A stretch of 64,000 bases of DNA from Poseidonia sp. Lineage in GTDB: Archaea > Thermoplasmatota > Poseidoniia > Poseidoniales > Poseidoniaceae. The number at the start of each line of letters is the position of its first letter. Position 1 is the first letter of the stretch. The notes under the pieces are model-generated. The model was not told where the DNA came from. It saw nothing but the letters and a program-made list of their open reading frames with translations, and made no database searches. Shown one piece after another: positions 1-64,000 of the stretch. The stretch lies in NCBI GenBank assembly GCA_016778305.1, contig JADHPT010000002.1, positions 3,649 to 67,648 on the forward strand. Direction: 5' to 3'. A program made the position numbers and the translations under genes.

Positions 1-864
1 AGGTCCTGAAAGAGTCTCTCCGTTATCGCTCGGGCCCCATGAATTTGAATAAATGTCGATGCTTTGGCGCTCGTGCGCCAGCGTATTTGCTTCTCGAACG
101 TCGGTGGTGCTGCATGAAATCAACTGAAGACCTGCCAAACCGGCCATAGGAGCGGCACCAGATACGCCCAAACTATTGTTGCCAACCGCAGCAGCGACTC
201 CGCCGGCAGCCGTACCGTGGGCGTCGTCTGATGCAGGAGTTGGGTCGCCATCGTTGCTGCAATAATCGTAGTCGAGCGTAGGTTCGTAGTGATCGTCAAG
301 GTCAGGGTGGTTCCAGTCAAATCCGTCATCGACCACGCCAATGATGACGCCTTGGCCGCGATATGTATCCCATGCTGCGGTGATGTTCACGTCCTCTCCG
401 AACGTCCCACCAGACTGACCGGTATTGATCAGGTGCCATTGGTCACTCAACTTCGGGTCGTTGGGCACCCAGCGAGGGAGTTGTTCCTGTTCTATCAGCG
501 GATAAAAGACCTCAATGAAGCCTTCATTCTGCATGTTGGTCATTGATTCCAAACCATCGAGGCCGTGATCCACGACCAACCATGCTCCTGGAAGATGGGG
601 GAGTGCCTCACCAACCGGCATATGGCCGATGGCAACCCACGAGGATGTTTGCTCGAGTTGTTCTAAGGAATACTGTGTGAGATCAGTTACTCGTGCGAGA
701 GCAGATTGGACCGACATCGAGTAACTCTCTGAGATAAGATACGTGTCCATATCACTGGCTTGTTCGGGCCCTGCGCGTTCAGTGGAGGATGTTGCTGCGC
801 TCGAAGTAACGGGCAACACCGAGGTCAAAAGAAGCAGTACCAAGACATGCGCTTTCAACCTCAT
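1..864 (-). CDS. Secreted subtilisin/kexin-like S8 serine protease, 5' part only; the gene runs off the window start.
   Basis: Minus-strand ATG at 864 is followed by a signal peptide (MRLKAHVLVLLLLTSVLPVTSSAA). Downstream are the S8 Asp motif GVVDDGFDWNHPDL and the His motif HGTAAGGVAA. The frame stays open to position 1. Confidence 0.75.
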   Translation of the reverse strand, partial: MRLKAHVLVLLLLTSVLPVTSSAATSSTERAGPEQASDMDTYLISESYSMSVQSALARVTDLTQYSLEQLEQTSSWVAIGHMPVGEALPHLPGAWLVVDHGLDGLESMTNMQNEGFIEVFYPLIEQEQLPRWVPNDPKLSDQWHLINTGQSGGTFGEDVNITAAWDTYRGQGVIIGVVDDGFDWNHPDLDDHYEPTLDYDYCSNDGDPTPASDDAHGTAAGGVAAAVGNNSLGVSGAAPMAGLAGLQLISCSTTDVREANTLAHERQSIDIYSNSWGPSDNGETLSGP

Positions 865-1028
865 GGCATTTCCTTGTGCCCTTACCTCATAGGACTAACG
901 GTGCAATGGACTGGCAGATGCACACCATCGGCCCCATTTGGAATCAACTCTGAAGCATGGCCCAATCGAGGCGGTTATCAACATGATGCAAATCAAAGAT
1001 TCATAGGTGAGGGTAAGGAGGCCTCTAC

Positions 1029-1550
1029 ATGGAACGGATGCTGGTCGGTGGAGGATGCTTTTGGTGCGTTGAAGGTGCTTACAAACAAATTCGGGGCGTC
1101 GATTCAGCACTTCCTGCCTATGCTGGAGGACATGACGAGCGTCCAACCTACAGGGCTGTATGTTCTGGAACAACAGGTCACGCAGAGATTGTTGAGGTCG
1201 TCTATGACCCACAGGTCATCGATTACGAAACGCTGCTCGAGGTCTTCTTCACCGTTCACGACCCCACTCAACTCAACCGACAAGGCAACGATGTCGGAAC
1301 CCAGTATCGTAGTTGTATCATGCCGTTAAACGATACGCAACGAATGCTTGCAGAATCTATAATTCAGCGAATGGAGCCTCATTTTGACGCTCCCATCGTC
1401 ACCACAATTGAAGAAGCAATTCACTTTACAATCGCAGAGAAAGAACATCATGACTACTACGCACGTAATCCATATCAGGGGTATTGTGCTGCAGTTGTCG
1501 GACCAAAAATCGCCAAAGTACGAGCCGAACACGCTCACCTTTACGATTGA
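1029..1550 (+). CDS. msrA: Peptide methionine sulfoxide reductase MsrA.
   Basis: GCFWC active-site motif near the N-terminus. Length of 173 aa fits. GGAGG lies 9 bp upstream of the ATG. Confidence 0.85.
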   Translation: MERMLVGGGCFWCVEGAYKQIRGVDSALPAYAGGHDERPTYRAVCSGTTGHAEIVEVVYDPQVIDYETLLEVFFTVHDPTQLNRQGNDVGTQYRSCIMPLNDTQRMLAESIIQRMEPHFDAPIVTTIEEAIHFTIAEKEHHDYYARNPYQGYCAAVVGPKIAKVRAEHAHLYD

Positions 1551-1606
1551 GCCGTCCATTGGTCCCATGGGTGATGTTCAAGAAGCGCCGTGTGCAACCG
1601 CACATC

Positions 1607-3238
1607 ATGGTCAACAGCATACCAATGCCACCCACGCCGGTCAACGAACCCATCCTCGGATACTTGCCGGGAAGTGCTGAACGTGCCGCTCTTGAAGTAG
1701 AATTGAAGCGACAATCAAATGAAATTCTTGAAATTCCTTGCATCATCAATGGTGAAGAAGTCTTCACGGGCGATGTTGTTGAACAGGTCATGCCGCACGA
1801 TCACGGTCACGTGATCGCCCGTGTTCACATGGCTGGCAAGAAAGAAATCGAGGCCGCTATCAGTTCCGCACTTGACGCACATCATATGTGGTCCACCATG
1901 CCTTGGCAGTCTCGTGCTGCTATTTTCCTCAAGGCAAGTGAATTGCTGCGAGGGCCACGACGAGCTGAAATCAACGCCTCAACGATGCTCAATCAATCCA
2001 AAACCTGCCATCAGGCCGAAATTGATTCTGCCTGCGAACTCATTGACTTCTGGCGATTTAATGCTGATTATGCACGACAAATCTACGCTGACTTGCAACC
2101 ACCGGTCTCTCCATCCAGCATGTGGAACTCAAGCGAAGTCCGTCCCTTGGAAGGCTTTGTGTTCTCCGTGACGCCCTTCAACTTCTCGAGCATCGCTGCA
2201 AATTTGCCATCGAGTGCTGCTCTTATGGGCAACGTCGGCGTTTGGAAACCTTCCCGCAATTCCTACGTATCCAACTACCGTTTGATGCGCCTCATGATGG
2301 ATGCTGGTCTGCCCGGTGGCGTCATCAACTTCGTTCCTGGAAAAGCCAGCCTCGTTGGCGGAATGTGTCTTGAGCATCCCGAGTTAGCAGGTATTCACTT
2401 TACAGGTTCAACCCGAGTCTTCCGTCAGATGTGGCGCGATGTTGCGAACAATTTGGAACGCCTCAAGTCCTATCCTCGCATCGTTGGCGAAACAGGGGGT
2501 AAGGACTTCATCGTGGCACACCCAGATTGCGACCAACGCGCCCTTTTGGTGGCTTTGCTCCGTGGCGGATTTGAATTCCAAGGACAAAAGTGCAGTGCCG
2601 CCAGTCGGGCTTATGTTCCAAAGTCAGTATGGAACGCCATCAAAGACGATTATTGCCAAGAAGTGGGTAAGATTACCGTTGGAGACGTTCGTGTCTTCTC
2701 AAATTTCCTTGGCGCTGTTATCGATCAGAAAGCATTTGACAACATCACTGGCTACATTGACCGAGCGGCTGCAAACCCGTCGTGCGAAATCGTGACGGGA
2801 GGCACCTACGACGACAGCAAGGGTTACTTCATTCAACCTACAACAATCGTGTGCAATGATCCAAAGAGCGAGACCATGGTCGAGGAAATCTTTGGCCCAG
2901 TCCTCTCCATCCACGTCTACGAAGACGAGGACTTTGAAGCAACGCTCACCCTCTGCGATGAAACGTCAGAATATGCTTTGACAGGTTCGATCTTTGCTAC
3001 CGACCGAGTGCACGTAGAAACTGCCATGAATGCGCTCCGCTATTCGGCAGGGAATTTCTACATCAACGACAAGCCAACTGGTGCCGTTGTAGGTCAACAA
3101 CCGTTTGGAGGCGCTCGAGGCAGTGGAACCAACGACAAGGCTGGCAGTCCCCTCAACTTGCTGCGCTGGGTCAGCCCACGTTCTATCAAGGAAACATTCG
3201 CGCCTCCACACGAGTGGACCTACGGATTTCTTGGTTGA
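1607..3238 (+). CDS. Delta-1-pyrroline-5-carboxylate dehydrogenase (aldehyde dehydrogenase family).
   Basis: ALDH motifs ETGGKD and GQKCSA plus FTGST are present, with a P5CDH-like N-terminus (PTPVNEPILGY). The ORF-track start at 1484 overlaps msrA. The internal ATG at 1607 (or 1574) is preferred. Confidence 0.8.
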   Translation: MVNSIPMPPTPVNEPILGYLPGSAERAALEVELKRQSNEILEIPCIINGEEVFTGDVVEQVMPHDHGHVIARVHMAGKKEIEAAISSALDAHHMWSTMPWQSRAAIFLKASELLRGPRRAEINASTMLNQSKTCHQAEIDSACELIDFWRFNADYARQIYADLQPPVSPSSMWNSSEVRPLEGFVFSVTPFNFSSIAANLPSSAALMGNVGVWKPSRNSYVSNYRLMRLMMDAGLPGGVINFVPGKASLVGGMCLEHPELAGIHFTGSTRVFRQMWRDVANNLERLKSYPRIVGETGGKDFIVAHPDCDQRALLVALLRGGFEFQGQKCSAASRAYVPKSVWNAIKDDYCQEVGKITVGDVRVFSNFLGAVIDQKAFDNITGYIDRAAANPSCEIVTGGTYDDSKGYFIQPTTIVCNDPKSETMVEEIFGPVLSIHVYEDEDFEATLTLCDETSEYALTGSIFATDRVHVETAMNALRYSAGNFYINDKPTGAVVGQQPFGGARGSGTNDKAGSPLNLLRWVSPRSIKETFAPPHEWTYGFLG

Positions 3239-3239
3239 T

Positions 3240-3563
3240 TCAGGCCGACTCTTGGTGAGTCGGTGAACTTTCAGCCTTTCGGGCCATGCGTGCCTTGTGG
3301 GCTCGCTCTGCTTGCGGAATGATGTACCGGGCAGGATACCGGTTTGAAACAAAGCTGATCAGGTACCATCCGAATGTCAAGAGCGGCGTAGCGACCATGA
3401 CGGTCAGAGCAGCAGCCATGATGAAAAAACCGTCCGTAGCATTCCATGACCATAGGGCACTCAGACCCGTGCACAGTGGCAACCACCAGCGGGCTGCGAA
3501 GCTTGGCGTAGACATTCCCTTGTGATCTTTTCTTGGTGCAAAGGCACTTGCAAGGAGGCTCAT
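3240..3563 (-). CDS. Possible small two-TM membrane protein (107 aa). Uncertain.
   Basis: This ORF fills the gap between the P5CDH and PrsW genes and carries two hydrophobic helices. There is no other support. Confidence 0.2.
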   Translation of the reverse strand: MSLLASAFAPRKDHKGMSTPSFAARWWLPLCTGLSALWSWNATDGFFIMAAALTVMVATPLLTFGWYLISFVSNRYPARYIIPQAERAHKARMARKAESSPTHQESA

Positions 3564-3643
3564 AGACGTGGAAACACATCATAGAGTATTTCAAGCGGCG
3601 TTTTTTTCCAAACGACGGACTCTTCAAATGGTGCGGTGAAGTG

Positions 3644-3655
3644 CGATATATATCC
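3644..3655 (+). promoter_or_regulatory. Candidate archaeal TATA box (cgatatatatcc) about 45 bp upstream of the 3699 start.
   Basis: An AT-rich TATA-like octamer sits in an otherwise GC-balanced intergenic stretch. Spacing is compatible with a short-leader transcript. Confidence 0.25.
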
Positions 3656-3698
3656 GCAATGATGATGGCCACTGCCGAATGCTGTTTTTCAGTGACGA

Positions 3699-5192
3699 AT
3701 GATGGGCGAACTGAGCGGGTACTCATCCTCGATGGTGAACTATGTGCAACCGAACATGCGTCCAATGGTCCCCAACGGGATTCCATTGTCACCAACGCCC
3801 GACCGCCTGACCGTATGGCGGGCTTCAACGCCGTGGCAAACGGTTCGCTCAATGCTGGGCCTGGTGATTGTTTGCTTTTTCATTGCCCAACTTGCAGTAT
3901 TGGTTGTAGCCGGCTATATCGACGGCGACATGAACGGGACGATCGGTCCTTTTGACCCCTTTTTCACCTTCGTGGGAAGTTTGTGCCTTGCTCCCTTCTT
4001 GATGTTGTTTTTCTTTCTGCGAAGACCAAAACTCACCCACAGCATCAATGCCCATCCCAATCCACTCGGCCAGATGACTCATGCACTTGCTGGAGGGTCG
4101 GTGGTTCAGTCAACACAACCGACCTCGGTGAGCCATCACATCTTCCGTTCAACAGCTCCCCTCGAGATGCCGCGCCCGAAGCATCTATGGTTACTTTTTA
4201 TTCTCGGCGTGACCGTTTCGACTGCCTTCCTGTTACCGTTAACCTTGACCGGTGCAAATGTTGTAACGGTGCTTCTGGCAGTGGTCATTGTCTTGCCAGC
4301 CTGGCTGATTGGATTCGCCACACCCGTATTTGCCTGGTGGTCGATTACAAGTCGCCACATGGGCATCACCATGTCCCGCAGGGATGCTGAGTGGATCCTT
4401 GTGGCAGGAATGTTGTCTACCGTCCCTGCTATTATCATCAACTCACTCGTTTCGCCGGTTGTGCTCAACAGTCTTGGTTTTGATGCATATCAGGCGGGGA
4501 GTTGGGGGGAGGGAATGATTCTCTTCTTGTCCGCCCCCATCGGTGAGGAATTATCCAAAGCCCTCGCTGTTCTCTGCTTAAGCCACCTGATCGTCTCACC
4601 CAAGCATGGGTTCTACGTAGGTTCAACGGTTGGACTCGGCTTTGCCCTTCTTGAAAACGCACAGTACATCTTCATGGCATTGCTCAGCGATTATAGCAGC
4701 ATCTCGTACTTTTTCACCGCCTCCTTGAGAGGTTTGAGTTCAATTCCAGGCCATGCCATGTGGACCGGTTTGAGTGGTTATGCCATCGGTTGTTGGCTGG
4801 CAAGAGATAATCGACTGGCCAACATCACGAGTTCAGCCTTTGTCAGCCATGACCCAGAAGCAAGTTGGGTGCTCTACGACAAAACAGGGCAACCCGTATC
4901 GACGGCAGGATGGGCGAATATCCCTTCGGATCGAATGATTCGATTGGTATCTCGCTACGAACGATACGCCTGGTCAATGCCAACCAAACCTCTCAGCGGT
5001 ATCTTCTTGGCGATCTTGGGCCATGGATTGTGGAACGGAACCTCGTGGGGTGTTGGGAGACTGCTCGCAGATTCTGATTCAGTATTGGCAATTCTCCTCC
5101 AACTCGGATGGTTGGTATTGATGGTGCTCACGCTGTGGTTTTGCATTTTACGCTGGTTACCGACCGTTGTATTAGGGTCCAAAGAGACCTGA
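3699..5192 (+). CDS. PrsW-family intramembrane metalloprotease with an N-terminal multi-TM extension.
   Basis: PrsW signature motifs are present: PIGEELSKA (EExxK), FALLENAQY, HAMWTGLSGY and GHGLWNG. The protein is multi-TM. Confidence 0.65.
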   Translation: MMGELSGYSSSMVNYVQPNMRPMVPNGIPLSPTPDRLTVWRASTPWQTVRSMLGLVIVCFFIAQLAVLVVAGYIDGDMNGTIGPFDPFFTFVGSLCLAPFLMLFFFLRRPKLTHSINAHPNPLGQMTHALAGGSVVQSTQPTSVSHHIFRSTAPLEMPRPKHLWLLFILGVTVSTAFLLPLTLTGANVVTVLLAVVIVLPAWLIGFATPVFAWWSITSRHMGITMSRRDAEWILVAGMLSTVPAIIINSLVSPVVLNSLGFDAYQAGSWGEGMILFLSAPIGEELSKALAVLCLSHLIVSPKHGFYVGSTVGLGFALLENAQYIFMALLSDYSSISYFFTASLRGLSSIPGHAMWTGLSGYAIGCWLARDNRLANITSSAFVSHDPEASWVLYDKTGQPVSTAGWANIPSDRMIRLVSRYERYAWSMPTKPLSGIFLAILGHGLWNGTSWGVGRLLADSDSVLAILLQLGWLVLMVLTLWFCILRWLPTVVLGSKET

Positions 5193-5273
5193 TTTCTTTC
5201 AGATACGGGTCATGGCTTCAAAAGGCGACCATTGTTCGCTTTGCTTGCGACATGTATTGACATGCAGTAAAAG

Positions 5274-6050
5274 GTGGTTGCAGCCATGGAATTCTTTGTG
5301 AGCGGACCCAACACAGGGAACCTCATCGTCACTGCCTTCCTCATCGGCGCCTTATTGGTTCTCTCTTCACGCGCTAAGATGCTCGATAAGAAAGGAGCCA
5401 ATGCGGCAGCCATACTGGGTTTGGTGGTTGGAGGTCTTGGACATTGGACCTGGCTACTGATTCTTCTCGGCTTTCTTCTTTGTTCTCACAAAGCTACCAA
5501 GTGGAAGTTCGATGAGAAAACAGCCCTCGGCTTGTGTGAGTCAAGTGACGGCCACCGCGGATGGACCAATGTGGTCGCCAACGGTGCAATACCCGGCCTG
5601 GTCTGCATTTTCGCCTACCTCTCCGAAGACTATGACGCCATCATTTGGATGTTTGGAGCAGCAGTTGCTGTTGCCACAGCAGATACATTTGCGAGTGAAA
5701 TTGGATGCCTTGACACACGCGTCCGTATGATCACGACCTTCAAACCATGCGAACGAGGTGAAAACGGTGGCTTCTCACCCAATGGCCAACTCGCAGCAGC
5801 GGCTGGTTCGGTCGTTGTTGCCCTCCTCACCTTCTCCGCATGGGGATTGACCCAAACAAGTTCATCCTTCCAAGAAGGAATGCCCATCTTCCTGGTCCTG
5901 ACCCTCATCGGCTGGCTTGGCTGCCAAGTCGACAGTTATCTCGGAGCATTATTTGAGAACCGTGGCTACCTCACCAAAGGAGGCGTCAACGGTCTTGCCA
6001 TTCTAAGCGGCGTACTTCTCATGTGGTTCTACCTTGGAAGCCCGTTGTGA
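5274..6050 (+). CDS. DUF92/TMEM19-family integral membrane protein.
   Basis: Polytopic membrane protein with the GWTNVVANG and FASEIG motifs typical of DUF92. Confidence 0.55.
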   Translation: MVAAMEFFVSGPNTGNLIVTAFLIGALLVLSSRAKMLDKKGANAAAILGLVVGGLGHWTWLLILLGFLLCSHKATKWKFDEKTALGLCESSDGHRGWTNVVANGAIPGLVCIFAYLSEDYDAIIWMFGAAVAVATADTFASEIGCLDTRVRMITTFKPCERGENGGFSPNGQLAAAAGSVVVALLTFSAWGLTQTSSSFQEGMPIFLVLTLIGWLGCQVDSYLGALFENRGYLTKGGVNGLAILSGVLLMWFYLGSPL

Positions 6051-6101
6051 GAATAGACTTGAGGGCATTGGATTCTTGAACTGAGACCCATTGGTCGGTT
6101 C

Positions 6102-8408
6102 ATGGGGCGTCAATTCTGGGTCATCGGCGCCCTTTTCTTGATGCTCACGCTCTCGGTGTCAAGTACGGTCACTGCCAACACCGAAGAGAATTTTGAACCA
6201 GGCTTTGTTGAATGGACCGTGATACCTCACGAACGCTTATTCGTTGAGGGTGCAGACGTTGAGGAAGCAGTACTGCAACGAGGTCAAACCGATTCGGCCG
6301 TTGGTGGATTAACGATTGGCGTCACCAACGAGGCTGTGCCCGTGTTCACGCTCCAGAGCCCCCCTGTTGAGCAGGTGATTGAAACCAATGTCATGATGAG
6401 CGTCTATTTTTCCGTCATTCTTGACGGAGGTGGCGGTCCACAAACATGTACCCGTCAAACCTTTGTTGATTCATCAACCACGCTGTATTATTCCGTCAAC
6501 GTTGCCGGAAGCGAGGTTTACAGTACCAGCGTGAACCAAGTCGTGGACACCGTTACTGAAAATGACGCTATGAATTTTTCCGGAGAGATGCAAAATGTAT
6601 CCCTTAGTTTGGCTCCAGGCGACACATTTACACTGAGTGTATCTATTCACCACCAGTGTATCGGTACGCAGGCAAGGGTGCAGTGGGGTGGATTTGAACA
6701 CAACAGTGGTGGCATCATCATGGAGGGTGTTATCTTCCAACCCGAAGCACGCATATTGGTGGATGCCTCCCGCCTCGCACACGTTGAATTTGAGCATCGT
6801 CTTCCATGGGGCCTCGAAGACCTTCGGGACGAGAAGTGGGAGATTTGGGGGCCACTGGACCCATCTGAAAAGAGCATCCGAGACGGCGAATATTTGATCG
6901 AGACCAGTGCAGGTCGCATCCGAATGACCCGTGATCTGGGTGGCAACGATACCGTCTATACTTGGTCGGGTAGCAAAACACTGCCCGTCGGTGAACTCAA
7001 CCTCCAGATTTGCATGCGGACCGTGGCTGGTGACCTCAACAACGACTGTCACGCTGAAGGTATTGTTCGATTTGAAGTAACGGAGGGAGATGATGGCTTT
7101 GCAAACGCTTCCTTGTGGCTGAGTATCACCACCTTCTTGGCTCTTGCAGGTTATATCGTCAACGCCTTACGAAGTGGCTTACTTTTGCCCCTTCCTATTC
7201 TCGGTGCCTTGTTCGTCTTGGCCCTTTTGACCATACCCACGGTCTTTGACCAACCCAATCTCGGCGCCGACGCGAGTATTCTTGATAATACAAAGGTCCT
7301 TGATTCAACACTTATCGGTCTGGATGGAAATGAAATCAAGGTCAGTGAATTGCTCGACGGACATGAAGCTCTCGTCGTTGGCATGATGTTACCCGGCTCA
7401 GAAAACGCATTGACGCAAGCCAATGAATTCAATCGAACCCTCGATCAATTGGGTGAGCGTATCAACGTGATTCACGTCGTGACGGGCGAAGATGCGAGGC
7501 TCAGCGATGCCAATTCAGTCGCCATGGCAACCAACAGTACGTGGACCGTGTATCTTGATGAAAACAGGGCCTTCGCTAGCAGTTTACCCGACGGTGCCTC
7601 GGATTCTGTACTCGTCCTCGATCCTGCCATGCACGTTACCTTCTCGCAGCCTTCATCTGCAGCCATGCTCGATATCGTTGAAGCCGTTGACGCCATCAAA
7701 TCGGGGGGTCCAAGTTCGCCAGGCGTCTATTTCGGACTCTTGCTGGGACCAGGTCTCTTCTTGCTCTTCTTAGCACTTCCAAGAGAGGAGTGGACTGCAC
7801 CGGATGAACCGCTTCCCCCAGGACTCTTGTGGGGCTCAATCATCGTCGCATCGGGTGCAGGTTTGTTCCTTGTCAACCTTCCAGCACTGCTGGTCACCTT
7901 GCTTCCCGTTGGGATGTCAATACGCTTTATCCTCGACATCGTGATGATGCTTTGGATGTTGGAGATGTGCTTCTTCACTGCCAAGCGAGGCTCCCCCTAC
8001 GAAGCAGACCTTCTTGGAAAACTCATTCATTCAGCCTTCCCTGCTGGATTCCGTGAATGGCGCGACCCAGTGGACATGGACAGAGATGTCCTATTGGGTA
8101 TCTGGTTGGGCTGGTTTGGCTGGCTAAGTTTCCCCTACCTCTTCCCTCAATCTGTTGGCGCGACGGCACTTGCAGGTGGTAGTGGGCTTGCCATGGCTTC
8201 CTTCTTCCTGCTCCTCTTCATATTCACAGGCGGGTTCGTGGTCCTCATGCTGCGAATCGTAGCATCGTGGGGCGGTCCGTTCTCGAGACTCTTTGGTAAG
8301 TTTGGAGGCGAAGTATTCGCCCAATTTGTCGGATGGATTCTCACGCCGATCGCACTTTGGATGGCCCTCAGCACTGTGATCAGTGCCATTGAGCTCGGTG
8401 TTCTTTGA
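6102..8408 (+). CDS. Large exported/membrane protein (768 aa).
   Basis: It has a signal peptide, a ~330-aa extracellular domain and a TM segment. A cysteine-free thioredoxin-like/TlpA-like region follows, then a C-terminal multi-TM block. Confidence 0.6.
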   Translation: MGRQFWVIGALFLMLTLSVSSTVTANTEENFEPGFVEWTVIPHERLFVEGADVEEAVLQRGQTDSAVGGLTIGVTNEAVPVFTLQSPPVEQVIETNVMMSVYFSVILDGGGGPQTCTRQTFVDSSTTLYYSVNVAGSEVYSTSVNQVVDTVTENDAMNFSGEMQNVSLSLAPGDTFTLSVSIHHQCIGTQARVQWGGFEHNSGGIIMEGVIFQPEARILVDASRLAHVEFEHRLPWGLEDLRDEKWEIWGPLDPSEKSIRDGEYLIETSAGRIRMTRDLGGNDTVYTWSGSKTLPVGELNLQICMRTVAGDLNNDCHAEGIVRFEVTEGDDGFANASLWLSITTFLALAGYIVNALRSGLLLPLPILGALFVLALLTIPTVFDQPNLGADASILDNTKVLDSTLIGLDGNEIKVSELLDGHEALVVGMMLPGSENALTQANEFNRTLDQLGERINVIHVVTGEDARLSDANSVAMATNSTWTVYLDENRAFASSLPDGASDSVLVLDPAMHVTFSQPSSAAMLDIVEAVDAIKSGGPSSPGVYFGLLLGPGLFLLFLALPREEWTAPDEPLPPGLLWGSIIVASGAGLFLVNLPALLVTLLPVGMSIRFILDIVMMLWMLEMCFFTAKRGSPYEADLLGKLIHSAFPAGFREWRDPVDMDRDVLLGIWLGWFGWLSFPYLFPQSVGATALAGGSGLAMASFFLLLFIFTGGFVVLMLRIVASWGGPFSRLFGKFGGEVFAQFVGWILTPIALWMALSTVISAIELGVL

Positions 8409-8446
8409 CGACGAGCGTTATACACGTTGATGTTCAACGCTTGCGT

Positions 8447-9361
8447 ATGCATCACCGCCAACCCCATTGGAGTCAAACCAGTCAGCGCCTGTTCACAGAA
8501 TGCCCGCGAGCATGGGCACACGAATATGCTTTTTTGGAGCAGGGTAAACCACCTCGCCGTGGTTCCTCAAGACCACGAACCTTTGATGAGATCACCGTTC
8601 GTGTTGCCCGTTTGATTTGGATTGAGCGCCTCAACGATCAGTACCAGCGAAAGATATGGAGTGATATCTATCGCAGGAGGAGAATTTCATCTACGATGGA
8701 TGAAATGTTGTGGAGCGCAAGAATGAACGCAAGCGAATTGCGGAAGGCAACTGCCATTCATCGAGTAGCAGAACAATTGAGAAGTCTTGAACAGAGTTCG
8801 ATGCTGCGTATTGTCTTTGGAGAACAAGGTAAACGGTGGGTGTATTTCCAACGTCAAGAAAAGGTAGAACTCAACGGCATTGACCTCTTTGCAGCGCCAG
8901 ATATTGCCGTCTTCCACCAAGACAAATGGACGCTCATCAGAATACGCTTTCGCACAAGTAAGTGGCTACCAACTATTGACCTAGAGCACCGTTTAATGGC
9001 ACACTGGGCGGTTCAACAACCTGGCTTCCCCTCGTCGGCCAACGAATACAGAATCCGTGAACTCGCCTGGTCCCGTGGGGTTTGGAGAGAGCAGCGTATT
9101 GAATTCGATGAAAAAGGAATGGATGAAGCCCTCGACCTTCTTCTTCACGATGTTCAAGAAATGCGGTGGACACAACGTATGGCCTTAGCAGATCCTTCCC
9201 TTGACATATTGCCTCTTGCATTAAGCGAGCGAAGTTGCAGGATTTGCTCTCACCGAGAAACTTGCCCCGCCAAGGATGGATTGCAGAAGGCCAAACAGAG
9301 ACAGCGTGACTATCTGACGACGTTGGATTCAAAGCGTAGCGATCAGGTCAGCGAGCACTGA
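8447..9361 (+). CDS. Cas4/RecB-like PD-(D/E)xK nuclease with a 4-Cys Fe-S signature. ORF-track start is TTG at 8405; ATG at 8447 is used.
   Basis: N-terminal motif SQRLFTECPRAWAHEY (the CPR cysteine) and a C-terminal CRICSHRETC triad (C-x2-C-x5-C). The central motifs are degenerate. The ORF-track start overlaps the stop of the upstream membrane gene by 4 bp. Confidence 0.5.
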   Translation: MHHRQPHWSQTSQRLFTECPRAWAHEYAFLEQGKPPRRGSSRPRTFDEITVRVARLIWIERLNDQYQRKIWSDIYRRRRISSTMDEMLWSARMNASELRKATAIHRVAEQLRSLEQSSMLRIVFGEQGKRWVYFQRQEKVELNGIDLFAAPDIAVFHQDKWTLIRIRFRTSKWLPTIDLEHRLMAHWAVQQPGFPSSANEYRIRELAWSRGVWREQRIEFDEKGMDEALDLLLHDVQEMRWTQRMALADPSLDILPLALSERSCRICSHRETCPAKDGLQKAKQRQRDYLTTLDSKRSDQVSEH

Positions 9362-10006
9362 AGCAACATCTTCGGCCTTTGTCACGCCGCTTGCCAAGAG
9401 TACACCCTCTGCACCCAATTCCAGTGCTTTGGCTACGTCGTTGCCGTTTTTGACACCAGCCCCACACAATACCCGGACATTGGGGTTCACGGATTTAACA
9501 GCTGCAACCGTATCGCTCACGATAGAAGGATCTGCCGTTGTCACTGAAATATCTCCTCCAATCAATTCGGGTGGTTCAACAGCGATGTAGGTGGGGTTGA
9601 GTGCTGCAAGTGCTCGTGCTTCATGGACGTCGGCAGCGCAAGCACAGACGGGAAAACCCTCTGGCAGCATCGCCAGTAATTGTTCTACATGGTCCAACGG
9701 AACCTTATGTTCTGCGTGATTGATGATACTTCCAGATGCCCCACGGGCGAGAGCCGTTGTTGGTTCAAGCCAGCCAGTATAGCCTCCCAAACCCACAGGA
9801 TCTAGGTGTTGAGACCAAACTTCAACGTGTTCTGAAGCCTGAGAAAGGAGCGCCAGATCAAAGGCAGAAACGACAGCAACCATCGTAGCAGGGCCCGTAG
9901 CATGTGCCTCCATGGCCTCCAAAAGAACTTGAGCGGCATCACCCGATGCACTGGCATAGGTTTTGAAATTCACGACAATCAATGGCCTTGTCATAGACAG
10001 AGCCAA
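9329..10006 (-). CDS. tpiA: Triosephosphate isomerase, archaeal type.
   Basis: 225 aa, with IVVNFKTYASASG at the N-terminus and the archaeal TIM architecture. Confidence 0.85.
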   Translation of the reverse strand: MALSMTRPLIVVNFKTYASASGDAAQVLLEAMEAHATGPATMVAVVSAFDLALLSQASEHVEVWSQHLDPVGLGGYTGWLEPTTALARGASGSIINHAEHKVPLDHVEQLLAMLPEGFPVCACAADVHEARALAALNPTYIAVEPPELIGGDISVTTADPSIVSDTVAAVKSVNPNVRVLCGAGVKNGNDVAKALELGAEGVLLASGVTKAEDVASVLADLIATL

Positions 10007-10056
10007 CGGCCCATTGGTTTTGAGGTTTCATCCTCCCCACCCGGAAAGAGAAGGAA

Positions 10057-11076
10057 TCAATCGGTTAACGGTGGCCATTGCCCACCTTGCTGAATGGTAC
10101 CCACAGGCACATCACTGCCGTGGTCAACCACGACCTCGGTAAGACGGCAATTTGTGCCAACATTTGCACCTTCGCCAACGAGACAAGAAGTAAGGATTGA
10201 CCCGTCCCCAATGACGGCCTTTTCAAGAAGCGTGGAGGCCTTGAGATGTGCGGAACCGATATTGCTGCCATGACTGATCATCGATTGTTCAACGGTCGCT
10301 TCTTTGCTCAATGATTTGTAAGTAGCTTCATCAGCGAACCAGGAGGTTGTACCGGTTGGAACGAGGCCAGTGTTCCATCGTTGATGTAAAATGGATGCTT
10401 TCACGGCATCGCTCCAAGCAGCTGGGGTCCCAGCATCGATGAAGTAGCCGTCAAATGATTGCCCGCTCAACAGTTGTTCTGAGGCGAGATGTGGAAATAC
10501 TTCTCGTTCTATAGAATGCTTTCCATGAGGCATGTAGTCAAATATGTCATCTTCAAAGATGTATGAGCCTGCATTGATGAGGTTTGAAAACACCTGTTCT
10601 GGACGAGGTTTTTCCATAAATTGAGTAATGCGTGATGATTCATCGAGACCAACAATACCGAAGCGTGTTGGATCATCCACCTCCCACAACCCAAGTGTAC
10701 CTACAGATTTATTCTTGCGATGAAGCGAAAGCATTGATGAGGCATCAAGTGAAGAAATGATGTCCCCGTTGAAACAGGCAAAGGTGCCGCTCACTACATC
10801 TCGACAATTTCCAAGAGCACCGCCTGTACCCAGTGGCTCATCCTCTGGAACAATGCGGACGTCAAAGGGAGCATCGCTTGCTTTGAAGTACTCCTCAATT
10901 TGATCAATACGGTATCCTCCTGCAACGACGACCTCATCAACCATGTCCACAGGAAGTGAACTTACAACGTGTTCGAGAAGGGTCTTGTCCAAAACGGGAA
11001 GGAGCGGTTTTGGAATGCTGTGTGTCCACGGTCGCAATCGGGAGCCAACCCCACCCGCAAGAACCACGACCTGCAT
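10057..11076 (-). CDS. Sugar-phosphate nucleotidyltransferase with a C-terminal left-handed beta-helix.
   Basis: N-terminus LAGGVGSRLRP is a GxGxR pyrophosphorylase motif. Hexapeptide-repeat-like C-terminal region. Confidence 0.7.
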   Translation of the reverse strand: MQVVVLAGGVGSRLRPWTHSIPKPLLPVLDKTLLEHVVSSLPVDMVDEVVVAGGYRIDQIEEYFKASDAPFDVRIVPEDEPLGTGGALGNCRDVVSGTFACFNGDIISSLDASSMLSLHRKNKSVGTLGLWEVDDPTRFGIVGLDESSRITQFMEKPRPEQVFSNLINAGSYIFEDDIFDYMPHGKHSIEREVFPHLASEQLLSGQSFDGYFIDAGTPAAWSDAVKASILHQRWNTGLVPTGTTSWFADEATYKSLSKEATVEQSMISHGSNIGSAHLKASTLLEKAVIGDGSILTSCLVGEGANVGTNCRLTEVVVDHGSDVPVGTIQQGGQWPPLTD

Positions 11077-11212
11077 GACCTGACCCTCGGGCCACTATGA
11101 TATGAAAAGCGCGGGTTGATGAGATGCATCTTGAATCGAGGGCAGACCAATCGTGCATGGCCCAACAAAGTATTCAAAGACGGGCTTTGATACGTTACGT
11201 TTGGGAAGCGAC

Positions 11213-12421
11213 ATGAACATTCACGAATATCAGGGGAAAGCCTTGCTCAAAGCCAACGGCGTGCCCGTCCTCGAAGGCGTACACTGCATGACCGTAGAGG
11301 ACGCTCTCGCCGCCTACGATCAACTCGGCAGCAAGGTCGTTGCCGTGAAATCTCAAATTCATGCGGGCGGCCGAGGAAAGGGCACCTTGTACCACCCAGA
11401 AAGCCGCGCACACGTGATGGATGGCGGCGTGAAAATTGCCTTCTCACGGGACGAGGTGAACACCTATGCAACCAATATCCTAGGCAATGTACTGGTTACA
11501 ATTCAAACTGGCGATGAGGGTAAAATCGTGAACAATCTCTATGTTGAAGCCGGTTGCGACATCGCCCACGAATATTACCTTGCGATCCTCGTTGATAGAG
11601 AGAACAAATCTGTACTCATCATGGCATCGACAGAAGGCGGAATGGATATTGAACATGTTGCAGAAACCACGCCAGAAAAAATCCACAAGATCTCAGTCGA
11701 CCCCAACGCCGGCTTGCTCGGCTATCAGAAGCGAGACCTTGCTCTCGCACTTGGTTTGACGGGAGCAGCGCACAAATCCTTCGGCAAGGCTTTGAGTTCA
11801 ATGTACAGCATGTTTGTTGCGAGTGACTGTGCCATGCTCGAAATCAATCCACTTGTCAAAACCGCAGACGAACAGATTGTTGCTCTTGACGCAAAAGTCT
11901 CTTTTGATGAAAACGCAGAATTCCGCCATAAGAGCTGGGATGAGCTTCGCGACCTTTCAGAAGAAGAAGATGTGGAAATTCGCGCAAAGGAAACCGGACT
12001 TTCCTATGTGAAATTGGACGGCAACATCGGCTGCCTTGTAAACGGGGCCGGGCTTGCTATGGCGACCATGGACGTCATCAAACTCTACGGTGGCGAACCT
12101 GCAAATTTCCTCGATGTGGGGGGCGGAGCGAATGAAGAGCAGGTAAAGACTGCTTTTTCCATCATCCTTGAAGATCCTAACGTCAAAGGAATTCTGGTCA
12201 ATATCTTCGGAGGCATCATGCGCTGCGACATTATCGCACGCGGTGTGATCGCAGCAACTGAAGCCTTGGACCTCGATGTACCACTCGTGGTAAGGCTCGC
12301 AGGAACCAATGTCGACGAAGGCAAGGCGATTCTTGCAGCATCCGACCTCAACATCCACCCAGCTGACGACCTCGCTGAGGGCGCTCAACGAATTGTTGAA
12401 TTGATTGGAGGTGCTGCTTGA
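11213..12421 (+). CDS. sucC: Succinyl-CoA synthetase beta subunit (ADP-forming).
   Basis: ATP-grasp N-terminus ([12 protein letters not shown]). The ligase-CoA domain follows. The stop overlaps the sucD start. Confidence 0.85.
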
Positions 12422-13344
12422 TGGCGATATGGATTGAAGAAGATGCAAAAGTACTCGTTCAGGGTATCACCGGAAAGCAAGGCCAATTTCACGCAGATAA
12501 GATGGTGGAATATGGTACTCAAATCGTCGGAGGATGCACGCCAGGAAAGGGTGGACAAAGCGTTGACCTTCAAGGCAAAGCCTTTCCAGTTTGGGATTCT
12601 ATGTTTGAAGCCATTGAGGCAACTGATGCAGATGCAACCGTCATCTACGTTCCTCCCCCATTCGCAGCAGAAGCCATCATGGAAGCCGCAGACGCCTTTG
12701 ATTCAATCAAAGGGGAAGGCGTTGTTGTCTGCATCACGGAAGGGATTCCCACACTCGACATGGTGAAAGCCGTCGCCTTTGTGGAAAACCGACCCGGTGT
12801 CCGTCTTATTGGACCAAATTGCCCCGGTATCATCACCCCTGGGGATGGCGGAGGAGCAAAAATTGGAATCATGCCCGGCCACATTCACGCAAAAGGTCGC
12901 ATCGGAATCGTTTCCAAATCGGGAACGCTGACCTATGAGGCCGTGGCTCAAACCATGAGCATTGATGAAGGACAATCGACCTGTGTTGGAATCGGAGGCG
13001 ACCCCGTCAATGGAACAGGTTTCATTGAATGTTTAGCAGCCTTTGAGGCCGATGAACAAACTCAGGCTATTGTCATGATTGGAGAAATCGGCGGTAATGC
13101 CGAGCAAGAAGCGGCTGCATGGGCTGCTGAAAATGTGACTAAGCCAATTGTTGGTTTCGTCGCTGGCGCAACTGCTCCACCCGGTAAGAGAATGGGGCAT
13201 GCTGGAGCAATTATCTCTGGTGGAAAGGGAACCGCAGAAGAAAAGTTTGCTGCTTTTGAAGCAGCAGGTATCGCTTGTGCCAAGGACCCTTCAGAACTAG
13301 GGAGTGTACTCCTAGAGTCGTTAAAGAAAGCTGGCCTAAGGTGA
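12421..13344 (+). CDS. sucD: Succinyl-CoA synthetase alpha subunit.
   Basis: CoA-binding N-terminus ([11 protein letters not shown]) and GPNCPG motif. Confidence 0.85.
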
Positions 13345-13353
13345 GAATTAGTA

Positions 13354-14631
13354 ATGAAAGATTTTGATTTTAATCAATATTATCAAAATCATGAAGTTGA
13401 CTTTACTTGGCTAGAAAAGCCTAGTCAGCACGAATTTCGCTGGCGCTGTGCTGATGGTAGTTGGCGAAAGTCAAAACGAAGAGTCAGTTCAATTGAGACA
13501 TTCAGGAAATCAATTTCTCAAGATAATCCTAGTGACCTCTACTTTTCCACATCTTCTTGGCTAAACCCTATTGATTTGCCAAGACTAAGTGATGAAACAA
13601 GACCTCACCCCATTCTTTTGAATCACTTGATTGTGTTTGATATTGACTTCGCCCCGTTATCTCTTGAGAACTTAGAACAGGCTAGAACAACAACACTGAA
13701 ATTACACAACTGGATTGAAAAAAATTATGATTATGAATTAATATCAATCTCATTCTCCGGTAGCAAAGGTTTCCATCTATTCTACCATGATCTAGACAGG
13801 AGTTTATTTTCCATTGAAAATGCAAGGGAAAGAGAACATGCCGTAAAAGCAGCGCGCAATAAATTGCTCCAAGAGGTATTGCTGTCAGGTTTCAAAGTAG
13901 ACCCAAGGATTACTGCTGATACCCGTAGAATCATTCGCTTACCCGGCAGTATACACGGCAAAACAGGATTATTATGCCACAGGATAAGTCTAGAAAGATT
14001 GAGCAAGAGCGTTGATTCTTGGATTGATCAAGTTCCTAGCTTTTTTGGGCAATTAGAAATGCCTAAGACTGCAAAGGCTCAAGATAAAACAACGGTAACG
14101 AAATACCTCAAAGAAAAAGAGGAACAAGTCGAACAACACACCTACATGATGGAAGTTAGCAATCACTTACCTGGAACCAAGGATAGAAGCGCACTAATCT
14201 TTTGGACACCTTATTCGTGGGGTACAGGTGCAAAATGCTTTGAACGTTTAAACACTCTAATAGAAAAGGAAAATCTAGACTGTTGTGCTATTTTTTCTGA
14301 TGGGGAAAGAGTTCTTTTCATTTGCCCTGAATCTATCACTAGGGCAAAGGTAGTAAAAATTCTAAGCGAGCTAGGTATTGAGAAATTATCGGAGAATCTA
14401 AAACAAAGAGAACATTATTGGGTTAGAATATCGGGTATAATGGATGATGATGGTATATGGCACAATGAGCCAAAGTTTATCTCTATTATTAACAATAATA
14501 ATTCAACATCAATTTTTTCAAAAGCACACTTAACATTACTAACTAAACTTGGTATTCCCATTGATAATTCTCAACATGATAAACTCGCAGGAAACAGTGA
14601 ACCAAGCATTAGAATGGTTGTTCGAGACTGA
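13354..14631 (+). CDS. Archaeo-eukaryotic primase superfamily PrimPol-like protein (425 aa) with an uncharacterised C-terminal half.
   Basis: AEP motifs are present: VFDIDF (DxD), SGSKGFHLFY (sxH) and RIIRLPGSIHGKTG. The gene starts 10 bp after the sucD stop. Its base composition is very AT-rich. Confidence 0.7.
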   Translation: MKDFDFNQYYQNHEVDFTWLEKPSQHEFRWRCADGSWRKSKRRVSSIETFRKSISQDNPSDLYFSTSSWLNPIDLPRLSDETRPHPILLNHLIVFDIDFAPLSLENLEQARTTTLKLHNWIEKNYDYELISISFSGSKGFHLFYHDLDRSLFSIENAREREHAVKAARNKLLQEVLLSGFKVDPRITADTRRIIRLPGSIHGKTGLLCHRISLERLSKSVDSWIDQVPSFFGQLEMPKTAKAQDKTTVTKYLKEKEEQVEQHTYMMEVSNHLPGTKDRSALIFWTPYSWGTGAKCFERLNTLIEKENLDCCAIFSDGERVLFICPESITRAKVVKILSELGIEKLSENLKQREHYWVRISGIMDDDGIWHNEPKFISIINNNNSTSIFSKAHLTLLTKLGIPIDNSQHDKLAGNSEPSIRMVVRD

Positions 14632-14724
14632 TTATTTATAGACTGCTTGCCGATACCTCAGATTGTCCCCAATGGAGTCTTAGGACTGTGACATTTTTCT
14701 AAAGAAGTAGAAACAATCGGTGAC

Positions 14725-14756
14725 GGCGCTCGGGGACAGCGCCTAGCCACATTTTT
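14725..14756 (+). terminator. Hairpin (GGCGCT-7 nt-AGCGCC) followed by a T5 run. Candidate terminator after the PrimPol gene.
   Basis: Perfect 6-bp inverted repeat followed by an oligo-T tract in the intergenic gap. Confidence 0.3.
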
Positions 14757-14764
14757 GTGATAAT

Positions 14765-15418
14765 ATGGTTTTAAGAAAATATATTTCAACCGTATCACTT
14801 TGTTTTCTCTTGATAGGATTAATCACACAGTCTTATCGTGATCCTGTTCATCCAGGATTATGGCTCACTTTATCTTGTTTTGTTGGTTTTGCATTATTTT
14901 GTCAAATACTTGTTAGCGTCGGGATTATGGAAATTTCGGGGCCAAAACAGGAAGCAAGAAGAGTTAGACTCGGAAATAATCAACACACTAATGATTACCG
15001 GTATTATCATTACAAATCAATAGTTGCTAAAGTACAATCAAGTGGAGTAACTGTAACTACCGTTGAAGATGCTATCAAGACATATTCAAGTTTGTTCAAT
15101 GTCGGACAAAAGGCAGCAAGGCCTTTTTTTCACAATCAGTTTGTCATGTCTACTTTGGGATTAAGTAACCAAGTAATAGATTCTCCTTCACAAGTCATAA
15201 ACCCATCTAACGATAAATCCAAAAAATTAGATTCAACCTTTTGGGATAATGTTTCAAAGGGTGTTGCAATAAATGAAGGAAACTCTGATGAAATTTGTGC
15301 AGACCCTAACTGTTCAAAGCCTGTGTCTGCATTTGATTTCCGTTGCTTCAAGTGCCGAAGTAGATTCTGTGGTGATTGTGAAAGTGGCAAGAGCATTATG
15401 TGCAAGGCATGTTCATAG
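14765..15418 (+). CDS. Membrane-anchored protein with a C-terminal multi-Cys zinc-ribbon cluster.
   Basis: Two N-terminal TM helices. C-terminus reads CADPNC...CFKCRSRFCGDC...CKAC. Low GC, like its neighbours. Confidence 0.5.
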   Translation: MVLRKYISTVSLCFLLIGLITQSYRDPVHPGLWLTLSCFVGFALFCQILVSVGIMEISGPKQEARRVRLGNNQHTNDYRYYHYKSIVAKVQSSGVTVTTVEDAIKTYSSLFNVGQKAARPFFHNQFVMSTLGLSNQVIDSPSQVINPSNDKSKKLDSTFWDNVSKGVAINEGNSDEICADPNCSKPVSAFDFRCFKCRSRFCGDCESGKSIMCKACS

Positions 15419-18196
15419 GAATATTTCTTTTCTGTGTAAAGAATTTTGAGGGATCATCGTAGATGCCTTAATGATTTCAACTCTCATTTTACCATCTTTA
15501 CTTCTTGCGTAAAATAGCTCTGATGGGCTGACAAATTGATTCCAATATTGCTGGAAGATTTCAGCCTTTTCTGATGATGCAGCCAGAATTTTGGGGACTG
15601 TGTGGTACATTACAAGTTTGTCTTTTACTGGCCTGAAAAACTTGGCAATAACTTCAGGCATGAGTTTTGATAACCATGTGTCGGTAATAAATTTGGAAGA
15701 ACGGGAAATAACATATCTTGGCTTGTCTAATGGTCCAAGTATTTCCTCTAAACAAGCAGTAAACAATGCACTCTCTTCTTCAGTAGCATTCTCGAGATGT
15801 AAGCGTACCCAGCCACCTCCTCGATTACCACCATCTGCCCGACAATTCCTCGAAACCATTCCAAGATGGATGAGGCTGTTGATTATTGAAAGTGAAATGG
15901 CTTTTACTAGAGATTCGTCAGTCCAAGGTGATTTTTCTCTACCAAACTTAAATCCGCCACCAAAACCAGTACTTAACCTAGCTTCGATTGCTGAAGTTGG
16001 TTTTGCATTAAATGGTTGGCCTATCCCCCATAATCCTCTGAGATGAGTCCTATTCCGGCTACGTCGCAACATATCTTCATTAAATGCTGACATTCCCTCA
16101 CTTACTCCTTCTGGCTCAGCCTCAGTAAATGCTGCATGAACATGGCCAACTCCTTTCTCAATTGCACCATCATCACATACACCATACAGTTGCTTATGCT
16201 TTTTCTTGAAACGGTCATAATCAGCAAAGCCATTGGTGAACTCTTCCGCTAAACAAACAATATCCCAATTATTGGCAACTTTTTCCGGCCAGTTTTTATC
16301 TAATCTTATTGAGCGACCCCTCAGTTGATTGATACTCATGCTGGTAGTAACAGTTGTTAGATCGATTAGTACGTTGATTCGTGATGCATCCCAGCCTTCT
16401 CCAAGAAGACCTCGTGTTCCAATAAGACACTTTGTAATGCCTGATTGGAAAAACTCAGTTATCATTAACGAATAGTGTCGGGGAATCCAGTCCTTGCCTT
16501 TACCAATAATTTCATGATAATCTCCTCTTAACTCATCGATCAAAGTTATTGCTAGGTCTCTTTCTTTTATCCAATTATTTGCTGCTTTAAGGAATTCTTC
16601 CGCAAGGTCATCATCAACAAGTACTGTACTACCTGTCATCAAAATCGGATTTAGTAAATCTACATTATCGCATCGTACTGCTTGTCTAAATGCTGCAACT
16701 GCGCCACCTGCTTCATCATCCATCACCCCTTCGACCAAAGTCGTGGCTGATGTTTTCTCAAAATCGGTTATTATTACTGCTCGGATATCCCCGCCTAAGG
16801 CTTGCATTTCAGAACTTAGAATTGTAGATATTGCCTTTGTTTTTGATGATGCATAGGCCATTATCCTGCCGACTGGTGAGGCGCAAGGACGAATCCCTGT
16901 TTCAGTTATTTGAGTGCCTAACATCCGCAACCTTTGAGTAACCAAGTCTGCTTTTTTATGGTCCAATTTACTTTCACTTCTGCGTAATCCATGCCTTACA
17001 TAGCGGTCTAATACTGGTCTTAGTATTGCCAGCTTATTTTGGTAATTCTCTAAAAGGTGGCTTGGTGGATGAGGTACTCCTGCTGGCAAATCACCATTTG
17101 TGTAAATCAAAAAAGCCCTAGCTGCATCGGCAAACGCAGAGTTTCTTTTGGCAAATTGTTTCCAATCTTCCTCCTTACCCCCTGGGGATTTTCTTTCATC
17201 AAGAGCATCAAAAATCCATTTATTAATTGGTGCTGTGGCATCTTCATAATTTTGTTCTTGATGTAAATCATCGAGTATTTCCTTGAATTCTTCATCAACC
17301 TGTGCAACGTAATTTAATTCATTTTGCGATGGCCTAACAAAATAAGCCAGGTCTTGGTAAGGAGCTAGGTTTGAATCTCTTACTAAAGCCGGCACTGGAA
17401 CTTCATAGTCAATATCCCCAAAGAATTCTTGATATCTTTTAGAATCAATCTCATCATAATGTTCAAAATCCGGCGGAGTTGCTGTTAGGCCAAGGACAAT
17501 TGGATTATCGAAGTATTCTCGTACCTCTGTAAGAACTCTACCCCAATGGTGTAGTAAATGATGACACTCATCCAAGATTATCAAACCGATACCAACTTGT
17601 TTTAATCGCTCCAAGGTTTTTCTCGATGATTCACTTAGAGTCCATAAAGCGTTACCATGTTGCGAGAAATCATCTCTAACCTTTTTTCTATAGACCGATA
17701 TCCTATCTTCGAAATATTTGGTGTTTTTCAGCTGTAAATCATTTATCCAAGCAAGAGCAGATTCATCATCGATTGCCTCTTTTTTAGTAATTAATGACTT
17801 TATCCAAAGTTCAATTGCAGCCTCATCTAGATTCTCTCCTCCCATCTTTGGCATAGTTATTGACTGATATGTTAGACTGGTCAATAAACCAGGGTTTGCT
17901 GGATCAGTACTAATAAATTCATCTTTCCCATCTAAATCAAAAAGGTCGGTTCGTGCTGCCCACTGTGCCTGAATTGCTGAGTTAGGAGAGAGGACTAAGG
18001 TCGGTTTTCTTACCAGGTCAGACCAAACATACAGACCTAGTACTGTTTTTCCGGAACCTGGTGGAGCAACTATGTGTAAGTGCTTTCCTTGTTGATCTAG
18101 TTCAGGTTCAATTATTGAGGCAGCCGCTATTTGTGAAGGTCTTAATTTACCATTGAATCTTATAGCCCCAAATTCTGGTAAAGTTTCAGTGCCCAA
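15413..18196 (-). CDS. Superfamily-2 DExH-box helicase (927 aa) with a ~450-aa uncharacterised C-terminal region.
   Basis: Motif I APPGSGKT, motif II ILDECHH and motif III GLTATP are present. The helicase-C motif LRGRSIR is also there. Low GC. Confidence 0.7.
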   Translation of the reverse strand: MGTETLPEFGAIRFNGKLRPSQIAAASIIEPELDQQGKHLHIVAPPGSGKTVLGLYVWSDLVRKPTLVLSPNSAIQAQWAARTDLFDLDGKDEFISTDPANPGLLTSLTYQSITMPKMGGENLDEAAIELWIKSLITKKEAIDDESALAWINDLQLKNTKYFEDRISVYRKKVRDDFSQHGNALWTLSESSRKTLERLKQVGIGLIILDECHHLLHHWGRVLTEVREYFDNPIVLGLTATPPDFEHYDEIDSKRYQEFFGDIDYEVPVPALVRDSNLAPYQDLAYFVRPSQNELNYVAQVDEEFKEILDDLHQEQNYEDATAPINKWIFDALDERKSPGGKEEDWKQFAKRNSAFADAARAFLIYTNGDLPAGVPHPPSHLLENYQNKLAILRPVLDRYVRHGLRRSESKLDHKKADLVTQRLRMLGTQITETGIRPCASPVGRIMAYASSKTKAISTILSSEMQALGGDIRAVIITDFEKTSATTLVEGVMDDEAGGAVAAFRQAVRCDNVDLLNPILMTGSTVLVDDDLAEEFLKAANNWIKERDLAITLIDELRGDYHEIIGKGKDWIPRHYSLMITEFFQSGITKCLIGTRGLLGEGWDASRINVLIDLTTVTTSMSINQLRGRSIRLDKNWPEKVANNWDIVCLAEEFTNGFADYDRFKKKHKQLYGVCDDGAIEKGVGHVHAAFTEAEPEGVSEGMSAFNEDMLRRSRNRTHLRGLWGIGQPFNAKPTSAIEARLSTGFGGGFKFGREKSPWTDESLVKAISLSIINSLIHLGMVSRNCRADGGNRGGGWVRLHLENATEEESALFTACLEEILGPLDKPRYVISRSSKFITDTWLSKLMPEVIAKFFRPVKDKLVMYHTVPKILAASSEKAEIFQQYWNQFVSPSELFYARSKDGKMRVEIIKASTMIPQNSLHRKEIFL

Positions 18197-18208
18197 AAGT
18201 AACCCTCA

Positions 18209-19825
18209 TCATCTAGGAGGGCCACGCTTAGGTCCCTTCGGAAGGCCGCTTTTCGGACCGCCCGATGGAGGTCCTCTTGATGAGCCACCAGGTGGTCCCG
18301 GTTTCTTGGTTGGTGGTGATTTTGATGGAGGTGATCTTCCCGGTGCCTTAGATGGTCCGCCGGGTGGGCCGCCTTTGGATGGACCGCCGGGTGGGCCGCC
18401 TCTGGATGGACCGCCCGGAGGACCGCCGCTCTTCTTCGGACCGCCCGGAGGACCGCCGCTCTTCTTCGGACCGCCCGGAGGACCGCCGCTCTTCTTCGGA
18501 CCCGGAGGACCGCCGCTCTTCTTGGGACCGGGTGGACCGCCGCTCTTCTTCGGACCCGGAGGACCGCCGCTCTTCTTGGGACCGGGTGGACCGCCGCTCT
18601 TCTTGGGACCGGGTGGACCTGAGCGGGATGGAGTAGGAGCTTGTTCTTCCTCTTCTTCTTCTTCGAACACAGCGCCACAATGTGGACAAGTGGAGTCGCT
18701 TTCTTTCACCAAACCATCGCATATTTCACATGCAAACATGTCTTCTTCTGGTTCCTCTTCGCCGATTTTCTCTGTTTTGCCATCCTTGGAACGGAACAAT
18801 GTCACGGTACATGACAGGTCATATCCCTTGAGGGCCATTTCAGTTTGGATGGCATGTTCAAAGGCTTGCGTCAAATCTTCGGGAGTATCCAACACTCTTC
18901 CATCGTCAACATAGGTCACATTCACCTGGAAAACATCTCCTTCCAGCTTACATTGTGGGGCTTCAACGGCAACACCACGTTTTCGTGCTACCCTGCGAAT
19001 GGCAACTTCAGAGATTCTACGGAGAAGTGCATCATTGGGCGCATCATTACTGCTGCCACCAAGAGCGCCTGCCATGATCTCCGCAGCAGGGTTGACTGCA
19101 TCAGCACCTCCTGCACGGAGATGGGCTGGAAGCTCTCCTCCCCCAAGGTTTGCAAGGACGTTTGAGGCAGGTGATTGGTTCATCGAAAGCCATTGACTAC
19201 GTCGCTCATCTTTGACCGCTCGCTCAGCTTCTGCCAAACGATTGACCATAGCATCGGTTGGTGAATTGGCGGGATTGTGCGCGATTTTCGTTCCTCCGGG
19301 AGAAAGTGGGGAGACGTTATTGGTTGCAGGAAGAGCGCCGCTTGCAATCGACGGCCCGCGAGGGATGGTTGGCAAATCAGATGCAGGTGGCATATTCGTT
19401 GGTTGAGGTTGGGGGGGGAATTGGTTGTTCGGGAGATAACCGCCTTGCAAAGGTTGGTTGGGATAAACGCCAGGTGGAAGATTTGGTTGTTGTTGAATAC
19501 CTTGTGCCATACCCTGCAACATATCGGGGGAGATTTGACCCATTTGGTTCATATTATGTTCCTGTTGCATCCGTTGGTCATGGCCTGCGACGGGGTCAAA
19601 TGTACGTGGTTGTTGAGGGAAAGGAGGAAGATTTTGAGGTATGTGTTGAGGGGGGTTTGGCTGGAAGCCTCCAGCAACTGTGTTATCTTGCCTTGCGCCG
19701 CATTCAGGGCAGAACATACTGTCTGCTGGAATAACTTCTCCACAAGAACCGCAATTCATGGTGCCCTCTCCTGTAAGATACGCTTGGGTCACCCTTCCTA
19801 AAGCATTGTGTAAAAAAGCCATCAA
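18209..19825 (-). CDS. Pro/Gln-rich low-complexity protein with N- and C-terminal zinc ribbons and tandem PPGPKKSGG repeats. The start is more likely the internal Met near 19759.
   Basis: CGSCGEV...CPEC and CEIC...CPHC zinc ribbons. An acidic E-run and about 10 tandem basic Pro-Gly repeats. Only 13 bp separate its stop from the helicase start. Confidence 0.55.
   Translation of the reverse strand: MMAFLHNALGRVTQAYLTGEGTMNCGSCGEVIPADSMFCPECGARQDNTVAGGFQPNPPQHIPQNLPPFPQQPRTFDPVAGHDQRMQQEHNMNQMGQISPDMLQGMAQGIQQQPNLPPGVYPNQPLQGGYLPNNQFPPQPQPTNMPPASDLPTIPRGPSIASGALPATNNVSPLSPGGTKIAHNPANSPTDAMVNRLAEAERAVKDERRSQWLSMNQSPASNVLANLGGGELPAHLRAGGADAVNPAAEIMAGALGGSSNDAPNDALLRRISEVAIRRVARKRGVAVEAPQCKLEGDVFQVNVTYVDDGRVLDTPEDLTQAFEHAIQTEMALKGYDLSCTVTLFRSKDGKTEKIGEEEPEEDMFACEICDGLVKESDSTCPHCGAVFEEEEEEEQAPTPSRSGPPGPKKSGGPPGPKKSGGPPGPKKSGGPPGPKKSGGPPGPKKSGGPPGGPKKSGGPPGGPKKSGGPPGGPSRGGPPGGPSKGGPPGGPSKAPGRSPPSKSPPTKKPGPPGGSSRGPPSGGPKSGLPKGPKRGPPR
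18355..18625 (-). repeat. In-frame tandem repeat of 27-30 bp with about 10 units, including three identical 30-bp copies.
   Basis: Units of type ggaccgcccggaggaccgccgctcttcttc repeat head-to-tail. They encode PPGPKKSGG. Confidence 0.85.
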
Positions 19826-19853
19826 TTCCTACCACATCTGAGGAGATATTGCT

Positions 19854-20936
19854 TTGCAAGAACTTCTCGACACATATCTTGATGGAGAGGAGGAATCTGG
19901 GGCAGACTGGTGCGGTTGTATGTCAGTTCTGATGAACGCAGAAATTGATGGGTTACTTGAGCGTACATCGCGTTCGTTTTATCCGACTCTGAAATATTTG
20001 CCGAAGAAAATCAGGGGGCAAATAGGTTTACTGTATTTGCTCGCCCGTGTTGCGGATACCATCGCAGATTCAAAGCACGGTGAGACTCAAGTCCTTCTGG
20101 ACCTCCTGAGCGATTACAATGATGTTGCTCAAGGACGATCTGAATCCCTTCCTGACTTTAGCGTACTTGCTGAAATTCAAACCAACCCGGATGAAGCAGA
20201 ACTGCTTCGAAATGTGGAACCTGTCGTAGCAGGACTACAGGATTACGATGCCGAAGATCAACAGCGAATGCTCGAATGCCTCGAAGTGATTGTTGGAGGT
20301 CAAACCCTTGACCTCCAACGCTTCGGAACTGCGAAAGAAGGAGGCAATATTTCTGCGTTATCAACCGAAGAGGAACTGGATGATTATGCGTTCAGAGTAG
20401 CGGGTTGTGTCGGTGTGTTTTGGACAAAGATGTCGCTTGCCCATTTGATGACGCTACCTCCCGATAAGGAGAAGATGTTCATGGAAAAAGGGATCCGTTT
20501 TGGTAAGGCCCTTCAGATGATTAACATTCTAAGAGATATTCCTGAAGACCTTCGCTATGGCCGTTGCTACATACCAATTAGTGGCTTAAAAGATCACAAC
20601 CTTGAGCCAACCAGCCTCCTTGATGAGGGAAATCTCGAGGCTTTTCGCCCCCTTTATGATTCATACCTCGACCTCACGAATGAACATCTTGAAGCGGCAA
20701 CCGATTACATCAGAATGATTCCTGAAGGTCAATTCCGTCTCAAGGCTTCTGTGATGCTCCCCGTTCTTATCGGCCAGCGTACCGTTACACTCCTGCGTAG
20801 TGGGAATATACTGAACTCAGATGAGCGCATCAAGGTGACTCGAGATGAAATCAAATCCTATGCAAGAAAGTTACTCCGGGCCCTTCTAATCCCCGGTGGC
20901 GTGCGAAGGTTGCTTGAAAAGAATAAAGATCCATGA
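19854..20936 (+). CDS. Squalene/phytoene synthase family enzyme, paralogue 1.
   Basis: Substrate-binding motif YLLARVADTIAD (DxxxD) and a second Asp-rich region. Confidence 0.7.
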   Translation: MQELLDTYLDGEEESGADWCGCMSVLMNAEIDGLLERTSRSFYPTLKYLPKKIRGQIGLLYLLARVADTIADSKHGETQVLLDLLSDYNDVAQGRSESLPDFSVLAEIQTNPDEAELLRNVEPVVAGLQDYDAEDQQRMLECLEVIVGGQTLDLQRFGTAKEGGNISALSTEEELDDYAFRVAGCVGVFWTKMSLAHLMTLPPDKEKMFMEKGIRFGKALQMINILRDIPEDLRYGRCYIPISGLKDHNLEPTSLLDEGNLEAFRPLYDSYLDLTNEHLEAATDYIRMIPEGQFRLKASVMLPVLIGQRTVTLLRSGNILNSDERIKVTRDEIKSYARKLLRALLIPGGVRRLLEKNKDP

Positions 20937-21061
20937 ATCTACTCTATAGAATTTAAAGTGGTAAGTTTACAAGTACTTACATATGTTAAAAAACTCCATG
21001 TCTGTTCGCACTTGCGAAGGGAGGTCTCTTAAACAAGGGACGCGAGGGATTGACGGATAGG

Positions 21062-22360
21062 ATGCTAGAACGCCGCAAACCACTCGATCTTCTATTCCCG
21101 CTCAAGGGGAATGCTTCCTCCCGTTCGGAAGAGGAAGAAGTCCGTCCTCCAACGACGCTTGAACGTCTTCGAGCCGGTGTAACACTTGCCCGAGATGCGG
21201 TCAAGGCGGTCAGCGTTACAGCGATGGAAGCCCTTCGTGAGGGTGCATCATTTATCGGAATCGTTGGTGATACCAATGAATTGGTTGATCCCTTTGAATA
21301 TCTTGACGCACCGATTTGGTCTGAGCACCCTCCGGCTGAATTGTACAAGTTAGCATACCGTTACTGTGAGGAACTCACCCGTCGTGAAGCGGGTAATTTT
21401 TACCACTCCTTCAAGTATTTGCCCGATGAGCAGCGAATGGCCATGTGCGCTATCTATGCATTCTGTCGCCGTGCTGACGACATCGCTGACGGAGACTGGG
21501 CAGACAGATTCCCCGGCAGCAAAGGCGAGATGGACCCTGAAGCAGTGACCTACCGCAACAAATTGGAATCGCTTCAAAATAGAGGCACTATCCTTGATGA
21601 AGATGCCTATCACAACAAGATCACACAACTGTTCTTTTTCCGTAAAAAACTCTCAACATGTTACAGCGATGTTTATTCAACCGACCCTGTGTTCTTGGCC
21701 CTCAAAGACACTGTCGAACGATACGGGATCCCACGCGATGTCTTTGACGACCTTATCTCTGGAATGGAGGACGATCTCTATAACAACCGATACCGAAGTT
21801 TTGATGAACTCTACGTCTATTGCTACAGAGTCGCTTCCGTGGTTGGATTGATGTGCATTGAAGTCTATGGGTACGAGGATCCAAGAGCGAAGAAATTCGC
21901 TGAATCCTGGGGCATCTTCATGCAATTAACCAACGTGTTGAGGGATGTTGGCGAAGATATTCAGCGTGATCGTGTTTACCTCCCTCTCAACGAACTCGAA
22001 CGAAACGAGATGCGTGAGGATGAACTGAACGGACGTATTGTCCTGAACAAGCATTGGGAGCCTTATGTCCGCCAATATGCTGCCCGGGCACGCACTTATC
22101 TTGAAGAGGCACGAGCACTCCTACCACTCCTACCTCGTCGTACACGGTATTCTCCAGCTGCGATGATTGCATTTTACGACAAGATTTTGCGCCAAATAGA
22201 AAAGCAGCAAGGTGACGTGTTTACTCGTCGCGTGAAACTGAATAAGATCCAGAAAATCTCTCTCGCTGCTGCCGTCTATCTGCGACACCGATTCCTCCCC
22301 GCATTCCTTGATCCTGTTTGGGGCGCTCTTGCCAAGGTCGGAATTCTTCCCGCCGTTTGA
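21062..22360 (+). CDS. Squalene/phytoene synthase family enzyme, paralogue 2 (CrtB/HpnD-like).
   Basis: YAFCRRADDIADG motif and a second DxxxD motif. Confidence 0.7.
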   Translation: MLERRKPLDLLFPLKGNASSRSEEEEVRPPTTLERLRAGVTLARDAVKAVSVTAMEALREGASFIGIVGDTNELVDPFEYLDAPIWSEHPPAELYKLAYRYCEELTRREAGNFYHSFKYLPDEQRMAMCAIYAFCRRADDIADGDWADRFPGSKGEMDPEAVTYRNKLESLQNRGTILDEDAYHNKITQLFFFRKKLSTCYSDVYSTDPVFLALKDTVERYGIPRDVFDDLISGMEDDLYNNRYRSFDELYVYCYRVASVVGLMCIEVYGYEDPRAKKFAESWGIFMQLTNVLRDVGEDIQRDRVYLPLNELERNEMREDELNGRIVLNKHWEPYVRQYAARARTYLEEARALLPLLPRRTRYSPAAMIAFYDKILRQIEKQQGDVFTRRVKLNKIQKISLAAAVYLRHRFLPAFLDPVWGALAKVGILPAV

Positions 22361-22409
22361 ACAACCAGGTTTTCCATGACCTTATATGCCCCGCTTCCTT
22401 GGAGGTATC

Positions 22410-22757
22410 ATGTCGATCATAGACGCATACAACGAGGCCTGGCTGAGTGGAAATCTTGAGGCTCTTTCTGAGATTATTCACGATGATTTTCAATTCAACC
22501 CGCATGTTGGCGGTGTTGTGATGGGCAAGTCCGACGTGATGGCTTTTGCGGGCATGGGAGCAGTCACTTCCGAAAATCAACGAACGCTCTTTGAGAATAG
22601 CGAGGTCGGTGTAGCTCATTCAATCGCTCATTTTGCCAACGGATCAACCTCTGAGGCAGTTCTTTCCTTCCTTCGCTTCAAAGATGGTAAAATCATCTCA
22701 ATGGAGACTGGAGCAACACCACTTTCCGACGACTACAAACTTGTTGGATCTGAGTGA
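22410..22757 (+). CDS. SnoaL/NTF2-like small protein.
   Basis: About 115 aa, with the NTF2-like fold pattern (DAYNEAW...). Confidence 0.4.
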   Translation: MSIIDAYNEAWLSGNLEALSEIIHDDFQFNPHVGGVVMGKSDVMAFAGMGAVTSENQRTLFENSEVGVAHSIAHFANGSTSEAVLSFLRFKDGKIISMETGATPLSDDYKLVGSE

Positions 22758-22767
22758 GGCGGGAAAT

Positions 22768-23313
22768 TTGCCTCGCCTCGTCGCCGGTAATCCAGCCCCT
22801 ATCATCAATCTCCCAAGTATTGACGGAACTACATTTGACCTTCAATCAATGAAGGGGAAGCGAGTTATCCTCACGTTCTTCCGTTTTGATTCATGTCCTT
22901 TTTGCAACATCAGGATTCACCATTTGACCAAGCGATGGAATGAATTCCCGAGCGATACGGTCATGGTGGGGATTTTCGATGCAAATATTGACGCCCTCAC
23001 ACGCAGGATCAACAAAAAACACGATGTGCCATTCACCATCGTTGCGGATGAATCCTACGACACCTACACTCAAAATGGTGTCTACAAATCACTTCTTCGC
23101 GTGATGTTGGCACCACTGCGTCGTCCACTCACCATGCTTCATGCCATTGCGAAAGGCTACATCCCTCTCACATTGTCAATGAAGAAAATGTCAACCATTC
23201 CAGTTGACATACTCATCGATGAAAACGGACAGGTCGTTAAAGCACATTACTGCAAAGATACTGTCGACCACATTCCCATCGACGAAATGATTGCCTTCGC
23301 TAAAGGTGAGTAA
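22768..23313 (+). CDS. AhpC/TSA (redoxin) family thiol peroxidase-like protein. Start uncertain: TTG at 22768 or ATG at 22849.
   Basis: Thioredoxin-fold motif FRFDSCPFC. The ORF-track start at 22633 overlaps the upstream gene. Confidence 0.6.
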   Translation: MPRLVAGNPAPIINLPSIDGTTFDLQSMKGKRVILTFFRFDSCPFCNIRIHHLTKRWNEFPSDTVMVGIFDANIDALTRRINKKHDVPFTIVADESYDTYTQNGVYKSLLRVMLAPLRRPLTMLHAIAKGYIPLTLSMKKMSTIPVDILIDENGQVVKAHYCKDTVDHIPIDEMIAFAKGE

Positions 23314-23323
23314 CTCCGAGATT

Positions 23324-24499
23324 TCAGGCATTTCGGGTAAAGGCTTGAATGCCCGTGATGTAGCGGCCAAGAATCAAATTGTGGATGTCGTGTGTTCCTT
23401 CATAGGTTTTCACCGATTCAAGATTTGCCATGTGACGCATCACGGGGTACTCGTCCAGGATGCCGTTAGCTCCGTGTATGTCTCGGGAGACACGCGCTAT
23501 TTCAAGCGCAATATCGACATTGTTCATCTTCGCAAGTGAGATTTGTTCAGGAATCCAGGTCCCATCGTCTTTTTTCTTGCCGAGGTGATAGGCGAGAAGT
23601 TGACCCTTTGTGATCTCACGCAACATCCAAGCAAGTTTGTTTTGAATTAACTGATAGGATGCAATGGGATGGTCGAATTGGATTCTCGACAACGAGTAGG
23701 TTTTCGCACTGTGGAAACAGGCCATAGCCGAACCAAGCACACCCCATGAAATTCCATATCGAGCGTTGTTCAGGCATGAGAATGGGCCGCGAAGACCTTT
23801 GACTCCGGGAAGCATCCTGTCTTTTGGGATCTTGCAGTCTTGGAAGACAAGTTCACTTGTAACACTTGCTTTGAGTGAGTGTTTCCCTTTCATCTCGGGA
23901 GCGGAAAAACCTTCGTCACCTTTTTCGACAATGAAGCCACGAATGACGCCGTCCAATTTCGCCCAAACAACGGCGACCTGTGCGATCGTTCCGTTTGTGA
24001 TCCACATCTTCGCTCCGTTGAGCAAATAATGGTCGCCCATGTCTTCGGCTTTCGTGACCATATCGCCGGGATTGGATCCATAGTCGGGCTCAGTAAGACC
24101 GAAGCAGCCAACCCATTCCCCAGAGGCCATTTTTGGAAGATACTTTTCTTTCTGCTCTTCCGTCCCGAAATCCCAAATTGGGTACATTGCAAGAGATCCT
24201 TGTACGGAGGCAAAAGAGCGCAAACCACTGTCTCCACGCTCTAATTCTTGGCAAATCAAACCGTAGGCTACGTAGGACAATCCGGGGCAACCATATCCTT
24301 TGAGTGGGGCTCCGAGGACGCCCATTTCTCCAAGAGCAACGCGCCATTCGTCGTAGAATACACCGTCTTCACAGGCTTGTTCAATTTTTGGAATTACGGC
24401 CTCATCAACCCATTCACGAACCATGTCTCGAATCATGATTTCTTCTTCTGTTAAGAGACTTTCAATGTCGTAGAAATCTAGACCTTCAAACGGTTCCAT
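23324..24499 (-). CDS. Glutaryl-CoA dehydrogenase-like acyl-CoA dehydrogenase.
   Basis: ACAD fold over the full 391 aa, including the GCDH-like motif GCFGLTEPDYGSNPG and a YEGTHDIH C-terminal motif. Confidence 0.85.
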   Translation of the reverse strand: MEPFEGLDFYDIESLLTEEEIMIRDMVREWVDEAVIPKIEQACEDGVFYDEWRVALGEMGVLGAPLKGYGCPGLSYVAYGLICQELERGDSGLRSFASVQGSLAMYPIWDFGTEEQKEKYLPKMASGEWVGCFGLTEPDYGSNPGDMVTKAEDMGDHYLLNGAKMWITNGTIAQVAVVWAKLDGVIRGFIVEKGDEGFSAPEMKGKHSLKASVTSELVFQDCKIPKDRMLPGVKGLRGPFSCLNNARYGISWGVLGSAMACFHSAKTYSLSRIQFDHPIASYQLIQNKLAWMLREITKGQLLAYHLGKKKDDGTWIPEQISLAKMNNVDIALEIARVSRDIHGANGILDEYPVMRHMANLESVKTYEGTHDIHNLILGRYITGIQAFTRNA

Positions 24500-24571
24500 G
24501 GGCTTCCCTCAGGATGCTGTCTTCGCGCGTGCTTCATCAACATAACCCTTCGGGCAAAGGAAATCTAGGAC

Positions 24572-25768
24572 TCATTTACCTTTGAATCGCCATCGGTTGT
24601 ATTTCTTTTGCAACCAGGGGCTGTTCATGTAAATCAGTCCTAGAATGACGCCTGGAACCGATATGGCCACTGCTCCGAGAACCAGAACCGTCAGGATACC
24701 GGCATCGACTTCTTCAAGAAGAGGAGAAAAGGCGACGATGTTTCCGAATTCCGTAATCATGTACCCGTTGTTCGTGCTTGTCTCCCAAACCACCGCAAGG
24801 GTTCGTCCTGCAATAATCTCGTCCCATGCAGCAGCGTCCTCGGCAATAAGGACGGTATAGGCTTCATTGAGCAAGGGGTTGTGGCGGACCATGCTCATGG
24901 GGGCCATCTTCACCAGTGTCGTGCCGTCATGACCCGTATCCACGCCGATTTGTTCACCAGACGGTAGGTCAAACATCAGCGTTTCATCAGCCTTGGACTG
25001 GCTTGCATCAATGGTATTGATTCGAATCGCTTTGCTTTTCAACCCGCTGGCGAAGCCGACACATTCGTTGAGCGTCGGGTCTGCACAATCCATGCCGACC
25101 CAAGTTTCGCCAGATGTTTGTGCAATCCAGGTTACCGCATGACCCTGGTCGATAACAGCAATACCTTCATCGATGGTCGTCATGAAGCAGACGTTGTAAT
25201 TACGATGGCAATCCATGTCGGTAATTTCACTGACGCCGTTGTTATCCAGTACTTCGAAGCCCGTGTGCTCAGCGAATTTCCACAATGAACCATCTTCGGC
25301 CCCTACGTAAGCAAAGTCACCGGCAGGTCGCCAGGCGACGGCTGTGAGATTTTTCCCATATACTGCAAACGTACCGTTGACATTGGTAACGCCGTGGTCA
25401 TAGGAATCATAGCGCATGGCAAGGCCGTCTTCGCCAACCAAAAGTGCGGTATTACCCCGTGGATGCCAGTCGATGTGGTGGATGGTTGATGACCGCCCGG
25501 TGAGTAATTCAACATCCATTTCTCGGTTGTCTGCTTCATCGGCTGACAGAAGGCGTGCATACCCATCCATACCTGCGATAAGAACGTCCGTTCCATCTGG
25601 AGAGACTGCGCCCGTTCTGATGCCCAGATCACGTTCTGCGAGAACGCCTCCGTCCCTCAATTCAATACGAGTTACCAACTCAGCAGAAGCCGATGGAAGA
25701 AGCATGAGAGTGACGCAAAGCATGGCTATGAGTATGCGTCGCATCGATTCTGCCACCGAACTCTGCAT
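24572..25768 (-). CDS. Secreted beta-propeller-like protein with a C-terminal TM anchor.
   Basis: Signal peptide at M(25768). Repeated DG/WHP blades. A C-terminal hydrophobic helix is followed by basic residues. Confidence 0.5.
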   Translation of the reverse strand: MQSSVAESMRRILIAMLCVTLMLLPSASAELVTRIELRDGGVLAERDLGIRTGAVSPDGTDVLIAGMDGYARLLSADEADNREMDVELLTGRSSTIHHIDWHPRGNTALLVGEDGLAMRYDSYDHGVTNVNGTFAVYGKNLTAVAWRPAGDFAYVGAEDGSLWKFAEHTGFEVLDNNGVSEITDMDCHRNYNVCFMTTIDEGIAVIDQGHAVTWIAQTSGETWVGMDCADPTLNECVGFASGLKSKAIRINTIDASQSKADETLMFDLPSGEQIGVDTGHDGTTLVKMAPMSMVRHNPLLNEAYTVLIAEDAAAWDEIIAGRTLAVVWETSTNNGYMITEFGNIVAFSPLLEEVDAGILTVLVLGAVAISVPGVILGLIYMNSPWLQKKYNRWRFKGK

Positions 25769-25848
25769 GAAAACCCCTCCCCTCGGAACCTCTCGCTTTG
25801 ATGGCGATGAACGGTGAGCCTTATGTGGCGAGGTCGGCTGCCCCAAAC

Positions 25849-26373
25849 ATGGAGCGATTTGCTGTAAAACGAGGCCTTGTGAAATCCACGGGTGGAAATG
25901 CTGGATTGGCGAAATTAGCAACCAACTATTTTGAAAATATCAATGTAGATGCTGAGGGTGTTTTTACCGGCTCGTATGGACTCCTTGTCCAAGTTCAAGG
26001 CTCGTATGACAGCGCTGGAAAACTTGCTGTCGAAGTCGAGCAAATGAAAGGCGACGCTCTGGGAGAATTCCTTGAAAGTGATGGTGGACGAGAGAAAGCA
26101 ATGGAATCACGACGCCGTTGGTCCTCCTTCCTTGATGAAGCGACGGGATACAATGCCAAACAACGCGGTGACAAAGCAAAAGAGGAAGCAAAGAAATTCT
26201 CAAAGGCGAAATCAGCTATCGAGATGGCTCACAAATCAATGCAGTTGATTTCTGGTATCGACCCGAGTGTCATCGAGAGAGCAAACGAACTCATCCAAGC
26301 CCTTGAAGAAAAAATTGAGGCCGGTGAACCACCTTCAGAAACACAGGTGAAAAAACTTAACGATTTGTTCTGA
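25849..26373 (+). CDS. Hypothetical protein with a charged, coiled-coil C-terminus.
   Basis: Open frame with an ATG at 25849. No recognisable motif. Confidence 0.35.
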   Translation: MERFAVKRGLVKSTGGNAGLAKLATNYFENINVDAEGVFTGSYGLLVQVQGSYDSAGKLAVEVEQMKGDALGEFLESDGGREKAMESRRRWSSFLDEATGYNAKQRGDKAKEEAKKFSKAKSAIEMAHKSMQLISGIDPSVIERANELIQALEEKIEAGEPPSETQVKKLNDLF

Positions 26374-26382
26374 GGAATATTC

Positions 26383-27528
26383 ATGTCATCAACACAGGAT
26401 ATCACTGCGTTGATGGAAGCAACCGAAGGCGTGAGCAACCTAAACCAAGCGAAAAAACAGCGCCTGCAAGACATGCTTGGAACCGTCCAAGAAGTGGTTG
26501 GAATCGATCATCTCGTCCATTGTCTCGAGCATGGCACATCTCATTCGGGGAATGATGTCATTCAGTGTTATGTTGGCTTCGAACCGAGCGGGAAGGCCCA
26601 TATCGGTTGGAAGGTCTTGTCTCTTCAACTGCGCCGAATGTTGGATGCAGGGGCGAATGTCATGATTTTCCTCGCTGATTGGCACGCATGGGTCAACGAC
26701 AAATTTAATGGAAATATGGAAGCAATTCAGCGCACTGCCGAATACATGGAAGATACATTCAGGGCATTGCTTCAACACCCACCTGAAGGAGAAGGAGCGG
26801 GGGAGTTACAATTCAAGTGGGCTTCGGAATTGATGGAGTCGGGCGAGTATTGGGCTCGAGTCCTTCGCTGCTCAAAGGGTGCAACGCTTGCCATGGTGCG
26901 TAAAACCTTCACGATCATGGGCCGAGATGAGGCCTCATCAGACCATGACCTGTCAAAATTCTATTACCCTGCAATGCAAGCATCTGATATTTTTGAGATG
27001 GATATTGATGTGGCATTGGGAGGCATGGATCAACGGAAAGCTCACATGTTCATGCGTGATGTTGCCTCAAAGTATGGGTGGCCAAAGGCAACATGCCTGC
27101 ATACACCAATTATCTCATCCCTCAAAGCCTCGGGTAGCAGAATGGAATCATTTGACCATAAAATGTCAAAATCGGACCCTGGAGGCGCCCTATTGTTGCA
27201 TGATACGCATGAACAAATCCGTAAAAAAATGAGAAAGGCCTACATCTCACCCGATGATGAACAGTCCCCTGTCTATGAACTCGCAGAACATATTGTCCTC
27301 GCGGAATTTGGTGAAATATGTGTGACTCCTGACCCACGTTTCGGTGAACCATCTGTTTGGACCTCCCTCGACGACTTCCGGGCTGCGGTGATGGACGGAA
27401 GCCTCCATCCACTCGATGCGAAATTCGGGGTCGCAGATGGCTTAGCCAAGGGGCTCGCCTCTGTTCATAAACACTTTTTAGAACACCCAGAAAAACTGGA
27501 TCTCGTTACTGAATTCATGAATTCATGA
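26383..27528 (+). CDS. tyrS: Tyrosyl-tRNA synthetase, archaeal type.
   Basis: GFEPSGKAHIG (HIGH-like), LADWHAW, GGMDQRKAHM and KMSKS motifs. There is a segment-by-segment match to the archaeal TyrRS layout. Confidence 0.8.
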   Translation: MSSTQDITALMEATEGVSNLNQAKKQRLQDMLGTVQEVVGIDHLVHCLEHGTSHSGNDVIQCYVGFEPSGKAHIGWKVLSLQLRRMLDAGANVMIFLADWHAWVNDKFNGNMEAIQRTAEYMEDTFRALLQHPPEGEGAGELQFKWASELMESGEYWARVLRCSKGATLAMVRKTFTIMGRDEASSDHDLSKFYYPAMQASDIFEMDIDVALGGMDQRKAHMFMRDVASKYGWPKATCLHTPIISSLKASGSRMESFDHKMSKSDPGGALLLHDTHEQIRKKMRKAYISPDDEQSPVYELAEHIVLAEFGEICVTPDPRFGEPSVWTSLDDFRAAVMDGSLHPLDAKFGVADGLAKGLASVHKHFLEHPEKLDLVTEFMNS

Positions 27529-28386
27529 AGATAGCCCGTCTGTGATGGGTAATTCTTCCACGCTCAAGACATCAATGGACAATACGCGACGGGTGTCCTT
27601 GCTGAAATTGCGTGTTGGTATCGGCTGAACACGAACGATCCCGTTGACCCGCACGTAAGCAGGCGCAGTCAAATCACCAACGAGATCGTCGCTCACGGTT
27701 CCAATGATCTCGTTTTTTGAAGAGCAATGAATCAAATGGTGGTCCTTATTGTAAGTTATTTGACGCATGCTGATGTCTTGAATATCTTCATATTTGCATT
27801 CTTCGAGAATCATTTTGAAATTCGGACGAGGTGAGAATAAACCCCAGGGGACTTCATCATCTTTCATGTAATCAACTGCCTTAAGCAGACAGGGACGGCA
27901 GGTAGATGGGCTCTCTCTTTCCCGTGCACGCCGTTGCATTTTCACAACACCTCTACCACAGTCTTTGCATTCGTAGACCGCTTTTTTGAGCCAGCCGTAC
28001 GGATGACTGATATCATTCAATTTGACATCAAGACTGACGAGGTAATTTCGATCCCTCATTCGAAGATCATCGACCCTGCGCAGGTATTCATCACCAAACT
28101 CCACAACACGTATGACAGGGCGCATTCGGACGCCGTATTTTTCAAATTGCTCGTGAAGAACCTGAGTTCCCAACTCAAGAGTGCGGGTTGGGTTTTCGTG
28201 AAATTCAAGCCCCAAAACCCCTTCCTTCGCAATCAACGAATGGTGGATGGTGAACCCAAATACAGCGTCGGAGGTTCCCTTGAGATGTTTGATATCATCA
28301 ACGTAGGTTGTTGTGATGAGGGTGTTCCAACAAGCGAGGACTTGCTGGTCTGTTTCTGATGGGGCAACTTCGTCCTTAGAAGACAT
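27523..28386 (-). CDS. Stand-alone MCM N-terminal-domain-like protein (Zn finger plus OB-fold, no AAA+ domain).
   Basis: CKDCGRG-x17-CRPC C4 zinc finger. It is followed by DIQDISMRQ and a GIVRVQPIP OB-fold segment resembling the MCM N-terminus. The gene ends convergently against tyrS. Confidence 0.45.
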   Translation of the reverse strand: MSSKDEVAPSETDQQVLACWNTLITTTYVDDIKHLKGTSDAVFGFTIHHSLIAKEGVLGLEFHENPTRTLELGTQVLHEQFEKYGVRMRPVIRVVEFGDEYLRRVDDLRMRDRNYLVSLDVKLNDISHPYGWLKKAVYECKDCGRGVVKMQRRARERESPSTCRPCLLKAVDYMKDDEVPWGLFSPRPNFKMILEECKYEDIQDISMRQITYNKDHHLIHCSSKNEIIGTVSDDLVGDLTAPAYVRVNGIVRVQPIPTRNFSKDTRRVLSIDVLSVEELPITDGLSS

Positions 28387-28540
28387 GGAGTTTCTCGGCT
28401 GGTTGGACGGTTGATAAACATGCCCGTCTCGACGATGGCCTCCCCTTGCAAGTCGGTGATTTCGGCCATATGATGAAGTGACAAGGTTCATGAATCGAAG
28501 GGCGGTGGTCGGGTTTGAAACAACGGAGTTGCTGCTCATG

Positions 28541-29275
28541 ACCAACATCATCGTCCTCGTAAAACAAGTTCCCGATACCAATGCAAAGATCATCGTAAAC
28601 AACGGGCGAGTGGATTTATCTGCAGTGAAAATGGTCATGAGCCCCTATGACGAATTCGCTGTTGAAACTGCGCTGCGACATAAAGAAGCGGTTGGAGGTG
28701 AAGTGACTGCATTGACCGTTGGCGGACCCGCCACAGAGAAAATTCTCAAGGATGCAAAAGCCATCGGTGTTGACCGTATTGTGCGAATCGAATCAAGCGA
28801 AAATATGGATTCGAACGCCCTTCAAACCGTTCTCGCAAAAGCCGTCCAAGACCTCGGCGCGACTGCGGTTTACTGTGGAAAGTCTGCAGCTGATACCGGA
28901 GCGGGATCTACCGGGCCTGGCTTGGCGGAACGACTCGGGTGGGCATCTGTTTCAAACATCATTTCTGCCACCTTTTCAGACGCAATTTCAGCCGTCGCCC
29001 CCGGTAGTGGTGGCAACGTGAAACTCAATGTTCCACTTCCCGCAGTGATCTCTTGCGACAAAGGTGATTCCAAGGTTAGAAAACCAAATGTGAAGGGCAT
29101 CATGCAAGCTAAGAAAGCAACTGTAGAAGTCCACTCTATAGAGGGGCCTGCATCTTCAGTCACCGTTATTGACCAATCACTTCCTCCTGCCAAACCTGCT
29201 GGTAAATCCTACCAGGGCGGCGCTGCCGCTGCGGAGGTTGCACAACTGCTTCGCGACGAAGCCAACGTACTATGA
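28541..29275 (+). CDS. etfB: Electron transfer flavoprotein beta subunit.
   Basis: N-terminus IVLVKQVPDT. ETF-beta fold. Confidence 0.85.
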   Translation, partial: TNIIVLVKQVPDTNAKIIVNNGRVDLSAVKMVMSPYDEFAVETALRHKEAVGGEVTALTVGGPATEKILKDAKAIGVDRIVRIESSENMDSNALQTVLAKAVQDLGATAVYCGKSAADTGAGSTGPGLAERLGWASVSNIISATFSDAISAVAPGSGGNVKLNVPLPAVISCDKGDSKVRKPNVKGIMQAKKATVEVHSIEGPASSVTVIDQSLPPAKPAGKSYQGGAAAAEVAQLLRDEANVL

Positions 29276-29286
29276 GGGGATGAAAG

Positions 29287-30213
29287 ATGACACAAACAAT
29301 TGTAATTGCAGAAATGACAACCGACGGTGTGCACCCGAGCACAGCAGAACTGATCTCAGCAGCCATGACCTTCGGAGGCGAACCAACGCTCGTTGTACCG
29401 TGTACCGATGCTGCGCATGCTGATTCAGCGGCAAATATGGGCGCTGGAAGTATCCTTGCAGCAAAATCTGACGTTTTCGCCAACTACGACGCAGCATCTT
29501 GGGCCGCAGCAATTGATGCCATTGCACCCTCAGGGATCATCATTACTTCAGCCAGCCCTCAGTCAAAAGACCTTGCAGCCCGCATAGCGGCAAAGCGCAA
29601 CATCTCTGTTGTTCAAGACGCCGTGCGCATTGACAACAACACGGTTACATCTCCAATTTATTCGGGAAAGGCCATGCAAAGCGTCGCACTCAACGGCCCA
29701 ACCGTGATATCCGTCCGTTCAAACATCTTCGCAGCCGCCACAGGAGGTGCAACCAGCGCATCGGTTCTCGATACGACCGGTAATATCGCAACCTCCGTTC
29801 AAGAATTCATGGCTCGTGCATCACAACGCCTCGATGTCTCTGAAGCAAATATCATCATTTCCGGTGGCCGTGGAATGGGCAACCCAGATAATTTCAGCCA
29901 CCTCGAAGCGATTGCAGACACAATTGGTGCAGCTGTAGGAGCTTCTCGAGCTGCCGTTGATACGTGGGAGCCAATCCCTCATTCCATGCAGGTTGGACAA
30001 ACCGGGAAAACCGTCAATCCGAACCTCTACATCGCGGTTGGAATTTCTGGTGCCATTCAGCACCTTGCAGGAATGCGTTCATCAAAATACATCGTGGCCA
30101 TCAACAAGGATGCAGACGCTCCCATTTTCCAACATGCAGATTACGGCATCGTTGCTACATGGGAAGAAGCACTTCCAGTGCTTCATGAATCCCTCAAGGC
30201 AATGATGGCCTGA
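29287..30213 (+). CDS. etfA: Electron transfer flavoprotein alpha subunit.
   Basis: C-terminal FAD-binding region IIISGGRGMG...PNLYIAVGISGAIQHLAGM. Confidence 0.85.
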   Translation: MTQTIVIAEMTTDGVHPSTAELISAAMTFGGEPTLVVPCTDAAHADSAANMGAGSILAAKSDVFANYDAASWAAAIDAIAPSGIIITSASPQSKDLAARIAAKRNISVVQDAVRIDNNTVTSPIYSGKAMQSVALNGPTVISVRSNIFAAATGGATSASVLDTTGNIATSVQEFMARASQRLDVSEANIIISGGRGMGNPDNFSHLEAIADTIGAAVGASRAAVDTWEPIPHSMQVGQTGKTVNPNLYIAVGISGAIQHLAGMRSSKYIVAINKDADAPIFQHADYGIVATWEEALPVLHESLKAMMA

Positions 30214-31008
30214 TCAAGCGTACTTTCCAAAGCCGTAGATGCCAGAACCCGCATCATCGCCAACGAATGGATTCGTTTTCCGTTCCTGCCCAATGGTTGT
30301 GAGAGGGCCGTGACCGGGGTGTACCACTGTTTCAAGATCAAGCGGCCATAGTTGTTGATGGATTGAGGAGGCGAGAAGCTCAAAATCTCCTCCCGAATGT
30401 GCAATATCCGTTCGCCCTACAGATCCAGCAAAGAGTGTATCACCAACGAAAACATGGTCCGGGCCTCCTTCACATCGTACGAGGAGACAACATCCGCCGA
30501 GGGTGTGGCCTGGCGTGTGCAATATTTCGAGTTCAATACTACCGAAATGGTAGGTTTTACCACCTTCAAAGGCCATATCTGCTTTGGCTGGCTCAGGCAG
30601 CGTCATACCGTACCTCAACGCGGAGGTTTGGGCCAAGGTTTGGAGGAAGTTATCATCGGCGTGAAGGTACCAGTCAACCCCATAATGCGCTTTGAGGGTA
30701 GGAATGAAGCCACTGTGGTCAAAATGTGCGTGGGTATTGACCAGAGCAACGACTCGGCGTTTTGGGATCTTACTTCCCTCATCCGCATCGATGGATTTGG
30801 GCCCTGTTGACCAATCTGGACCCCGCCCTTCATGTCGGTCGACCCACGCGATAATTCGTTCAGGTTCATCTCCGCCGTCAATGATGATGGTATCTCCGGT
30901 AGAACGGTCGGTCACAACCGAGCAGCGCATCTGGAGAGGACCAACGAAAAAATGGTCAATCCATGGATTGGTGAGCCCCATAGCAGATGCGAGAACAGCA
31001 TCCTTCAT
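30214..31008 (-). CDS. MBL-fold metallo-hydrolase.
   Basis: THAHFDH (HxHxDH) motif. Confidence 0.7.
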   Translation of the reverse strand: MKDAVLASAMGLTNPWIDHFFVGPLQMRCSVVTDRSTGDTIIIDGGDEPERIIAWVDRHEGRGPDWSTGPKSIDADEGSKIPKRRVVALVNTHAHFDHSGFIPTLKAHYGVDWYLHADDNFLQTLAQTSALRYGMTLPEPAKADMAFEGGKTYHFGSIELEILHTPGHTLGGCCLLVRCEGGPDHVFVGDTLFAGSVGRTDIAHSGGDFELLASSIHQQLWPLDLETVVHPGHGPLTTIGQERKTNPFVGDDAGSGIYGFGKYA

Positions 31009-32690
31009 GAGGTTGAGCCTTGGATGATGTTCACCGTCAATTGATCGGTAGTCCAAGCCCCTTCTTTGTCCACAACGCGTAATTCGAACCGGTGAGCACC
31101 AACGGGAAGTTTCAATTTAAGTTGGGGTGAACTTGCAAGTTCCTGTCCACGGTCGTCCAACCATGCCCACGATACGATTTGATTGTGGGGGTCTGAGGTA
31201 CCACGTGCATCAAGCAACACAATCGCAGTCCCTTGTTCATCCGCAACGTGCCGTTGGTCATCTCCAGCCAAAGCCTGAGGGCGGTGAACATCCTGAACTG
31301 GAGCAGCCATTGAATTCAAGATCATATCATGAATTTCATCATCATCTGTGGTTGAATCGTTGGTTAATTCATCGAACAGTTGTTCTGCCGATTCAAAGGA
31401 TGATTTATTGGATGATTCAGACACCTGTTCCTCCATTGCAGCTAATAAAAAAGCGAGATTATCGTCTTCTCGATCGTCTTGATCCATGGCATCTCGTTCA
31501 TTCTGGGTGAGATGTGCATAAACTTCGGATTGATCCTTTGCATACAAGACATCAGCGCTGACATGTTCCGTTTCAGGTGTATGTTCAAACCAAAGAGAAA
31601 GTTCTGTCTGGTCAACTTCTATCAACTCAGAACGAAGCAGCAGGCGACCAATGGGTTCCGCATCGGTGTAGTCGTTCTGGTCCTCACCTGCAAAAAAGAG
31701 CGTTGAGTCCTGTTCTCTAAGGGCCAAGTGCGACGGCATGCCTTGGTGCTCCACCTTCCAGATGACTCCATCGTCGTTCCCATGGATGTAAAACCATGAA
31801 GCAGCCATGATTTGGCCTTGGTGGTGGAGGAGGGAAATAACAGGATGACCGGTGTCCATAATCAATTCCATCTGGCCGTCTTCCTGAAGGCAGAAAACAT
31901 GGCCGTTGTCGAAGCCAAGTACAGCACCCAAAGGGTGGTGATTAGAAGTAAGCATTCGCATACTTAGGTCGCTGCGTTGTATTAATTGATCTCCACTCCA
32001 CAACTCAAATTCAATTGCTTCCTCTTCACCCGCTACCAAAGCATGCCCTTCCCTTGTCAAAAAGAACGAACCATGGAGCGTTGTTCCAACGGAGGTGATA
32101 CGTTCACCAATGTCGCCTCGTTGTGGGCGAGTCCAAAGTAAATCAGATTCGTTAACAGCCACAATAGAACCGTTATGCTGGACGATGTAAAGGTGGTTTT
32201 TGGCAACATGCAACATCGAACAGTCTCCGAGGCGGTGACGTTGAGTCAGTGATTCAAGAGGGCGCTGGTATTGACCAAGCAATACAGAACCCATGCCGTC
32301 GAGGATGACAATACGTATGCCCCATGAATAGCAAGCCTGAACACCTGCATCAACGGGTTGGTGCTGAAGCAATTCACCGTCAAGTCCGTGAATAGAAAAA
32401 CCTTCAATCTCATCGGCAATGATGAGTTGAGAACGATGGAAATGGAGGGCACTCACTGTTTGAGAGTGATTGATGACCTTGATCGTTTCGAGGGTGTTGT
32501 CTTCCATGATTGCAGCGAGGAGTACCTTACTTTTACCCTCACTCCATGCGAGATATGTCCCCTCCTCACTGATGGTGAGATGGTGGATTTTTTCATCTGG
32601 CCGAACAAGTGGCGTCACTTGTCGGGTGAAGGTCATGGTGGTTCTTGCGGGCACATGGTTGAAAAGCACTCCCTGTAAGTGCGTATTCAA
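31005..32690 (-). CDS. Beta-propeller-like protein with an acidic linker and a C-terminal PKD/Ig-like domain.
   Basis: Repeated blade-like segments. The C-terminal segment VSWAWLDDRGQ...HRFELRVVD is PKD-like. No obvious signal peptide. Confidence 0.45.
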   Translation of the reverse strand: MNTHLQGVLFNHVPARTTMTFTRQVTPLVRPDEKIHHLTISEEGTYLAWSEGKSKVLLAAIMEDNTLETIKVINHSQTVSALHFHRSQLIIADEIEGFSIHGLDGELLQHQPVDAGVQACYSWGIRIVILDGMGSVLLGQYQRPLESLTQRHRLGDCSMLHVAKNHLYIVQHNGSIVAVNESDLLWTRPQRGDIGERITSVGTTLHGSFFLTREGHALVAGEEEAIEFELWSGDQLIQRSDLSMRMLTSNHHPLGAVLGFDNGHVFCLQEDGQMELIMDTGHPVISLLHHQGQIMAASWFYIHGNDDGVIWKVEHQGMPSHLALREQDSTLFFAGEDQNDYTDAEPIGRLLLRSELIEVDQTELSLWFEHTPETEHVSADVLYAKDQSEVYAHLTQNERDAMDQDDREDDNLAFLLAAMEEQVSESSNKSSFESAEQLFDELTNDSTTDDDEIHDMILNSMAAPVQDVHRPQALAGDDQRHVADEQGTAIVLLDARGTSDPHNQIVSWAWLDDRGQELASSPQLKLKLPVGAHRFELRVVDKEGAWTTDQLTVNIIQGSTS

Positions 32691-32696
32691 ACTGAA

Positions 32697-34238
32697 TCAA
32701 TTCTCTTCGTCATTGTGCATACCAATGACATCATCATCCATGTGATTCATTCCTTTTGCACCATCATTACGTGCCTCATTGAGCCGTTCAAGATAAGCAG
32801 CATCGATATCGCCCGTGATGTATTCTCCATCAAAACAACTCGCATCAAAGGCTGTGATTTCAGGATTTTCCATGCGTGTAACATCAATCAGATCCTCGAG
32901 TGACTGATAGAATAATTTGTCACTTCCAATCGTGGCGCTGATCTCATCAATCGTCTTTCCATCTGCGATGAATTCTTTCACAGCCGGCATGTCAATGCCG
33001 TACACATTGGGATGGCGTACAGGAGGAGCAGCCGATGCGAAGTAAACCTTGGAGGCTCCGACATCGCGTGCCATCTCGATGATTTGCGCACTCGTGGTAC
33101 CACGTACGATCGAATCGTCTACCAGGAGAACATTTTTTCCAAGGAATTCATGCTCAATAGCGTTGAGTTTACGACGCACTGATTTTTCACGCAGTGCTTG
33201 ACCTGGCATGATAAAGGTTCGACCGACATAACGGTTTTTCACGAACCCTTCTCGGTAGGGTAAGTCCAGAGATTTGGCCATCTGCAAGGCTGCAATCCGA
33301 CCTGAATCTGGGATGGGTATGACGACATCAATATCGTGATCTGGCCATTCTTCCAGTAAACGCTGTGCAAGACGTTCCCCTTGATTCCTGCGCGCTTGGT
33401 AGACTGAGATACCATCGATGACCGAATCGGGCCGAGCGAAATAGACGTGTTCAAAGATGCATGGCGAGTAAATCGAGGCTTCAGCACACTGACGTGTGAA
33501 GAGGTGGCCTGATGAACTGATGAAAATTGCTTCACCAGGAGCAACATCCCTCACGACTTCAAACCCGAGCGCTGTAATAGCGACCGATTCACTCGCAACA
33601 ATGTATTCAGATCCTTCATCGGTGATGCGCTGCCCGTAGATCAGTGGACGAATGCCGTTCGGGTCTCGGAACGCCAACAATCCGTAACCAGCAATAACTG
33701 ATACACATGCATAGCCACCGCGGATGTGCTCGTGAACAGCCGAAACCGCTCCAAACACTGCCTCGATGTTCATGTGCGGATCGCCTTCGATTTTCAGCGC
33801 CCTCGAACGCTGACCGAGTTCGACTGCGAGGATATTGAGTAGCAATTCAGAATCACTTGAGGTGTTGATATGTCTCATGTATTCGTCACGTAGCATGACG
33901 GAGAGTTCATCGGCATTGGTCAGATTGCCATTATGAGCCAAAGCAATGCCGTATGGGGAATTCACGTAGAAGGGTTGAGCCTCTGCACGAGATGAGGAGC
34001 CAGCTGTGGGATAGCGGACATGCCCGATACCGACATTCCCTTCTAATCGCATCATGTGGCGCTTGAAAAACACGTCTGAGACCAATCCATTGGATTTCCT
34101 GAGACGGAAATTCCCGCCGGTGTCGGTGAGTATACCAGCAGCATCCTGTCCCCTATGTTGCAAAACAGTGAGCCCGTCATAGAGCAGTTGATTGACATGG
34201 TGGCCTTGACGACCTACAATGCCAAGAATGCCGCACAT
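32697..34238 (-). CDS. purF: Amidophosphoribosyltransferase.
   Basis: MCGILGI N-terminal nucleophile start. Gln amidotransferase type 2 domain plus PRTase domain. Confidence 0.9.
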
Positions 34239-34296
34239 AGGTTCGCCTCATGTTCACGAGAAGGTGATGCCTTCTTATCGTTGCGATGCCGAAGCG

Positions 34297-34476
34297 TCAG
34301 GCCTTGGGTCGGTGAGACTTCTTTGCCCAGTTGTACTTGCGAATGCGAGATGATTCGCCGTATCCACAGGAGGCACAGACACTTTTTTGCTTGTGATATG
34401 CATTACGGCCACAGCGTCGACATCGAATGTGCGTGGTCTTTTGCCGCTTACCCATTGATGGAGTACCCTTTGACAT
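34297..34476 (-). CDS. rpl37e: Ribosomal protein L37e (59 aa). Absent from the ORF track, which lists no ORF under 60 aa.
   Basis: Minus-strand translation gives [59 protein letters not shown]. This is the classic L37e C4 zinc-ribbon protein. GGTGA lies upstream. Confidence 0.8.
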
Positions 34477-34548
34477 GATATCACCTGAACGACTTGCCCA
34501 CCGACCACCCCCTTATGAAATAAGCGGAGCGGTTCAAGCGAGCCAAAT

Positions 34549-35016
34549 TCACTCTTCCTCAAACTCGAGACGAGCAGGGGGCGTGTGCATGAGTGATGCA
34601 AAAAGCATCCCGAAGACGATCACTGCAGCGACAACACAGGCAATCACGGTCGTTGAAAAGCGGATGACGTTGCTCAATGCCTGAGCACGTACCGAGCCGT
34701 TATCCTCCATGAGCAGATCCCCCTGCGAGAGGAAGAAGAGAGTAAGAGCAGTTCCGAAAACACCGCAAAGAAGCATGCCCAAAAAGGGAGCCAGCGGTCG
34801 CTTTCTCGCATCGCCATAAACAAAGAGTGTGAGCAAGAGAAGGAAGGAGATCATCGTGAAGGAAGTCAACATTGAGTTTGCAAATCGAATCGAGGTTCCA
34901 TCCCCAATGCCGGGATGCAGGCCGTAGGTAAGGCCGAGCAATGTACTCGGGATAACAATGGACGCAAGCAAAAGATTCCTAAGCGTGTTCATTCCTGTGC
35001 GTTCACTCATCTTCAC
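34549..35016 (-). CDS. Small polytopic membrane protein.
   Basis: 155 aa with four hydrophobic helices. Confidence 0.45.
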   Translation of the reverse strand: MKMSERTGMNTLRNLLLASIVIPSTLLGLTYGLHPGIGDGTSIRFANSMLTSFTMISFLLLLTLFVYGDARKRPLAPFLGMLLCGVFGTALTLFFLSQGDLLMEDNGSVRAQALSNVIRFSTTVIACVVAAVIVFGMLFASLMHTPPARLEFEEE

Positions 35017-35860
35017 TCACCTCCCCCACGTGCTTGGCGATGTGCTTTGCAGCCTCAACCAATTGTTGGTTGGTTGGAGGATCCAATTGTTTGGGAAGCG
35101 GTTGCTGTGTTTCATAGACTGCCAGAACCACTGCGAAAAGGAGAATGGCCAGAGTTGCTCCAACCATGAGTCCAAACACATCTGCACCAGCGAGCCAAAA
35201 TTCCTCTGCAAATTGAGTTGTTTCTACATTGGGGCCATCTCGCAAAAGTGCGAGCATAACCAATAGCGAGGTGAATGCGAAAAGCGTCAAAAGAAGACGC
35301 TGTTCTTGGTTGCGTTCGTCTCCAACGATCTTGACAATGTAATAAACAACGAAGGAGAGAGAAGCTGTAACGAGAAGAAGTGTTGGCCAAAAAATAAGCC
35401 AGTAACGATTGATTTCATCAGGATAGGTGGGCGTCAATACCCACCAGTGCATTCCCTCGAACCAAAGCATGGCGATCAATACCATGGCAAAGCCTGCCCG
35501 CCTATCGCCTTCGCTGAGGCGACCGACGGGCACATGCCCTGAAAAGGCGATGTTGTAAAGGCCGACACCGAGAAGCACTGACGGGCCCAAGATGCTGCCA
35601 AGAAAGTGACCAAATGCGCTTGAAGGTGAAAATGTGAGCGTCCAGGGAGTGGCGAGAATTGAAAGAGTTCCGAGGGCCATGAAGACCATGCCAAAACGGC
35701 GCGTAGTGCCATGTTTAGAGAAAAATCCGAGCATCAGCCCAACAATGATTGCCAGTCCCGCTAGCCAGAAGAGAAGGAAGGCTTGAAAGGACTCTTCCAT
35801 GACCAATGCAATTGGAAAGGACTTATAGAGAATCCCTTGAACTTGAACGCAGTGCTCCAT
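35003..35860 (-). CDS. Polytopic membrane protein (285 aa).
   Basis: Multiple TM helices. It overlaps the downstream membrane gene by 14 bp. Confidence 0.45.
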   Translation of the reverse strand: MEHCVQVQGILYKSFPIALVMEESFQAFLLFWLAGLAIIVGLMLGFFSKHGTTRRFGMVFMALGTLSILATPWTLTFSPSSAFGHFLGSILGPSVLLGVGLYNIAFSGHVPVGRLSEGDRRAGFAMVLIAMLWFEGMHWWVLTPTYPDEINRYWLIFWPTLLLVTASLSFVVYYIVKIVGDERNQEQRLLLTLFAFTSLLVMLALLRDGPNVETTQFAEEFWLAGADVFGLMVGATLAILLFAVVLAVYETQQPLPKQLDPPTNQQLVEAAKHIAKHVGEVSEDE

Positions 35861-35929
35861 TTACTGACGCAACCATCTGCGGAGGGCATAAATACCCGAC
35901 CCTAGTGGGCTGAATGCTTAGGTGTTCAC

Positions 35930-36214
35930 ATGGTCAAGCGTCCTCGTCAAGTCAAGCGTTACAGCCCTTCAGCGGGCAAGCACACAATGCATACTGTTGA
36001 GCGTGTCAAGAAGAGGCGAGCCTCTGAATTGCGCTGGGGTCAACGACGATTCCGTCGTGTCATGGCAGGATACCGTGGTTTCCCACGTCCAAAACCCGAC
36101 GGTCGTGAAAAACCTACCAAGCGTGTCAACATTCTTTACCGATGCACTGAAACCGGAAAGGCACATTATGCTCCCTGCAAGCGTGCAAAGAAGTTCGAAC
36201 TGGTCGACAAGTGA
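35930..36214 (+). CDS. rpl44e: Ribosomal protein L44e.
   Basis: Basic 94-aa protein with a C4 zinc motif and the L44e pattern. It heads the conserved L44e-S27e-aIF2alpha-Nop10 cluster. Confidence 0.85.
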   Translation: MVKRPRQVKRYSPSAGKHTMHTVERVKKRRASELRWGQRRFRRVMAGYRGFPRPKPDGREKPTKRVNILYRCTETGKAHYAPCKRAKKFELVDK

Positions 36215-36224
36215 GGTGTGAAAC

Positions 36225-36395
36225 ATGAACAACGATTTTCTGAAAGTAAATTGCCGTGACTGCGGCAGTGAATCAACGATTTATTCTCGTGCTACCACTG
36301 TAATTACCTGCGATGTTTGCAGTGCTACTCTCACTAAACCATCAGGTGGAAAGGCTGAGTTGATTGGCTGTACTGTTGTTGAAACACTCGAATAA
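36225..36395 (+). CDS. rps27e: Ribosomal protein S27e. The sequence as given appears to carry a +1 frameshift at a T-run (36360..36362).
   Basis: MNNDFLKVNCRDCGSESTIY...CDVCSATLTKPSGGKAE is a canonical S27e zinc ribbon. The in-frame read ends AEFDWLYCC* at 36383. Dropping one T gives the S27e-like tail ELIGCTVVETLE* ending at 36395. Confidence 0.75.
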   Translation: MNNDFLKVNCRDCGSESTIYSRATTVITCDVCSATLTKPSGGKAELIGCTVVETLE

Positions 36396-36410
36396 GGAGG
36401 CTGAGCCTCC

Positions 36411-37199
36411 ATGAGTAACGACATCAAAAACACCCCGGACGAGGGTGAATTGGTCGTTGCCACCATCAAGACCGTCAAGCAAAATGGCGCCTACGTTGAC
36501 CTTGATGAATACAAAGGTGTAGAAGGCTTCATCTTCATTGGAGAGATTGCCAGTGGGTGGGTCAAAAACATCCGAGGCATTGTCCGTGAGGGGCAACGTG
36601 TGATCTGCAAGGTCATGCGCACTCGCCGTGACGGCTCATCAATGGAATTATCTCTCAAATCCGTCTCTGAAGAACGCCGCCGTGCTCGCCTTCAGGAGTG
36701 GAAAAACGAACAACGTGCTCAACAACTTCTGAAAGTCTTGGGTGAGAAATTATCGTGGAGTGAAGACGAACTCTCTGAACAAAAGGAAGATCTTACCCAA
36801 GCATTTGGAACACTTTACACCGCTTTCGAAGAGGCAGCCATGCAAGAAGGAGCATTGGAAAATGCTGGATTCGAAGGTGATTGGCTTCAAAACTTTATCG
36901 AATTAGCCGTTGAGAACATCATTCCCCCGTTCGTGGAGGTACGAGGTATTCTCACGCTCAGTATCAATTCCATCGACGGCGTTAAAACCATCCAGGAAGC
37001 ACTCTCTGCCGCAGAAGAACTTGCGAATGCAGAGGAAGAAACTGAAGTCAAGTGTTTCTACGATGGGGCTCCAAGTTATCGCCTTGAACTTCGGGCACCG
37101 GATTTCAAAATCGCTGAATCCCTCTGGGAAAAGGCAACGTCAATGGTCATAGACCATATGACCAAAGCAGGTGGAGAAGCATCCGCCCAAAGAGAGTGA
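36411..37199 (+). CDS. eif2a: Translation initiation factor 2 alpha subunit.
   Basis: N-terminal S1 domain (GELVVATIKTV...GFIFIGEIASGWVKNIRG). Archaeal operon context. Confidence 0.85.
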   Translation: MSNDIKNTPDEGELVVATIKTVKQNGAYVDLDEYKGVEGFIFIGEIASGWVKNIRGIVREGQRVICKVMRTRRDGSSMELSLKSVSEERRRARLQEWKNEQRAQQLLKVLGEKLSWSEDELSEQKEDLTQAFGTLYTAFEEAAMQEGALENAGFEGDWLQNFIELAVENIIPPFVEVRGILTLSINSIDGVKTIQEALSAAEELANAEEETEVKCFYDGAPSYRLELRAPDFKIAESLWEKATSMVIDHMTKAGGEASAQRE

Positions 37200-37203
37200 T
37201 CCC

Positions 37204-37437
37204 ATGGTTCGTCAACGTATGCAACAATGCCTTTCATGTGGCAAATTCTCACTCAAAATTGCCTGTCCATTCTGCGGTGAACGTGCCCAGGCTGCTGCCC
37301 CACTCAAGTGGTCGCCTGAAGACCACCGAGCCGGCCTTCGTCGAAAGATGAAACAAGTTGAAGACAAGCAGTGGACGGAGTCTCTTCCTACACTGCCTTC
37401 CCTCAAAACCATGCAAACATTGCAGGAAGAGGAATAA
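37204..37437 (+). CDS. nop10: H/ACA ribonucleoprotein component Nop10.
   Basis: CLSCGKFSL...CPFCGE zinc ribbon followed by SPEDHRAGLRR. Sits immediately downstream of aIF2-alpha, as in most archaea. Confidence 0.75.
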   Translation: MVRQRMQQCLSCGKFSLKIACPFCGERAQAAAPLKWSPEDHRAGLRRKMKQVEDKQWTESLPTLPSLKTMQTLQEEE

Positions 37438-37527
37438 GACGGTCCCAACGATAGCACCCCAAATAGCCATCATTCCTCTTGCAGGAACGTCAAACATTAT
37501 AACGCGTCTCGTTACGATTTTGAGTTC

Positions 37528-38283
37528 ATGACCCTGCATGTAGAATGGCGTGGAAACCATCAGCAACTGCCAGAACACGAGGTGCTCTTAATCGCCTTCC
37601 CCGGAATTGGAAATATCGGAAAGGTAGCCATTGAAACAATTCGTAAACTGGATGGAACCAACGAAGTCGCTCGACTCCACCCCATTGGACTTCCCCCCCT
37701 TGCCTCACTTGATGATGATGGTTTGCTCGCCCCACCCCATCTCTCTCTGAACCAAACCGTGAATCAGGACGGCCTCAGCATCTTGACACTGGTTGGATCT
37801 GCTCAACCCAACGAGCCAAGCCAACAATCCATGATGGCCACAGAATTGATGGAGTTTTTCAAGGCACAAGACGTTCACGATCTCCTTGTTTTAGCAGGTA
37901 TGATCGATGCACCAGAACGTAAAGAGACCTTTGCTGTCGCAAGTTCAGCAAGCCATCGGATCGATTTGGAACAAATGGGCGTAGACGTGCGAAGGGATGA
38001 ACCAAGATCAGGAGCAATTGGAGTCACGGCACTTCTCGCTTCAATGGGACCTCTTTACGGCATGAATTCAACCTGCATCATCACCACAACCGTAGGCTCA
38101 AGTGGGGACATCTTAGCCTCTCAGCGAATGATTGAACGAATTGATGATTGGTTCAACCTCTGCCTAACATTGCCTAAAGAGGGCAATGAATGGCTGAAAA
38201 AGAAATTAGCATCGATTGCACCGACAAATACCGAAAATCTCGTCGGTGAATTAACAGGATCTCACGATGCTTTCTACATGTGA
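37528..38283 (+). CDS. PAC2-family (proteasome assembly chaperone-like) protein.
   Basis: N-terminus LLIAFPGIGNIGKVAIE is typical of the PAC2 family. Confidence 0.55.
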   Translation: MTLHVEWRGNHQQLPEHEVLLIAFPGIGNIGKVAIETIRKLDGTNEVARLHPIGLPPLASLDDDGLLAPPHLSLNQTVNQDGLSILTLVGSAQPNEPSQQSMMATELMEFFKAQDVHDLLVLAGMIDAPERKETFAVASSASHRIDLEQMGVDVRRDEPRSGAIGVTALLASMGPLYGMNSTCIITTTVGSSGDILASQRMIERIDDWFNLCLTLPKEGNEWLKKKLASIAPTNTENLVGELTGSHDAFYM

Positions 38284-38287
38284 AGAG

Positions 38288-38370
38288 CGCCGAGAGAGGG
38301 ATTTGAACCCCCGCGTCCAAGGGACAGTGGATTTCGAATCCACCGCAATACCGGGCTATGCGACCTCGGC
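38288..38370 (-). tRNA. tRNA-Ser (anticodon CGA), class II with a long variable arm.
   Basis: Manual fold of the minus strand. Acceptor stem GCCGAGG/TCTCGGC. Anticodon stem GTGGA/TCCAC with loop TTCGAAA. Variable-arm stem GTCC/GGAC. T-arm GGGGG-TTCAAAT-CCCTC. Confidence 0.85.
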
Positions 38371-38425
38371 TCTGTGAGTTGGCTCATACGCGACGGTCAT
38401 AAGGATGATGTCGTCTCGCAATCAC

Positions 38426-38626
38426 ATGGAGATACGCTTTCATGGTCGTGATGTTGAGGTGACTGTTGATGTTGATGAAGGCACGACAGTACGGCAAGCT
38501 CTTCTGAAGGCAGACGTTCTACCTTCGATGGTCATCGTGAGTTTTGACGGTACAATCCTCCCTCACGGAACACCACTCCAACAGTCTGTTGAATTGCTCG
38601 TAACGACGATTTCTTCAGGCGGCTGA
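38426..38626 (+). CDS. ThiS/MoaD/SAMP-like ubiquitin-fold small protein ending in Gly-Gly.
   Basis: About 66 aa from the internal Met (ORF from 38405). Beta-grasp-like sequence ending ...LVTTISSGG*. Confidence 0.6.
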   Translation: MEIRFHGRDVEVTVDVDEGTTVRQALLKADVLPSMVIVSFDGTILPHGTPLQQSVELLVTTISSGG

Positions 38627-40468
38627 TCGATCAACGCGATTGATGATCTGCAATCGAGAATTCCGAGTATAATCACCGCGTACTTCAGTGGCCCACGCAT
38701 CAAGCCCGATGTTCGTAACAACAACGTCGTCCCCAACTTCCATCATTTCAAATTGGGAATTCCAATCATCAGCCCAACCCTCAACTTTCATCGCACCCGT
38801 ATGATCGAGCAACATGAGGCCTCGGCGTCTCCAGACCTTCCCATTGCGCCCTACGCCACTTTTCTGATAGGTGTAGACCACCTTCCCACCCACACTATGT
38901 TTTGCTTGATAATCCATCAAATTGAATGATTCAGTTTCTGGTGACTCATCGAGGCTGAGTCGGGCAAAGGGGTCGAATTTGAGAACGATTTCGCCTTTCC
39001 AATTAACGGTGAAAATCGCATCCTCAACAAGGACATTTTGACCCTTTTTCGGCAAGGAGTGCCACGTTGAACCACCAAGATGATGCTCATTTGAAACGAA
39101 ATAAAGTTGAGCGAAATACTCATCCTGTTTGAGAACCATTTTCAGCGGAGTTTTTTCCCGAATAAGACCAACTGAAAATATTTCGCCGCGAACTGTAGCC
39201 CTCGCATTGAGATGTCCGATTTCCTCCAATATGGTTCGATCAAGCGAACCGGGCAATTGCAGCTGTGAAGGCAATACTTGTTCATCCGTACCCGAGCCGT
39301 TTGGACACATTGCCTTCCAGTCACATCGATCGCAACGTGACGTCTCCGGTGGTGCTGCAGGTTTACCCCCCGGGGCGAAGCCTCGCATTGGAGCAGGCGA
39401 AGGTGGACAATCCTCCCGAGTGGGTTGTTCTTGCTTCAATTCATTCCACAGGCTTTTCAAATCGCGCTCTATTTCATTCATTTCATCAATCGATGGGCAA
39501 GGAATCTCTTTGATACTGGCATGTCCAAGATACCAAATCTGAAGCGAATGAACCTGTGAAGAGCGCCCATGCGTGACGTACCACAACATGGCATAGATTC
39601 GTAATTGCTCAACATAATCCCCGGAACGGTCGTTGGCGCCAACGCTCGCTTTGAGGTCAACGATGGTGATTTCCCCGTCCCAACGGTATACCAAATCGTA
39701 TTCACCCTGAAACCAATGTTCGGGGTGAATTGCATTCATCGTGAAGGATTTTGCATCCGGGTGAACGAACCAGGGCCTTGTGATTTCCCAAGCCTCTACC
39801 CACGTGATGTCTCCATCAGTCGCTAGTGGATGATGGCGAGGGAAATCATTCTGCTGAAAACCATCTGGTGCAGGCCAATCCTCTCGTTTTCCCTCGCGCC
39901 ATTGACCCATATTTGGTCCACCCCCCGACTTGAAGCAACGTTCAACTTCGCGAAGATGAAATGTCAAACCTTCGAAGACCATGCGAAGGACTTCTTCTTC
40001 CTCAACATCGTGCCAATCTCCTGCCTTTCGTTCATCTTTCTCCCATTCTTTTCTGCACCGCTCATAGACCAGTGGAAAATGTTGTTCTGCCCGAGTAAAG
40101 GTCCATTCACGTAGGTCGTGGGGATTATCGGGAATCATCGATTCTTCCAAGGGAAGAAGCATGGATGCAGGCCAAGAACGGCTTTCCTCTCGATTTGGCC
40201 GACCCTCTTCGTCCAAAGGAGGTTTGCCATATGTTTCAGCCGGAGCCTCGCCAATAATCAATCCAGGCGATTCACGAAGCACACGACAAATGGTTTCCTC
40301 AACCGCCCTACCAACAAAGAGAACGGGAATCTGTGGCATCTTGAAGCGCAGGACTTTTTCATAATACCAAAGGCGAGGGCAGGCCTTGTAGGCGTTGAAT
40401 TGACTTGCAGAGAGACGCGCATAGGGCCCGATTGAATCGGTGTCGCTGTCAGCAAGTTGAACGGGCAT
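38615..40468 (-). CDS. Large Cas4/AddB-like Fe-S PD-(D/E)xK nuclease with C-terminal OB-fold-like region, paralogue A.
   Basis: LSASQFNAYKACPRLWYY (motif I with Cys). GEYDLVYRWDGEITIVDLK (D...D-x-K) and QLRIYAMLWY (QxxxY) are present. Cys triad CDRCDWKAMC. C-terminal ~190 aa beta-rich and OB-like. It shares CF(K/H)xGGGP with the neighbouring paralogue. Confidence 0.6.
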   Translation of the reverse strand: MPVQLADSDTDSIGPYARLSASQFNAYKACPRLWYYEKVLRFKMPQIPVLFVGRAVEETICRVLRESPGLIIGEAPAETYGKPPLDEEGRPNREESRSWPASMLLPLEESMIPDNPHDLREWTFTRAEQHFPLVYERCRKEWEKDERKAGDWHDVEEEEVLRMVFEGLTFHLREVERCFKSGGGPNMGQWREGKREDWPAPDGFQQNDFPRHHPLATDGDITWVEAWEITRPWFVHPDAKSFTMNAIHPEHWFQGEYDLVYRWDGEITIVDLKASVGANDRSGDYVEQLRIYAMLWYVTHGRSSQVHSLQIWYLGHASIKEIPCPSIDEMNEIERDLKSLWNELKQEQPTREDCPPSPAPMRGFAPGGKPAAPPETSRCDRCDWKAMCPNGSGTDEQVLPSQLQLPGSLDRTILEEIGHLNARATVRGEIFSVGLIREKTPLKMVLKQDEYFAQLYFVSNEHHLGGSTWHSLPKKGQNVLVEDAIFTVNWKGEIVLKFDPFARLSLDESPETESFNLMDYQAKHSVGGKVVYTYQKSGVGRNGKVWRRRGLMLLDHTGAMKVEGWADDWNSQFEMMEVGDDVVVTNIGLDAWATEVRGDYTRNSRLQIINRVDRSAA

Positions 40469-40509
40469 AGTAGAACGAAAGGAACCACCCCTTTTGAAGG
40501 CTCACCAAT

Positions 40510-42222
40510 TCAGTTCTTGAATGACGGTTGCAGAGAGGTTTCAAAGCGAGTTTTACGATTATCAATTCGCAATTGAAGGATGCCTGAGCGCCATCCAATC
40601 TCTACGCCAGTCATTGAAACCAAATCACCTGGTCGGAGTTTGAGGAGGCGCTGATTGATACTCGAACCAAAGGCGACAACTTCAGCCACGTGAGAACCAT
40701 CCCAGAGAATGAATGTCAGCATCGTCCAAGGTTTGCCATCGAGGCGGACACCTGAGCGTTTGCGGAGCGACAACACGTGTCCGCTGACATTTGCCCGTGT
40801 TCGCAACAAACCGAGGCGGGTAAATTCAGTCGCGCTTCCATCAGGGCTATCTGAGGCTGGAGTGATGGTCGTTTGTTCATCGAGGTAGACTCGCGGTTGG
40901 TCCCTCCATACGCCTGGCAGGGCGTTGTGGATCTCTACATCCCCACCAAGTTTGTGGAGATCAGCAAAGGTTCCTGGTTCACTCTCTTCAACGGTGACAT
41001 GCTTTTGTCCAGAGACCAAAACCGCACCCAAAACCTGCTCTCCAAAATGATTGGCTAAGGACCATTCACCCCCCAAAGACCCGCGGACGGAAACGCGCCC
41101 CTGTATGGATGACAAGGGTTGGTAGGGTGCACGCTGGGGGGCCATGGGAATGGATTCAATCCAAGCGGTCGTCGGTGTGGTATTCCAACCTGAATCATCT
41201 CTTGAAACGGAGCACCAAACACACCCCGCAGCTGAACCGTCGCAAGCCTGCTGAGGCGACCTTGGGAAGGCGAGTACGGCTTCGCCATCGGCTTGCATCA
41301 ATCCGTGTTGTGTTTGATAGAACTCAGTGAGATCTTCGATTTCTTTCGTATTCGGGGCATCATACATGACGCGTTCCCCTCCATTGAGGTACCAACCCTC
41401 CATCGAGGCTACCAATTCACCGTCATGGGTTTGATGCCAGAGCCATGAATAAAACCGAAGTTGATGCTCGAGGGACGAAGAAAAAGCAGAACCGGAACGC
41501 CCGGATTTGATATCGATCAAGCGAATTCGCCCATCCCACCGTAGGACCAGGTCCAATTCCCCTGAAGCCCAACCATCAGGATGATAGAGACGTTGTGGCT
41601 GATGAACGCGAGGATCCTTGACCCAGGGACGAGCACATTCCCATGCTTCATGCCACGTAACGGCGGCACCGCTGACACTCCACGTTGCTTGCTCGTTGGT
41701 ATCCCATTTCATTTTATCAATGTCCGGGACTTTTTCAGGTCGAGGGAAGATGGGTGGTGAACCCCACGTGGGAGACGGTACCGAGAAGGTTTGGACGCCT
41801 TTTCTGTTCGCCTCTAAGTAGGGGCCTCCTCCAGCATGAAAACAAGCCTGAACTTCCTCCAAAAACAGGCCTAAACCATCTGAGATTCGTTGTTCAAAAG
41901 AAGAAATGAAAACGTCGTCCCAATGGGTGCCCTCTTCAGTCCAAAGTGATTCCTTCCATTCGTCAGCACCTCGATCGTGAGCTTTCTGGGCAAGAGCAGG
42001 AATGGCTGATTGAGCCCATTCTTTCAGGGAATCATACGATTCCACAGCAGGAGGGTGCATCATCAACAATTCACAGAGAGCATCTTCCAATACCACTCCA
42101 ACAATCTGCGATGGGCGTGTCGGACCTTGGAGGCCAACTTGGTAGGCGAGTAGCCATTGTCGTGGGCATCGCAAGTAGGTCGTCAGTGAACTTGCAGAAA
42201 GACGACCTCTTGAGCGGCCCAA
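40510..42222 (-). CDS. Large Cas4/AddB-like Fe-S PD-(D/E)xK nuclease with C-terminal OB-fold-like region, paralogue B.
   Basis: LSASSLTTYLRCPRQW motif. GELDLVLRWDGRIRLIDIK and QLRFYSWLW present. Cys triad CDGSAAGCVWC. C-terminal OB-like ANVSGHVLSLRKRSG...LVSMTGVEIG. Confidence 0.6.
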   Translation of the reverse strand: MGRSRGRLSASSLTTYLRCPRQWLLAYQVGLQGPTRPSQIVGVVLEDALCELLMMHPPAVESYDSLKEWAQSAIPALAQKAHDRGADEWKESLWTEEGTHWDDVFISSFEQRISDGLGLFLEEVQACFHAGGGPYLEANRKGVQTFSVPSPTWGSPPIFPRPEKVPDIDKMKWDTNEQATWSVSGAAVTWHEAWECARPWVKDPRVHQPQRLYHPDGWASGELDLVLRWDGRIRLIDIKSGRSGSAFSSSLEHQLRFYSWLWHQTHDGELVASMEGWYLNGGERVMYDAPNTKEIEDLTEFYQTQHGLMQADGEAVLAFPRSPQQACDGSAAGCVWCSVSRDDSGWNTTPTTAWIESIPMAPQRAPYQPLSSIQGRVSVRGSLGGEWSLANHFGEQVLGAVLVSGQKHVTVEESEPGTFADLHKLGGDVEIHNALPGVWRDQPRVYLDEQTTITPASDSPDGSATEFTRLGLLRTRANVSGHVLSLRKRSGVRLDGKPWTMLTFILWDGSHVAEVVAFGSSINQRLLKLRPGDLVSMTGVEIGWRSGILQLRIDNRKTRFETSLQPSFKN

Positions 42223-42294
42223 AGGGCCCCCAAGTGGAGGTAAACCTACTGGTATGACAAGACCTCCATCTCGGCAACAATGCCGACGCTAACA

Positions 42295-44073
42295 TCATGC
42301 ATCATAGGAATAATAGTCACCACTGTTTCGTTGTTCTCGGTCTTTACGACTTTCAGATTTGTTGATACGCGGCCTACGGGAATCATGATCACGGCGGAAC
42401 GTTACATCCACGCTTGACAAAAATTTATTCATTCCTTCTCGTAGGTCAAAGGGGCCGGTTGCACGGCCTTCAATACCACCTTTTCCTTCGAAAACAAGGA
42501 GCGAGTCGGCAACGATATCGATGAAGTAAACGTCGTGATCGATGACAAAGGCTGATTTTTCATTGGCCTCCATCGTTCTTCGGATGGCCTTTGCGGCTTC
42601 CATTCGAGCATTCGCATCCAAGTGGGCTGACGGTTCATCAAGCAAATACAAATCTGCATCCCGTCCTAAACAGACTGCGATTGAAACAGCTTGTCGTTCA
42701 CCACCAGAGAGTTTCTTGACCCGCTTCGAAAGAAGTTGGTCAACACCCAACGCTCGGATGACATTCACGTTGAATTCACCACTGCGCCATTTTGGACCCA
42801 ATTCACTATCGAGCCACAATTGAACAGAACCGTCGATATCAACATCGATGTGCTGTGGTTTGTAAGAGATCGTTGCGTCAGCAGTGACCCAACCTTCTTC
42901 ATATTCATGTTCACCAGCAAGCAATTTAATCATCGTAGATTTGCCAGTTCCGTTTGAACCTACAACGCCTACTACCTCGGCTCGATGAACGGCCCCCTCA
43001 CCCGAAGTAAGTGTAAACTCACCGAGTTGCTTCTTGAGCCCACTCCAACTCACAACAGGGGTACCAATCTCTGCTTTTCGGTCACGATGTCGAAGGAATT
43101 TAATCGGTTTGTCTCGAATCCGCACGTTCTCTTCGGGAAGAAATCCATCGAGGTAACTATTGATGGCTTGGCGGGTGGAACGAGCTGGTGTGAAGATACC
43201 AAATGCGCCTTTCTTCCCGTAGACGATGTGGACCAGGTCTGCAAGCACATCCAGTACGGCGATGTCGTGTTCAATCACAATCACACGCTTGGTTTCAGAA
43301 AGGCGTTGAATGATTCCAACAATTCGCATGCGTTCGTGAATGTCGAGGTAAGATGATGGTTCGTCAAAGAAGTAGACATCGACGTCACGCAGAATGGTGG
43401 CACAAATGGCCATTCGCTGTAATTCTCCACCTGAAAGTTGCTGAACCGTTCGTTCAAGGAGATGATCGATTCCCAAATCTTTGGTCATCTGGTCCATCAT
43501 GTTGCGTTCATCCACCTTGGTGAGTAATTGCTTCACGGTGCCTTGCACTCGTTTTGGAAGACGGTCCACGTTTTGGGGTTTGACAGCAACACGTATTTTG
43601 TCATCCTGCACAGCGATGAAGAAATCTCTCAATTCACCTCTGGGAAGGGATTCAATGACGTTCGACCAATCGGGTTCTGTATCAAGCCAATCACCGAGGT
43701 TTGGGATAATACGCCCCGAGAGAGCGCTAATTGCAGTAGATTTCCCCATGCCGTTGGGGCCAAGGATTCCTACAACGCTTTCTTTGGATGGAGTGGGAAG
43801 ACGGAATAGACGGAACCCATTCATAGAATAGCGGTGGATCATATCAGTCTCAAGTTCACTTGGAAGATTTTCAATGATGAGAGCATCATGGGGACATTTA
43901 TTGATGCAGATGCCGCATCCGATGCACAGACTCTCAGAAATGTGAGGCTTTCCTGTTTTGTCATCCATGATGATGCATTCTTGTCCGTTTCGAACGGGTG
44001 GACAAAAATCATGACATTCGTCATTGCATTTCTTAGGCTGACAATTGTCTTCCTTCAGAACTGCAACACGCAT
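42295..44073 (-). CDS. abcE1: ABCE1 (RNase L inhibitor) ribosome-recycling ATPase.
   Basis: N-terminal twin 4Fe-4S ferredoxin cysteines (CQPKKC...CPP; CIGCGICINKCP). Two ABC cassettes with Walker A GPNGMGKST and GSNGTGKST. Confidence 0.9.
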   Translation of the reverse strand: MRVAVLKEDNCQPKKCNDECHDFCPPVRNGQECIIMDDKTGKPHISESLCIGCGICINKCPHDALIIENLPSELETDMIHRYSMNGFRLFRLPTPSKESVVGILGPNGMGKSTAISALSGRIIPNLGDWLDTEPDWSNVIESLPRGELRDFFIAVQDDKIRVAVKPQNVDRLPKRVQGTVKQLLTKVDERNMMDQMTKDLGIDHLLERTVQQLSGGELQRMAICATILRDVDVYFFDEPSSYLDIHERMRIVGIIQRLSETKRVIVIEHDIAVLDVLADLVHIVYGKKGAFGIFTPARSTRQAINSYLDGFLPEENVRIRDKPIKFLRHRDRKAEIGTPVVSWSGLKKQLGEFTLTSGEGAVHRAEVVGVVGSNGTGKSTMIKLLAGEHEYEEGWVTADATISYKPQHIDVDIDGSVQLWLDSELGPKWRSGEFNVNVIRALGVDQLLSKRVKKLSGGERQAVSIAVCLGRDADLYLLDEPSAHLDANARMEAAKAIRRTMEANEKSAFVIDHDVYFIDIVADSLLVFEGKGGIEGRATGPFDLREGMNKFLSSVDVTFRRDHDSRRPRINKSESRKDREQRNSGDYYSYDA

Positions 44074-44166
44074 GCCCTCACCTCTCCAAGCCTCTCTGCC
44101 GTGTTATTTTGTTTAACCTGTTCAACACCGGGACAAACCCAGCAATTGATGTGTAGTGTGTCCTGC

Positions 44167-44706
44167 TCAAATGAGTCCTTTGAGATGCTCGTGTCCACGA
44201 ATCAAGCGGACCGTGCAGGGCGTTGGGAATTTCATACTGGCCTTACGCAACGCATCACGAGCAGTGAGGTAGTGCTGAGGGTGGACTTGAATGGAGATCA
44301 CACGTTGTCCACGCTTGACACGAGCAGCGGTTCCGACGTTCTTACCGAACGCACAGCGCATGCCTTGAGAGACACGGTCTGCACCTGCCCCAGTTGCTTG
44401 CTTGTTTTCACGTAGTACGTGGTGAGGGAAGGTGTGAATGCGAAGAGCGTATCCTTGTGCACCAGCGTCACTACGAATCGTAGAGTTGGAAACAACACGA
44501 GCAGCCTCAAGAGCGGTGTGGCGGATTTGAACATCGTTGTCGGCACGTAATTCGAGAACAACTGGGAACTGACCAGTCTCTGCAGCACGGCGGTTACCGA
44601 CGTGGAATTGGTGGATACGGTTGTTGGGTACACCACCGATATACTTGCGGCGCGTATAAGCAGGACCCTTCAAACGACGGTACATCACAGCGGGTTTACG
44701 TGCCAT
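44167..44706 (-). CDS. rpl10e: Ribosomal protein L10e (uL16).
   Basis: MARKPAVMYRR...GMRCAFGK is the L10e/L16 signature. The internal Met is used rather than the ORF-track start. Confidence 0.85.
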   Translation of the reverse strand: MARKPAVMYRRLKGPAYTRRKYIGGVPNNRIHQFHVGNRRAAETGQFPVVLELRADNDVQIRHTALEAARVVSNSTIRSDAGAQGYALRIHTFPHHVLRENKQATGAGADRVSQGMRCAFGKNVGTAARVKRGQRVISIQVHPQHYLTARDALRKASMKFPTPCTVRLIRGHEHLKGLI

Positions 44707-44843
44707 AGGTAATCCTCCAAGCGTCCTTGCCACCGATGCTCCCTTTATCATATCTCCGCATGGCTCAATCCGACATGCATATTGACGAGAGGAGGTTTAC
44801 ACATCAACAAAGCCTTCATGGACTGATGGACCCACCTAGCAGC

Positions 44844-46055
44844 ATGGCCGGTGGATGGAGGGGACTTCTTCGCGAAGAATCCGAACATCAATGGCTCGCT
44901 ATTGCCGTATTCTTCCTTTTCATCTTGGTCGGTGCTTTTGCCCTCGAAGGCACGCAACACTTCGTTGGTGACACCCTCAAACCACTTGACGCACAACACA
45001 ACGGCGGATTGGTCCTGGATATTGAGTATCATCAAGCCAATTCATCCTATACCGCACTGGTGTACTCTCCGGGGGCCGGCTATCATTTCTTCACCGAACA
45101 TGTTGATGACGGAACAACATCCGTGATTTACACTCCTGACACCAATGACTTAGGCAGAGACGTCAACTTTGTGAAAACCATGCCTGACGGTGAAATCGTG
45201 TTTTCGGTTTCAGACAACCAATTGATTGGATTGCAATCAAATCTCATGGTCAGCTATGAATACAGCACCAACAACGGTGAATTTGGCATCCTCGATGTTG
45301 CCGAACAAACCACTGAGGGCGCAACACAACGCCTCTTGTTAACGCAAGAAGGACAGAATAAATCCTTCAGAGGCGTTTCAAGTTTGATTCCAACTCCTGC
45401 TATGTCGATGACTGCGGGTATTCAGTGGCATTCGGTTGAAGCACATTCTGCAGGAATGTGGCTGGCAATAGGATCACACAGCACAACTGCTGGAGGGGAC
45501 GGTTCAAGTCCAGCAGCCCCAAAAGCGAGAGCAGCGCTCGGATGGATAGCATGGGATGGAACTGAACGCACACCTGTTCTCTCTCAACTCGACGTAGTAA
45601 CATATCCCGGGCAATTCCACAGTATCTCATCCACGCCAACCGGCCTGGTCGTTGGCGGTACTGAGACCAGTCTTCATATCGGCTTGGATGAAGTGATTTT
45701 CGATCTCGAAACACCCTCCAGTGTTTCAGTCGCAGATAACGAAGGGACGGTTTGGTTCATCGGTGAGCAAGGCACAGATACAATCACAACATGGGACGGT
45801 GAAATTCTGGAGATTCATCTTCTTAGTCGAGACGTACCGCTGGATACCACGGCTGTTGGAGTCAATGGAGATAACGTGCATATTCACGGAACCAATTCGG
45901 ACGGGATGCCCATCGTGTGGAGTATTGATGTCAAAGCAAATGGCTCTATAGAAAGCGGCCGTGGCTTCCTTAGCCTCCTCTTCATCATTGGCGGCGGCGC
46001 CCTCTTGGGCATCATGGGTAAGCATGCCTTTGAACAACGCAAGGCTTTGAACTAA
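44844..46055 (+). CDS. Membrane-anchored extracellular protein with N- and C-terminal TM helices.
   Basis: N-terminal TM WLAIAVFFLFILVGAFAL. Beta-rich ectodomain. C-terminal helix plus a basic tail. Start uncertain (44727 to 44844). Confidence 0.45.
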   Translation: MAGGWRGLLREESEHQWLAIAVFFLFILVGAFALEGTQHFVGDTLKPLDAQHNGGLVLDIEYHQANSSYTALVYSPGAGYHFFTEHVDDGTTSVIYTPDTNDLGRDVNFVKTMPDGEIVFSVSDNQLIGLQSNLMVSYEYSTNNGEFGILDVAEQTTEGATQRLLLTQEGQNKSFRGVSSLIPTPAMSMTAGIQWHSVEAHSAGMWLAIGSHSTTAGGDGSSPAAPKARAALGWIAWDGTERTPVLSQLDVVTYPGQFHSISSTPTGLVVGGTETSLHIGLDEVIFDLETPSSVSVADNEGTVWFIGEQGTDTITTWDGEILEIHLLSRDVPLDTTAVGVNGDNVHIHGTNSDGMPIVWSIDVKANGSIESGRGFLSLLFIIGGGALLGIMGKHAFEQRKALN

Positions 46056-46151
46056 CTTCTGGCTTTCATGCGGTGCAATCAAGGTCTCGCCAAGAATGAC
46101 GCGAGAACCTTCATGTGCCCTCGTCAACTTCCTCAAACTCCAGCGTAAGCC

Positions 46152-48815
46152 ATGGAGGTGATGATGATGACAAAACGGGGCATGATGGACCAGTTCTTTG
46201 ATCTCAAGGAAGCCCATCCCGACACCATCCTTTTCTTCCGTATGGGCGATTTTTACGAGCTTTTCCACGAAGACGCTGAAATTGCAGCCGATGTTCTTGG
46301 CTTGGCATTGACATCTCGAGACAAGAAAGCAGCAGACCCGATCCCGATGGCTGGATTCCCCTGGCACGGGCTCGAAGAACATCTGCGAAGCATGCTTCGT
46401 GCAGGATACAAAGTGACGGTTGCAGAGCAAGAGGAGGAGTTGAGAGAGGGGGCAAAATTACTCGAGCGCGTTGCGACCCGTGTCTATACTCCTGGAAGCC
46501 TCTACGAGGAGAACTTGCTTGACGGTGATGAACGTTCCATGCTCGCCGCCGTGGCGCTCTCTAACGATCGGCTGGGCTTAGCCGTCATTGATGCTTCAAC
46601 GGGCCAAGCCTGGGCCAGTACTCACGAGGGCTCGGACCGCTTTGTACGTTTGACCGATGACCTACAACGATGGCAACCAACTGAATTGGTGCTTTCATCC
46701 AAGGATGCCGAAGATCCTGAGATGGGGAGATTATTCCTTCATCTGGACGGGGTTATGGTAAGCCACCACCAACTGAGCAAACAACGCCGAGAGGACCGAT
46801 TACGAGACATGCTCAACGTGGCAGATCTGGGGCATTTGGATCTTGATAGCGCTCCGTTAGCGCTCTCCGCAACCGGCCTGGCTGCAGACTACCTAGCCAC
46901 AGTACATTTACGCACTGAAGTACCTCTTCGTGATGTAGAAGTGGTGGAAGAGCAAGGACATTTGCTTCTTGACCAAACGACCCTCAAGAATCTAGAATTG
47001 ACCTCCACACTCGCAGGAGAATACGAAGGAAGCCTTCTTTCCACCTTGAACCGTTGTCGAACTGCCATGGGGCGAAGACTGCTCAAAACCTGGATTCTTC
47101 ACCCTTTAGCGACGATGGAGGCTATTGCAGCACGCCACCAAGCAGTTGGAGCCCTGAGTCGTTCTTCTCGACGATTGGACGGATTGCGTGAATCGCTCAA
47201 GGGCATCCGTGATATGGAACGTTTGGCCACACAACTGTCCTACGGACGAAGCAATGCTAGAGATATTCTCGCAACTGCATTGGCCCTTGAGCGAATGCCT
47301 GCTATCATGCAATGGTGTGGGGATACCAACGATCCCCTCTTGCAACATCTCGCTTCTGATCTTGATGACCTCCATGAAATGGGCTTACTCATTCAACAAA
47401 CATTGGCTCAATCTCCGCCACTGAGCCTTCGTGATGGTGGCCTATTGCAGCAAGGAGTGGATGAAGAAATTGACCGTCTACGCGATATTACCTCCAAGGG
47501 AAAGGCTTGGTTTTCAGAACTGGAGGCCGACTTACGCACTGAATTAGAGATCCCCTCGCTTAAGGTTCGAATGAATCGGCAGATTGGTTGGTTCATTGAG
47601 GTCACACAATCCCATGAGGAAAAGGTCCCAGAGACTTGGCGAAGAAAGCAGCAAATGACCAATGGGTCGAGATATATTACTGATGAATTGGTAGAACGTG
47701 ATGATTTGCTTCTCGGAGCTGATACCAAATTGAAGGAATTGGAATACAGGAAATTCCTTGAATTGCGAACATATTGTCTCCAGCATGCACCTACTCTTGC
47801 CGATATCGCCAGGCATATTGCGGCCATCGATGCCTTGCAGTGCTTCGCAAGTGTGAGTCGCGAACGTCAATGGATTCGGCCAGAAATGGTCGATAGCGAC
47901 ACCCTCATTTTAGAGGGTGCTCGACACCCAGTTCTCGAACTTCAATCAGGCTTTGTTCCCAACGACCTTAGCATGAATAAAAAACGCAATTTCCTGCTGA
48001 TCACGGGCCCAAATATGGGAGGTAAATCGACCTATTTGAGGACGGTAGCCCTCCTCACTGTGTTGGCACAAGCAGGCTGTTACGTTCCGGCAAAGAAGGC
48101 AAAGATTGGGATGGTCGATCGAATATTCACTCGCGTCGGTGCGAGTGATGATCTTCGCAGAGGCCGCTCTACCTTCATGATGGAAATGATTGAGGTCGCT
48201 CATATTTTGAAGCGTGCAAGTGCTCGTTCCCTCCTCTTGCTTGACGAAATTGGCCGCGGAACATCAACCTTTGACGGGCTTTCTATCGCCTGGGCAGTGA
48301 CCGAAGATGTGTGTCAGCGTATTGGCGCACGCACCCTGTTTGCCACCCATTACCACCAGCTTATCGGATTGGAAGGAGAAATCACGGGACTCCACAACGT
48401 TCACGTCCAGGTGGTTCAAGATGAGGGGACCTTACGATTCTTACACACCGTTGCAGACGGTCCTTGTGATGAATCCTATGGTGTTCAGGTTGCTGCCCTT
48501 GCTGGACTGCCTCGTAACGTCGTTGAGCGAGCAACTGATTTGCTGGCCTTTTTGGAACAGCAAGCCCACGGGGCAAAAGCCGGAGAACAGGGAGCACCGG
48601 GGAGCAGAGATCTCGGACAATCAAGCCTCATGGGATACTTTGCAGCAGCTGCCATGACCGACCAAGGGCAACATCCTCCACCCCAAGAGCAACCTCAGCA
48701 TCACAAGGACGTCATCGAACGACTGCTTGAAGCAAACGTTGATGAATTAACTCCTAGACAGGCGCTTGACCTTCTCTATGCACTGAAATCAACGGTAGGA
48801 GGTGAAGATTCATGA
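46152..48815 (+). CDS. mutS: DNA mismatch repair protein MutS.
   Basis: N-terminal mismatch-binding motif FFRMGDFYELF. Walker A GPNMGGKSTYLR. 887 aa. Confidence 0.9.
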   Translation: MEVMMMTKRGMMDQFFDLKEAHPDTILFFRMGDFYELFHEDAEIAADVLGLALTSRDKKAADPIPMAGFPWHGLEEHLRSMLRAGYKVTVAEQEEELREGAKLLERVATRVYTPGSLYEENLLDGDERSMLAAVALSNDRLGLAVIDASTGQAWASTHEGSDRFVRLTDDLQRWQPTELVLSSKDAEDPEMGRLFLHLDGVMVSHHQLSKQRREDRLRDMLNVADLGHLDLDSAPLALSATGLAADYLATVHLRTEVPLRDVEVVEEQGHLLLDQTTLKNLELTSTLAGEYEGSLLSTLNRCRTAMGRRLLKTWILHPLATMEAIAARHQAVGALSRSSRRLDGLRESLKGIRDMERLATQLSYGRSNARDILATALALERMPAIMQWCGDTNDPLLQHLASDLDDLHEMGLLIQQTLAQSPPLSLRDGGLLQQGVDEEIDRLRDITSKGKAWFSELEADLRTELEIPSLKVRMNRQIGWFIEVTQSHEEKVPETWRRKQQMTNGSRYITDELVERDDLLLGADTKLKELEYRKFLELRTYCLQHAPTLADIARHIAAIDALQCFASVSRERQWIRPEMVDSDTLILEGARHPVLELQSGFVPNDLSMNKKRNFLLITGPNMGGKSTYLRTVALLTVLAQAGCYVPAKKAKIGMVDRIFTRVGASDDLRRGRSTFMMEMIEVAHILKRASARSLLLLDEIGRGTSTFDGLSIAWAVTEDVCQRIGARTLFATHYHQLIGLEGEITGLHNVHVQVVQDEGTLRFLHTVADGPCDESYGVQVAALAGLPRNVVERATDLLAFLEQQAHGAKAGEQGAPGSRDLGQSSLMGYFAAAAMTDQGQHPPPQEQPQHHKDVIERLLEANVDELTPRQALDLLYALKSTVGGEDS

Positions 48816-50824
48816 CACAACGAATCCTGCAATTGGATGATACAACCATCGGTCACATTGCGGCTGGTGAAGTTGTTGAACGCCCAGCACAAGTAGTCAA
48901 GGAATTGATTGAGAACAGTCTTGACGCGGGTTCAACAAGCGTGTCAATCACCGTTGAAAACGGGGGTTTTGATGCATTGGTCGTGGAAGACAATGGCTCA
49001 GGTATTGTCGCCGAAGACCTACCGCTAGCTCTCGACCGTCACGCAACCTCAAAATTAACCAATAAAAATGACCTCGCATCTATTGCATCCTTGGGTTTTC
49101 GCGGTGAAGCTTTGGCCAGTATCGGCATGGTCGCTCGGTTGACCATCGCCAGTCGACCAGCATCTACTGAGGGTGCGAGTATCGTGATGGAAGACGGAAT
49201 CAAGAACGATGCGAAACCAACGGGAATGCCCGAAGGTACCAGAATATCTGTTGAGCATCTGTTCCAAAACACACCCGCACGTCTTGCATTCCAACGTCGT
49301 CCAGAAACAGAAACTGCCCGCATTGTGGACGTTGTCGTAAGCCACGCCCTCGCCCACCCAGAATGCTCATTCCATCTGAAAACAGAGCGAAGAACCTTGC
49401 TCAACGTGCCTGCGACTGACGACATGCTTGACCGGCTTTACGACATCATGGGTGCTCAAGCCACGGATTTAATCGGATTAAAGCAACCACCTGACGATGA
49501 AGAAGCGCCTGGTAGCGAGCGATGGGAGGGGTGGATCAGTACTCCTGACATTACCCGTGGAAAGGGCGATGATATCCACATCCTGATCAATGACCGTCCA
49601 GTTGCAGCTGGTCCCTTCCTGCAGGCCATTCGGCGCGGTTACAAGACCCGTCTCATGCACGGGCGCCACCCCGTTGCAGTACTCAACCTTACATGCCCTC
49701 CAAATGAGGTCGACGTGAATGTTCACCCGACCAAGCGGGAAGTGCGATTGAGGCATTCATGGCGTGTGCTTGAGCGTTTGGAACGAGCCATTGCTCATTC
49801 TCTTGAGCAAACCCCAACTGAACCCGACGCAACGGGCGGGATACCAGCACTCCAGGGTTTGAAACAAAGTAAAGCCCCTACGTTAGTGGAAACTCACTTA
49901 GCACCTCAAGCCAGAATTAAAGAGATGGATGATGCCTTGAGTTCAGCCGCAGGCTTGAATCAACAACGTACCTCACAACCCACAGAACCCGTGGCCCCAC
50001 CAGCATGGGCTGTTGCTGCTGGTCGTCAACTCAATCTCGTTGGAGATGAAGCGCCTGAAGAACCTGATAAAACCAAGGCGAGACCGATTTCATCATCACC
50101 TTTGGGCCAGGCGACACTTCCAAACATGGACAATATTGTGATTTCACCAGCACTGTCCTCAGGAGAACGCCATCTTCACCGACTTTCAGGAACCATTCAA
50201 AGCCATTCACCAGAGGCTGAAATGCCGCTTGATGGAGTTCTCAATGAATTACCCGAGATGGAACCCCTCGCTCAATTTGCCGATTCATACATCCTTGTTC
50301 AAGCGGGAGATGAACTTCTCTTGGTGGACCAACATGCCCTGCATGAACGTATCAGATACGAACGATTGAGACATTCAGGTCAAGCCTGGGAACCTCAGCA
50401 ACGACTTACTCCACTCTCACTGGAACTCGACGCACGACAAGCTGCTGTAGTCGACGCACAGAAGGAGCGATTAATCTCGCTTGGATTCCACCTTGAACGA
50501 ATTGATGAGGATTGGTGCCTGACTGCATCACCTCAATTGCTGGATGGAGAATCGCTTCGTTCCTTTTTCCTTGATGTGCTCCAGGATGTTGCAGAGGATG
50601 GGGCTCCGCTTGAAACAATAGAGGATCGAAAAGATCACATTGCATTCATGAATGCCTGCAGGGGTGCTGTCAAAGCGAATCAATCGCTGACCTTGCCTGA
50701 AATGCGCCGATTGCTTGAAGACATGAGGCGTATTCCAAATCCGTGGGCTTGCGTCCATGGGCGTCCAACTTCGTTACGCATACCGGTTGACAGCCTTGAC
50801 CATCACTTTGGCAGGCACGGTTGA
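48812..50824 (+). CDS. mutL: DNA mismatch repair protein MutL.
   Basis: GHKL ATPase N-terminus (IAAGEVVERPAQVVKELIENSLDAG). Overlaps the mutS stop by 4 bp. Confidence 0.9.
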   Translation: MTQRILQLDDTTIGHIAAGEVVERPAQVVKELIENSLDAGSTSVSITVENGGFDALVVEDNGSGIVAEDLPLALDRHATSKLTNKNDLASIASLGFRGEALASIGMVARLTIASRPASTEGASIVMEDGIKNDAKPTGMPEGTRISVEHLFQNTPARLAFQRRPETETARIVDVVVSHALAHPECSFHLKTERRTLLNVPATDDMLDRLYDIMGAQATDLIGLKQPPDDEEAPGSERWEGWISTPDITRGKGDDIHILINDRPVAAGPFLQAIRRGYKTRLMHGRHPVAVLNLTCPPNEVDVNVHPTKREVRLRHSWRVLERLERAIAHSLEQTPTEPDATGGIPALQGLKQSKAPTLVETHLAPQARIKEMDDALSSAAGLNQQRTSQPTEPVAPPAWAVAAGRQLNLVGDEAPEEPDKTKARPISSSPLGQATLPNMDNIVISPALSSGERHLHRLSGTIQSHSPEAEMPLDGVLNELPEMEPLAQFADSYILVQAGDELLLVDQHALHERIRYERLRHSGQAWEPQQRLTPLSLELDARQAAVVDAQKERLISLGFHLERIDEDWCLTASPQLLDGESLRSFFLDVLQDVAEDGAPLETIEDRKDHIAFMNACRGAVKANQSLTLPEMRRLLEDMRRIPNPWACVHGRPTSLRIPVDSLDHHFGRHG

Positions 50825-50825
50825 T

Positions 50826-52244
50826 TCACCAGTGTTGATGCAGGTTGACCTTTGCATCAACCCCAACGTCAATCCATCGTTGCACGGCATATGGGTCGGC
50901 AACTGCGTGAAGGTTTGCGCCTTCGATGACAACCTTTTGATCACACCCCATTGCTAAGACAATGGCTGTCATTTGCATTCGGTGATCGTGATAGGTCTCA
51001 ACCAACTCTTTGGGAGAGGTCAATGATTGGCCACCAGGTATGGACAACCCACCTTCGATGGATGTGGACTTGATGCCGAAGGCTGCGAGGAGTGTTTGAG
51101 TGTGCTTGAGGCGATTCGTTTCCTTGTATGCTGCGTGTGCTGCGCCTATTATTTCACCACCGCCACTCAAAGCGAGAAGAGCAGATAAGGGCGTAATGAG
51201 GTCGTTAGCATCCCGTAGGTCATAGGTTGATGGAGCATGTGCCTCCATTGAGGAGATGGTATTGGTATCAAGATTCATCCCCAGATCCTTTGCACGTTGC
51301 ATCAATACTTCATGCCCAAGGCTGTCCTCATCAAGCGGTAGCATCGCCATCTCTACAGGTACTCCTACAACCTTAGAGGCAAGCATGGCAAAGGCGAGCA
51401 TGGAGCAGTCAGGAGGCATATGGAGGTCTATTTGTGAAAATACTGGCTCCCAAGGCTTCAGAATATCGTTACTCACAGGATTGCATCCAAGCGACTCACA
51501 CATGTCACCAGTTAATGACGCATGGCGACGGGAGACTGCATCGCCATCGAGTGAGAGATGAAGATCTGAGGGTAAAGCCGGCGAGGCTATCAACCATGCA
51601 GAAGTTGGTTGACTGGATTTTTCTGTATTGATATTCAGGCGTTCAGGGCATTTCCAAGGCCCCTGAACCAGCAGAGGCAGCATCTCCGCACCCTCTCCGT
51701 GAGATGATTCAACACGAAATTGATGCAGTGTATCGATCATACTCGAATAATCTCTTGAACGGAGGGATGCGTCACCATCGAGCATAATGGGTACGTCAAA
51801 GCGAGCACATAAAGCCATCAAAAGGCGAAGGGCTGTACCTGAATTACCTGCATGGAGGACACTGATTGGAGCTTTCAATCCGTTTGGCCCGCAACCTTGT
51901 ACCTGCCATGCTACGCTTTCAGGATGCGGATTGAGGTCAACGTTTGGAAGGTTTGGGAGTGCTTCACCATTGAGATCCAAATCAGTAATGTTTACACCCA
52001 TTTGAATCAAACATCGGCGCATGGAAATGACATCTTTTCCAGCATACTGCATGTTGTGGAAGGTGATCTGCTGATTGCTTTGGGCAGCAAGAGCAAGCCA
52101 CCGTATGGCGTGACTTTTCGAGGGGGGGAGGCTCCAATGTATCTGTTCTATAGAGGCTTTATTATCGACTTCAAGAACCTCGATATAACTTCCTTTTTCT
52201 CCACGGCCCGAGGGTTTCCAACGCTTCACCCAAGCCCTGCCCAT
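50826..52244 (-). CDS. aroA: 3-phosphoshikimate 1-carboxyvinyltransferase (EPSP synthase).
   Basis: LPPSKSHAIRWLALAA N-terminal motif. Two-domain EPSPS length. Confidence 0.75.
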   Translation of the reverse strand: MGRAWVKRWKPSGRGEKGSYIEVLEVDNKASIEQIHWSLPPSKSHAIRWLALAAQSNQQITFHNMQYAGKDVISMRRCLIQMGVNITDLDLNGEALPNLPNVDLNPHPESVAWQVQGCGPNGLKAPISVLHAGNSGTALRLLMALCARFDVPIMLDGDASLRSRDYSSMIDTLHQFRVESSHGEGAEMLPLLVQGPWKCPERLNINTEKSSQPTSAWLIASPALPSDLHLSLDGDAVSRRHASLTGDMCESLGCNPVSNDILKPWEPVFSQIDLHMPPDCSMLAFAMLASKVVGVPVEMAMLPLDEDSLGHEVLMQRAKDLGMNLDTNTISSMEAHAPSTYDLRDANDLITPLSALLALSGGGEIIGAAHAAYKETNRLKHTQTLLAAFGIKSTSIEGGLSIPGGQSLTSPKELVETYHDHRMQMTAIVLAMGCDQKVVIEGANLHAVADPYAVQRWIDVGVDAKVNLHQHW

Positions 52245-52318
52245 GAATCCCCGTCAGCCTGTGTCCATCATGAACCCTTGCAATACAGATTCAAGAACCG
52301 CCACACGGTGCGGTTAAC

Positions 52319-53326
52319 ATGACGCTGGTGGACGCAAGGAATCGTCCCCTGCGCGACCTGCGTATTTCGGTCACGGATCGATGTAATTTCCGTTGTACAT
52401 ACTGCATGCCCAGAGAGCATTTCGGACCGCAGCATCCCTTTTTACCTCGTGATGAATTGTTGACATATGAAGAGATGGCCTTTGTGACGGCATCGCTTCT
52501 TCCTCTCGGGCTCCAAAAAATACGACTCACTGGTGGAGAGCCACTCTTGCGCAAGAACATCACAACGCTTATCCAACACTTGCGAGCGCTTGATCCATCC
52601 CTTGACATTGCCCTCACAACCAATGGTGCACTTCTTCTTGAACACGCAGCCTCCCTCAAAGAGGCAGGTCTCAATCGAGTGACTGTGAGCCTTGACGCAC
52701 TGGACGAGGATACATTCCAATCCCTTGCAGATACGACAAAACACACACCAAAAGTGATTCTGAAGGGCATCCAAAAGGCCGCAGATGTCGGCCTTGGCGT
52801 CAAGGTCAATACCGTCGTGAAAAAAGGCGTGAATGATGCAGAGATACTACCGCTCGCTGAACAATTTGAATCCATGGGAGTTCCGCTTCGATTTATTGAA
52901 TTCATGGATGTAGGCAATACAAATGCCTGGAAGATGGAAGATGTGATGAGTGGAAGCGACATTCGGGAACTGCTCAGTCAGCGGTTCGGACCCCTCACTC
53001 CCGTCCGAGGACAGCAAGCAAGCGAAGTTGCAAAACGCTACAGCACACCCGAAGGATACGAGTTTGGATTCATTGAATCCGTGACATCTCCCTTTTGTGG
53101 CGATTGTACTCGGGCGAGGTTATCTGCTAACGGACAAATCTACACCTGCCTTTTCGCAACAGAGGGGCATGACATCAAATCGATCCTAAGGATGGATGGT
53201 ACAACCCAAGAAATTGGTGAGGCCATCGCATCGATTTGGACCAAAAGAAATGACCGCTATTCGGAAGAACGTGGTGCAAAAAATCGCCCTGATACGAAGG
53301 TTGAGATGTCCTTCATTGGGGGTTAA
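52319..53326 (+). CDS. moaA: GTP 3',8-cyclase MoaA (radical SAM).
   Basis: LRISVTDRCNFRCTYCMP CxxxCxxC cluster motif. C-terminal MoaA Cys triad CGDC...C. Confidence 0.85.
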   Translation: MTLVDARNRPLRDLRISVTDRCNFRCTYCMPREHFGPQHPFLPRDELLTYEEMAFVTASLLPLGLQKIRLTGGEPLLRKNITTLIQHLRALDPSLDIALTTNGALLLEHAASLKEAGLNRVTVSLDALDEDTFQSLADTTKHTPKVILKGIQKAADVGLGVKVNTVVKKGVNDAEILPLAEQFESMGVPLRFIEFMDVGNTNAWKMEDVMSGSDIRELLSQRFGPLTPVRGQQASEVAKRYSTPEGYEFGFIESVTSPFCGDCTRARLSANGQIYTCLFATEGHDIKSILRMDGTTQEIGEAIASIWTKRNDRYSEERGAKNRPDTKVEMSFIGG

Positions 53327-53818
53327 TTACCGCATTGCAGGAAGCGCCACGTCGATGAGTAAAACACCTGCCGATTCTTCAATGAGGCGGAATCGCCAGG
53401 TTCCATCATCAGAACCGATGGTTTGTGAATCGATGACAAAATAGTCTCCTTGTGTCACTGAATAGCCTGCATCCCGATCATGGAAGGAGACATTTGAACC
53501 GACCACGCCGTACACGTCGTCACCCGAAACCTGCCCTCGTATGGGAACGGATTCAGTAAGGTTTGATGGTTGAAGGTCGAACTTGAGCCGTGCTGGGTCA
53601 ATGGATTGGTCTAGGCTGGTAATTCGGACAACATGGAAACCATTGTCAAGCGCACGTACACTCACTGTTGCTTGCGGAGGAGCTTTTTCTACGGTTGTCA
53701 ATGCCCCCTGCATCAAGACGAAGACCATGCTTGACAGCATCACTGTGATGGCGAGAAGAAGGACCGTTGCGATGACTGGGCTGACGGCTTCACCATCCCT
53801 CCTTAGTGTGCCTCGCAT
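53327..53818 (-). CDS. Archaeal type IV pilin-like protein with a class III signal peptide.
   Basis: N-terminus RRDGEAVSPVIATVLLLAITVMLS matches the archaeal prepilin-type consensus (G/A-x-SPVIATVLL.AITV). Confidence 0.6.
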   Translation of the reverse strand: MRGTLRRDGEAVSPVIATVLLLAITVMLSSMVFVLMQGALTTVEKAPPQATVSVRALDNGFHVVRITSLDQSIDPARLKFDLQPSNLTESVPIRGQVSGDDVYGVVGSNVSFHDRDAGYSVTQGDYFVIDSQTIGSDDGTWRFRLIEESAGVLLIDVALPAMR

Positions 53819-53886
53819 ACCAACACCACACGGTCAAATCACTTGAACCAACCGATGATTAAATCGGTCTCAGGATTCATTTGATG

Positions 53887-55032
53887 TCACAAAATCCAAA
53901 CTGAACGCTCGCATTCCATGGCGCGTTTTATGCCACCTATCGGGCCGAGAACACGAAGGATGAGTTCGGTAAGAACATCACCACGCATGAAAGCGTAGCC
54001 CATGTTTTTACTTCGCAGAGAATTCTTCAGTGCTTTGCCCATACTGGCTCGTACTCTGTCTTCATAGGAATTAAGGGGTGTGCCCTTGTTGATGTTGTCG
54101 AGGATTGACTCAGCGGCAAAGCATCCTGAAATAATCGCTTGACTGATACCGCCGCCGTTGCTCGGCATGACCAAGCCAGCAGCGTCCCCAACAGCAAGGG
54201 TAGTTCCATCAACCATGCGACGAACAGGCCCGCCCATCGGAATCCAGCCACCACCAATCGACAAAATTTCCAAATCAAGGTCCTTGCAAAACTGCTCGAG
54301 GTGGTCTTTCAGTGAGCCTTTCAACTTCCCTGCCCGAACCCCCAAACCGACATTTGCAAAGTTTGGTCCCTTAGGGATGATCCAAGCGTAGCCTGAAGGG
54401 GCGACTGAGCCAAGAAATACGTCAAAGGTTTCAGGTACATTTCCTTTGACTTGGGCGTAGATTGTTGGTACTTGATCGTCAGGACGAACATCTGGGTCTT
54501 GACCGTGCCTTAGCCGACCAACGTGTGCGAGACTTCCCGAGGCGTCGATAAGATAGTCACAAGAAAACCTGCCCTCTGAGGTAACAAGAAGGTCTCGATT
54601 CTTTTTTCGCTGATGTTGAATTCGTTTGAGCGGGGTGTTAATTCGAATTTCTGCACCTGCATGCACCGCTTTATCTGCCAAGTAGCCATCAAATTGCAAA
54701 CGGTGACCTGCAAAGGCATCAAGCGCAAAATCATAGGATTTTCCAGAGGGAAGGAAGACGCGCATGTTATCCAAACGATGGAGGCGAAGGCGGTCTGGGA
54801 AATCAAAATATGTCTCCAACCAATCGTGGTCTTCTAGATTCTTGAAGGTCCCAATGACCTCACCCCAATTTGGTATACACTCGCCGCATTGGGCCGGATT
54901 GCCGATGATTGTTCGCCGTTCGAGAACCAAAACGTCAATTCCATCTTCAGCAAGGCGTTGGGCGCATGCAGTTCCAGCAGGACCTGCCCCAATCACGATG
55001 ACTTGCCGATGTTCAACAGATTTTACCACCAT
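53887..55032 (-). CDS. Geranylgeranyl reductase family flavoprotein.
   Basis: VIVIGAGPAGTACA FAD-binding N-terminus. GGR family length. Confidence 0.8.
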   Translation of the reverse strand: MVVKSVEHRQVIVIGAGPAGTACAQRLAEDGIDVLVLERRTIIGNPAQCGECIPNWGEVIGTFKNLEDHDWLETYFDFPDRLRLHRLDNMRVFLPSGKSYDFALDAFAGHRLQFDGYLADKAVHAGAEIRINTPLKRIQHQRKKNRDLLVTSEGRFSCDYLIDASGSLAHVGRLRHGQDPDVRPDDQVPTIYAQVKGNVPETFDVFLGSVAPSGYAWIIPKGPNFANVGLGVRAGKLKGSLKDHLEQFCKDLDLEILSIGGGWIPMGGPVRRMVDGTTLAVGDAAGLVMPSNGGGISQAIISGCFAAESILDNINKGTPLNSYEDRVRASMGKALKNSLRSKNMGYAFMRGDVLTELILRVLGPIGGIKRAMECERSVWIL

Positions 55033-55041
55033 AAATTCACC

Positions 55042-56025
55042 TCAGGTGTGGCGTTGCATCACAAAATCGGTAATGAGGAGGAGGACTTCTTTGGCCTGGG
55101 AATCTGGGAACTTATCCAATTCGCTACGAGCACGTTCCAAATGCGTTCGGACAAGGATTTCGGCATACTCCATACTGTCTGAACGGTTAAGCAGCGCCAT
55201 TAATTCATCAAAGTGCTCGTCGCTGAAGGATTCAATGAGGTCAGCGAGACGTTGTCGATGAGGTCCGTGGGAAAGGGTGAGGGCGTGAATGAGCGGGAGG
55301 GTCATCTTGCCCTCATAGACATCAGCGCCTCGGGGCTTGCCCATGCGTTCATCGCCTCGGAGATCGAGTAGATCATCAACCAGCTGGAAGGCGATTCCCA
55401 ATTCCATTCCGAACCGTTTGAGCCCGAGGGCCCGATCGGGTGAAAGACCTGCGGTTAATCCAGCAGCATGACATCCTGCGGCAAAGGGTCCTGCGGTTTT
55501 TCCACGGACAATGGCCAAGTAATCCTCTGGAGAAGTGGCGAGATTGTGCACGTGATCGAGTTGGAGAAATTCTGAGACTGCCATGTTGGCACAACTCCTT
55601 GCAATGATATCAACGACTTCCTCACTCTGCCGTACTGCGAGAGAAAACCCTTGAACAAAAAGCCAATCTCCTGCTATCACTGCTTTGGCTTGACCAAATT
55701 GAGTGTGAATGGTAGGTATCCCTCGACGTTCAAGTGCATTGTCATTGATATCATCGTGGACCAGTGTGGCAGTATGAATCAATTCAAAGCCCAGAGCGAG
55801 GGGCATGACCTCTGACTCATCTTGACCCCCGGCCAGTTGGTAGGCGAGCAACAGGAGGAGGGGGCGCAATCGCTTCCCACCCGCATTCAGGATACGACCC
55901 GCTTCCCTGGCTACTTCTCCTGCACCCTGTTCAAGTTCGGTCTCGATAAGCGAATGCAGGGCTGTGTTGACGCGTTCGCGCATGGAGTCCAACGCGAATT
56001 GAAGGGTATCGACATCACTGCGCAC
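55042..56025 (-). CDS. idsA: Polyprenyl (geranylgeranyl) diphosphate synthase.
   Basis: First aspartate-rich motif LVHDDINDNA and second motif QLVDDLLD. Confidence 0.85.
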   Translation of the reverse strand: MRSDVDTLQFALDSMRERVNTALHSLIETELEQGAGEVAREAGRILNAGGKRLRPLLLLLAYQLAGGQDESEVMPLALGFELIHTATLVHDDINDNALERRGIPTIHTQFGQAKAVIAGDWLFVQGFSLAVRQSEEVVDIIARSCANMAVSEFLQLDHVHNLATSPEDYLAIVRGKTAGPFAAGCHAAGLTAGLSPDRALGLKRFGMELGIAFQLVDDLLDLRGDERMGKPRGADVYEGKMTLPLIHALTLSHGPHRQRLADLIESFSDEHFDELMALLNRSDSMEYAEILVRTHLERARSELDKFPDSQAKEVLLLITDFVMQRHT

Positions 56026-56103
56026 AGTCTACGGAAGACGGTGGGCTTCTTAACCAGTCGTCACCGCCCATAACCTGCGAGGGCTTGCTCTCGCCGAGGT
56101 CAT

Positions 56104-57216
56104 TTGATGGAAAATAGGGAGCGGTTGGTGATTCTAACGACGCCGTCTCGCGGAGACGGCGTTCGACTTCACGTTGAGCGTGCAGTCGATACCCACGGCA
56201 AAAAAATGGACCTCCTCATGAAGCAATTGCCCCACATGGAAACAGCCATCGAAACACTGCGAGACGGCACGGGAGATATCCTCGCAATGAGTGCCTTTGA
56301 TTGGGAACACTTTGACACCTCTACACTGAGCATTGCAGGACTTTTGAGCCGTAAAGAGCCCACGTGGGTGTTGGTTGCAGATGACAAACCAGAATATCTT
56401 GAAAACGAGGCCGTCGTTGTTTGTGACCACGAACTTCTCCGCCGCCAAATGAGGCGCATGCGTCCCGACGTGGTCCTGAAAACGAGTGCTGCCATCGCAT
56501 CAGATGTGGGAGATTCAGAGATGTTTGAATCACTTGAATCAGGTGAACATTGGTCTTGGTTAGAAAGTCAACGCAAGAAGGGAGTCATCGACGGTTTTAT
56601 TGCCCCGAGAAGCATTCATTCGGATTATCGTTTCAAAGGTCGACGACACACGCTTGGGCTTCAACGTGATACTTCCGAGCAAAATAGAGAGCGATTTATC
56701 CCACCACCACTGCACGGATTTACACTCTTGGTGACGCGCCAAGGATTTCATCCTTCAAAAATCCAGGAAATGTTGGACCCAAGTGCCTACCTAGCATACC
56801 GTCTTGAATCGGCCATGATGGAGAGCCTCGATGATGATCTTCGGCCCATAACGGGTATTTTTGTCGAACAACGAAAAATATCAACCATCCTTAAAAAAGC
56901 AAGAGAAAATGAAGACGAGGTTGTGCTCAATGCCCTCACCGACCCTGACAAACCCACCAAAAAATCACTTCGACCTGGGCCTCGTGTTGAAATGATGATT
57001 GAAACATTGAACCCTTCTGGAACTGTCACTGCCGCCTGTGAACGAATGGTCGTCACCGAGGACAGCCACGTTGGAATGGTGAACTTGCTTCGGGAATTCA
57101 TTCACCTCATCACCATCATGACCTCGGATCATGAGGCCACGAAACGTAAGATTCCAGGCATGCCCGATGCGTTCAGTGACGCCAGCCCGAAGCTTCTGGA
57201 CTTTGATGAAAATTAA
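56104..57216 (+). CDS. Divergent hydroxymethylbilane synthase (HemC)-like protein. Tentative.
   Basis: Segments resemble HemC blocks: LSIAGLLSRKEP, ELLRRQMRRMRPDV and a Lys-less MSAFD in place of SMKD. The catalytic Lys appears substituted. Confidence 0.35.
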   Translation: MMENRERLVILTTPSRGDGVRLHVERAVDTHGKKMDLLMKQLPHMETAIETLRDGTGDILAMSAFDWEHFDTSTLSIAGLLSRKEPTWVLVADDKPEYLENEAVVVCDHELLRRQMRRMRPDVVLKTSAAIASDVGDSEMFESLESGEHWSWLESQRKKGVIDGFIAPRSIHSDYRFKGRRHTLGLQRDTSEQNRERFIPPPLHGFTLLVTRQGFHPSKIQEMLDPSAYLAYRLESAMMESLDDDLRPITGIFVEQRKISTILKKARENEDEVVLNALTDPDKPTKKSLRPGPRVEMMIETLNPSGTVTAACERMVVTEDSHVGMVNLLREFIHLITIMTSDHEATKRKIPGMPDAFSDASPKLLDFDEN

Positions 57217-57323
57217 GCCAGCGGTTCCTCCCCTACCATTGGAAAATCGGCCTTCACACCGTAAGGTCACTGCGAAGACATATATGCTTTCAATGCGGCA
57301 AATCATGCATAGGTGAGTTCCGA

Positions 57324-59063
57324 ATGGACAAATCAGCATTACTTGCGACCCTCTATCAGGCTCGCTTTGATGATTTGAAAACCACTGCTGGGGAGCACAA
57401 TTTACCTAAATCGGGTTCAGTTGAAATGCTACGCGCACGATTGATTCGCAATCTTATTTTGAGCGATTGGGACTTCTCCACTGATGGCTTGAAGACGATC
57501 AGCAATGCTGACCTCGGAGAGTTATTGGGAATCTTTGGAATCAAGAAATCGGGTTCGATCAAGGCTCGTCGTCAACGCTTGCACCTCCATCTCCATCACG
57601 ACCCTAAACAACTGACTACCGATAAATTGGATGAGAAAACAAAAGAGGAAATCCATGCCTTGTGCAAGGACCTCGAATTACCACTTTCTGGCAATAAACA
57701 GACCCTTCTTGTCAGAGTTGCAGGCGTTTTAGCCTCACAAGAGAATGCTTGGGGCAAAGTCAAGAAAAGCCTCAGGAGACCTCGAAATGCTGCCAACCTC
57801 CCAGCCATTCCACGGTGGGAAGAGGAAACCGTTGAGTCGCCTGAGGTTGAAGAAACGGTGAGTCATTTTGTTGAAGACCATGACGAGGGATGGACCTTTG
57901 AGGAAGAAACAAATCTTCGCGAAGAACTGGCCCAAATGGGTCATGAAATTTCTCAGGCTACCATTGCATCGAGCGTAGATGAAGAACTTCGCGTGCAGCA
58001 AACCAAGGATGAGCGGAGTATTCCTCCAATGATTCAAGAAACAGGCTCTCAGGAGACCTATAGCCTTGAAATTGAGGCAGCCCTCCTTGAGATGCGAGAG
58101 CGAATGGCTGAAGTTCATGCCCTCGCCCGTGATTTCCTTATGGTCAGTTCAACCACCAACGAGGACGATATGCGAGCCTTCATCGATTCAATGCGGCATC
58201 ACGGATTTTCAACCGATCTTCCTCCAGTCCACCAAGCTATCCATCAAGCGATTATGGAATTAGACTATCAAATTCAACAGGAGAGCACTGCCGCCGTGGC
58301 TATGCCACAATCGTGGAGTGAGCGAGAGGCTTTACGCTTCTTTGAGCAGGTGCGTAGCACGCTTCGGGACCGACTGGAAAACATGCTTGCACTCAATCCC
58401 AACGACCCAGTGAAAGCCAGAATGGCCTTTGAAGGCGAAGCGAGAGAACTCGGGCTTGACCTCCGCATTCCTAGTATCTCCGGACGAGTTCATGCATTGT
58501 TTGACCTTCACCTGGAAATTGCTGAGACGCAGGCTCTGCACGATCCTACGGTCCAACGAAGGGAGCGAATGATGCGTATTTTACATCGGGGAGCGATTCA
58601 CATGAACGAACGTGAACGTATGACAATTGAGCGACTGGAGCGAAATATTGGATCCTTTGAAGAACTTGTCCAAACCATTCTTGAAAGCGGAGAAGACGGC
58701 TTTGATGAGGCACAACAAGCACTTGTCATTCGCTTCCTTGAATCAAAAGGCTATGATGTCAATACTGCTGATTTGAGACCGCGTGTGCTGGCATGTGCGG
58801 GAATTCTCGGAGCAGAATTAGGATTCCTCTCTCCCAGTGAAATCCCGCGCATTGCCCCCGGAGTATTGGTCAGTGAAACCGAAGTTGACGCCATCGTCAT
58901 CGAGCTTAAGGCCTTGGCATCGAGTTTCAAGACCGAAGAAATTGAAGAAGGCGATCTCGACGAAGAAATAGCAGAATCCGTTGCGGATGCTGCGCACAAT
59001 ATCAATCGTGTCAAAAGTAAAATCGACCGCGTGGACGACTTACTAAACCGCCTTCGTGGCTAA
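57324..59063 (+). CDS. Protein with three tandem N-terminal SAP-like domains and a long coiled-coil/acidic C-terminal region.
   Basis: Three consecutive SAP-like helix-loop-helix units: LKTTAGEHNLPKSGSVEMLRARLIRNL, LGELLGIFGIKKSGSIKARRQRLHLHL and IHALCKDLELPLSGNKQTLLVRVAGVL. Confidence 0.55.
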   Translation: MDKSALLATLYQARFDDLKTTAGEHNLPKSGSVEMLRARLIRNLILSDWDFSTDGLKTISNADLGELLGIFGIKKSGSIKARRQRLHLHLHHDPKQLTTDKLDEKTKEEIHALCKDLELPLSGNKQTLLVRVAGVLASQENAWGKVKKSLRRPRNAANLPAIPRWEEETVESPEVEETVSHFVEDHDEGWTFEEETNLREELAQMGHEISQATIASSVDEELRVQQTKDERSIPPMIQETGSQETYSLEIEAALLEMRERMAEVHALARDFLMVSSTTNEDDMRAFIDSMRHHGFSTDLPPVHQAIHQAIMELDYQIQQESTAAVAMPQSWSEREALRFFEQVRSTLRDRLENMLALNPNDPVKARMAFEGEARELGLDLRIPSISGRVHALFDLHLEIAETQALHDPTVQRRERMMRILHRGAIHMNERERMTIERLERNIGSFEELVQTILESGEDGFDEAQQALVIRFLESKGYDVNTADLRPRVLACAGILGAELGFLSPSEIPRIAPGVLVSETEVDAIVIELKALASSFKTEEIEEGDLDEEIAESVADAAHNINRVKSKIDRVDDLLNRLRG

Positions 59064-59065
59064 AT

Positions 59066-60307
59066 TCAATGCTGTTGAGCATAGAAGTTTTGAACCACTG
59101 AGGTCACGGTTTGAATGTCCGAGATTCCACGCTCAGATAGGTCTTCGATGATGGCTTGCCGTTGGGAAACATGGCGTTCAAAGACATCAGGGGTTACACC
59201 GGCTGCGTTGCAAATCGTTTCACGCAATTTGGATGGGATTCCTGTTTCTTCAATTTGATCGGTCGCCGCATTGTACTTCCAGATGACATTCAATCGAGGT
59301 TTGTCGCCTTCCATTCCAGCCACCTCGGCGACTTCTGTGATCTTACGTGCAGTCTTCCCGTTCACGTGGAGGCGTGCTTGGATGATGATCAAATCAAGAC
59401 CACTGAGCATGATAGGAGGGACGCTCATTGGCGGATTGATCATGCGAGTCACCGTTTCTTGAGCAGTGTTAGCGTGCAGGGAACCGAAGGAACCGTCGTG
59501 ACCTGTGTTCATTGCGGTGAGCAATGTTGCACATTCAGGACCACGAACTTCACCGACGATGATACGATCAGGACGCATACGGAGACTTGACTTGAGGCAA
59601 TCGTTCATGTCGATCTCTTGTGTTCCATCGGGTCGCTCACGACGGGTTTCCATTCGCAACCAGTGGTCGTGATAGACTTGCAATTCAGCGGTGTCTTCCA
59701 CGGTTAGCAAACGACGTGACCAGGGGATGTACATCCCAAGGCAATTCAGCGTGGTGGTTTTACCGGACCCAGTACCACCAGCGATGACAAAGTTCGCAGG
59801 GCGGCTATCAAGGCCTTCAATCCAAACCCACATCATAGCGGCAAGACGAGCATTGACCGTTCCAAAGTTAACGAGGTCGATCATGGTGAGGGGGTCTTCC
59901 TTGAATTTACGAATCGTCAAGGTTGGCCCGTCAGGAGAGACAGGGGGAATGGTTCCGTTAACACGCGAACCATCGGGGAGACGACCGTCAAAGATTGGCA
60001 CCAGACCCGGGCCGTCGCCGAGAGGCACGTTGGTGAATGAGGCGATGTTTTTTGCAATCTGGAGGCCAGATTCATCATCGATCCAAATATTTGTTCTGCA
60101 CATACCGTGGTTGCGATGAGCTACTTTGACACATTGTACGCCTCCGTTATACATCACTTCTTCCAAATTATCATCTTCAAAAAGCGCTGCCAGGTCTCCA
60201 TATGGGTTGGCTTGGATGTCACCATCGACGTGGTAAATTGGTGAAGGGTGATTAGGCTCGGTGTATATGGTGACTCGTCCGTATTGTTCTAAAATCTGTT
60301 CTGACAT
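59066..60307 (-). CDS. Type IV pilus/secretion-type ATPase (ArlI/VirB11/TadA family).
   Basis: Walker A IAGGTGSGKTT. Asp box and His box. Walker B (RPDRIIVGEVRG). Confidence 0.8.
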   Translation of the reverse strand: MSEQILEQYGRVTIYTEPNHPSPIYHVDGDIQANPYGDLAALFEDDNLEEVMYNGGVQCVKVAHRNHGMCRTNIWIDDESGLQIAKNIASFTNVPLGDGPGLVPIFDGRLPDGSRVNGTIPPVSPDGPTLTIRKFKEDPLTMIDLVNFGTVNARLAAMMWVWIEGLDSRPANFVIAGGTGSGKTTTLNCLGMYIPWSRRLLTVEDTAELQVYHDHWLRMETRRERPDGTQEIDMNDCLKSSLRMRPDRIIVGEVRGPECATLLTAMNTGHDGSFGSLHANTAQETVTRMINPPMSVPPIMLSGLDLIIIQARLHVNGKTARKITEVAEVAGMEGDKPRLNVIWKYNAATDQIEETGIPSKLRETICNAAGVTPDVFERHVSQRQAIIEDLSERGISDIQTVTSVVQNFYAQQH

Positions 60308-60310
60308 GTA

Positions 60311-61042
60311 TTAACCTCCAACGGCTTTGACGGCTCCGAGATACAGACCCATTGAAACGGCCATCCACATTGGTAGCCACCACAAGGTATCTCTGAAACG
60401 ACCCATCATTCTTCCCGAAACACTGACACCAACGGCCGATGCTGCTGCAAAGAAATAACTGAATGTTTGATTGAATGAACTGATTTGGAAGCCTTTGCTT
60501 GCTGGAGCAAATAAGCCAACAATGAAGGCGATGAGAACAGGTAAGCCAACGCTTACAAAGAGAATGATGAGGATGCCACGACCCTGCAATTCACTTTCGC
60601 GACGATTCATCAAGTCGTTAAGACGCTCGTAATCACGGCTAAGATCTGCGAGGATGTCTCTCAATGATGAATCCTGTTGGATGGCCGTCTCAATCAAAAC
60701 CATCACTCGTTGAACTTGACTTGATCGAGTCTTTGCTGCAAAGGCTCCAAGGCTTGCTTCAAAGGAAGACGCGTGACTTTCTTTGAGCGTTTCTCCGAGC
60801 AGAGCAGCCAGAGGCCCGTCGTTCGCTTCCGATTGTTCCATCATGGCCTCTTGGAGGCCACGTCCTGCACCAACGGAATCTGAGAGGGCTTCAAGGAAGG
60901 TTGGCAATTCATTCTCAATGGCACGACGACGGCGACGTTCGAGCATGGGAGGGATGCCTCCGCCCGCGCATGCGATAGCGATGACGCCAATGTAGAGCAA
61001 GAGAGCAGAGTCATTGAAGGATTCGAGGAAGCCAAATATCAC
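60311..61042 (-). CDS. TadC/GspF-domain membrane platform protein, second half of a split ArlJ-like platform.
   Basis: T2SSF-like cytoplasmic domain followed by TM helices. Confidence 0.55.
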   Translation of the reverse strand: MIFGFLESFNDSALLLYIGVIAIACAGGGIPPMLERRRRRAIENELPTFLEALSDSVGAGRGLQEAMMEQSEANDGPLAALLGETLKESHASSFEASLGAFAAKTRSSQVQRVMVLIETAIQQDSSLRDILADLSRDYERLNDLMNRRESELQGRGILIILFVSVGLPVLIAFIVGLFAPASKGFQISSFNQTFSYFFAAASAVGVSVSGRMMGRFRDTLWWLPMWMAVSMGLYLGAVKAVGG

Positions 61043-61051
61043 GAAACCACC

Positions 61052-61639
61052 TCACAATCCTGGGTCTTTGGTATGCGCCTTAAGACCAATGAGCGCCATG
61101 CCGATGAGGGTTCCGATGAGCCCTATGTTGACGACTGAGTTGATGACTGCTGGTTCTGGCAGGGACATGAAGGCCCCTAAATCCCCCGACATAAGTTGCG
61201 GAACCAGACCAACGATCGCCAAAATGATTGGACCGATCATGCCAATGGAAAGAAGGGTTTCAGGGACACCACCTAATTCTTCAATGTATTTTTCGACTTC
61301 TTCGCTACGGTCCTCTTCCATCCGTGCTCCCTGTTTCTTGAGGGTTTCAACCAGATCTGTGTTCTGCGTCACATTGGTGTATAAGGTATTTAGAAGGCGT
61401 TTGTACCCTGCCGATTCAGCGATCTTCATTTGGGATTTGAGTTCGGGACCGAGTCCTCCGCTGTTTCCTTTTCGCAAGCGCTTCATCATGGCAGAAAAAT
61501 CTTCCGAGATGATGCCGTAGCCACCTTTCCCGATGGTGTGAATGGCGGCTTCCAATCCAACACCTGAGGACATGAGAACGTCCATGGTACGAATCACATA
61601 GAGCAGTTCTCTCTTTTCATCGAGTTTGCGCATGTTCAT
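61052..61639 (-). CDS. TadB/GspF-domain membrane platform protein, first half.
   Basis: T2SSF-like domain plus C-terminal TM helices. 9 bp upstream of the TadC-like gene. Confidence 0.55.
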   Translation of the reverse strand: MNMRKLDEKRELLYVIRTMDVLMSSGVGLEAAIHTIGKGGYGIISEDFSAMMKRLRKGNSGGLGPELKSQMKIAESAGYKRLLNTLYTNVTQNTDLVETLKKQGARMEEDRSEEVEKYIEELGGVPETLLSIGMIGPIILAIVGLVPQLMSGDLGAFMSLPEPAVINSVVNIGLIGTLIGMALIGLKAHTKDPGL

Positions 61640-61646
61640 CGGCCTC

Positions 61647-62021
61647 TCAAATCACGTCTTCAAGCAACTCAAAATGGAAGGTTTCATTCGAACTGTCATA
61701 CTCCATGACGGCAAAAATAACTTTGACATCCCGTTCTTCAAAGGGGTCGTGAATGTAGGGTTGTCCCGTTCGGAACATTGCAACAATTCGCTTGTAGTCT
61801 TCCATTGAAAGTTCGCCGTTCACGGTGTAGAGGGTTGATTCAGAACCCTCATCATGAAGGTCGTCGCCTTCTTGTCCGCGAATCACTGTTCGGGTCAAAC
61901 GACGGGTCATTCGAATTTTGATATCCGCATTTGGTATGCGAACCCAATCTGAACTTGATGTCCCAGAAGCGGGACGGATGAAGAAATCCATTCCTGACAT
62001 ATTGACCCCTACTCTTTGCAC
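61647..62021 (-). CDS. Hypothetical small protein.
   Basis: Open frame tightly linked between the RPA-associated protein gene and the TadB-like gene. Confidence 0.3.
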   Translation of the reverse strand: MQRVGVNMSGMDFFIRPASGTSSSDWVRIPNADIKIRMTRRLTRTVIRGQEGDDLHDEGSESTLYTVNGELSMEDYKRIVAMFRTGQPYIHDPFEERDVKVIFAVMEYDSSNETFHFELLEDVI

Positions 62022-62054
62022 AGCATGAGAGGGACTTCAATGTGTTGGACTGAT

Positions 62055-62981
62055 TTACTCGTTGGATGCAAGTCTGAACCAGCCAAATCTTGGTTCTTCA
62101 AGTTGCCCTGACTCGAGCAATTCTTCCAATATAGACTCCGCTTGCTCACGAAGATAGCCTCGTGCTGCAGCGTTCTTCAAGAGGGTGTCAAAGTCAACAC
62201 CTTCGCCTTGGTCCAATTGTTGAATCGCTTGCCTCAGGAACGATGTGAGCTCTTCGCCTGCATCTCCAGACCCTTCTTCCCCAGTGGGGAGTGACATCAC
62301 CGGTGGTGCGGTAGTGGCTGCTTCAATTCGCCCCTCAGCAATGTCAAGTGCTTGCATTAAGTTAAGTTTGAATGGTTCAAGATCAATTTCGCCATAGTGG
62401 TTTCGAGCAGCCAAAAGACTCGTATCGAGTTTCTGCCGCCCGTATGCCTCCATGGTCGGTTCTATTTCAAGCGATGACGTATAGGCATTCATCCGCTCCA
62501 TGGTGCTTTCACATGCATCCAACAGCCAGTTTGCATACACCTCTCGAGAGACTACACAAGCTTCTTCTGGACGAAGCGAAGTATAGACTGCCCCCTCGTC
62601 GGTTTGGTACCAACGGGACTTTGCAGTCATCATGACGAGCAAGGGCTCACCATCATCAATTCGCTCAACCCATTGGTGTGACAATTCCCTCATCATTTCC
62701 GAGTTATAATCCCCTACTGAGAAGTAATGGAGTCCGGTTGGATCACGGAGTTGCCCCTGAAACAGCGTTGAGCCATTGCTGGTCTCACGCAATTCGAGCC
62801 GCTCAAGAAGACCGGCTGCAACGACGCGATTGACTTTTGCACCAAGCTTGGTAATGACAAAAGACGGGTCATATTCGCCTGACCCTTTCTCGTGAAGGGT
62901 TGAACTGCCAAATTCAGAAGCGAGGAGAAGATGGGCAGGTTGACGCTGAATTCGTCGTGACTCCATCAAGCCCACCCCCAA
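62055..62981 (-). CDS. RPA-associated protein-like (OB-fold, acidic C-terminus).
   Basis: Lies immediately downstream of the RPA gene, overlapping it by 16 bp. Predicted OB-fold core with an acidic tail, as in euryarchaeal rpa-rpap operons. Confidence 0.4.
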   Translation of the reverse strand: MGVGLMESRRIQRQPAHLLLASEFGSSTLHEKGSGEYDPSFVITKLGAKVNRVVAAGLLERLELRETSNGSTLFQGQLRDPTGLHYFSVGDYNSEMMRELSHQWVERIDDGEPLLVMMTAKSRWYQTDEGAVYTSLRPEEACVVSREVYANWLLDACESTMERMNAYTSSLEIEPTMEAYGRQKLDTSLLAARNHYGEIDLEPFKLNLMQALDIAEGRIEAATTAPPVMSLPTGEEGSGDAGEELTSFLRQAIQQLDQGEGVDFDTLLKNAAARGYLREQAESILEELLESGQLEEPRFGWFRLASNE

Positions 62982-64000
62982 AGTACTCTCAATTCAGACG
63001 ACCGCATTTGAGCGTCCGACTCAACAATTTCAAGGCCGTCGCTTAGAACCATTGCTCCTTGGTCATCAACGATACTGCGTCCTGAGACGCTTACGGTGCG
63101 TCCAAGCATTTGTTCACGCAAGTGCTGGACAAAGCCAAGATCGCCCTTGTCCTCCACCATATCGCGCATGGCTTGCTCCGTCATACCGAGCAGAGTAAGA
63201 GTGGCTTCTTTGTTAACCAAGACCGCTGTCGTGGCGCCGGCATGGTCTACGACGAGACGCAGACGAATGTCTTCGTCGCCTTCATTGGCTCCGTGATCAG
63301 CACAACTACCATCGCGAAGGACGCGACGACATTCAGTGCAGCGCAGTATGAATCCTGAATCTTCCCGAACACTGACAACCATTCCCGTCGATTGAATACC
63401 GACACGGCTTGGCCCTTGAACCAAGTCTGAGAGGCTTACTTCGACGGCATGATTGGTCAAATCAAGCCCTTCGTCCCATGGCGTGGAATCGAGAATCTCA
63501 ACCTGGTCTGCTTTGTCCACAGTAATGTCAGGAATACCCTGCCACGCTCGGATGCGGACTCCTTTCAGTTTGACCGTGATCGGAAGAGCGCTTTCGTCGA
63601 AGGGGAGTTCTTCCCAGGCACTCATTCGGCATCGTCCAGAGGGGTCAGCAACTTGACCCGACCCGAGGAATTTCTCTTCCCCGTCACGGGTGAAACTTCG
63701 CTTTGTCCACTCAGTAATTTGAACAACTGCATCGACGTCTCTTGAGCCGTCTCGAAACGATGAGATTGTTTGCATGGTACTTTGAGAGAGGGTGTCGAGG
63801 TCCGAAAATTGAGCGTCATGGTAGATCTCGATACGAGTGGTGCGTCCAAAATTTAATTCGGGGGTATCACGGAAGCTGCGTACTTGTGCACCATCGATTT
63901 TCAGAAGAGTTCCGACTTCATGGTCAAAGGGCTCCCAAGAGAGAAAACCAATGGTTCCCGTTTCATCAGCGATACGGCCGCGAACGACATCAATAGACCC
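62966..64000 (-). CDS. rpa: Replication protein A large subunit-like (OB-folds plus Zn ribbon), 3' part. The gene continues beyond the window end.
   Basis: OB-fold segments and the CTECRRVLRDGSCADHG zinc ribbon. The minus-strand frame stays open through 64000 with a further OB-fold (GTIGFLSWEPFDHEVGTLLKIDGAQV). Confidence 0.6.
   Translation of the reverse strand, partial: GSIDVVRGRIADETGTIGFLSWEPFDHEVGTLLKIDGAQVRSFRDTPELNFGRTTRIEIYHDAQFSDLDTLSQSTMQTISSFRDGSRDVDAVVQITEWTKRSFTRDGEEKFLGSGQVADPSGRCRMSAWEELPFDESALPITVKLKGVRIRAWQGIPDITVDKADQVEILDSTPWDEGLDLTNHAVEVSLSDLVQGPSRVGIQSTGMVVSVREDSGFILRCTECRRVLRDGSCADHGANEGDEDIRLRLVVDHAGATTAVLVNKEATLTLLGMTEQAMRDMVEDKGDLGFVQHLREQMLGRTVSVSGRSIVDDQGAMVLSDGLEIVESDAQMRSSELRVLWGWA

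What the first reader, a model, noticed from the sequence alone, without database searches (positions are those of the whole stretch)
13354..18196. Seamlessly inserted low-GC island encoding a PrimPol, a Zn-ribbon membrane protein and a DExH SF2 helicase
Base composition drops sharply from about 50% GC to about 35% exactly at the sucD stop (13344). The PrimPol ATG follows only 10 bp later. Composition returns to native values exactly at the helicase start (18196), which lies 13 bp from the stop of the native-composition Pro-rich gene. Inside the island are an AEP primase-polymerase (DxD, sxH and RLPGSIHGKTG motifs), a two-TM protein with a multi-Cys zinc ribbon, and a 927-aa SF2 helicase. No integrase, tRNA target, direct repeat or capsid gene is visible. 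This looks like either a highly reduced integrated replicon or virus remnant, or a non-canonical primase-helicase module. The module could serve defence or DNA damage tolerance. The PrimPol is positioned to be co-transcribed with sucCD.
Basis: partly seen in the sequence, partly recalled or inferred. Interest (0 to 1): 0.8.

Follow-up and report, generated by a model that had tools for sequence, protein, structure and literature searches.

The report
Borrowed primase–helicase gene block in archaeon
The low-GC stretch is not a virus or mobile element but a standard Marine Group II archaeal gene block (primase-like enzyme, small zinc-finger membrane protein, helicase) that this species swapped in from a distant low-GC relative by homologous recombination, and it also contains a conserved, pseudoknotted RNA that matches no Rfam family.

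Summary
The GC drop is real: 0.389 inside versus 0.504 outside, and GC3 0.27–0.31 versus 0.42–0.54. The window is a ~50%-GC Poseidoniaceae (Marine Group II) chromosome.

The three genes are not an inserted replicon. The same module sits at the same sucD|ZnPro site, at native GC, in most Poseidoniaceae. Here the copy is foreign. Flanking genes place the genome with ~50–59%-GC Poseidonia relatives (sister L014, 94% aa). The cassette is 91–100% nt identical to ~39–41%-GC genomes whose flanks are the most distant.

Crossovers lie inside sucD (13113–13125) and inside the ZnPro repeat region (~18340–18490). There is no integrase, att site or nearby tRNA. Three independent MAGs share both junctions. 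This indicates inter-genus homologous replacement.

The "PrimPol" is a divergent PriS-type AEP found throughout Poseidoniales, even as a solo gene, so it is probably the lineage's primase catalytic subunit. The small protein carries an AN1-like zinc finger. The helicase is an XPB/ResIII-like SF2 enzyme.

Unexpectedly, the AEP–small-ORF spacer holds an order-wide ~98-nt pseudoknotted RNA with strong covariation and no Rfam match.

The parts
13113..13125 (.). Left recombination crossover, inside sucD (codons ~232-236)
   Evidence: Informative sites, sister L014 versus donor-like L010/L009. Upstream of 13080: 115 host-type, 23 donor-type, 21 neither. From 13105 on: 2 host-type, 50 donor-type, 1 neither. 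The last host-type site is 13113 and the first of the donor run is 13125. Sliding identity agrees.
13125..13344 (+). Donor-derived 3' end of sucD
   Evidence: 95-100% nt identical to the low-GC genomes L010/L009, but only 67-82% to sister L014.
13354..14631 (+). PriS-type archaeo-eukaryotic primase (AEP), 425 aa: N-terminal catalytic domain plus a conserved C-terminal domain of unknown fold
   Evidence: PF01896 E=1.1e-8, above the gathering score. The only NCBIfam and PDB matches are PriS, but sub-threshold. VFDID, FSGSKGFHL and TADxRRIxRLPG..TG are invariant across genera. 98% aa to L010, 96% to L009, 93% to L005, all in 39-40% GC genomes. Orthologs occur in both Poseidoniales families.
14635..14642 (+). 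Archaeal TATA-like box (TTTATAGA), putative promoter of the RNA/small-ORF transcript
   Evidence: Sits directly after the AEP stop and about 25-30 nt upstream of the RNA's first conserved base. A TTTATA/ATTATA-like box is at the same position in all lineages, while the spacer between it and the RNA is not conserved. Promoter function is inferred.
14661..14758 (+). Conserved pseudoknotted RNA element (no Rfam family). PK 14664-14670 pairs with 14732-14738. P2 is 14677-14679/14684-14686. P3 is about 14696-14707. P4 is 14719-14729/14739-14748.
   Evidence: Covariance model hit of 94.4 bits, E=3e-18, and the only copy in the window. 70 copies aligned: 91.4% of cells paired versus 34-52% when slid, 14/21 pairs with compensatory changes, covariation score 0.306 versus 0.143 in shuffles (0/500). 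The PK helix, which is not in the model, is 95.4% paired with 6/7 pairs compensatory. P3 forms a hairpin in 32/37 variants. No Rfam match.
14765..15418 (+). Small membrane protein (217 aa): N-terminal TM segments, conserved middle block, C-terminal 8-Cys AN1-like zinc finger
   Evidence: PF01428 zf-AN1 is hit by 9/13 family members, best E=3e-5. The window's own copy has no hit, because its His ligands are replaced by Cys. It is hypervariable: 91-93% to L005/L009 but 54-62% to L007/L094.
15413..18196 (-). SF2 helicase (927 aa), ResIII/XPB-like core with a large insert and a ~280-aa C-terminal region of unknown fold. It lies directly downstream of ZnPro on the minus strand.
   Evidence: ResIII E=5.8e-17, DEAD 1.8e-7, Helicase_C 0.013. 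PHROG16 'DNA helicase' 4e-26. XPB equivalog scores only 30.8 bits against a cut-off of 610. Nearest PDB matches are archaeal XPB/Rad25, RecA1 domain only. 97% aa to P0121/L094 and 92% to L007, both low-GC genomes, versus 54-61% to the window's phylogenetic neighbours.
18209..18490 (-). Donor-derived 3' end of the Zn-ribbon/Pro-rich gene, containing the right crossover (~18340-18490) within the 27-nt tandem repeats
   Evidence: Window 18196-18270 is nearly identical to L007/L005. Identity to L094 is 94-96% up to ~18340, 83% at 18342-18441, and <=69% beyond. ZnPro residues 1-400 are closest to Poseidonia-group genomes. Tandem repeats span 18351-18619.

Best explanation
The low-GC segment is a xenologous copy of a resident chromosomal gene module, brought in by homologous recombination. 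It is not an integrated element. Poseidoniales archaea carry a conserved module: a PriS-type AEP, a pseudoknotted RNA leader, an AN1-zinc-finger membrane protein, and a convergent SF2 helicase. In most Poseidoniaceae this module sits between sucD and a Zn-ribbon/Pro-rich gene. In the window's ~50%-GC species, DNA from a ~39-41%-GC Poseidoniaceae genus that carries the module at the same syntenic site recombined through the conserved flanks. One crossover fell in sucD at 13113-13125 and the other in the ZnPro 3' repeats at ~18340-18490. The ~5.3-kb tract replaced the resident helicase allele. It also (re)introduced the AEP, the RNA and the small ORF, which the closest relatives lack at this site. 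The event is recent, because GC and GC3 are unameliorated and stretches are 95-100% nt identical to donor-like genomes. Shown: composition, synteny, phylogenetic discordance, breakpoints, and reproducibility of the junctions. Inferred: (i) the AEP is the lineage's primase catalytic subunit (PriS ortholog), translated from a sucCD-AEP transcript; (ii) the helicase is a DNA repair or replication translocase transcribed with ZnPro; (iii) the RNA is the structured 5' leader that controls the AN1 protein gene; (iv) the module therefore serves chromosome replication or repair, not defence.
For: Composition. Same gene order at native GC in relatives with 68-96% AEP identity. AEP sits 11-80 bp after sucD in 75/75 informative metagenomic loci. 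Discordance: the flanks (TIM+NTP-transferase+sucC+sucD) are closest to L014 (94%) and to Poseidonia genomes (82-86%). The AEP and helicase are closest to L010 (98%), L009 (96%), L005 (93%), L007 (helicase 92%) and L094 (helicase 97%), whose flanks are the most distant at 75-77%. NJ bootstrap: on flanks the window is nearest Poseidonia taxa in 100/100 replicates and sister to a low-GC taxon in 0/100; on the helicase it is sister to L007 in 100/100. The sister L014 and Poseidonia type-B genomes have sucD followed directly by a helicase only 54-56% identical, at native GC3, with no AEP or small ORF. Breakpoints lie inside conserved coding flanks. No integrase, att site or nearby tRNA. Three independently assembled NCBI MAGs (GCA_016779745.1, GCA_016779715.1, GCA_016777165.1) share both junctions at 99.7-99.97% nt identity while differing in ZnPro repeat number. 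At the left junction the proxy parental sequences share only 11 identical bases, and at most 20 anywhere in sucD, which is too short for a k-mer assembly chimera. Core-gene status of the AEP: orthologs occur in Ca. Poseidonia alphae (solo gene, native GC), in Thalassarchaeaceae and in another lineage, each followed by the same RNA. Only PriS-type matches.
Against: No sampled genome matches the whole cassette at >=99%. Relative to the sampled donors the cassette is itself mosaic: L005/L010-like to ~16390 and L007-like beyond, with the small ORF differing again in L094. The direct donor is therefore unsampled, or several exchanges occurred. Read-level support for the junctions could not be examined. 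Whether the recipient's immediate ancestor lacked the AEP at this site rests on a single sister contig (L014) plus the Poseidonia type-B genomes. PriS identity is not proven. Scores are far below the PriS equivalog cut-offs (49-53 bits versus 143-577), the Zn-knuckle of canonical PriS is absent, and I could not search whole Poseidoniales genomes for a second, canonical PriS or for PriL. Both AlphaFold models were too poor to use.
Confidence: 0.82

Rival explanations
1. Metagenomic assembly or binning chimera: the contig joins a 50%-GC Poseidonia-like genome to a 5-kb piece of a co-occurring low-GC Poseidoniaceae population at the conserved syntenic locus.
For: Low-GC relatives with a 93%-identical AEP occur in the same MAG series (L005, GCA_016777145.1). 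The locus is syntenic in both lineages. All data are MAGs or metagenome contigs.
Against: Three separately assembled MAGs carry identical junctions but differ by SNPs and in repeat number. A double switch back into the same genome would be required. At the left junction the proxy parents share only 11 identical nt, and at most 20 nt anywhere in sucD. No sampled low-GC genome is identical to the cassette: best is 97.7% nt over the AEP, and 86-92% over the whole.
Confidence: 0.05
2. Integrated mobile element or virus remnant: a reduced self-replicating element with its own primase and helicase inserted between sucD and the Pro-rich gene.
For: Sharp compositional island. The primase + helicase pairing is typical of MGE replication modules, and there are PHROG hits for both proteins. 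At deep phylogenetic distance the three-gene module sits at other positions (L176; L177 between TIM and the NTP-transferase), and some Poseidoniales have an empty sucD|ZnPro site. So the module has moved as a unit at least a few times in the history of the order.
Against: No integrase, att repeats, tRNA target, capsid or other MGE genes. The foreign tract ends inside host genes, as expected for homologous recombination and not for site-specific insertion. At >=40% identity the AEP lies next to sucD in 75/75 loci. The module is at native GC in every other lineage. There is no AEP relative and only remote SF2-motif hits in 2.9 M viral contigs. The known 4.6-kb Charybdis elements of Poseidoniales encode no primase or helicase (bioRxiv 10.1101/2025.08.03.668216).
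Confidence: 0.04
3. Fast-evolving defence or conflict module: the AEP/AN1/helicase trio is an anti-virus system whose alleles are exchanged between lineages under diversifying selection, which would explain the hypervariable small ORF and the repeated allele swapping.
For: The AEP (41% between genera where sucC is 88%) and the small ORF (26-60%) diverge much faster than the flanks. Other lineages show discordant combinations: L076 AEP 47%/helicase 83%; L007 versus L005 small ORF 54% versus 91%; L031 helicase of Poseidonia type on L085-like flanks. The helicase has weak PADLOC hits (PbeA 6e-10, type I REase).
Against: The AEP and helicase are present throughout the order, in closed ~2-Mb genomes, each as one copy per locus. 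Defence systems are normally patchy. There is no PADLOC hit for the AEP, and the helicase hits cover only the generic SF2 core. Catalytic motifs are invariant and all matches are to PriS.
Confidence: 0.08
4. Vertical inheritance with locally maintained low GC: the three genes are native and stay AT-rich through selection or a regional mutational bias.
For: In low-GC relatives the AEP is also slightly below its genome average.
Against: In other GC-rich Poseidonia genomes the cassette has native GC3 of 0.6-0.7 (L015, L016, L040, L048). The window's cassette is 91-100% nt identical to genomes whose flanks are only ~75% identical. Tree discordance is 100/100.
Confidence: 0.01

Closest known systems
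Homologous-recombination-mediated xenologous (orthologous) gene replacement across species or genus boundaries in archaea and bacteria (e.g. recombinant haloarchaeal hybrids; from my own knowledge, not tested here)
   Same: The foreign allele replaces the resident one in situ. The crossovers lie in conserved flanking genes. There is no integrase or att site. The result is a compositional step plus phylogenetic discordance confined to a few kb.
   Different: Donor and recipient differ by ~10 GC points, and their flanks are only ~75-80% nt identical at the crossover. The tract also re-installs genes (AEP, RNA, small ORF) that the closest relatives lack at this site. The genes involved are probable replication or repair genes of uncultured Marine Group II archaea, and I found no report of such exchange at this locus.
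Archaeal DNA primase small subunit PriS (PF01896; TIGR00335; PDB 1ZT2, 1G71, 1V33)
   Same: AEP fold signatures: DxD, SGxKGFH and the D..T.D.RR(I/L)IRLPGS.HGKTG motif III. Matches are colinear with the PriS models. The protein is present in every Poseidoniales lineage examined. Some sources name it 'DNA primase catalytic subunit' or 'DNA primase small subunit domain-containing protein'.
   Different: It scores far below the equivalog cut-offs. There is no Zn-knuckle between motifs I and II. It carries an extra conserved ~190-aa C-terminal domain. It is linked to sucCD, an RNA, an AN1 protein and an SF2 helicase. A PriL partnership is untested.
XPB/Rad25 and ResIII-type SF2 helicases
   Same: Walker A GSGKT, DECH box, TATP, and QxxGRxxR motif VI. 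The best solved relatives are A. fulgidus XPB (2FZ4/2FWR).
   Different: Only RecA1 aligns, at E~1e-3. There is an ~85-aa insert within RecA1 (between motifs Ia and II), a ~200-aa insert between motif III and RecA2, and a ~280-aa C-terminal region with no detectable homologs of known function. The XPB equivalog scores 30.8 bits against 610.
AN1-type zinc finger (PF01428)
   Same: C-x4-C-x10-C-x2-C-x4-C-x2-[H/C]-x6-[C]-x2-C spacing. The canonical 'FCxxH' is present in L032, L176 and L177.
   Different: It is fused to N-terminal transmembrane segments and a lineage-specific middle domain. In the window's clade the His ligands are replaced by Cys, and Pfam does not score that copy.
H-type pseudoknotted cis-regulatory RNAs (riboswitch-like leaders)
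   Same: About 98 nt, with its own promoter-like box. The 5' strand pairs with the loop of a 3' hairpin. Single-stranded junctions are conserved. The element ends a few nt before the SD and start codon of the downstream gene.
   Different: No match to any of the 4227 Rfam 15 families. The ligand or protein partner is unknown. It is restricted, as far as seen, to Poseidoniales and always lies 3' of the PriS-like gene.

Membership tests
Archaeo-eukaryotic primase (AEP) superfamily | Catalytic motifs I (DxD), II (sxH) and III (hD/…RLPGS.H) in order, and a match to an AEP profile above threshold | tested here: met
   PF01896 scores 36.1 bits against a gathering score of 26.8. VFDID, FSGSKGFHL and TADTRRIIRLPGSIHGKTG are invariant in 17 cross-genus sequences. 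Motifs II and III align to PDB PriS chains.
Canonical archaeal PriS (NCBIfam equivalogs NF001639, NF001641, TIGR00335) | Whole-protein score above the curated equivalog cut-off | tested here: not met
   53, 49.5 and 48.7 bits against cut-offs of 577, 326 and 143.5. The same holds for distant family members.
Canonical archaeal PriS | Zn-binding knuckle/stem inserted between motifs I and II | tested here: not met
   Only ~36 residues separate DxD (96-98) from SGSKGFH (135-141), with no Cys/His cluster. The only Cys invariant across the family is C208.
Canonical archaeal PriS | Single, universally present copy per genome that partners with PriL | not testable with these tools
   Orthologs were found in every Poseidoniales lineage sampled, including a solo copy in Ca. 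Poseidonia alphae. Whole genomes could not be searched for a second PriS or for PriL.
   No such Pfam or NCBIfam hit at E<=0.1 for the window protein. Every PDB hit is PriS. One distant relative (P0269) gives a weak LigD-pol hit of 3e-6, well below PriS.
SF2 helicase | Walker A, DExH, motif III and motif VI in two RecA-like domains | tested here: met
   ResIII E=5.8e-17, DEAD 1.8e-7, Helicase_C 0.013 at residues 581-632. GSGKT, DECH, TATP and QLRGRSIR are invariant in the cross-genus alignment.
XPB/Rad25 DNA repair helicase | Equivalog-level match (NF045503) over the whole protein | tested here: not met
   30.8 bits against a cut-off of 610, covering residues 17-82 only. PDB XPB hits are limited to RecA1 at E~1e-3.
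AN1 zinc finger (PF01428) | Profile match and the Cys/His ligand pattern | tested here: inconclusive
   9 of 13 family members match, best E=3e-5, but the window's own copy gives no hit. Its 8-Cys pattern is aligned and invariant.
Integrated mobile element / prophage remnant | Integrase or transposase, flanking att/direct repeats, tRNA or other specific target, and boundaries at the element ends | tested here: not met
   Only three ORFs, none an integrase. No flanking repeats. The nearest tRNA is at 38287. The foreign tract ends inside sucD and ZnPro.
Known anti-phage defence systems (PADLOC-DB 2.0) | Full-length matches to the components of a defined system | tested here: not met
   AEP: no hit. 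Small ORF: 0.048. Helicase: partial SF2-core matches only (PbeA 6e-10 over ~130 aa).
Any Rfam 15 RNA family (for the 14661-14758 element) | Covariance-model match at or near the gathering score | tested here: not met
   Best hits are 19 bits (gathering 55) and 13 bits (gathering 80), both chance-level. Nothing at gathering score in the window except one tRNA.

The most novel reading that the evidence does not exclude
The AEP, pseudoknot RNA, AN1 membrane protein and SF2 helicase form a previously unrecognised, order-wide replication/repair module of Marine Group II archaea. Its catalytic primase subunit is a highly divergent PriS that can be exchanged between genera. This species may therefore carry two xenologous PriS genes: a native solo copy, as in Ca. 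Poseidonia alphae, plus the imported one. The RNA would be a new riboswitch-like or protein-binding regulator, one of very few structured cis-regulators known in archaea, coupling expression of the AN1 protein to the state of the module.
Probability: 0.25. Interest if true: 0.75.

Novelty: new member of a known kind. Interest (0 to 1): 0.55.

Why it matters
Marine Group II archaea are among the most abundant surface-ocean microbes, they are uncultured, and their replication machinery is known only by annotation. Three points matter here.

First, genes that look like core replication or repair genes (a PriS-type primase and a conserved SF2 helicase) can be swapped between genera that differ by 10 GC points. 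The swap happens by plain homologous recombination at a syntenic site, and it leaves a signature that mimics a genomic island. Island-calling and MAG-contamination filters would both misread this.

Second, the likely PriS of this order is so divergent that NCBI annotates it as hypothetical, and TIGR00335, which is used as an archaeal phylogenomic marker, scores it far below its cut-off (48.7 vs 143.5 bits). This matters for marker-based completeness estimates and phylogeny.

Third, a strongly covarying, pseudoknotted RNA with no Rfam family is conserved across both Poseidoniales families next to this gene. It is a concrete, testable candidate for a new archaeal cis-regulatory RNA.

Tried and rejected
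1. AlphaFold2 on the AEP (41-sequence MSA) and the helicase (28-sequence MSA) gave pLDDT 47 and 40. The MSAs allowed by the tool were too shallow (>=68% identity). I therefore ran no fold searches, because matches to such models would be meaningless.

2. Viral origin. No AEP relative was found in IMG/VR. The helicase profile found only 7 remote partial SF2 matches. Magrovirus replication modules use MCM and a halovirus-like AEP (PMC5434244). Charybdis elements lack primase and helicase.

3. Defence. PADLOC was negative or partial.

4. Flanking repeats or att sites: none beyond chance-level short matches. The sigma-70 promoter and terminator scan is not applicable to archaea and was not informative.

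5. Literature on PriS in Marine Group II. Nothing specific was found, and the supplementary tables that might list PriS per genome were not held.

6. RNA identity. Rfam was negative. I also considered hammerhead, twister, C/D-box, H/ACA and k-turn readings by eye and rejected them, because the required core nucleotides (CUGA…GAAA, an ACA box, tandem G·A pairs) are not conserved across lineages. The single-sequence fold was not significant (z=-0.44); the support comes from covariation.

7. PriS–PriL fusion. Rejected, because there is no conserved 4-Cys cluster in the AEP C-terminal domain.

Full report
**1. The observation**

The window is a ~50%-GC chromosome fragment. The only 1-kb bins below 0.46 GC are those between 13 and 18 kb. 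Segment 13354-18196 has GC 0.389 against 0.504 elsewhere. The drop is strongest at third codon positions. GC3 is 0.31 for the AEP, 0.27 for the small ORF and 0.29 for the helicase, against 0.42-0.54 in the neighbouring genes. So it reflects history, not amino-acid content.

There is no integrase and there are no flanking repeats. The only tRNA is 20 kb away.

**2. The organism and the locus**

The AEP has hundreds of homologs at 68-98% identity. All come from Poseidoniales (Marine Group II) MAGs and marine metagenomes, some on contigs of hundreds of kb. The helicase family occurs on closed ~2-Mb contigs.

In every relative I fetched, the gene order is the same: sucC, sucD, AEP, small ORF, helicase(-), Zn-ribbon/Pro-rich gene(-), SQS, SQS. 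In a separate metagenome scan the AEP lay 11-80 bp downstream of sucD in 75 of 75 informative loci, and never elsewhere. This is a resident locus, not an insertion site for a mobile element.

**3. Why it is low-GC only here**

The relatives with the most similar cassettes are ~38-42%-GC genomes, in which the cassette does not stand out. Per-gene comparison gives a discordant picture.
- The window's AEP is 98%, 96% and 93% identical to L010, L009 and L005. Its small ORF is 91-93% identical to L005/L009. Its helicase is 97% and 92% identical to L094 and L007.
- The flanking genes of those same genomes are no closer to the window than any other Poseidoniaceae: NTP-transferase 55-58%, TIM 72-73%, sucC 82%, SQS1 76%.

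A panel of 80 GTDB species representatives shows the converse.
- By flanks, the window's nearest relatives are L014 (94% over four genes) and the ~48-60%-GC Poseidonia group (82-86%).
- Those genomes carry a helicase only 54-61% identical, at native GC3. Their AEP is either 41% identical (L015, L016, L040, L048; GC3 0.6-0.7) or absent from the site.

In L014, L023 and about a dozen others, sucD is followed directly by the convergent helicase.

NJ bootstrapping confirms the conflict. On six flank genes (2,028 aa) the window is nearest a Poseidonia taxon in 100/100 replicates and is never sister to a low-GC taxon. On the helicase it is sister to low-GC L007 in 100/100.

**4. Breakpoints and mechanism**

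Informative sites inside sucD switch abruptly. Upstream of 13080, 115 sites match the sister L014 and 23 match the donor-like L010/L009. From 13105 onward, 2 match the sister and 50 match the donors. The last host-type site is 13113 and the donor run begins at 13125 (sliding identity).

On the other side, the intergenic spacer and the extreme 3' end of the Pro-rich gene are still donor-like. Identity to the low-GC contig L094 stays at 94-96% up to ~18340 and collapses beyond ~18440. Residues 1-400 of the Pro-rich protein are host-like.

The imported tract is therefore ~5.3 kb, from inside sucD to inside the 27-nt tandem repeats of the Pro-rich gene. Crossovers within conserved flanking genes, and no site-specific recombination signatures, are what homologous recombination produces. 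The neat gene-edge GC boundaries are partly an illusion, because the donor's sucD tail and Pro/Gly codons are themselves GC-rich.

**5. Artefact check**

The exact AEP protein occurs in three separately deposited MAGs. Their contigs match the window at 99.7-99.97% over 11-20 kb, including both junctions. They differ by a few SNPs and in the number of Pro-rich repeats.

At the left junction the proxy parental sequences share only 11 identical bases, and at most 20 anywhere in sucD. No sampled low-GC genome is identical to the cassette. A double-crossover assembly chimera recurring identically is therefore very unlikely. Read-level confirmation remains the decisive missing test.

**6. The locus is dynamic across the order**

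Species representatives fall into three states: empty (sucD|ZnPro), helicase only, and the full AEP–small ORF–helicase cassette.

Other lineages also show discordant combinations.
- L076: AEP 47%, helicase 83%.
- L007 versus L005: small ORF 54% versus 91%.
- L031: helicase of Poseidonia type-B on L085-like flanks.

The window's own cassette is mosaic relative to the sampled donors. Allele exchange at this locus appears to be recurrent.

**7. What the genes are**

- **AEP.** Every profile or structure-sequence match is to archaeal PriS (PF01896; NF001639, NF001641, TIGR00335; PDB 1ZT2, 1G71, 1V33, 9F26). None is to a PrimPol-type family. But the scores are far below the PriS equivalog cut-offs and the Zn-knuckle is missing. 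An exhaustive HMMER search found 621 clusters of relatives. Many are 400-450 aa and colinear over the full length, and they are likewise sub-threshold PriS-like proteins of uncultured archaea.
- **AEP distribution.** Divergent orthologs (36-41% identity) exist where the sucD site lacks the gene. Ca. Poseidonia alphae, which is helicase-only at sucD, has a solo copy elsewhere at native GC. A Thalassarchaeaceae (MGIIb) genome has the whole trio between TIM and the NTP-transferase. A third lineage has the trio in an unrelated neighbourhood. An order-wide, catalytically intact, PriS-type gene is most simply the lineage's primase catalytic subunit. That is an inference, because I could not search whole genomes for another PriS or for PriL.
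- **Small protein.** It has N-terminal TM segments, a conserved middle block and a C-terminal AN1-like zinc finger (zf-AN1 in 9/13 members).
- **Helicase.** It is an SF2 enzyme with a ResIII/XPB-like RecA1, large inserts, and a ~280-aa C-terminal region with no recognisable relatives.
- **Other tests.** PADLOC and viral searches give no support for defence or viral origin. Both AlphaFold models were unusable.

**8. An unexpected RNA**

The 133-nt spacer between the AEP and the small ORF is better conserved than the proteins around it. It starts with a TATA-like box (14635-14642) immediately after the AEP stop. About 25 nt further on there is a ~98-nt element (14661-14758) with these parts:
- a 5' strand (14664-14670) complementary to the loop (14732-14738) of a GC-rich 3' hairpin P4, which makes an H-type pseudoknot;
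- a short hairpin P2;
- a length-variable hairpin P3;
- conserved single-stranded junctions: AAUGGAGUC, RUGACA, AGAnnCAAuCGG.

The Shine-Dalgarno sequence and start codon of the small ORF follow within 5-20 nt.

On 47 MAFFT-aligned copies the pseudoknot is 97% paired, with 5/7 pairs compensatory. P3 folds as a single hairpin in 32/37 distinct variants, with unrelated stem sequences.

A covariance model that does not encode the pseudoknot finds exactly one copy per AEP locus. That includes Ca. P. alphae (E=1.5e-4), L176 (1e-7) and Thalassarchaeaceae (2.5e-3). It finds none elsewhere in the window or in AEP-less loci.

On the resulting 70-sequence alignment, 91.4% of cells pair (34-52% when slid). 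14/21 pairs show compensatory changes. The covariation score is 0.306 versus 0.143±0.007 in shuffles (0/500). The pseudoknot is 95% paired, with 6/7 pairs compensatory.

No Rfam 15 family matches, and I found no description in the literature searched. I read it as a structured 5' leader, either riboswitch-like or protein-binding, of the AN1 gene. An independent small RNA is the alternative.

**9. Verdict**

The compositional island is real and foreign. It is a recent inter-genus homologous replacement at a conserved chromosomal locus, not an integrated replicon, and the 'PrimPol' is a divergent PriS-type primase. As an evolutionary event it is a new example of a known process. The uncharacterised order-wide module, and especially the RNA that matches no Rfam family, are the parts most worth following up.

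Noticed in passing
window 14661-14758 (+), with TATA-like box at 14635-14642: An order-wide conserved, pseudoknotted ~98-nt RNA lies between the AEP and the small AN1 ORF. It shows strong covariation in all helices, has no Rfam family, and occurs as one copy per AEP locus in both Poseidoniaceae and Thalassarchaeaceae.
   Followed up: yes
L175 8001-9715; L176 8001-13331; L177 8001-13036: The AEP–RNA–small ORF(–helicase) module sits at other positions in other lineages. In Ca. Poseidonia alphae there is a solo AEP plus the RNA plus a truncated 86-aa small ORF. In a Thalassarchaeaceae genome the module lies between TIM and the NTP-transferase. In a third lineage the neighbourhood is unrelated. 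All copies are at native GC.
   Followed up: partly
L031, L076, L007 vs L005, L094 (cassette regions): Other lineages also carry discordant allele combinations at this locus. L031 has a Poseidonia-type helicase on L085-like flanks. L076 has AEP 47% but helicase 83%. The small ORF is 54-62% in L007/L094 but 91% in L005. This suggests a recurrent recombination hot spot.
   Followed up: partly
window 18351-18619 (-), C-terminus of the Zn-ribbon/Pro-rich protein (18209-19825): 27-30-nt tandem repeats encode PGPKKSGGP-type units. Their copy number differs between otherwise 99.7-99.97%-identical MAGs (protein lengths of 498-538 aa were called). The right recombination crossover falls within or next to this array.
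   Followed up: partly
L053, L058, L060, L171 (between AEP and helicase); L032, L085: In some lineages the interval between the AEP and the AN1 C-terminus is ~0.7-1.4 kb longer. In L032 and L085 the small protein has a ~120-aa N-terminal extension (330-337 aa). The content of the longer intervals was not examined.
   Followed up: no
window 13326-13356: An AGGTGA Shine-Dalgarno-like sequence overlaps the sucD stop codon, 9 nt upstream of the AEP ATG. This is consistent with translational coupling of the AEP to sucCD. The 11-80 bp spacing is conserved in 75/75 loci.
   Followed up: partly
L039 (NZEQ01000088.1): This contig is deposited as 'Verrucomicrobiales bacterium isolate ARS100'. It carries a typical Poseidonia sucCD–helicase locus (sucD 94-95%, TIM 83% to the window), so it is evidently mis-binned.
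   Followed up: no
window 15413-15418: The small ORF and the convergent helicase overlap by 6 bp at their 3' ends, and the two genes abut in the same way in the related loci (tblastn matches end and start at adjacent bases). The helicase start lies 12 nt downstream of the ZnPro stop on the minus strand, which suggests a ZnPro–helicase transcription unit.
   Followed up: no

Follow-up and report, generated by a model that had tools for sequence, protein, structure and literature searches.

An SF2 helicase of the ResIII type with a family-specific C-terminal module at a fixed chromosomal site in the Poseidoniales

The window, i.e., the complete 64,000-nucleotide stretch of Poseidonia sp. DNA that was analysed, contains on its reverse strand a helicase gene (positions 15413–18196), which employs a TTG start and encodes 927 amino acids followed by a stop codon. 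It lies 12 nt downstream of a same-strand gene (18209–19825, reverse strand), the 538-aa product of which contains two DZR-type zinc ribbons (C25–C42 and C366–C383) and a PPGGPKKSGG repeat tail. These two genes are probably co-transcribed, and their linkage is confined to a subset of the Poseidoniaceae. A convergent ORF of 217 aa (14765–15418, forward strand) overlaps the helicase stop by 6 nt; its product has a hydrophobic N-terminus and a Cys-rich C-terminus, and it adjoins the helicase conservedly in both MGIIa and MGIIb. The product of 13354–14631 (forward strand) is a PriS-like primase small subunit of 425 aa, which is a conserved neighbour in the Poseidoniales only; because its gene is convergent to the helicase, the two are not in one operon. 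The helicase itself occupies a fixed syntenic position on the chromosome in the Poseidoniales and is kept in MGIIa and MGIIb. That the gene is real is indicated by hundreds of homologs of the same length, with 84–97% identity, on contigs of up to 2 Mb. It is chromosomal, single and, with a dN/dS of 0.05–0.06 overall, under strong purifying selection.

The ORF had been called with these same boundaries in an initial annotation of the DNA, and the four motifs quoted there (APPGSGKT, ILDECHH, LRGRSIR and GGNRGGGW) were all located in the protein. All of the protein segments described below are encoded on the reverse strand. The RecA1 lobe (17327–18169; residues ~10–290) includes RxxQ at residues 19–22, motif I or Walker A (APPGSGKT, 18044–18067; residues 44–51), motif Ia (P71..Q78 W79), motif Ib/Ic (LTYQ at 108–111), motif II (DECHH, 17558–17572; residues 209–213, ILDECHH corresponding to 207–213), and motif III (TATP, 17474–17485; residues 238–241). 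Residues 17–242 match Pfam ResIII (E value 5.8e-17; 62.5 bits, the cut-off being 22.5). The RecA2 lobe (16235–16876; residues ~441–654) contains a lead-in helix (SSKTKAISTILSSE), the strand RAVIITDF, a β-rich insert of ~45 residues (525–570), motif V (GTRGLLGEGWD, residues 593–603), and motif VI (QLRGRSIR, 16304–16327; residues 624–631, of which LRGRSIR is 625–631), with Pfam Helicase_C placed on residues 581–632. Motifs I, Ia, Ib/Ic, II, III, V, and VI, which serve ATP hydrolysis and nucleic-acid binding, are all intact and are invariant among 34 diverse members of the family; the invariant residues include P45, P46, G47, G49, K50, and T51 in motif I, the Asp, Glu and both His residues in motif II, where the Cys is at least 90% conserved and otherwise replaced with Ser, and Q624, G627, R628, and R631 in motif VI.

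Two further inserts interrupt this core. One, within RecA1 (17597–17860; residues ~113–200), forms four helices in the AF2 model and appears as a gap versus XPB in the profile alignment. The other, all-helical and of ~150 residues, lies between the RecA lobes (16877–17326; residues ~291–440); it is the least constrained part of the protein (dN/dS ~0.12), and no Pfam family, the RLR insert domain included, matches it. The full-length AF2 model (pLDDT 87, pTM 0.86) has two RecA lobes with the helical insert between them. The motifs, the Pfam ResIII domain and the model together identify the protein as an SF2 helicase/translocase of the ResIII type, and it also matches PHROG_16 ‘DNA helicase’ (E value 4e-26). 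Approximately 450 residues devoid of motifs had been thought to follow the helicase-C motifs. With motif VI at residues 624–631, however, only ~296 residues remain, and the range formerly regarded as unknown (~480–927) takes in most of RecA2. The rest of the unassigned sequence consists of the inserts at ~113–200, ~291–440, and ~525–570.

The C-terminal region (15416–16234; residues 655–927, 273 residues) is specific to the family. It is modelled confidently (pLDDT 87.6) as a junction composed of a helix and a hairpin, a helical segment, and then basic α/β (ferredoxin-like) units. The junction residues D659, R662, H667, G682, and H685 are invariant, as are W723, R832, and P868 elsewhere in the region; W885 and W926 are near-invariant, and there is no conserved Cys. 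The region is basic (pI 9.1 in the window protein; family median 9.5), the subdomain being basic in 82% of members, and its dN/dS of 0.03–0.04 indicates a constraint equal to that on RecA2. The GGNRGGGW patch (15809–15832; residues 789–796) forms a β-hairpin turn in the model and is poorly conserved, with one Arg and one Gly semi-conserved across the family. No significant match to the C-terminal region was obtained from the PDB by fold (best E value 0.027), from BFVD, from Pfam or from PDB sequences, and the fold search returned no winged-helix or ratchet module. A nuclease had been envisaged here, but fold and sequence searches revealed neither a nuclease fold nor a nuclease motif, PD-(D/E)xK included. 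The module probably binds a substrate or a partner, or regulates the enzyme, and is probably not catalytic, although the invariant D659, R662, H667, and H685 could constitute a catalytic or metal site, in which case the C-terminus would be enzymatic.

Lhr, Hel308 and Ski2-like helicases, as well as Eta, are likewise SF2 proteins of large size in which accessory domains follow the motor. None of these families gave a profile match at E<1e-3 (NCBIfam, PDB), and none is among the top 50 Foldseek matches; neither sequence nor fold searches returned Eta (PDB: 7UJB; PMC9371683). The C-terminus does not model as the accessory domain of Lhr or Hel308, and the initial annotation was sound in describing an SF2 helicase with DECHH that does not look replicative and carries a sizeable C-terminal region unlike anything known.

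In the window protein, residues 746–756 (15929–15961) form a low-confidence loop of the C-terminal module. This is the exact site at which most bacterial homologs carry a hydrophobic (putative transmembrane) hairpin of 30–70 residues, which is present in 203 of the 227 long homologs and, in alignment A1, in 25 of 33, and absent from the window protein. It consists of two helices, often with basic residues at the flanks. Judging from hydropathy alone, the hairpin is likely to hold the enzyme at the membrane in most bacterial members, and the Poseidoniales/Planctomycetota clade, which is devoid of it, is presumably soluble.

The family comprises 843 clusters (50% identity) below an E value of 1e-30. 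It is mostly bacterial, with representatives in at least eight bacterial phyla, and its members bear no annotation more specific than ‘DEAD/DEAH box helicase family protein’. The JGI annotation, ‘superfamily II DNA or RNA helicase’, is presumably compatible with a COG of the XPB/SSL2 type, the COG assignment being our assumption. No conserved gene partners were found in bacteria, where the neighbourhoods are variable, and a literature search did not reveal biochemical work on any family member.

When the family profile was compared with PDB sequences, XPBII and AfXPB ranked top (E values 3e-17 to 1e-15), ahead of Hef (2.5e-8) and MDA5 (1.4e-5), and the NCBIfam XPB model matches all 34 diverse members (best E value 2.4e-16). 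Motifs Q-I-Ia-Ib and II-III line up in the profile alignment to XPB. The features shared with archaeal XPB (AfXPB, PDB: 2FWR/2FZ4; S. tokodaii XPBII, PDB: 5TNU/6P4F) and eukaryotic XPB/Ssl2 are RxYQ, motif I, Ia (P..Q.W), TYQ/TYD, DExHHL, and GLTATP, and XPB also has extra structure between the RecA lobes. Beyond the N-terminal half of RecA1 this similarity is not strong, and RecA2 scores slightly better against MDA5. When the whole model is fitted to TFIIH XPB by Foldseek, the rmsd is 6–7 Å and the TM-scores are 0.32/0.47. Archaeal XPB is only about half as large as this protein, which contains DECHH instead of DEVHH as motif II and differs further in its large insertions, one within each RecA lobe and one between them, and in the unique 270-residue C-terminal module. 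The N-terminal damage-recognition domain (DRD) of XPB is absent, the helicase core beginning at residue ~10–17, which leaves no room for it. The RED motif after motif III is not conserved; the AfXPB sequence ‘TFEREDGRHE’ aligns with the family consensus ‘TATpPdeadeee’, and the window protein has TATPPDFEHYDE at this position (‘PPDFEHYDE’). In the region near the RecA1/RecA2 junction where XPB has its thumb-like (ThM) insert there is a much larger helical insert, for which only a non-significant alignment to XPBII 254–320 was obtained (2.1 bits). Curated thresholds for XPB are also missed (NCBIfam repair_heli_XPB, 30.8 bits versus 610; TIGR00603, 17 versus 328.7). The neighbours of the helicase in the Poseidoniales are PriS, the 217-aa ORF, the zinc-ribbon protein and SQS; no gene for the nuclease partner Bax1 was found near it.

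Because the DECH form of motif II had been taken as characteristic of the Hef/FANCM/RIG-I/Dicer clade, membership in that clade must be weighed. The inter-lobe insert would then be the equivalent of Hel2i and the C-terminus a sensor or nuclease, so that the protein would be an effector in immunity or repair with dsRNA or branched DNA as its target. Motif II, DECHH, is identical to that of MDA5 and Dicer, and the ~150-residue all-helical domain sits roughly where Hel2i does in the clade. Foldseek with the whole model ranks highest the helicases of XPB, Hef, RIG-I/MDA5 and Dicer, all translocases on duplex or branched nucleic acid. The matches to MDA5, RIG-I, Dicer and Hef have E values of 1e-12 to 1e-10; those to chicken MDA5, RIG-I, the helicase of ancestral Dicer and Hef of Pfu, at 1e-12 to 1e-11, are on par with XPB, and RecA2 shows a weak alignment with MDA5 (E value 1.4e-5). 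To this extent the likeness to RIG-I, Hef and Dicer holds. At the level of sequence, however, the profile prefers XPB/Rad25 by 9–12 orders of magnitude, which places the core largely with repair helicases rather than with the DECH clade; the Hef NCBIfam model matches only three of the 34 members, the TM-scores to RLRs are low (0.30/0.41) with an rmsd of ~20 Å, and the insert has no counterpart among Pfam families. The Cys-rich RLR zinc domain (RD/CTD), PAZ and RNase III were not detected by Pfam or fold search, nor were the ERCC4/XPF nuclease and HhH2 of Hef/FANCM by Pfam, NCBIfam or Foldseek, and the fold search with the C-terminus yielded neither sensor nor nuclease. Moreover, DECH is not exclusive to one clade, since the type I restriction R subunit 3H1T, which aligns with the sequence ‘IIDECHRG’, also has it, and so the motif alone is insufficient to place a helicase among RIG-I, Hef and Dicer. 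Together with the bacterial origin of the family and the lack of a defence context, these results make an assignment to the clade unlikely.

The same restriction subunit is the best single-sequence PDB match, and it leads to a second alternative, in which the protein is the motor of an anti-phage or restriction-like system (type I/III Res-like, or Dnd/Pbe/Dpd-like) in which foreign DNA is sensed or destroyed by means of ATP-driven translocation along DNA. Type I/III R subunits (HsdR of the EcoAI family, 3H1T) and the Dnd/Pbe/Dpd helicases have ResIII, ‘DECH’ and ‘GxTATP’ in common with it; matches were recorded to PADLOC PbeA (E value 6e-10), weakly to type I REase and DpdF, and to NCBIfam dnd_restrict_1 in 10 of 34 members and EcoAI HsdR in three of 34. 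All such matches are nevertheless restricted to generic RecA1 motifs, with scores far under the family cut-offs. No PADLOC defence model matches over the full length, the best, PbeA, spanning residues 188–318 only. The helicase has no nuclease domain, no methyltransferase or specificity gene adjoins it in the window or in ~80 loci with flanks of up to 8 kb, and neither these nor nuclease or other defence genes are conserved nearby in the ~80 loci. Rather than lying in a defence island, it behaves in the Poseidoniales as a core, syntenic, vertically inherited gene, and the family is nearly absent from phages (two records) and plasmids (five records, non-mobilizable, 238 kb to 1.26 Mb). A restriction motor is accordingly very unlikely, and the effector role proposed earlier finds no backing in these neighbourhoods. 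Somewhat less improbable, though still doubtful, is a nucleic-acid motor that is associated with the membrane and has a novel function in the cell, such as processing DNA close to the membrane, taking it up or exporting it, or anchoring the nucleoid. The tether would be direct in most bacteria, through the hairpin at its one conserved site, and indirect in the Poseidoniales, through the neighbouring zinc-ribbon or membrane proteins; a DZR-type zinc ribbon fused at the N-terminus in three members (P0131, P0137, and P0248), the zinc-ribbon gene 12 nt upstream and the abutting hydrophobic/Cys-rich ORF are consistent with this. On the other hand, hydropathy alone does not prove membrane insertion, the Ala/Gly-rich versions in actinobacteria allow no clear reading, DZR ribbons are promiscuous, the upstream gene occurs in only some Poseidoniaceae, and the window’s own protein has no hairpin.

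We therefore consider it moderately probable that the protein is a stand-alone, ATP-driven SF2 nucleic-acid translocase/helicase of the ResIII/XPB-like type, and that it represents a large family which is found mainly in bacteria and is uncharacterised. By analogy with XPB, type I/III restriction motors, Hef, and RIG-I-like proteins, such an enzyme would probably track along duplex or branched DNA instead of acting as a replicative, strand-excluding helicase, and probably serves genome maintenance or remodelling; whether it acts on DNA or RNA, its polarity and its biological role are all read from distant relatives only. As a strongly constrained core gene that both MGIIa and MGIIb have kept next to a primase gene, in a fixed position, it probably matters for genome biology in Marine Group II archaea. 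These archaea rank with the most abundant uncultured plankton, and their DNA-maintenance machinery is barely known. The C-terminal fold, which matches nothing solved, and the likely membrane hairpin in most members add to the interest of the family. A more speculative and wider reading, to which we give little weight, is that of a widespread family of SF2 DNA motors with a new C-terminal fold, anchored by the hairpin in most bacteria, in which the Asp/Arg/His cluster at the junction acts as a second active site or regulatory latch in a membrane-proximal transaction outside the known helicase classes, the Poseidoniales version being a soluble, planctomycete-derived core gene beside a primase. 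If one member were characterized in a host that can be cultivated (Paenibacillus, Microbacterium, Nocardioides, or Acetivibrio), thousands of genes would gain an annotation.

With respect to origin, the Poseidoniales were monophyletic in 100 of 100 bootstrap replicates of neighbour-joining trees calculated without outgroup rooting, and grouped with the Planctomycetia, to the exclusion of the Phycisphaerales, again in 100 of 100. The Poseidoniales clade thus nests in the planctomycete branch of the family, and the helicase would have been acquired long ago from planctomycete bacteria. The local base composition reflects a later exchange. The helicase is included in a low-GC block (13100–18300; GC 0.35–0.43 versus 0.50 for the genome) that is 96–100% identical to a Poseidoniaceae genome with a GC of 0.405, whereas the flanks are 52–77% identical, and this 5.2-kb block is a recent homologous import from a low-GC relative.

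The helicase gene occupies the positions given in the initial annotation, 15413-18196, on the minus strand as a frame of 927 codons, starting with TTG and without an earlier in-frame start. All four of the sequence strings reported there were found, i.e., APPGSGKT (residues 44-51), ILDECHH (207-213), LRGRSIR (625-631) and GGNRGGGW (789-796). It is a real gene. Hundreds of homologs with 84-97% identity are in the protein database, mostly 927-930 aa long and labelled Poseidoniaceae, and the contigs bearing close homologs reach 2 Mb; comparisons with two relatives give dN/dS values of 0.063 and 0.047. Public collections already contain the exact protein, whose 90% cluster holds 'Candidatus Poseidonia sp.' proteins (e.g., MBL6743256.1) whose sole name is 'DEAD/DEAH box helicase family protein'. 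The type of motor is already known, and generically annotated homologs of the gene number in the thousands; no description of the family was found in the literature.

The anatomy of the protein was drawn from Pfam, a family alignment of 34 sequences, and an AlphaFold2 model of the full helicase (mean pLDDT 87.0, pTM 0.86). RecA1 (residues ~10-290) includes RxxQ (19-22), motif I (APPGSGKT), motif Ia (P71..Q78-W79), LTYQ (108-111), motif II (DECHH, 209-213) and TATP (238-241), and is interrupted by a four-helix insert at ~113-200. An all-helical insert follows (~291-440), which is more relaxed (dN/dS 0.12). RecA2 (~441-654), whose first elements are the helix 'SSKTKAISTILSSE' and the strand RAVIITDF, contains a beta-rich insert at ~525-570, and carries motifs V (GTRGLLGEGWD, 593-603) and VI (QLRGRSIR, 624-631). 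Because these two motifs come so late, about 296 residues lie beyond the motor instead of the ~450 motif-free residues first envisaged, and the span 480-927, earlier taken as the unknown domain, includes most of RecA2. The glycine patch GGNRGGGW forms a beta-hairpin turn in the model and is poorly conserved in the alignment.

By sequence, the core is nearest to XPB/Rad25. The NCBIfam XPB model is matched by all 34 diverse family members (best E value 2.4e-16) and the Hef model by three, while the Lhr, Hel308 and UvsW models match none of the 34. When the family profile was compared with all PDB sequences, the top matches were XPBII from S. tokodaii (E value 3.4e-17) and XPB from A. fulgidus (1.3e-15), with yeast and human XPB at 1e-8 to 1e-11, Hef at 2.5e-8, MDA5 at 1.4e-5 and a Dicer-related helicase at 2.7e-5. 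Residue-level alignment to XPB indicates homology across motifs Q, I, Ia and Ib, which is weaker across II and III. The helicase itself, however, is not an XPB: it scores 31 bits where the curated cut-off is 610, lacks the N-terminal damage-recognition domain, does not conserve the position corresponding to the RED motif across the family, and has no Bax1 gene nearby, as archaeal XPB does. Kinship with Eta, Lhr or Hel308 was rejected, as none of them was among the matches of the sequence and profile searches or the top 50 Foldseek matches.

The predicted structure discriminates less than the sequence between XPB and the RLR/Hef/Dicer relatives. With the whole model, Foldseek placed MDA5, RIG-I, Dicer, Hef and XPB all within E values of 1e-12 to 1e-10, at low TM-scores (0.30/0.41 for RLRs; 0.32/0.47 for TFIIH XPB, rmsd ~6 A). 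XPB (with its ThM), Hef and the RLRs (with Hel2i) all have an inter-lobe helical domain; Pfam and profile searches match the insert of this helicase to none of the three. The DECH form of motif II, from which membership of the Hef/RIG-I/Dicer clade had been proposed, is not diagnostic, since 'IIDECHRG' is the aligned string in 3H1T, a type I restriction subunit, and the proposed membership itself gives way to a sequence profile nearest XPB, with Foldseek about equal. The best reading is of a family of its own in the XPB/ResIII-like part of SF2, outside the Hef/RLR/Dicer clade.

The C-terminal region (residues 655-927) was modelled on its own from a 16-sequence alignment (pLDDT 87.6, pTM 0.84). 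It is built from a junction of helix and beta-hairpin, a helical stretch, a loop of low confidence (746-756), and alpha/beta units with beta-alpha-beta patterns. Against 350,542 PDB chains, Foldseek returned nothing below an E value of 0.001; the best match was the SecDF periplasmic head (E value 0.027), other weak matches were mostly ferredoxin-like sandwiches (Cas6/Cse3, ACT, PII, chlorite dismutase), and no nuclease fold was among them. Searches of BFVD with the model, of Pfam with all 16 members one by one, and of PDB sequences with the region's profile gave no significant match. The structure prediction yielded a confident model, the profile search no known relative, and a nuclease or sensor domain, as had been suggested, was rejected on the lack of any significant match in these fold and sequence searches.

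Rather than being a variable tail, the region is well conserved: the family alignment shows D659, R662, H667, G682, H685, W723, R832 and P868 without variation and W885 and W926 with almost none, and dN/dS (0.03-0.04) is at the level of RecA2. The distal half of the region has a basic pI of 9.1 (family median 9.5; pI >8 in 82% of members), whereas the motor part is acidic. We infer a binding or regulatory module. At the junction with RecA2 (residues 655-690, window positions ~16127-16234) lies the polar cluster D659-R662-H667-G682-H685, with the consensus G..D..RF.RKH....G...DG.IE.G..HV.P. The cluster could bind a metal or phosphate or could serve the motor as a latch, and its invariant Asp, Arg and His might be catalytic.

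The protein is an intact SF2 ATPase with XPB/ResIII-type nucleic-acid-binding motifs and a conserved basic accessory module. XPB, HsdR/Res, Hef and the RLRs are translocases on duplex or branched nucleic acids. Since these are the nearest relatives in both sequence and fold, and since a ratchet of the Ski2/Hel308 type is absent, the helicase would use ATP for tracking along DNA, which it would remodel or open in a genome-maintenance context, with recognition of substrate or partner supplied by the C-terminal module. We give this proposal slightly better than an even chance. A motor associated with the membrane and having a new role seems rather unlikely. The family has one unexpected feature: 203 of the 227 long homologs examined have one or two strongly hydrophobic 19-mers past residue 600. 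Such a span is present in 25 of the 33 aligned homologs, always starting past residue 754 of the window protein, inside the low-confidence loop; it lies wholly at the loop site (residues 746-756; 15929-15961) in 23 and extends into aligned columns in two. Basic residues often flank the span. In two bacterial homologs, P0136 and P0137, it covers residues 753-798 and 825-881. Read from hydropathy only, it looks like a putative hairpin of helices that would tether an otherwise cytoplasmic enzyme to the membrane. The versions in the Poseidoniales/Planctomycetota clade are without it. As far as searched, the likely hairpin in most members is apparently undescribed, as is the architecture, with its three inserts and its C-terminal fold unrelated to any known one.

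A sensor or effector of the RLR/Hef type, to which the Foldseek matches would lend themselves, is improbable, and a defence motor slightly more so. PADLOC gave partial, weak matches only, and clustering of the neighbourhoods of ~80 loci yielded only generic families (ABC ATPases, rhodanese, Ser/Thr kinases), with no methyltransferase, nuclease or defence gene near the bacterial homologs; a defence system was rejected on these grounds. In annotated bacterial genomes the neighbours are metabolic or envelope genes. Matches were found in only two phage and five plasmid records (25-37% identity; the plasmids non-mobilizable, 238 kb to 1.26 Mb), and a mobile-element origin was rejected. The "effector" of the initial annotation is therefore left without contextual support.

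Searched exhaustively with HMMER, 1.84 billion representatives yielded 2,185 family clusters at E<=1e-3, of which 843 reach E<=1e-30; the members are mostly 900-1,070 aa long and aligned over nearly the full length. Named members belong to Chloroflexota/Anaerolineae and Actinomycetota, with generic names throughout. Among species-representative genomes, identity is 55-85% in Poseidoniales (MGIIa and MGIIb), 46-50% in Planctomycetota, and 28-40% in Melainabacteria/Obscuribacterales, Chloroflexota, Lentisphaerae, some Proteobacteria, Actinomycetota (Nocardioides, Microbacterium, Actinomadura, a Mycobacterium MAG) and Bacillota (Acetivibrio); the best 80 loci include no archaeal lineage besides Poseidoniales. 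In a neighbour-joining tree of 62 full-length sequences, bootstrap support is 100/100 for the monophyly of Poseidoniales, for their grouping with Planctomycetota, and for their joining Planctomycetia with the Phycisphaerales sequence outside. One ancient transfer from a bacterium to an archaeon would fit this topology; a planctomycete-to-Poseidoniales transfer of this helicase is apparently undescribed, as far as searched. An earlier paper (PMC4122925) reported extensive interdomain transfer into planktonic Euryarchaeota.

Poseidoniales, including a Thalassarchaeaceae genome, keep the gene order sucC-sucD-priS-(217-aa ORF)-helicase-(Zn-ribbon gene)-SQS-SQS; these neighbours are absent around the bacterial homologs, whose neighbourhoods are mutually unrelated. 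The product of priS (13354-14631, plus strand, 425 aa) is a divergent primase small subunit (Pfam DNA_primase_S, E value 1e-8) scoring under the NCBIfam PriS cut-offs. The 217-aa ORF (14765-15418, plus strand), which overlaps the helicase stop by 6 nt, has a hydrophobic N-terminus, a Cys-rich C-terminus with CxxC pairs, and zero family matches, and stays next to the helicase in MGIIa as well as MGIIb. Both genes are convergent to the helicase and so share no operon with it. A functional link to PriS was rejected: although the two genes remain neighbours, they are transcribed convergently, and bacteria lack the pairing. Across Poseidoniales, PriS is far more variable than the adjacent SucD (39-69% versus 75-95% amino acid identity).

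The co-oriented Zn-ribbon gene (18209-19825, minus strand) lies upstream of the helicase across a 12-nt gap. In its product a Q/P/N-rich region lies between two zinc ribbons of the DZR type, and the gene ends in ~10 tandem 27-nt repeats (18351-18619) coding for a PPGGPKKSGG tail; relatives vary in copy number and in length (397-538 aa). N-terminal ribbons of the same type are fused to the helicase in three bacterial family members, which may be a weak Rosetta-stone hint of a functional link. We did not adopt this link, as the gene pair is limited to just part of Poseidoniaceae. Beyond it, two tandem SQS_PSY squalene/phytoene-synthase family genes (19854-20936 and 21050-22360, plus strand) are conserved as a pair beside the locus across Poseidoniales.

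GC content is 0.35-0.43 across ~13,100-18,300, against 0.50 for the window, and GC3 is 0.27-0.31 in priS, the 217-aa ORF and the helicase gene. This 5.2-kb block comprises the 3' end of sucD, these three genes, and the 3' end of the Zn-ribbon gene. A foreign island was rejected, as the block is syntenic with and 98-99% identical to a low-GC Poseidoniaceae genome; in such genomes the GC of the three genes equals that of the genome itself. Compared with one of them (L090, GC 0.405), the block is 96-100% identical and the flanks 52-77%, with sharp breakpoints in the sucD 3' end and in the Zn-ribbon gene at its 3' end, where the repeats lie. An assembly chimera could produce such a mosaic but is unlikely, given that three further NCBI 'Ca. 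Poseidonia sp.' MAGs carry the identical one, among them contig JADHNA010000007.1 (99.99% identity to the window). With the L090 identity and the sharp breakpoints, this favours a recent inter-species homologous replacement of a core-gene block, which is what the sequence looks like. Elsewhere in the 64-kb window, the sole Rfam or ARAGORN match is a tRNA-Ser(CGA) at 38287-38370 on the minus strand.
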